From the NCBI GenBank assembly GCA_033442325.1, contig JAWQFM010000026.1, positions 290,249 to 354,248 on the forward strand: 64,000 nt of DNA, written 5' to 3'. The stretch comes from Salpingoeca rosetta. Taxonomy: Eukaryota > Protista > Choanoflagellata. Below, one piece after another: positions 1 to 64,000 of the stretch (positions are counted from its first letter, which is position 1; each line of letters opens with the position of its first letter). A program made the position numbers and the translations under genes. Below the pieces are notes generated by a model. It worked only from the letters and a program-made list of their open reading frames with translations. It was not told the origin of the DNA and did not search any database.

Positions 1-199
1 GTTTGCTGGAGGTGGTTATTGCGCATGTTGTTGCTGCTCCTTCCAGTGATCCTGCTGTTGTTCTTGCTGCTGCTGTTGTTCTTGCTGCCGCTGTGAGCTG
101 TGTGTGCCCGTGAAAGTGGCGTCTTCCCCGAGCACGTGCACGTCCAGCATCTCGCCCAACAACAAGGCTGCTCCACAACGCAGGCACACCACGTCGCAT
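1..199 (-). CDS. Probable 5' end of a gene continuing off the left edge; N-terminus resembles a mitochondrial presequence
   Basis: Minus-strand ATG at 199 opens a stop-free frame to position 1: MRRGVPALWSSLVVGRDAGRARARGRRHFHGHTQLTAAARTT.... It is Arg/Ala/Ser-rich with almost no acidic residues. No domain is visible. Confidence 0.35.
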   Translation of the reverse strand, partial: MRRGVPALWSSLVVGRDAGRARARGRRHFHGHTQLTAAARTTAAARTTAGSLEGAATTCAITTSSK

Positions 200-345
200 G
201 ATGGATGTGAAGGGGCTGTTGAGATGGCAGTTGTGTTTGTCTCTCGTCTCTTCTGTTGTCTTGTTTGTGTTCGTTCGTTGTGGTTGTGGAAATTTGCTGC
301 ATGTTTTCACATAAATTTGAACACTGTTGTGTCTGTCTGTGTGTG

Positions 346-429
<84 letters not shown>

Positions 430-641
430 CTTGGTGCTCTCTTGGTGCTCTCTGGTTGCTCTTCTGACGTGCAATGTCCATCGATTCTCGTTTATGGCAG
501 TCGTTTCAGTTGTGTATGGTGGCGGACAAGGACGAGAAGATGAGGGTAGGAGGATTCAGAGGTTTAAGACGAAGAGGAAGGTGTCTGTTTTGGCATGTGC
601 GCATGCGCACAGTCGCACAGTCGCGCACGGGTGCTTGTTGG

Positions 642-796
642 TTAGTGGTCAGCCTTGCTGACGGTGAAGTAGGCGTGCACGTAGTCCATGCCGTGGTCGG
701 TGGGCTTTTCGCTGATGCGCTCCGCATAGCGATCAAACAGCTCGTCCACCAGCTTGTCCCGCTCCTCCTCGCTGTTGGAGACATCCGGTGTTAGAG

Positions 797-850
<54 letters not shown>

Positions 851-1699
851 TTGGATCAGTGAATGAGGTCACAATATCCTCTTGTTCTCTTCTCTTAACA
901 TGTCTTACCTGCTCACCTTTCACTTCACACAGAAACACACACACACACACAATCGCCACACACACACACACACACAATCGCCACACACACACACACATGC
1001 ACACACACACACACATGCACACACACACACACACACACAATCGCGCACACACACACCTGTGCTTGGGTGAGAGGCCGCTGCGGAAGGTGCTGTTGCTCCA
1101 GGTGCGAGTGGTTGGCACAAAGGTGCGCGCATAGTCCTTCGGCTTGATTTTGCCTGCAAGCAAGCTCTGGCGGAACGGGCAGGGCGTCACCCGCGTCTCC
1201 AGCCGGTCCAGTGAAAGAGAGGAGAGCTCGGCATCTGCAGGAATACAAGAGCATGGAAGAAAGCGCACAGGCAGACAGAAAGGGATGAGTTGGCTGTGAG
1301 ATGGGGACGCATGGCGAATGCAACGTGCTCGCAGGGTTTGTGTTTGCGCATGTGTGTGTGTGTGTTTGCGCATGTGTGTGGTGCCTTGGGAAGGGGAGGG
1401 GGTTGCACTGGTTGTTGCGAGTGTCACCACACACCCTCGCTCCAATCCAGCCTCCAACCAGCCACCACCTCCAAACACACCACTAACCAACAAGCACACT
1501 CCCTGGTGCCAAGCCATACAGACCGTGGAAAACGGCGCGGTGCTCGTCCTCAGTCCGGTACTGGTGCGGGAAGTTGGTGTTGGCAACCTCCTTGTCCGTG
1601 ATGAGCCCTTCCCGTGCCATGCCACGCCAAATCTCATTGAAGTTGGTGTGCATGCAGCCTTCACACAGAGAATTGGGTGCGCGCGCGTGGGTTTGTGTT

Positions 1700-1772
<73 letters not shown>

Positions 1773-3720
1773 GCGCGTATGTGTGTGTGTGTGTGTGTGT
1801 ATGTGCAGAAGTGATGTGAGCTGTATGGGTGTGCAAAGGGGGAGGAAAGACAATAATGAAAAAGGGCACGAGTTTGAGGGGACCGCGTAAGGGCCGTGCA
1901 GCCGCAATGAAAGCCACCCCCCCCCTCTCTCTCTCTCTAACACAAAAAAACCCACCACGACTCACTTGGGGTCTTGTGCGTGTGGCCGAGGAACTGGCCG
2001 TCTGGATCTTTTGCAAAGTTCACGCACACAAACTGCGCACCCGCCTTCATCTCGTTCTTGCGGAGTTTGAAAATGTGCTTCAGGTCCTTGTGCGCCTGAT
2101 CCGAGTACATCTTCTTCGCGTGCGCTGCGGTTCGGGAGAGGGAGGGAGAGCGTGTGGGTGCATAGCGGGTGATGATGAGATGCAGCAAAGTCGTCGTCGC
2201 TGCCAGCGAACACGCATTGTGTGTGGCAAAGCAACGCAAGCACAAGCAAGCACTCAAGAACGAGAGCAACAGATGCCACCAGCCTCCAACGAACAGTTGT
2301 CGCGTTTCCTCTCACACGTCTCTACATCAGCTGGGTTCGTACCGTCCTGCGTGTAGGAGGAGTGGAGCGCATCTGGGATTGGGCAGGGCGCAGATGTCAG
2401 CCAGTGCATGGCCGTGGCAGCGTACCCAAAGTCAACGGTCGCATCCGGCGTCACCTGGATGATGGTGGGGTGGGTTGTCGTGAGTGTATTGTGTGATGAG
2501 TGTATTGTGTGATGAGTGTATGGTGTGGCTGGTGAGATTTGAGGTTGAGGGCGTGCAGCACCAACAGAGGGTGAGGTAAAGTACCTCAGGACCCAAACCC
2601 ATCAGCACGACCACCCACACGACTCACAAGCATCACTTCGTCATTGCTGAGCCACCTCATCCTTGTCTTCCTCTCCGCCATGTGAAGCGATGTACCTGCT
2701 GGTAGAACGAGGTGCCGGATGCCATGATGTACACGTTATCGTCCATGTCCAGCAGTGTCTCCATTGGCGTGTCATCCTCTGCATGAGCGCACAGGGAATA
2801 GGAGGAGTGAGGTGAGGAGAGGAGGCTCGTGCTGTTGGGTTTGGTTGTAAGACACATGACACGGTGATTGGCAGTGTACATGATGAGGTACAACAAGAAC
2901 GCATGAGCCATCCATGTGTTGTGTGTGTGACTTGCTTACGAGATGAAGCTGGCGTGGGGATGATGCCGTGCATGCGCTTGAAGAGGCTGTTGTAGTCGTT
3001 GACGGGCTGGTCCTCGTAGAGAAACACGACAGGGTCGCGGGGCAGCGACTCGCGCAGCTGGTGCAGCAGCTCTGTCAGGAGGGTACTGCCGTGAGAACGC
3101 GAACACCAAGGTAGGGCAGGACACGAAATCACACACACACACACATGGGCTTGCAGTAGGCACACTGGCCACAGCACGCGCATCGGTTGGGATGCAGCAG
3201 ACACACACACACACACACATTCACACATTCGCACACACACGCACACACATTCGCACACACACATACACACATTCACACACACACACGCACACACACACAT
3301 TCAAACGCACTGGCAAAGAGAGGCATGGATGTGCCGCCGTCGGCCGTGCCGTAATCGGCAATGGTGAAGGGCTTGCCGTCGTTGCGACGCTTGTACGCTT
3401 CAATGGCGTGGCCCATGGCTTCCTGGCACAGGTCGGTTGAGTTGCCAATCACATCAAAGCAGCCCTTTGTTGCCAGGGTGTAAAAACCTGCACAACCAAA
3501 CACAAGCATGTGGTGAGGAGCAACCAAGAAGGAAACCCGCAGCCGAGCACGAATAGACGAATGCCACCGCAGCCACGAAAGCACACACACACACACACAC
3601 ACACATGTGAAGCAGCCTCGCAGCATTACCTGTGCCTTCCTTTCCGTATGGAACATGTTTGCCTTCTTGTTCCTTGGTTGTCGCCCGACGCGTGCGAGAG
3701 CCGGAGCTTGAGCTCATCAT
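642..3720 (-). CDS. SAM-dependent methyltransferase, SABATH/Methyltransf_7 (carboxyl/N-methyltransferase)-like, about 9 exons
   Basis: Exons read FYTLATKGCFDVI..., motif I FTIADYGTADGGTS, LYEDQPVNDYNSLF, ASGTSFYQQ, VDFGYAATAMHWL, DQAHKDLKHIFKLRKNEMKAGAQF, NTNFPHQYRT, FVPTTRTWSNS and GMDYVHAYF, with stop TAA at 642-644. Motif order matches the SABATH fold. Confidence 0.88.
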
Positions 3721-4059
3721 CTTGGCAGACAGTGCTTGCTTGCTTGCTTGCTTGCTTGCTTGGTGATGGAGGAAATGGACCGGTCTCACCCGAACCGCAT
3801 TGAGCGGGCGAGCTGGCTGGAGGGTGAAGCAATAATCCTTCAGCACGCATCAAGCAACAAGCAGAGCGATGAAGCAAGTCAGCAAGCAAGAAGCAAGAAG
3901 CAAAGAAGCAAGAAGCGATCAATCATCACATCAACACATCATCATCAACCGCTGTGCGGCTGCAGTTTGTCGTGTCGAATGTTTGCCTCGAATGAGACCA
4001 AAAACACGGCAACTGTCCGCGCGTTTTGCTGGCTTCCTCTTCCGGCGCCACCAGTGGAT

Positions 4060-4682
4060 ATGGGTGTCGTTTTGGCAGTGGTGTTGCTGCTCACCATCTT
4101 GACCTTCTGCCCCACGCTGAAAGGTGAGGGCAAGGGGTTGCGACAAGTTGCGAGGGGTCAGCAACATGCTTGCTTGCTTGCTTCGGTGTGAAACCCTTGT
4201 ACATGAGAAGAGGCGATGACTGGAGGAATATGTGTGCTTGTTTCAAAACAAAACGCCGCTGTCCTGCTGTCCTTGTCAGCGTGATGTGATGTATGACAAG
4301 GACAATCACCTTGTTCTTCTCCCTTGTTGTCCGTCTGTTGTTTCACAGTGTCAGCGCAGTGCACAACAACCTGTGAAGCAGGAGAGAAGTGCGTCGGTTC
4401 AGATTGCGCCGAGTGTGACCCAGGTACAGCATCAACACAAAACATACAATATCGTGGTTTGAGGTGTTTGGGGTGACATTGCATCTTCTCGGCGCTTCCA
4501 AGTCCGGTCCCTAAAACAACTACACCCACCACTGCCCCCTTCTCACTATGTCGCTACACTGGGCGTGCGTGCTGGTTGCTTATTTCTGCTCAAGGCACAT
4601 TTCAAGATGCAAACGACCACATGCAGACCACGTGCAAGACATGCATGAACCTGAACGCCTACCAGCCAAACTCCGGTCAAGC

Positions 4683-4748
<66 letters not shown>

Positions 4749-5501
4749 TGTGCTGTGCTGTGCCACCCTGCGCTGAAAGCATAATTGCACTCACCCCCTC
4801 CCCGCACATACACTCACACATCTGAATACCGCTTCATGCTTGCAGGCTGCATTGAGTTTGCGTCATGTGGCCGAGGCAAGAAGTTTGTGACCGGCACAAC
4901 CACGACACCTTCCACATGTGTAAACTGCGATGCAGGTACACCACGAGTGTCCTGTCGGTGCATGCTCTCCTTAGCTCCTTTGGTGTGCCTGATTGCCAGA
5001 CATGCTGCATTACAGTCAGGATTGCTTCTGCATGCTATTCAGCGCCTTCACTTCATCTTCACTTCATTCAACCCATTCTCCCATTCCCCACCCATCTGCC
5101 TTGTTGTTGCATGCAGGCACATATCAGGATCAAAACGGTCATTTTGATCCAGACTGCAAACCGTGCACGGGAAACACGTTCACAGACCAGCCGGGACAAC
5201 AAGGTCTGTGTGTGGTGTGTGTCTGTGAATGTGTGAATGTGTGTGTGAATATGTGCTTTTGTGTGCGTGTGTGCGACTGTCCATCCGCACAGTTGCTCAC
5301 CTCGAGTGTTCATCCAGTGACTTTGCTTCCTTACGCTTCCTGCTCCTTCTTCTTACCCTCTCCGCCTCACCTCACCTCACCTCCCCACGTGTCCATGCAC
5401 GTTGACAGGCTGCTCGGCGTGGTCGTCGTGCAATCAGGGCCAGAAGTGGGCAGCGGGTTCAGCCGATGCAGACGCAACATGCTCAAGCTGCACTCCAGGT
5501 T

Positions 5502-5577
<76 letters not shown>

Positions 5578-6056
5578 CAGCACCATGGTATGCTTCATTG
5601 CTTGTCTTCATCTGCCATGGATGGCATGACATGTGCCCCTTGTCTTCACCATTATCACCACCACCACAACTCCTGCCAGGCACGTACCAAAATGAGTTCA
5701 GCCACCAGCACACATCGTGTAAGGGCTGTGGAGCTGGAACGTTCCAAAGCGGACACGGCGCCTCAGGTCAGCCACCCACACATGTGCACGTCTTTGCTGG
5801 TGATTTCCTCCACCTTGGCGTGTCGTTTCTTTGTGCAATCAACAAACGGAGCACCATTGTCTTCTCATTCGCGTGTGTGTATAAGTGTCTTTCGTGCACT
5901 CACTTGCTTCCACTGCCCCTTTTCTTGCGTCAAACAGGTTGCGACGACTGGAAGACATGTGGAAAAGGCAAAAAGTGGGCGACTGGAACGTCCACAACGG
6001 ATGCAACGTGCTCGCCTTGCGGATCATGTAAGCAGCAGGGATCAGGGGTCGAAGCG

Positions 6057-6154
<98 letters not shown>

Positions 6155-7651
6155 CAAAGGAGCTCCTTTGCCTGCACATGCTCTTCCCGTCCTCACTCAC
6201 TCCCTCCTCCCTCACTCACACTCATTCACCTCATGTGCAGTTGAGTTCCAGTCCAAGTCTTCGCACCAGGACACCTCGTGTACCTCGTGGTCCACGTGTG
6301 GGCCGGGGTATGAGGTGACCATCGAACCGACAGCCAGCAACGACCGCTTGTGTGCAATGTGCGATTACGGGCACTACCAGGATGACACAAACCAGATGGA
6401 CTGCAAGCCGTGTGATCCTGGCCAGCACCAAGACGAGCGCGGGCAAATTGAGTGCAAGGCGTGTGGTGCAGGCAAATACCAGGGCAGCTCTGGCCAAAAG
6501 GGTATGCGCAATGGATGTTCAGGCCCTTGCGTTTGCTCTGCCTTGTGTGCTGTACTGTTGGCGTGCGTGGGGCGGTGATGGTGGCACTGCATCTCAGCCC
6601 ATGCAACCATGGTTCTGCAAATACAATTACACACACACACACGTACACTAACAATGTCTCTCACGTGCTTTGGCTGTCGCGTGTCAACTATGTGCACGAC
6701 AGACTGCATTGCTTACAGCACGTGCGATCGAGGAGAGCGGTGGATCAGCGGAACGAAGACGAAGGACTCGTCGTGCAGGAGCTGCGATATCGGTGAGTTG
6801 GCTCGGTCATTGCGATGCTGGGACACAATGAACACATGTGCGGCATTTTCGAGGGTGGTGGTGCATAGTTGCTGTGACGCCGTGCAGCTGCTGCTCCACT
6901 CACTCTGATACACACCACACAACACACAACGCGATTGTTGCACGTCTGTGCCACCGCAGGCAAGTACCAGAACTTCCTCAACCACCAGCGCACATCGTGC
7001 AAGACGTGCCCTGATGGGAAGTACCAGCTGAACACGGGGCGTGGTAGCTGTCCAGACTGCACCACATGCGAGGACGGGTTCGAGGAGGTGCTGCCTTGCA
7101 CACCGACATCCGACCGCACATGCACAGGTACGGTGTTGTACATGGAAGGCATTGTTTGTGCAATGCCACGTGCATGGCCACATTTGGTTTGTTGGGAGCA
7201 CACAGATGAAGAGGACGTGTGACTGTGACTTGCGCCTGTCTGTCCTCCACTGCCGCCATCTGCCTTCATACCTGACTTGCACTCTCCACCACACAAACAC
7301 GCACACACACGGGATCATGCTGCAGAAAATGACCCGCCTACCATCGTGCTGCGGCGGCCAGACAACAACGCCGTCATCACAAACACGTACACGGTTGAGG
7401 CTGGGCTGCCTTTTGAGCCCCCAATCTTCACGGCAACAGACACGGCGGCCGGTACCGTCACAAAGACGCCACCACCCAACCTCGGCGATATTGACACGAG
7501 TGAGTGCGTGAATGCCGTGAATAGATGTGGTGCCCTTCTGGGTGCGGTTGATCACTCGCTTCTTGGTTTGCACTGCATCTTGTTGCATCCTGTTCTCACA
7601 CGGATCTCACCTCACACACACACACACACACAATGCACACACACACACAAT

Positions 7652-7702
<51 letters not shown>

Positions 7703-8078
7703 ACACACGCACAGGCACCGTGCGGTCTGACCAGATGCTGACGTACAAGGCGACGGATGCGAACATGAACACGGCAACACGCACCATCACCGTGGTAGTC
7801 GTGGACACGACAGGGCCCGCCATCACATTTGACCCTGCAGTGCTGCAGCTGGAGGCCGGGGAGGAGGTGATGCGCAGCAATTTCACGGCCGGCGTTTCCA
7901 TCGTGGACCGCGTGGACGGAACACTCGGCATCGACCTGCTGGAGTACGATGCCAGCGACGTGAAAGTGAACAAGCTGGGCATGTACGAGGTGGTGTACAC
8001 GCTGTCTGCATCCGACTCGAACAACAACGAAGCGCCACCCACCACACGCACAGCAGCCGTCGTCGACACCCTTCCACC

Positions 8079-8147
<69 letters not shown>

Positions 8148-11100
8148 GTGTGTGTGCGTATATATGTGTGTGCGTGTGCATGTGTGTGTGTACATGAGTG
8201 TGTTTCGGTTGTGTGCTTGCCTACCTTCGTGGACACTCACTTACCTCCTTGCCTCCGAGTCTCCTTGCCTCCGTTTCTCCTTGCCTCCCATTCAACTCCT
8301 TTATCTGTTCACTTCCTCACCAATCCCTGTCACACATTGCCAACCAATCATAGGTCATCACCATTGGTTTTGGCGACCGCGAAGTGTCGGAACACAACGT
8401 GGTTATCCACGAGGCGGCAACAGAGTTTATCTTCCCGAGCCAGTCTGCATTTGATACATTCGACACCGCTGTCAACGGCGGCGATGTGCGACGCAATGAA
8501 GAGCCGGTGCGTTGTCGCTCTTTTCCTGTATCTTCCTTGTCGCTATTGTGTCTTAACCACGTCATGCGCCATTCCATCGCTTCCATTTCTCCCACTTCTC
8601 ACTCCCCGTCTCACGCACCCTTTTCCCTTGACACTCACATTCCCCCCGACTTCCCTCCCCCAACACTCCCCCTGTTCGCAGACCTTCCACTCGGTTGTGG
8701 ACGATGGCACGCAGTTCACGTTCACGTACACGGCGACGGATGCATCGGGCAACACGGCGACGGTGGTGTATGTGATTGAGGTGCGGGACACGATTGCGCC
8801 AACCATCACCATCAATGGCGAGCACAACATCACGCACGAGGCCGGGACGGAATATGTCGATGCAGGAGCAACGGCAACGGACCTGCTGGAGGATGCGATT
8901 GGGCGCGGGGTGGAGGTGGTGGTCACCAATAACGTGTTGAGCAAGCCGCCGTCTGTGCCCGCGGTGTTCACGGTGGAGTACGACGCGTGCGACAAGGCCG
9001 GCAACTGTGCCAAGGCAACGCGCTCCGTGACCGTGCTGGACCGCACAGCCCCGAGCATCAAGCTCATTGGCGGCTCACCACTGGTCGTAGGAGCGGGAAG
9101 CAACTTCACCGACATCGACCCTGGCGTGACGCTGGCTGACCTGTACTACGACAACGCCGACCTGACGCTGGTGATTGACGAGGGAAGCTATTTGACCACA
9201 CCAACAACAGCTCCGGTCTCCTTCAACGTCACATACACGGTGGCAGACCCGTCCCGCAACACGGCCAGCGTCACGCGCACCATCACCATCATCGACACAA
9301 CGCCGCCAGACCTACGTGTCAACGGGAACCTGAGCGTGACGGTTGGCGACGGCGTGACGTGGGTTGAGCCGGGCATTGCACGTGCATATGACAACATCGA
9401 TGGTGATGTGCGATCGCGTGTGGTGGCGACGACGCAACTTGAGGAGGCCGGCGTTGTTGTTCCCACCATGTGTGCGTATTCATCTGCGCGCGAGTTTGTG
9501 CCGCCGCTGTCGCCGTGCGTGTGGTCTTCACCTCGAATGGACGCGGTGGAGTCGAGAGCGCCGAGCGGCACCGTGTACCGCATCAACTACACGGTGGCGG
9601 ACGCAGCGAGCAACGTGGCGTTTGTGGAGCGCGTGGTGCGGGTTGCAGACCCCTCGTCGCCTCTCCTCCGCGTCAATGGTCGTGGTGTCATGACGCTGGA
9701 GTTTAGTGACGATCGAGGCTCATTTGCCGATCCTGGAGCAACAGCTCTCGACGCCCACGACGGCGACCTGAGCGGGGACGTGTGCGTTGGCGTGAGCATT
9801 GTGACGCGCGACGCGAGCGGCGTTGTTGCGCCAGGCGACGTTGATGGTATTGGCGAAGCTGCCATCAACTATGTCCTCTCGCTTGCTCGCAACGCATCCA
9901 CAACAATAGCACCACCTCCCGCCACTTCCACCGCTTCCACAACTACGATGAACGCAGACACAAGCAACAGCAACAGCAGCAGCAGCACAGCGATAACGAC
10001 CACTGCAGCTGGGACGACAGCTGCGGACATGTTTGGGCTGGACGCTGCTGTGGCGTCGGCGGAGGTGGGCACGGTGTATGTGCTGCAGTACAGCGTGCAC
10101 GACCGGGCGGGCAACGCCGCTGTTGGTGTGCAGCGGGCGGTGGTGGTGGTGGACACGACGCCGCCCGAGGTGACGCTGTATGGCGCGGAGGAGGTGCACG
10201 TGCCGTATGCGACACGGTATGTGGAGGCCGGGTACAGCGCACAGGATGTGCACGACGGCAACATAACGTCGCAGGTGGTGGTGAGTGGGGCCGATGCGAT
10301 TGACGTGCACGTGGCGGGGACGAACGAGGTTGAGTACGCGGTGACGGATGCGAACGGCAATACGGGTGTCGCGGTGCGGACGGTGGTGGTTGACGGGTTG
10401 ACACGACCCGATGGTGTGAATACAGTGGTGAGGCTGGTGCTTGCAGGCACGGCGGAGTCCATCTTTGACGGCGACGTGCAGCAGCTGGAGCGCCTGCTGG
10501 AGGAGGCGCTGAATGTCGAGTTTGTGGTGGTGTTGAGCGTGGAGGATGGGCCGGCGGTTGTGCTGCGCCCTGAACAACGGCGCGTGATGACGACGGTGGT
10601 GCAGTTTGGCGTGCGCAATGCCACGTCCCTGGCGTGGGAGTCCAACACAGATGCGATTGGTACGCTCGAGAGCCGAGCATCTTTGGACAAGGCACGAATC
10701 GTTGACGTGCACAGCGCCAACCCTCAAATGCAGTCAGCGTCTTCTTCGTCGTCAAGTTCGTTGACTGTTCTGGCTGGCAGCGTTGCTGGCGGTCTTGTCC
10801 TCGCGGTACGTATGTGCGTGTGTGCGTGTGTGCGTGTGTGTGTGTGCCTACATTGCTAGCCTGTCTGCTGATGCACACGCCTTGATGCTGCCTCTTCATG
10901 TCACCATTAACCGTTTGTTCTCACGGTTTTGCGACTGCCCAATGCGACGCAGGTTCTGCTGGTTATCGCTGCTGTTGTGTGGCGGCGAAGGAAGCGGTCA
11001 CGAGCGGAACTTGCCATGGTGAGTAGCTCTCTGGCATACCTGTCGTGTCCCATTGGATGCCAGCCAAATACCAATCCAGATACGTTCTTCTCTCTTCAGT

Positions 11101-11305
11101 TGCTAATGTCACTTGCACTTTCTGTTCCTCCCGTGGATTGACTATCGTAGGTAAGCAACATCATCAATGCCACCAACCCCACATTCTCCCCTCACAGTGA
11201 GGACACTGGTAAGCATGCTGATGTGTGTGAACGTATGTTTTCTATCCGTGTGTGTGGGTGTAGGTGCTTGTGTGTGTGTGTGTGTGTGTGTGTGGGTGTA
11301 GGTGC

Positions 11306-11379
<74 letters not shown>

Positions 11380-12028
11380 CACTGAAGGAAGGTTTAGAAT
11401 CTGTATCATATTCCTATGAAGGTTCTGGGAATATCAGGCATGACTGAAGGGTGATGACGTTGAGGCTTCCATGCTCACACCTTCACACACTCGAATGCGC
11501 GCTTACACACGTCCACACACATATACCCACGTGAACACATCTCCAATCATGGACCCCCTCCCCCCTTAAGCAGGTGATGAAGTGCATGCGCAACATAAAT
11601 GGGATGCGGCGGTGTACGACGTATCTTCCCCTCAGTTTCATCATCAGCAGCAAGCCATGGGCAGCCAGGGCAGCGAGCTCAGCGATTCGGAACATGTGTA
11701 CGCCACGCCGTCACTGTTGCCAGAGGTGCCACGAAATCCACAGCAGCGTGGGCGTGTGCACTCTGTACATGCGTGGTCCACAGGGCTGTACGACATTGAA
11801 GAGGAAGAGGAGGAGGATGACGACGACGAAGACACCGTATCCCAGCCAGCAGGGCGTGGAGTGTCTGGCTCTGGTTCTGGCCGTGGGGATGTTGGTGCAC
11901 GTCGTGAAACGTTGTTTGCTCAGCGCATGCAGGCTGCCCGTGAACAGCAGCAGCGCCAACAAGCGCAGCCGACGTATGATGTGGTGGAAGCAATTGGGGC
12001 GCACACGGAGAAACACAGCGAAACTTAG
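4060..12028 (+). CDS. Type I single-pass receptor/adhesion protein: signal peptide, TNFR/GCC2_GCC3-like Cys-rich repeats, about 8 DUF5011/HYR-like Ig repeats, juxtamembrane domain, TM, Tyr-motif cytoplasmic tail without kinase
   Basis: Signal peptide MGVVLAVVLLLTILTFC at 4060. Repeated CxxCxxGxYQ/FQ exons at 4350-7130. Repeats begin D-T/R-x-x-P-x-I/L and carry Y-x-A/V-x-D-x-x-G/N-N at 7325-10400. TM LAGSVAGGLVLA|VLLVIAAVVW is followed by RRRKR. The tail has NPTF, YDVS, YATP, YDIE and YDVV; stop TAG at 12026-12028. Confidence 0.85.
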
Positions 12029-12978
12029 AGGGATGAATGAGTGCTACATTGAAGTTGTGACGTTGTGTTACCTGAGTCATGCGAGTCTGTTACATTGGTT
12101 CATTCCGCCTTTTAAAGTACATAAAGCTCGCGCTGCCACCTTCAGCTTTAGCTTTTGTGTTATGAAGGCGAGAGAGGCGAAAGAAAAGACAGCTGAAGAA
12201 GGATGTCATGTCAGAGGAAGACAGATTCAAGTAACGTCTGCGCAATAGCTCCCTTGATTGGCCATTCGATGTTGTTTGTGTTGCAGGCGATAGACCACTG
12301 GTTCACGAGCGCCTCTGTGTCTTGCTGCAGCTTTGTTTCGGCATTCCACAACACTTGATCGAAGGAAGAGAAGACCTCTTGCTGGAAGGAATAGACATCT
12401 GTTTGTCATGACCTGCAAGTCACACAGACACACACACACAGAGCAACCATTTGACTTTGAATTGCGTGGTTTATTGCCTGAAATGACAGCAGCATTGGCT
12501 CGCGCCAGGCGCTTTAACACATGCAAGACAATAACGGCGGTTTGAGAACGCAGGACGCACGTTGTGTATCAACAGCATGAACACAGCTATGTAATTCTTG
12601 GTTGTTGAGCATGCAGATGCAATTAGGGACAAGGCGAGCGAGAGGGTGGAAACAACGCAAAACAGCGAAGCAGGACGAGGGGAGGTGAAGTGCAGCTTGA
12701 CACACCGAATCCAGGAAAGGGCAACGACATGCCACCGATAACCAAAGATACTTCGAGGGCAGGGGATGTAGGGAACGTTTGTAACACACATGGACAGACA
12801 GACACACACACACAGAGACACAGACACACACAGACACAGAGCTGTACAGACACAGACACGTACACAGACACGTACACAGAGCAGACAGACAGACAGACAG
12901 ACAGACAGACACACAGAGCAGACAGACAGACAGACAGACACACACACACACACACACAGCACGCACGTGACGCGCCGC

Positions 12979-20184
<7,206 letters not shown>

Positions 20185-20474
20185 CCTCCTCGGCGGTACA
20201 CAAGCAAGATCTCACTGCCAGCAAGCAAGTAACCAACCCCACGCTCGCCAAATCCTGCCTGCAACAACAACCGGCAGTCACACTGATTTGATGACTGGTG
20301 GAAGGCAAAAGGAGAACCTGGCAGCACACGGCAGCACCACCACAGCCAACCAAGCACACGAGAACGAAGGCAGCCTCACCCACTTGGTTGGCAGTGCAAA
20401 GAGCAGCCAGCGGCACAGAGCAAGACGCAGGAGGGTGCAGCGTGTATTGATTGGTGGTGGTGTTTGGCTTTGTG

Positions 20475-20541
20475 TTTGAATTTGAGTTTGGCGGCGAAAT
20501 TTTGATTTGCGGCCTGAAATTGGCGGATTGTGTGTTTTGAA
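20475..20541. promoter_or_regulatory. E2F-like and CHR (TTTGAA) elements in the RB/ROCK divergent promoter
   Basis: TTTGAA at 20475-20480 and 20536-20541; TTTGGCGGCGAAA at 20487-20499 (overlapping two-strand E2F-like site); TTGGCGG at 20520-20526. Confidence 0.6.
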
Positions 20542-20803
20542 TAGTTGCCGTATCTTTCGCAAATCATCTTGCAGGCAAAGGAGGCAGCGAAGAAGAAGAC
20601 GAAAAGAAGAAACGGATACGGAAGGTGCGACGAGCACCTTTGCTTTGTTTGGTTGGAGGACACGAAGGAAGAGCAGAGCCAAGAAGAGCGGCCCAGCGAC
20701 GGGATTCGCAGCAACACGGACCAGCACAGCCTTAGCTGAACGAAAGGCGGGGGAGGAAGGAAGGAAAGAAGGAAGGAAGGAAGGAGGATAACTACAACCA
20801 ATC

Positions 20804-33011
<12,208 letters not shown>

Positions 33012-33086
33012 TGATAGTTCTTAAAGTCTTCCATAAACATTCCGCAATCCGCCAACAAAGACAACCATCAACAAAGACAACGAACT

Positions 33087-46243
<13,157 letters not shown>

Positions 46244-46531
46244 CCCTCCTTACGTGTGTGTGTGTTGTGTGTGTGTGTGTGTGTTTCTCTTAGTGACCGT
46301 GGCTGCGAATCACGGATCAAGTGTTTATATCATGTCAGCGCAGGGGAGCACAAAATAGATGACAAGCGACAGTTCCTAAAGGTCAAAACAGAGCTAACAA
46401 AACTAATGGTGCACGGAAGAACGAGAAACAAGGGAAGAGGGGGGCGCACACACCAAGTAAACTCGATGTAACAGCAAGCACCACGAGCTCAGAACAAAGC
46501 GCATCCAACTGTATGTGTGTGTGTGCGTGTG

Positions 46532-46601
<70 letters not shown>

Positions 46602-46664
46602 ATTGAGTGCACACAACGTGGCATCAGCGTGCTGATGTGGAGAGCATGACAGCGCCCGCACGCC

Positions 46665-47586
46665 CTAGAGGAGAGAGCACCAGGAGGAGAAGATGGAGGA
46701 CGACTTCGTTGGCATCTTGATCGGCACCTTCTTGGAGAGATCGAGTGGCTTTCGCCTGCGCACGGAGAGCTTGTTTGCCTGCACAGCGCGGAGGCAGTCC
46801 TCTGCAAGCGTGGTGAAGGTGCGGTCGACGTTGGACCCCGTCTTGGCAGACACGACGCAGAATGGCATGTCCCGCTCCTCAGCCAGCGCGCGCCCGCGCT
46901 CAATCAGATTTGGCAGCGCGCGGTGGTGGTCGCTCTTGTTCGCCACCAGCACCTTGAGCGTGCCGGGTGCGATGTGCGCCTCTGTGTCAGGGAACCACCG
47001 CCTACCAAGCAACAGCAACACATGACAAGCGGTAACACGTGTGAGCAAGTGTGTGCATGAATGTGCGTGCGTGTGTGTGCGTGTGTGTGTGCGCGCAACC
47101 TGTGTGCGCACATGCATGTGCTTTACCTGAACAAACACAAAACACGGGAGCACGGCACTCACCGCGAGAGGTTGTCGAAGCTGTCTGGGTCTGTGACATC
47201 GTATGTGTAGATGACGGCCTAACGAAAAGCAAGAGGCGGTGATGCATGCATGTGTATGTGTTAGGATGTACATGTTGATGGAATGGGCTCTGGTGTTGTC
47301 GTGTGGTAACTCGCACGTGGGACAACTGCAAGTGTGCAACGATCACACATCACACACACGCACACATACACGCACACATACACGCCACGCAAGGGTCAGT
47401 AAGAGAGACAAACTCACGTGGGAGCCGCGGTAGTAGCTGCGAATAATTGACTGGAAGCGCTCTTGCCCGGCTGTGTCCCAGATTTGGACCTGTGGATGTG
47501 GTTGTGTGTGTGTGTGATTGCGCACGTTAAGAGATAGATGGACCTACAGTCGCACATGCACACGCAAACACGCACAAGTACCCCTC

Positions 47587-47668
<82 letters not shown>

Positions 47669-47866
47669 CTTGAGTTTGCTGCCCTCGAGGTTAAGCTGGT
47701 GGAAGAAAAAGTCCACGCCAACGGTCTCCACGGTTGTGTCTGGGAAGACGCCGTGTGTGTACCTGCTGATCAGGCTTGTCTTGCCAGTGCTTGCGTCGCC
47801 CACGATGATGAACTTGAAAAGGTAATCGTAGTCCATGTGGAACGAGTACATTTGAGCCGTCGTCAT
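46665..47866 (-). CDS. Rab-family small GTPase (divergent; Rab39/Rab30-like features) with C-terminal CaaX, 4 exons
   Basis: [18 protein letters not shown] (G1), TVGVDFF (switch I), [11 protein letters not shown] (G3), SYYRG, YDVT...SF, ANKSD (G4), VSAK (G5); ends WCSLL*. Confidence 0.93.
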
Positions 47867-48437
47867 GGCTGCGCTGCGTACGTGTGTGTGTGTCTGCTGG
47901 AGTGCTTCTTCTTGTTCTTCTTGTTCTTCTTGTTCTTCGATGTGTTGCCGAGTCGCTCGCTGTCACGTGATGGATACCGGTTCTTGTTCGTGTCTGGAGC
48001 GTTGCTGCTGCTCTGGCTGCCTTGGCTGATGCTTCAAACCGCGCTCTCTGGCGTTGATCGCTGCTGTTGGTGGTGGTGGTAGTGGTGGTGGTGCTGCTGC
48101 TGCTGTCTTGTTGTTGGCACAGTGGAGGAAAATGAACAACCGAACGTTGTGTCTCCATTCATCCTGTTGCTGTTGTTGCAGTTATGTTCCCTCCACAGCT
48201 TCCACCGCTGCACATCTGCTTGTTGGCTGCATGCTGTGACTGTTCATTGCGTTGTTGTTGCTGCTGCTGCTGCTGCTGTTTGCCTTGCATTGCCTGCTGT
48301 TGTGGAGGCACGCCAGATGTGACAACACTGCACTTTCCAAACAGACAACACCGCAGTTCCGCGTTTGTGTGTTTGTGGGGTGCGCGGCAGTGTGTGGATG
48401 GCGAGTCCTGTCCGCTCACGGCGTAAAAATAGAAATC

Positions 48438-48489
48438 TGCCTTTCATCTGAAAGGCAAACTTGCCTTTGATAAACAACTGAAATCAGTT
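48438..48489. promoter_or_regulatory. Cluster of three short palindromes in the AT-rich core of the Rab/Beclin divergent promoter
   Basis: TGCCTTTCA-tc-TGAAAGGCA (48438-48457), AAAGGCAA-ac-TTGCCTTT (48451-48468) and AACTGA-aa-TCAGTT (48476-48489). Confidence 0.4.
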
Positions 48490-48574
48490 TCATTGAACCA
48501 CCCACCAATACAAGAAGCAAGCAAGAAGCAAGACAAAAGCGAAGCGAACAACAGGCAGCAGCACAAAAAGAGCG

Positions 48575-52763
<4,189 letters not shown>

Positions 52764-52996
52764 GCAGCAATCACCCATGCAGTGGGTGGAGGAGTGATGA
52801 TGGTGGAGGGGCGTTACTGTGATGGCTTTGGTTTGTTGGCATGTTCACAGGTTTGTGGTGTTGCTGCTGCAAGCGCTTCGCCTCAAATGACGTGTTGTTT
52901 CTGTTATAAACTTTAATTGAAGTGGAACTCGCTTATTCAAGGCTTTGCCTGCACGGCTACAAAACACACAGCGCACAATGCAACGTGATACAATGT

Positions 52997-53066
<70 letters not shown>

Positions 53067-53092
53067 GCACCTTGCTCTTCTTGTTGGTGTTG

Positions 53093-54199
53093 TTATCGCT
53101 GCTGTGCTTGGTGATCGTGAAGTATCTGTTTCACTTGATCGCACGTTGCGCCGACCACGAGGATATCGTCATCCGTGCCACGGGCGGTCCGGGCAGCATC
53201 AAACACTTCACGACGCACTGCACACTTCTCGGAGCACCGCCCCTGCCCTGGATCCCGGAACACCACGTGTTCTTGCTCGCCTGTTGTGGCAGCCAGGCCT
53301 TCAAAGACGATGTAGTGGCCAATGTATGGCTGAGTGTAGTCCGCGGTGGGAAGGCCGCAGTCACGGCAGTCCAGCTGCAGCACATTGACAAGCACGATGA
53401 TGGCCAGTCCGTTAGCTCGCAGTGTGAGCAGCTCTTCCAGTGTCAATCGCGCATCCACCATGGCCGGGGCCTCTGTCTCATACAGTTGTGCTACGCTCTG
53501 CTTCACGACGCCACTTGGACCGCATGTGCTTGCTGCTGTGGCGCACGCTGTGGTTGTCCCTCCTGTTGTGGCCGCTGTTGGAGTGGACATGGAGCCGCAT
53601 GCTGGTGCAGCGAGGTCCAACGCCCACGACATGACATCAACTGTGCCTTCTTGGCCACTGCGTTCCTGTTGTTCCTTGTCTTCGTGGCTCTGGTCGAGGG
53701 GTCGCTCTCGCTGCTGCTGCTCTTGCTGCTCTTGCTGCTCTTGCTGCTGCTCTTGGTGGTGTTGTGGGTGTAGTGGGCGGTCCATTGTGGGTGCTTGTGT
53801 GCTGTTGTTGTAGAAGGGCAGGTCTGCGTACGCGTCTGCGTCCAGGACTGTCGTGGTGGTGCACAGGGTACTCGGTGTATCAAACGCTGTCTTGAGTACA
53901 TACAATAGCTCCACTGTCCACGCATACCCGCTCGTATATGCTTGGAACGCCTCCAAGACGTCATCAAGGATGGCTTCGTGGTTCCCACTCAGACTGAGCT
54001 GCGCAAACCTCAGGTCTTCCACGTTCTCCACCGCGTCTTCCTCCCGTTGTTGCTGCGGTTGTCGCTGCGTGCATGTCCCTCCTTCACCATCTTCGCTGTG
54101 TTTACTGTCTTCACTGGCGTGGGACTGCAAGGCCATGGCCAGGCACGCCAGCCCGCAATCCCACGTGAAGCGCTGCTTGATTGTGGTTGTGGTCATCAT
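53093..54199 (-). CDS. GUCD1: GUCD1-like protein (Guanylate_cyc_2 family, C39-like peptidase fold), single exon
   Basis: IKQRFTWDCGLACLAMAL, AWTVELLYVL, IIVLVNVLQLDC, YIGHYIV, FRDPG and FDAARTARGTDDDILVV in one uninterrupted 368-aa ORF. Confidence 0.88.
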   Translation of the reverse strand: MMTTTTIKQRFTWDCGLACLAMALQSHASEDSKHSEDGEGGTCTQRQPQQQREEDAVENVEDLRFAQLSLSGNHEAILDDVLEAFQAYTSGYAWTVELLYVLKTAFDTPSTLCTTTTVLDADAYADLPFYNNSTQAPTMDRPLHPQHHQEQQQEQQEQQEQQQRERPLDQSHEDKEQQERSGQEGTVDVMSWALDLAAPACGSMSTPTAATTGGTTTACATAASTCGPSGVVKQSVAQLYETEAPAMVDARLTLEELLTLRANGLAIIVLVNVLQLDCRDCGLPTADYTQPYIGHYIVFEGLAATTGEQEHVVFRDPGQGRCSEKCAVRREVFDAARTARGTDDDILVVGATCDQVKQILHDHQAQQR

Positions 54200-54542
54200 C
54201 GTCCGCCTCTCGCCGAATTCTGGTCACAGCTTCAACCACTTTTCCACAATGATGGGGTGAATTGAGTCTGGCTGCATGAGTGTGCGTGTGTTTGCACCAC
54301 GTGCTTGCGCAATATAACTTCTACTACATATACCACGACAGTAACAAAGGGTGTGCGTGCGTGCGTGTGCGTGCGTGTGCGGAGGGAGAGGGAGAGAGAT
54401 GCAAAGATGGAGATGGAGAGAGAGAGAGAGAGAGCGTGTGTGTGTGAGTATGTGTGTATGGGTGTGTGAGTATGAGTGAGTGTGTGCGTGTGTGTGTATG
54501 GGTGTATGTGTGTATGGGCGTATGTGTGTGTGTATGTGCATG

Positions 54543-55479
54543 TCATGCAGAGGAGGCGTTTGTGCCACCGGTGGAAGCCGACAAGTGCTCCAGCCACTTC
54601 TTGCAAGCGCCCTCATCCGGGAATCCAAACGTGTGTGCACCACCAGAGGCAGTTCGGATCTGCAGAGGAGGTGACGTACACATGTGGGCGCGAGCGAGCA
54701 TAAGCGAACATGGATACAGCTTGTTCATAAGCTGTCTTCCTTCCTTCTGAGCTCATCATCAACACCAACACACATACACACGCACGTGCATACACATGTA
54801 CACACACACACATGCATACACATGTACACACATACATGTGATAGCACGCACCTCGAAGGTAAAGAGGTCATCGCGGGGGTATATCGGAGAGAGGGTTGCA
54901 TCAGCGAGGTAGAGCACGAGCGCGCCGGCAGCGTCCCGTGCACTCTTGTACATGTACAACACATCCGCCTGCAAAGTGCACAATAAACGCACACGCGCCA
55001 ACAGACAAGGAGAGAAAGGACATGAGCAAGAGGGAGCATAGGAAGAGCAACCACAGCGCTGCATGCAGGCCATGTTGTGTGTGTATGTGTGTGTGTGCAT
55101 GTTTGTGTGTGCATGCGGGAAGACTGACATCGAGGACGGCGTATGCGCGGGTCCAGCCCGTCTGCGCATACCGCAGCACCCATCCTTTGAAGGTACACGT
55201 CTCCAGCAGGGACGAGTTGATTTCGTTCACAGGGGACGTGCGCCTGCAGCAAAGCGAGAGGAAGAAGAAGAGAAGGGGAGAAGGGGAAGAGAGACGGAGA
55301 AGGGGTGAACGGCGACAAATGAGCGCCAGGAGGCCGCGTGGGTGGGTGTGTGAGAGAGACCAGAGACAGCGAGACAGCGAGACACAGACAGAGACAAAGA
55401 CAAAGAGAGCACACGCGCAGTGTGTATGCAAAGAGACACAGAGGGAGAGCGACGGTTGTGCAAGACACAGCACATGACA

Positions 55480-55532
<53 letters not shown>

Positions 55533-56029
55533 GCATACGCACCCGACAGTGCTGGACCGCGAGATTGCGCGGCCGCGGTGTACGCTCTGTCGCCGGCCCA
55601 TCCCGCCTGCAGCGATGGCACGGTGATCAGCAAGGTCAACAACAACAGAGCAGAGTGAGGGACGAACGCTCGCTCAGCAAACGCACACGCACACACACGC
55701 CAGAAGGGGCACGTTTATGGTTTCAACATGCATACATGCAGAAAAGTACACACAAGTACACACGAATACACGCTAGCCCACACAAGCACATAACAGTACA
55801 AGCACGTGCTCACAGACCGACAGATACACACACACACGCACACATGCACGCACCTGTGCTGTCAATCTCCATGCGTTCGAGCTGCTCTGTGATGGCAGTG
55901 ACCCAGCGCTGCTTGTCTGAGCGGGACTCTGCGTGGAACTCGTACGACTTCTTGTGCGGGCCAACGAGCCGGAGGGTCAGCTGCACGGCGGCATCGTGGC
56001 ATCATGTGTGCGTGTGTGTGTGCGTGTGC

Positions 56030-56085
<56 letters not shown>

Positions 56086-57105
56086 GTGTGTGTGTGTGTG
56101 TGTGTAAGTGCGTACGTGCGGGGGAGAGGAGTGGAGGAGCGTCATACACACACACTCACACACACACACACACAATACACATATACAGTGTTGCCGGTAC
56201 CCACGTCTGTGTCGTCGCTTGCAGCGTTGAGGCTGTAGCCGGCCAGGGGGATGACCCCTTTGTCTGCCAGTTCAACGATGCACGTTGCAGTGACGTGAGA
56301 TGGCACATCGCAGGGGTGGAGGAAGTGGGAAGCAAGCGTGACAAACAAGTACCACGGGGAAACAAAGCATGAGAAGCAGCATCTGCAGCGTAGATTGACA
56401 GAATCCACACCACCACCACTACCAACCCCTCGCAACCACGCAAAACAGCAAGGACCGACCTGCAGAGGGATCGGTGGCCGCGGCCGCCGTCTTCCAATAA
56501 TACAGAATGCCGTCGTTCTCAAGCACACACCTGCAACAACAACAACACACACGCGCGCGCGCGCACACACACACACACACACACAACTGTGAGACCGCTA
56601 AATCCGTACACACACACACGCACACGCACACGCACACGCACACGCACGTATCGTACCATCGCCGCTTCCATTTGCTGCCAGCAATGCCACCACTCAGCTT
56701 CTGCAGGTACCCGTAACAGGATCCGTACAGCGGAACCGCTGTTGTGTGTGTGTTTGGAACCCGCACACCATGGCAAAAAGGGCAATTATGAGCATGATGC
56801 AGCGGCACACGGGACCACGCACGCACCCCCAAGGCCTTCAAACACTTCAAACACGCGCCCGACAAAACCATCGACCAACGCACAGTCGCCGTCGAATGTG
56901 TCATCAAGGCGGGCTTCCACGTCCTAGAACCAAGCAGCGGCATCGCCCCACAAAGCAAGGGAATGGCATCCAGTCACATCATGTCACCAAGACAGAGCTG
57001 CACCACCGCTGCCTCATCACCTGCCCTAATCTGTCTGTCCTTTGTCCTTCTGACCTGACAGACTTGCCCGTGCCTCACGCACCAACCAATCATACACTCA
57101 ATCAT

Positions 57106-57185
<80 letters not shown>

Positions 57186-57431
57186 GCACACACACACACA
57201 CACACACAGAGTCACGCATACATGTACACATGCCTTGTAGCAGTTGAGCAGGGCCTGCACCATGTCCTCGAGCTCCTCGATCTTCTCCTGCTGCTGCTGG
57301 ATTGTCTGCAGCGCCGCGTCCAGCTTCGCCTCCATCGCCTGCTGTGCTGTTGGTTCTTGTTCGTAGTTGTTGGGCGTGGTTGTGTGCTGTGTTTGTGGTC
57401 TTCCTTCCCTTGAAATTGGCATCGAATCCAT
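54543..57431 (-). CDS. Coiled-coil plus tandem PH-domain protein
   Basis: N-terminal coil MEAKLDAALQTIQQQQEKIEELEDMV. PH1: YGYLQKLSGGIAGSKWKRRW|CVLENDGILYYW...KGVIPLAGY...YEFHAESRSDKQRWVTAI. PH2: FKGWVLRY...WTRAYAVL...VLYMYKS...HTFGFPDEGACKKWLEHL. Stop at 54543-54545. Confidence 0.82.
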
Positions 57432-57704
57432 TCCGTCAGGCACGAAGAATTTATTATTGCACAAGCGCACAAACAACACACACACACGCACACACACAGG
57501 CAAGCATACGGGCCGAGAAATACGATAGACTGACAGGAATACACGCACGTGCAAAGAAAGAGGCAGAAGCGATAGAAGCAGGAAAAGAGTCAAGACAATA
57601 ACCATTAGCAAGGGGAAGAGATGCACAGCCATGTGTATGTGTGAGTGGTGGAGGCAGGTGATGAACATCACCACGATCACCACCAATGTTGGTGCTGTTG
57701 TAAA

Positions 57705-58990
57705 CTAGGATGAGTTGAGCGCGTTTGTGCCTCCATAGTTAATCCATGCCAGCAGCTGCTTGGCAGTCAGCGACAGCACGAGATAGACAATCTCCCCATA
57801 CAAGTAGTCCTTCCACTTGCCAATCTGTGCGTGTGTGTGCGTGTGTGTGTGTGTGTGCGTGTGTGTGTGTGTGTGTGAGCGAGTATGCATATTTGAGAGC
57901 TACCGAAAACGCACAGTCCATTGTGTTGCACTCAACACCACGAACGCACCTCCTTGAGCTGCAGGAACATGTTGATGGCAAAGGTGAGGTCGCAGAAGAA
58001 GAGGATGAAGATGATCGCCCACACAAACCCCGGTGGATCCTGCCATCATCATCATCAAAGCACGAAACAGCCAGAGGCCCGCGGTGAGAACTAGGGTGTT
58101 GTCGACAGCGCGCAAACGGCAGGAAAGCACAGAACAAGCAGTCCAAGAAAGGCAAGAAAGGAAAGAGAAGTACGCCAGCGCACACACTTGCTTGCGCATG
58201 AAAATCCTCCACAGACGCGTGCATGCGCATGTAACCCTTCACGGCTGTACTCTCGCAAACACACACGCATGCAGAGTCACGTACGCCAGTGCTGACGCCC
58301 TGGAAAAAGTATGACGTCACAATTGCCCAAGAAATCACGTGGGGAATGAACCCACACCTGTGGCATCGCAGCAACGCGCAGCATCCGGTGAGACATGAGA
58401 ACGATCGCGAGTCTGGTTACCATGTCCATAACGGTGCATGGACATGCAACACCCAGCGCTGCAGACCTCGGTAGGCTATCAAAACTGAATTACACACAGT
58501 CACAGAGACGCAAGCAAGCACTCAAACATAGACAGACACACACACACATAAACACACGCACATAGACACACACGACACGACACGACACAACACAACACAA
58601 CACAACACAAGACGGCAACGGACCAAAAGGGAACGAGCGTCTTCTTCTCCGGCTGCCCCTGGAGATGGTGTGTTGTGATCTCCTGAGTGAGGCCAAAGAG
58701 CATGGTGGACATGGTCAGGCCGAAGATGGCGATGAGGAGGTGGAGATCCAGCACGCCAGAGAGCTGCGCAATCTGCACCCGCATCACGGACGCAGACAGG
58801 CTGTACTCAATCCACCTGCAGCATGTCACACGTGCACCACGGCAACACAAGTGGAGTTGGACGTGGTGAGCTGTTGTGCAAAATTGAGAGAGGGAGAGAA
58901 GGGGGAGGGAGGGAAGCGTGTGGGGTGGCGTGACACACAGGGCGCGGTGGCATGCCACACGGCGTGACTTTTGGCAACACACACACAACA

Positions 58991-59089
<99 letters not shown>

Positions 59090-59704
59090 CGCATGTGCAA
59101 ACATATAGGCACGCACAGCATGTCATACAAACGCACGCACTCACACAATATACACACACGCCACGGCAACGGCACCTGTACGGGTTCTGAGCGAGCTTGA
59201 GGTAGTCTTCGTATGAGCGACGCAGCACCGTCGCCACAAGCAGGTGATCCAGGGCAGCAAGCAGTAGAAAGATGCCAGAATAATACCTGCACAGCAACAA
59301 GACGGTAAAGACAGCCGCGAGCAAGGCACGCAGCAATGAGAAAATGAGATGACACAACACACTGGCACCCAGCAAACGCGTGTCATCCCCCACATACAAC
59401 GCCAAGCCCAGCATACAACAAACACACACGCACACACACACACACACAAGGGCTCCAGAGCAGCAACAAGGCAGACTTACCCAACGACAGAGCGGCCTTT
59501 GTTGCTGACAACGGGGGCCCATTCCTCAGGGTTGCCACGTTCACTGGCATATGTGGTAAACACAAGCGCATACTAACGTGGAGGCAAACAACGCCACAAC
59601 CAACGTGAGCGCCAAGAACAGGTACACCCAGACATATACGAGCAACAGTCGCAACCGCGACTCCAGTAACATAGGCAGTGGACCACCCACATCGCCCCCC
59701 CCCC

Positions 59705-59777
<73 letters not shown>

Positions 59778-60231
59778 CCAGTTCAGTCGTACGTTGCCTT
59801 GATCTGTGAGAGCAAAGATGATGAAGCTTGTCAGGAGATTGAAGAGGGCAGTCCACATGTTCCACTTGAACAGCGAGGTGCTCCGCTATCATGCACGTGT
59901 GCAGAAGCATCGACAAAAAGCCACCCACCCAACTCATGTGAGCACTGCTTTCAAGGGCACAAATGGTGGGGCTGTGTCGTGTGACATGCTCGGCCAGGGC
60001 AACATCTGGCACCATGATTAGCCAGTCAAGACGCAAGCATGCATGCATTCTGTCACAGAGTGGACACGCCCATTCCCCTCCCCGGAAAACAAGCAAAGCC
60101 AACAACGCATGCCAACACGCATGGAGAGCCTGTACCTCAATGTCGAGGACCACGATGGAGCTGATGGACCGCGGCGAGTGGATGTGGGCCGGTATGCGCT
60201 GCCCGCTGGACATGCTCTCCGTCGTCGACAT
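57705..60231 (-). CDS. HeR: Heliorhodopsin (retinal-binding, inverted-topology rhodopsin), 8 exons, about 288 aa
   Basis: Phase-consistent GT-AG splicing gives LFKWNMWTALFNLL (TM1), a beta-hairpin loop, FLLLAALDHLL (TM2 His), YEDYL...NPYRWIEYSLSAS (TM3), MLFGLTQE (TM4), PFWCG (TM5), PPGFVWAI...TFAINMFLQ (TM6) and GKWKDYLYGEIVYLVLSLTAKQLLAW (TM7 SxxxK; Lys codon 57759-57761). Confidence 0.95.
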
Positions 60232-61067
60232 GGCTGCCTAGGACGTGTGTCGAAGGGTGACGGGTAGCTGCAATGTGGAGAGAGGAGGCGCTCAAGCGTT
60301 AATTTGGTTGCTGGGTGAATGGTGAACAGGCCAGATGGGGAGGAGGGGGGAGGGGCGGTGTTGATGAGAAAATATGACCCTTGTGGCTGGTGTGTGGTTG
60401 CTGTGCTCGTGGTGAATGAGACGACAGAATAACCATGAACAAGTGAACGCAACACTGAATGCAACTGAGTACACTCGAGCAGGCCCAAGCTCACATCATC
60501 ACGTCACCTCAACATAGGGAAGGCAACAAAGCGTGCGCGTGTGTGCGACGGAACCTTCTCGCTCTCGCATCTGCGTGTGCGCGTCGTGAAGTGCAGGCGT
60601 GTTGGGTGATGGCTTGTTTCTTGGCTTCTTTGTTGCTTCATGAACCGCAAGTGTGATGATGTTGCGGAGGGTTGAGTAAAGTTTCCAACAAACTTTCTAC
60701 ATTGCGTCCAAACGAAAAACCGTCAAAGCAACAGTGGGTGAGTGGTTAGTGTGGTGGTAAGAGGAGGTGCTGGCGTTTGGATGGCGGAGGGCAGAGGTGG
60801 CGAAAGAGCGGACATGGATGGATGGACATGGCGTGCGTGAGGAGGTGCAGTGGTGAGGAAGACAAGAAGGCAGCGAAGAGGTGCAAGCAGGGCGATAGCA
60901 GGGAGTGAGATGGCTGTGTTGTTCGCCTTTGATTGATGCATGTGCTGGTGGTTGCCGTTGCTTAACTGTGGTGTTTGTTTGTATTTTGTTGTGGGTGATT
61001 CTTGCACGGACGGCACAGAAACCAGAGGAAGGACAGCTCCCCCTTTGCTTCCACGGGATTTGCCATC

Positions 61068-61089
61068 ATGTCCTCTGCCAAGGTGTGAA

Positions 61090-61121
<32 letters not shown>

Positions 61122-61933
61122 CGTGTTGTGTGTTTGTGTGTTGTCGTGTGCGCAAGCGTGCTTGCACCGAGTATGTTGCACTGTGTGCGCTGTGAATGCA
61201 CTGTGTCTTGTATGAATGGCCATCTTGCCCTTGCATCTATGCGCTGTCACGCGGGTGTCACGAGTACCACACCATTATTGTACTACACAGCACAAGAAGC
61301 TGGAAACATGGATTGGGAACCGCGTGAAAGTTGAAGGGCGTGGCAATGGCACACTCGCGTACTGGGGACCCATCAAAGGCGCAAAGTGAGTCGTGCGAGG
61401 CTGTGGGTGAGGCCCGGTGTCACTGTCTTCATCTACTGCCGTTCTTTACTGTAAGCGTGAATATCACCACAACTCCAAACTCACTTTACTGCTGCTTACC
61501 CATTCCATTTGCCACCTCTGTGTCCAACTGTGGCCATCTCAGGACAAGCAAGCTGGCGGGCGTGTTCCTGGACAAACCCAACGTGAGGGGGCCCTTGATT
61601 GCAGTCATGTGCCGCTGCTGCCTGCTACTGATACGATGTTGTGCCTCCCACGTGACCCGTTTATCTTGCGTGACACACACACACACACGCACGTTTGCGT
61701 CCTTTCCTTCTCTTCTCTCTGACTTGATGGTTGCTACTGCCATTGACCTTGGCCCTTTGTCAAAATTGGGCTGTGTTATTTGTGCACTCTGTGATGTGAT
61801 GTGTGAGCACAGGGCCTCAATGATGGGGCTGTGAAGGGCGTGCGCTACTTCAAGTGCCCGCCGAGCCACGGCGTGTTTGTCTCCGCCGGTATGGTCAAGT
61901 TTCTCAAACCCAAGGTCGGTCGCATGTGCATGC

Positions 61934-61978
<45 letters not shown>

Positions 61979-64000
61979 TGTGCGAGTTCGTGTGTGTGTT
62001 TGTGTGCGAGTTCGTGTCCATCTGTGCGCGTTTGGTGGCGTGCACATGCGTGGATGTATGCACGCACCCGACCACACACCAGCTTACTGCCAATGTTGAA
62101 CCAAACGACTGCAATCGTGGGCACAGGGTGAGGATTCCGCCGCCAAGTCACCCGCCAAGAAGACAACGACGACAACCAAGGCTTCTCCACGGTGTGTATG
62201 TGTGTGTGTGTGTATGTGTGTATGTGTGTGTGTGTGCTTGCGTCTTTGTGACACTCACTTTGCGGCCAATTGTACGCGACAGGGCAAAGTCGGCAAGTGC
62301 CAAGAAGACCCCAACTTCGGCAACCAAGGTACAGGCACAATCACACGAAAAGCACGTCAGACACAGTGCACATGCTACCCACCACTCCCACGCTCGTTGC
62401 GCACTGCTCATTCGTGACTGGCATACACCTTGTCGCGTGCTTGCGTGCATCAGCGTGGCGCCTCCAGCAGCGCCCGTACGCCCGCGCGCAAGACATCGTC
62501 GGCAGCGGGCCGGGCTGCTTCCGCCCGCACACCAGCGGTGAGATCACATTGGCAGACAAGGAGAGGAGTGAGGAAGTACTCATGCGATTGGAAATTGCAT
62601 ATTCACTCGTGTACCCCCAAGTGCAATGCAGTCGCTCGTCTTTGCACGCTGTTCCTTCGACCTGCCTCCTCCTCCTAGTTCCACTCCTCACCTGCCTTTT
62701 ATTCCACCCCCACCCCCGACCCAACGCATTGCTCCTTCTTCTCTTTTCCCTCCACCTTACCACTACTCCCATTCCGTGCTCCAGGGCCGTGCGACGAGCG
62801 CTACAGGCAAGGGCCGCACCCCAACGCCCCGCGCTGCTTCTTCTGCTGCTGCTTCATCGGCTGCCAAGAAGCGGCAGCAGGGCGTGCCTGCAGGCAAACG
62901 CACGTCATCGGCTGCAGCGCGCCGCACGCCCGCCAAGTCCGCAGGTGCGGGCAAGCGTACAAGCAAAGGGCGCGCGAGCAAGGGTGGCGCGTCCCCTGCA
63001 AAGGCGACCAGTGCTGCGAAGAAGGTGAAGGAGCAGGAAGAGGAAGTGGTTGAGCAGCACGTGGTGGTCGTCTCCGATACCGTCGACATTGAGGTCATCG
63101 ATGTTCCAAAGACATCCAAGACGCCATCCGACCAGGGTACGTTCGTGTGCGTGTGTGTGTGTGTGTGTGTGCGTGTGTGCTGTGTGTGTGTGTGCTGTGT
63201 GTGTGTTGTATCTCAATATCATGGGCAATGGTTATTGGCCATGTTGCTTTCAATGCTGCCACTTTGAAATACTTGTGCAGCAGTACAAATTGAACACGCA
63301 GTTCCTCTGCACGCACATGCACATGAATACAATACCCATGCTCACATACACGCACACGCACACGCACGCGCACGACAAAACATCAGGCGACTTTGACGTT
63401 GAAGAACCGACGGACGAGGAATCGGACGAGACAGCGCCGCAGCAGGAGGAAGAGCAGGAGCATGAAGGCGAAGGCGAAGACGACGGTGGCGTGAAGGTGG
63501 AGGAGGTGACGCAGACGCGCACCACTGCGCGGGTCACCACGACCACGACAAAGAAGACGACCAAGTTGTCTGCTGCTGAGGAGGCCATGAGGAAGCGCCA
63601 GCAGCGCAAGAAGACGAAGCAGCAACAGCAGCAACAAGAAGAAGAGGAGGAGGAGGACAAGGAAGAACAGCCACAGGCTGTGTCACCAACAACGGGAAAA
63701 GAAGAGGAGCAAGCGGTGGAGGGTCGGGTGCTGCCGCCCACGAGCCCGAGCATGGCGCGCGCCAGCCAGGCCAACGCCAGCACGAAACCAATTCGCTTCC
63801 GCACAGCCATGCGCGCATCGTTCCGCCACGGCAAATCCGGTGGCGGTGATGGCGATGCTGCCGCCGCCCCCACGCCAAAGGCACCACCCTCCACCTCCTC
63901 ATCTGCTGCTGCTGCTGCCACACCAACGCGACAGAAAGTAGCGCGGAGTGCAAAGCCCGCGGCGCAGGTGAAGAAGACCGGCCCTGCCGTGAGCAGCAAG
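61068..64000 (+). CDS. CAP-Gly domain protein with basic Ser/Ala/Lys-rich and acidic low-complexity regions; continues off the right edge
   Basis: MSSAK|[32 protein letters not shown]|[13 protein letters not shown]|[23 protein letters not shown] is a CAP-Gly consensus. It is followed by a basic tract (62785-63137) and an open frame from 63387 to the end. Confidence 0.85.

What the first reader, a model, noticed from the sequence alone, without database searches (positions are those of the whole stretch)
57740..59860. Heliorhodopsin carries non-canonical buried polar/charged residues: a candidate ion-conducting or retuned variant
I aligned by eye to HeR-48C12, recalled from memory. The conserved TM1 His (H23) is Asn (LFNLLT, codon 59838-59840). 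TM3 has Arg and Gln in normally hydrophobic positions (SVMRVQ, codon 58779-58781). TM6 has Asp in the retinal-pocket stretch (FFCDLTF, 57989-57991). TM2 has Asp next to the His (LDH), TM5 has a His (IPH), and TM7 reads AKQLLAWIN instead of AKSxLAWQ. Inference: a TM3 Arg-TM6 Asp pair could form a salt bridge or polar path through the normally sealed hydrophobic extracellular half. A viral HeR with extra carboxylates is known to conduct protons.
Basis: partly seen in the sequence, partly recalled or inferred. Interest (0 to 1): 0.8.

Follow-up and report, generated by a model that had tools for sequence, protein, structure and literature searches.

The report
Choanoflagellate heliorhodopsin, eukaryote-type polar pocket
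This is an intact, spliced and expressed light-sensor gene (a heliorhodopsin) of the choanoflagellate Salpingoeca rosetta, and most of its "odd" buried polar residues are the norm for a large, untested eukaryotic/giant-virus branch of the family rather than a peculiarity of this gene.

Summary
The gene is Salpingoeca rosetta PTSG_08586: 288 aa, 8 exons, minus strand, CDS 57705-60231. RNA-seq shows it is spliced and expressed. It matches Pfam Heliorhodopsin over its full length (268 bits), and its AlphaFold2 model (pLDDT 92.9) matches the TaHeR and 48C12 structures.

In 121 aligned relatives, Asp236 occurs in 98 (48C12 Phe206, bR Trp182 site). All 98 carry Arg or His at site 143 and an H-bonding residue at site 201 (His in 84). 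Asp107, Gln272 and Asn278 are also consensus. Only Asn48 (48C12 His23) is unique, and Gln145 (bR Asp96 position) is uncommon.

The polar set therefore marks a eukaryotic/giant-virus "D-type" subfamily. I found no characterised member. It lacks the Phe206/Gly169 lateral fenestration of canonical heliorhodopsins. It also lacks the Glu191/Trp195 hallmarks of the proton-conducting viral V2HeR3.

On the tree, Asp236 tracks site 201 more closely than Arg143. The tools give no model coordinates, so the Arg-Asp distance was not measured. Most likely this is a slow photosensor; proton transport is not excluded (about 0.2). Orthologues exist in four other choanoflagellates.

The parts
60136..60231 (-). 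Coding exon 1 (residues 1-32). The ATG at 60231-60229 is preceded by an in-frame TAG at 60240-60238. The 5'UTR continues beyond 60400.
   Evidence: Junction 59885/60136 is seen in 60+56 stranded RNA reads and in 2 transcript contigs. The translation equals P0001.
59793..59885 (-). Exon 2: TM1, including N48 (59838-59840; 48C12 His23 site) and N41.
   Evidence: Transcript contigs X13 and X5; GT-AG splice sites; alignment to 6SU3.
59481..59572 (-). Exon 3: the extracellular A-B beta-hairpin loop.
   Evidence: RNA contigs place the acceptor at 59572, which corrected my first model. The AF2 model has strands at 64-72 and 83-92.
59176..59286 (-). Exon 4: TM2 with D107-H108 (59244-59249; H108 = 48C12 His80) and the B-C loop helix.
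   Evidence: Junctions 59283/59478 and 58812/59173 in RNA reads; Pfam PF18761 hit on this exon alone.
58624..58815 (-). Exon 5: TM3 and TM4. Holds E134, the counterion (58806-58808); R143 (58779-58781); Q145 (58773-58775); and H156 (58740-58742).
   Evidence: Pfam hit E 4.8e-17; PDB alignments; transcript contigs.
58285..58357 (-). Exon 6: TM5 with P200-H201 (H201 at 58339-58341; 48C12 Gly169 / TaHeR Gly171 fenestration site) and W205.
   Evidence: Junction 58038/58284 in 65+44 reads; alignment.
57950..58039 (-). Exon 7: TM6 with L232 (V2HeR3 Glu191 site) and D236 (57989-57991; 48C12 Phe206 = bR Trp182 site).
   Evidence: Pfam hit; alignment; PMC7049168 and PMC9448325.
57705..57824 (-). Exon 8: TM7 with S267 (57771-57773), the retinal lysine K271 (57759-57761), Q272 and N278, ending in the stop TAG at 57705-57707. 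The 3'UTR runs to about 57533.
   Evidence: Pfam hit E 4.4e-14. The transcript contig starts at 57533.

Best explanation
The locus is the nuclear gene PTSG_08586 of the choanoflagellate Salpingoeca rosetta. It has 8 exons and is transcribed, and it encodes a 288-aa heliorhodopsin.

Shown: the HeR fold and every Schiff-base essential are present. These are the retinal lysine K271, the counterion E134, S267, H108, R131, W132, E176 and E260. The protein belongs to a eukaryotic/giant-virus 'D-type' subfamily. In that subfamily the canonical TM6 Phe (bR Trp182 site) is Asp, the TM5 fenestration Gly is His (less often Tyr, Trp or Gln), TM3 Ile116 is Arg or His, the TM4 extracellular end carries His156, and the TM5 proline moves from site 172 to site 168.

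Inferred: D236 is hydrogen-bonded to H201 and charge-balanced by R143. This polar cluster fills the space where canonical HeRs have the hydrophobic plug and the lateral TM5-TM6 opening, so the protein probably does not bind a carotenoid antenna there.

Inferred mechanism: light isomerises retinal, and the Schiff-base proton moves into the conserved cytoplasmic polar cavity. That cavity is here lined by N41, N48, D107, H108 and E260. A long-lived intermediate then signals to a partner, as in most tested HeRs. N48 is a lineage-specific His-to-Asn change (the two nearest relatives have His). It resembles the Gln found at this site in half of the subfamily, and probably tunes photocycle kinetics rather than changing function.
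For: Identity and expression:
- Pfam PF18761 scores 268 bits over profile positions 1-241 of 242.
- phmmer against 48C12 gives E 1.4e-39.
- The AF2 model has pLDDT 92.9, and Foldseek top hits are TaHeR and 48C12 with target-normalised TM 0.89-0.92.
- Spliced, stranded RNA reads and transcript contigs cover all 7 junctions.
- The exact protein is on record as S. rosetta PTSG_08586.

Subfamily consensus:
- The triple R/H143 + H201 + D236 occurs in 84 of 121 sequences; F236 always comes with G201 and an aliphatic 143 (19 of 19).
- Arg and His interchange at site 143 at least 6 times on the tree while D236 stays fixed.
- D236 loss co-occurs with loss of H201 in about 5 of 5 independent pairs.
- Published structures say that Gly169 and Phe206 both line the TM5-TM6 fenestration (10.1101/2025.11.27.691015; PMC13739731).

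Vertical history:
- Orthologues exist in Microstomoeca, Diaphanoeca, Choanoeca perplexa and C. flexa.
- The gene has seven GT-AG introns.

Base rate for function:
- 48C12, TaHeR, Cv06, EhHeR, McHeR and V2HeR1/2 show no steady ion transport. Only the V2HeR3 group does.
Against: No D-type HeR has been characterised in any paper I could find, so the 'sensor' assignment rests on the family base rate alone.

The extracellular half is not hydrophobic here, and hydrophobicity is the published structural argument for why canonical HeRs do not transport.

D236 sits on the same TM6 face as V2HeR3's essential Glu191, one helical turn nearer the retinal. Q145 occupies the bR Asp96 position. Both are compatible with a proton path.

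The contacts D236-H201 and D236-R143 are inferred from covariation and from published descriptions of other HeRs. They were not measured. No signalling partner is known.
Confidence: 0.6

Rival explanations
1. [quoted passage not shown] After isomerisation the Schiff base exchanges a proton with D236 on the extracellular side. H201, R143, Q145 and H156 then relay the proton to the extracellular surface.
For: Four to six conserved polar or charged residues lie in the extracellular half that is sealed in non-transporting HeRs. D236 is at i+4 from the site of V2HeR3's essential Glu191, on the same helix face. Q145, which is E in Microstomoeca and several relatives, sits at the bR Asp96 position. 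Seven D-type members carry both Glu232 and Asp236.
Against: The V2HeR3 hallmarks Glu191 and Trp195 are absent; these sites are L232 and D236 here. Glu191 alone is not sufficient, since EhHeR and McHeR have it without transporting. Site 145 is Met in 54% of D-type sequences, so the outer part of the path is not conserved. A buried Asp-His-Arg cluster is equally typical of a structural ion pair. No experiment exists.
Confidence: 0.2
2. The cluster is a spectral-tuning or ion-binding site. One form would be a His/His/Asp metal (Zn2+) site in the His143 majority, with the Arg143 guanidinium standing in for the cation in the S. rosetta lineage. The protein would remain a sensor, but its colour or photocycle would depend on the bound ion or on pH.
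For: H143, H201 and D236 form a 2-His-1-carboxylate set in 42 of 121 sequences, and conserved H156 adds a further His. Arg replaces His repeatedly. A carboxylate at the bR Trp182 site lies next to the polyene and should shift absorption (an inference from general rhodopsin colour-tuning principles).
Against: The geometry is unmeasured. The Arg/His interchange also fits a plain H-bond or salt bridge. Nothing ties the site to metals.
Confidence: 0.12
3. The gene is not a functional host gene: it is a recent viral insertion, a contaminant or a decaying copy.
For: Some D-type HeRs lie on long, gene-dense, ORFan-rich contigs that look like giant-virus genomes.
Against: The gene has seven spliceosomal GT-AG introns, an intact ORF, steady stranded expression in independent studies, and orthologues in four other choanoflagellate transcriptomes that cluster near it. 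All invariant HeR residues are retained.
Confidence: 0.03

Closest known systems
Canonical heliorhodopsins 48C12 (PDB 6SU3) and TaHeR (6IS6)
   Same: Same fold: target-normalised TM 0.89-0.92 and 33-38% identity. Same TM7 Lys, TM3 Glu counterion, Ser at the bR Asp212 site, TM2 His, Arg131/Trp132, Glu176, Glu260 and A-B beta-hairpin.
   Different: His23 is Asn here. The hydrophobic extracellular interior is interrupted by R143, Q145, H156, H201, D236 and N278. Phe206 is Asp, Gly169 is His, Pro172 is Ser with Pro moved to site 168, and Asn138 is Thr.
V2HeR3 group, proton-transporting HeRs of Emiliania huxleyi viruses (PMC9448325)
   Same: It is a HeR with polar and carboxylate residues in the extracellular half of TM6. 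It belongs to the broad eukaryotic/viral part of the family.
   Different: The hallmark Glu191 site is Leu232, and the Trp195 site is Asp236. The carboxylate is one turn deeper. No transport data exist.
Cv06 of Chromera velia (PDB 9VFC), the only solved eukaryotic HeR (10.1101/2025.11.27.691015)
   Same: Eukaryotic origin and the same HeR Schiff-base network. It matches the query at E 8.6e-28.
   Different: Cv06 keeps Phe254/Gly219 (the Phe206/Gly169 sites), the fenestration and a hydrophobic extracellular half, and it shows no transport. The S. rosetta protein has Asp and His at those sites.
Kovalev et al. 2020 'subfamily 2' of HeRs (mostly viral; PMC7049168)
   Same: It lacks Pro172, has Pro at site 168, and has no Asn138 analogue. 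One member is described with Asn at the His23 site.
   Different: It has no Glu at site 202 and no His at sites 162/166 as described for that group. That paper does not mention Asp at site 206.
Rh-PDE, the type-1 enzyme rhodopsin of S. rosetta
   Same: It is a retinal photoreceptor of the same organism, so a retinal supply exists (PMC6789865).
   Different: It belongs to an unrelated rhodopsin family, has the opposite topology and is fused to an enzyme domain. The HeR has no fused domain.

Membership tests
Heliorhodopsin (Pfam PF18761) | Full-length profile match above the curated cut-off | tested here: met
   268.1 bits against a cut-off of 26.7, covering profile positions 1-241 of 242. Four single exons each pass the cut-off on their own.
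Heliorhodopsin (Pfam PF18761) | Seven-TM HeR fold with a long A-B beta-hairpin | tested here: met
   AF2 pLDDT 92.9, seven helices plus strands at 64-72 and 83-92. The top 10 Foldseek hits are all HeR structures.
Heliorhodopsin (Pfam PF18761) | TM7 retinal Lys, TM3 Glu counterion, and Ser at the bR Asp212 site | tested here: met
   K271=K241, E134=E107 and S267=S237. All three are invariant or nearly invariant in 77-121 relatives.
Heliorhodopsin (Pfam PF18761) | His pair of the cytoplasmic cavity (48C12 His23 and His80) | tested here: not met
   H108=His80 is present, but His23 is Asn48. This feature is not universal: Gln occupies the site in 51 of 121 relatives. It does not exclude membership.
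Heliorhodopsin (Pfam PF18761) | Inverted topology (N-terminus cytoplasmic) | tested here: inconclusive
   K+R count is 9 in the predicted cytoplasmic segments against 3 in the extracellular ones. This fits the positive-inside rule but is not an experiment.
Heliorhodopsin (Pfam PF18761) | Binds all-trans retinal and shows a photocycle | not testable with these tools
   Needs expression and spectroscopy.
V2HeR3-type proton-transporting HeRs | Glu at the V2HeR3-191 site (48C12 Leu202) | tested here: not met
   The site is Leu232 (site definition from PMC9448325).
V2HeR3-type proton-transporting HeRs | Trp at the V2HeR3-195 site (48C12 Phe206) | tested here: not met
   The site is Asp236.
V2HeR3-type proton-transporting HeRs | Steady-state light-induced proton current | not testable with these tools
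   Needs patch clamp or a pH-electrode assay.
Fenestrated / putative carotenoid-binding HeRs (91% of HeRs according to 10.1101/2025.11.27.691015) | Opposing aromatic pair at 48C12 sites 162 and 206, plus Gly169 | tested here: not met
   F194 (site 162) is present, but site 206 is Asp236 and site 169 is His201.
Eukaryotic/viral 'D-type' HeR subfamily (defined here) | Asp at site 236, Arg or His at 143, an H-bonding residue at 201, His156, Pro200 and Asn278 | tested here: met
   All six are present. Frequencies in the 98 D-type sequences: Asp 98, Arg/His 98, His/Tyr/Trp/Gln 98, His156 93, Pro200 94, Asn278 about 88. The protein groups with the D-type in the tree.

The most novel reading that the evidence does not exclude
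The whole D-type subfamily, including the choanoflagellate proteins, is a second and mechanistically distinct class of proton-translocating heliorhodopsins. The carboxylate at the bR-Trp182 site (D236) would exchange protons with the isomerised Schiff base. The conserved His201 / Arg-His143 / His156 chain would connect it to the extracellular medium. This would give a heterotrophic relative of animals a light-controlled membrane conductance.
Probability: 0.2. Interest if true: 0.8.

Novelty: new member of a known kind. Interest (0 to 1): 0.45.

Why it matters
The physiological role of heliorhodopsins has been open since their discovery in 2018. Almost all biophysics has been done on bacterial, archaeal or viral proteins.

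Here an intact, expressed HeR sits in Salpingoeca rosetta. From my own knowledge, not checked here, this choanoflagellate has transfection and CRISPR editing. Orthologues occur in at least four other choanoflagellates. A knockout or tagging experiment in a eukaryote closely related to animals is therefore feasible.

The comparison also exposes a subfamily-wide feature that I did not find described in the papers searched. The Phe206/Gly169 lateral fenestration and the hydrophobic extracellular plug of canonical HeRs are replaced by a conserved Asp-His-Arg/His(-His) cluster. That gives concrete mutants to test whether eukaryotic HeRs differ in colour, photocycle, carotenoid binding or ion transport.

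For the finding as written, the lesson is sobering. Comparison with 48C12 alone made ordinary subfamily residues look exceptional.

Tried and rejected
1. My first gene models were wrong at exon 3. One used an acceptor at 59524. Another used a frame reading '..NGPP..', which resembled my memory of 48C12 but could not be spliced in frame. RNA contigs put the acceptor at 59572, and the result equals P0001.

2. I tried to obtain model coordinates to measure the R143-D236 distance. Structure prediction returns only pLDDT and secondary structure, and /data holds no model file. The distance is unmeasured.

3. A helical-wheel argument places I116/R143 on the TM4/TM5-facing side of TM3, about 180 degrees from E134. 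This neither proves nor excludes contact with D236, so I treat it as inconclusive.

4. A scan of IMG/VR viral contigs found only distant HeRs (35% identity or less), all F/Y-type at site 236. However, two D-type proteins lie on giant-virus-like metagenome contigs. 'Eukaryote-only' was therefore rejected.

5. Literature searches for a choanoflagellate or Salpingoeca HeR, or for a characterised D-type HeR, found none. This is absence in an open-access library, not proof.

6. The correlation between site 48 (His vs Gln/Asn) and site 143 (His vs Arg) is not supported by phylogenetically independent pairs.

7. A search of earlier findings for the word 'rhodopsin' returned nothing.

8. I did not run the large representative search or the third word search, because the conclusions do not rest on absence of relatives.
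Full report
**What is there**

The window is eukaryotic: genes are split by introns full of (CA)n and (GTT)n tracts. On the minus strand between 57705 and 60231 lies an eight-exon gene. Four of its exons each match Pfam Heliorhodopsin PF18761 on their own.

Stranded RNA-seq from two 2026 runs, plus transcript contigs from two older runs, support all seven junctions. The same data show a 5'UTR reaching beyond 60400 and a 3' end near 57533. CDS depth is about 25-75x in the quarter of each run that was read. The first mates lie on the + strand, which in most stranded libraries means a minus-strand RNA.

All introns are GT-AG. The spliced translation (288 aa) is identical to database protein P0001, 'hypothetical protein PTSG_08586 [Salpingoeca rosetta]'. 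The window is therefore choanoflagellate DNA. The ATG at 60231 follows an in-frame TAG.

**Is it a heliorhodopsin?**

Yes, on every test available here.
- The full-length Pfam score is 268 bits over the whole profile.
- phmmer finds 48C12 at E 1.4e-39 and TaHeR at 6e-36.
- An AlphaFold2 model built on 77 homologues has pLDDT 92.9, seven helices and the A-B beta-hairpin.
- Its ten best Foldseek matches are all solved HeRs, with target-normalised TM 0.89-0.92 and rmsd about 2 Å.
- K271, E134, S267, H108, R131, W132, E176 and E260 correspond to 48C12 K241, E107, S237, H80, R104, W105, E149 and E230. All are invariant or nearly so among relatives.
- The loop charge distribution fits an N-in topology.

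**Checking the flagged residues**

The mapping to 48C12 is also correct:

| This protein | 48C12 residue | Note |
|---|---|---|
| N48 | H23 | |
| D107 | F79 | |
| R143 | I116 | |
| Q145 | L118 | bR Asp96 position, since M115 = bR L93 |
| H201 | G169 | TaHeR G171 |
| D236 | F206 | bR Trp182 site |
| Q272 | S242 | |
| N278 | I248 | |

**Are they unusual?**

A word search with P0001 found 3343 HeRs at E≤1e-5 and listed the best 120. I aligned 121 sequences.

| Residue | Sequences carrying it (of 121) |
|---|---|
| D236 | 98 |
| R143 | 45 (His in 56 more) |
| D107 | 90 |
| H201 | 84 |
| N278 | 92 |
| Q272 | 64 |
| Q145 | 8 |
| N48 | 1 (this protein only; His 61, Gln 51) |

The sequences fall into two types.
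- D-type (98 sequences): Asp236, always with Arg or His at 143 (98/98) and an H-bonding residue at 201 (His 84, Tyr 7, Trp 4, Gln 3). His156 is present in 93, Pro200 in 94, and there is no Pro at 204.
- F-type (19 sequences, actinobacterial-like): Phe236, Gly201, an aliphatic 143, Pro204 and Asn165.

Named D-type members come from several eukaryotic groups:
- Choanoflagellates: Microstomoeca roanoka, Diaphanoeca grandis, Choanoeca perplexa and C. flexa.
- Algae: green algae (Ulva, Chlamydomonas sp. UWO241), a diatom, Pinguiococcus and the glaucophyte Cyanophora.
- Other protists: the amoebozoan Balamuthia, the rhizarian Lapot and a centrohelid.

Two D-type proteins lie on 66-kb and 264-kb gene-dense, ORFan-rich contigs that look like giant-virus genomes. 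HeRs recovered from IMG/VR were distant and F/Y-type.

So five of the seven flagged features are the consensus of a eukaryotic/giant-virus subfamily. Only N48 is specific to the S. rosetta lineage. Its two closest relatives, an unnamed Logan contig (P0002) and Microstomoeca (P0003), have His.

**The Arg-Asp idea**

In a maximum-likelihood tree Arg and His interchange at site 143 at least six times while Asp236 stays fixed. This argues that a basic, H-bonding side chain is needed there.

Asp236 is lost five independent times: to Glu, Cys, Asn, Tyr, and in the F-type clade.
- Residue 201 changes with it in about five of five cases.
- The basic residue at 143 changes only in the two cases where 236 becomes aromatic.

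Published structures state that 48C12 Gly169 and Phe206 (Cv06 G219 and F254) both line the TM5-TM6 lateral fenestration. The TaHeR G171W mutation blocks retinal uptake through that opening. I therefore infer that H201 and D236 are direct neighbours and that the D-type closes this opening.

Whether R143 also touches D236 is plausible: the side-chain exchange is roughly complementary, and the co-occurrence is perfect. It is unproven, because I could not obtain model coordinates. By helical periodicity R143 faces the TM4/TM5 side of TM3, about 13 Å toward the extracellular side from the counterion. It could equally reach up towards His156.

**Comparison with known functional classes**

- Canonical HeRs (48C12, TaHeR) and the eukaryotic Cv06 have an entirely hydrophobic extracellular half and do not transport ions.
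- The viral V2HeR3 group conducts protons. It depends on Glu191 (48C12 L202 site) together with Trp195 (F206 site). Glu191 is necessary but not sufficient.
- In the S. rosetta protein those sites are Leu232 and Asp236. It fails both V2HeR3 hallmarks, yet it carries a carboxylate one turn deeper on the same TM6 face.
- It also fails the Phe206/Gly169 signature of the fenestration proposed to bind carotenoids, which is reported for 91% of HeRs.
- It shares three traits with Kovalev's mostly viral 'subfamily 2': no Pro172, Pro at 168, and no Asn138 analogue. It lacks that group's Glu202.

I found no paper in the searchable library that describes a choanoflagellate HeR or characterises a D-type HeR.

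**Most likely function**

All tested HeRs outside the V2HeR3 group show no steady-state ion transport. On that base rate, and because the Schiff-base and cytoplasmic-cavity residues are intact, I think a slow photosensor is most likely (about 0.6). In this reading the Asp-His-Arg cluster is a structural or tuning element that replaces the hydrophobic plug and fenestration.

A proton-transporting role is not excluded (about 0.2). An ion-binding or tuning site is a further possibility (about 0.1). A non-functional or foreign gene is very unlikely given its introns, expression and orthologues.

**Verdict**

The protein is an ordinary member of an uncharacterised eukaryotic/viral HeR subfamily, not a one-off variant. 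Its interest lies in the organism, a tractable relative of animals, and in the subfamily-wide polar cluster, which gives clear experiments.

The scan had already noted this same stretch as an intact heliorhodopsin in a probable choanoflagellate, which my results confirm.

Noticed in passing
window 53096-54199 (-): A 368-aa ORF about 3.5 kb downstream of the HeR gene, on the same strand, matches Pfam PF09778 Guanylate_cyc_2 (GUCD1-like) at E 1.4e-24. It is probably a coincidental neighbour, but a cyclic-nucleotide-related gene next to a photoreceptor is worth a glance.
   Followed up: no
window 60269-60400 (-): RNA reads have loose ends at 60269 and 60312 with a shared consensus (36+14+7 reads). 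This indicates an alternative 5'UTR splice to an exon upstream of 60400.
   Followed up: no
window 58082-58275: Low but non-zero RNA depth (about 2-10x) lies inside intron 6, and a contig in run X5 spans 58010-58313. This points to some intron retention. A few opposite-strand reads appear in run X22.
   Followed up: no
window 58985-59099 and introns 2, 3, 5, 7: Intron 4 holds an uninterrupted (GTT)n tract of about 115 nt, and several introns hold long (CA/TG)n microsatellites. These create spurious long ORFs in six-frame scans.
   Followed up: no
L007 6001-6840; L009 5259-6062: D-type heliorhodopsins also sit on 264-kb and 66-kb metagenome contigs packed with short-spaced ORFan genes, which look like giant-virus genomes. 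The subfamily is therefore shared between eukaryotes and large DNA viruses.
   Followed up: partly
P0033, P0040, P0085, P0092, P0098, P0101, P0110: Seven D-type HeRs, including both Cyanophora paralogues, carry Glu at the V2HeR3-Glu191 site as well as Asp236. These are the best natural candidates for proton transport within the subfamily.
   Followed up: no
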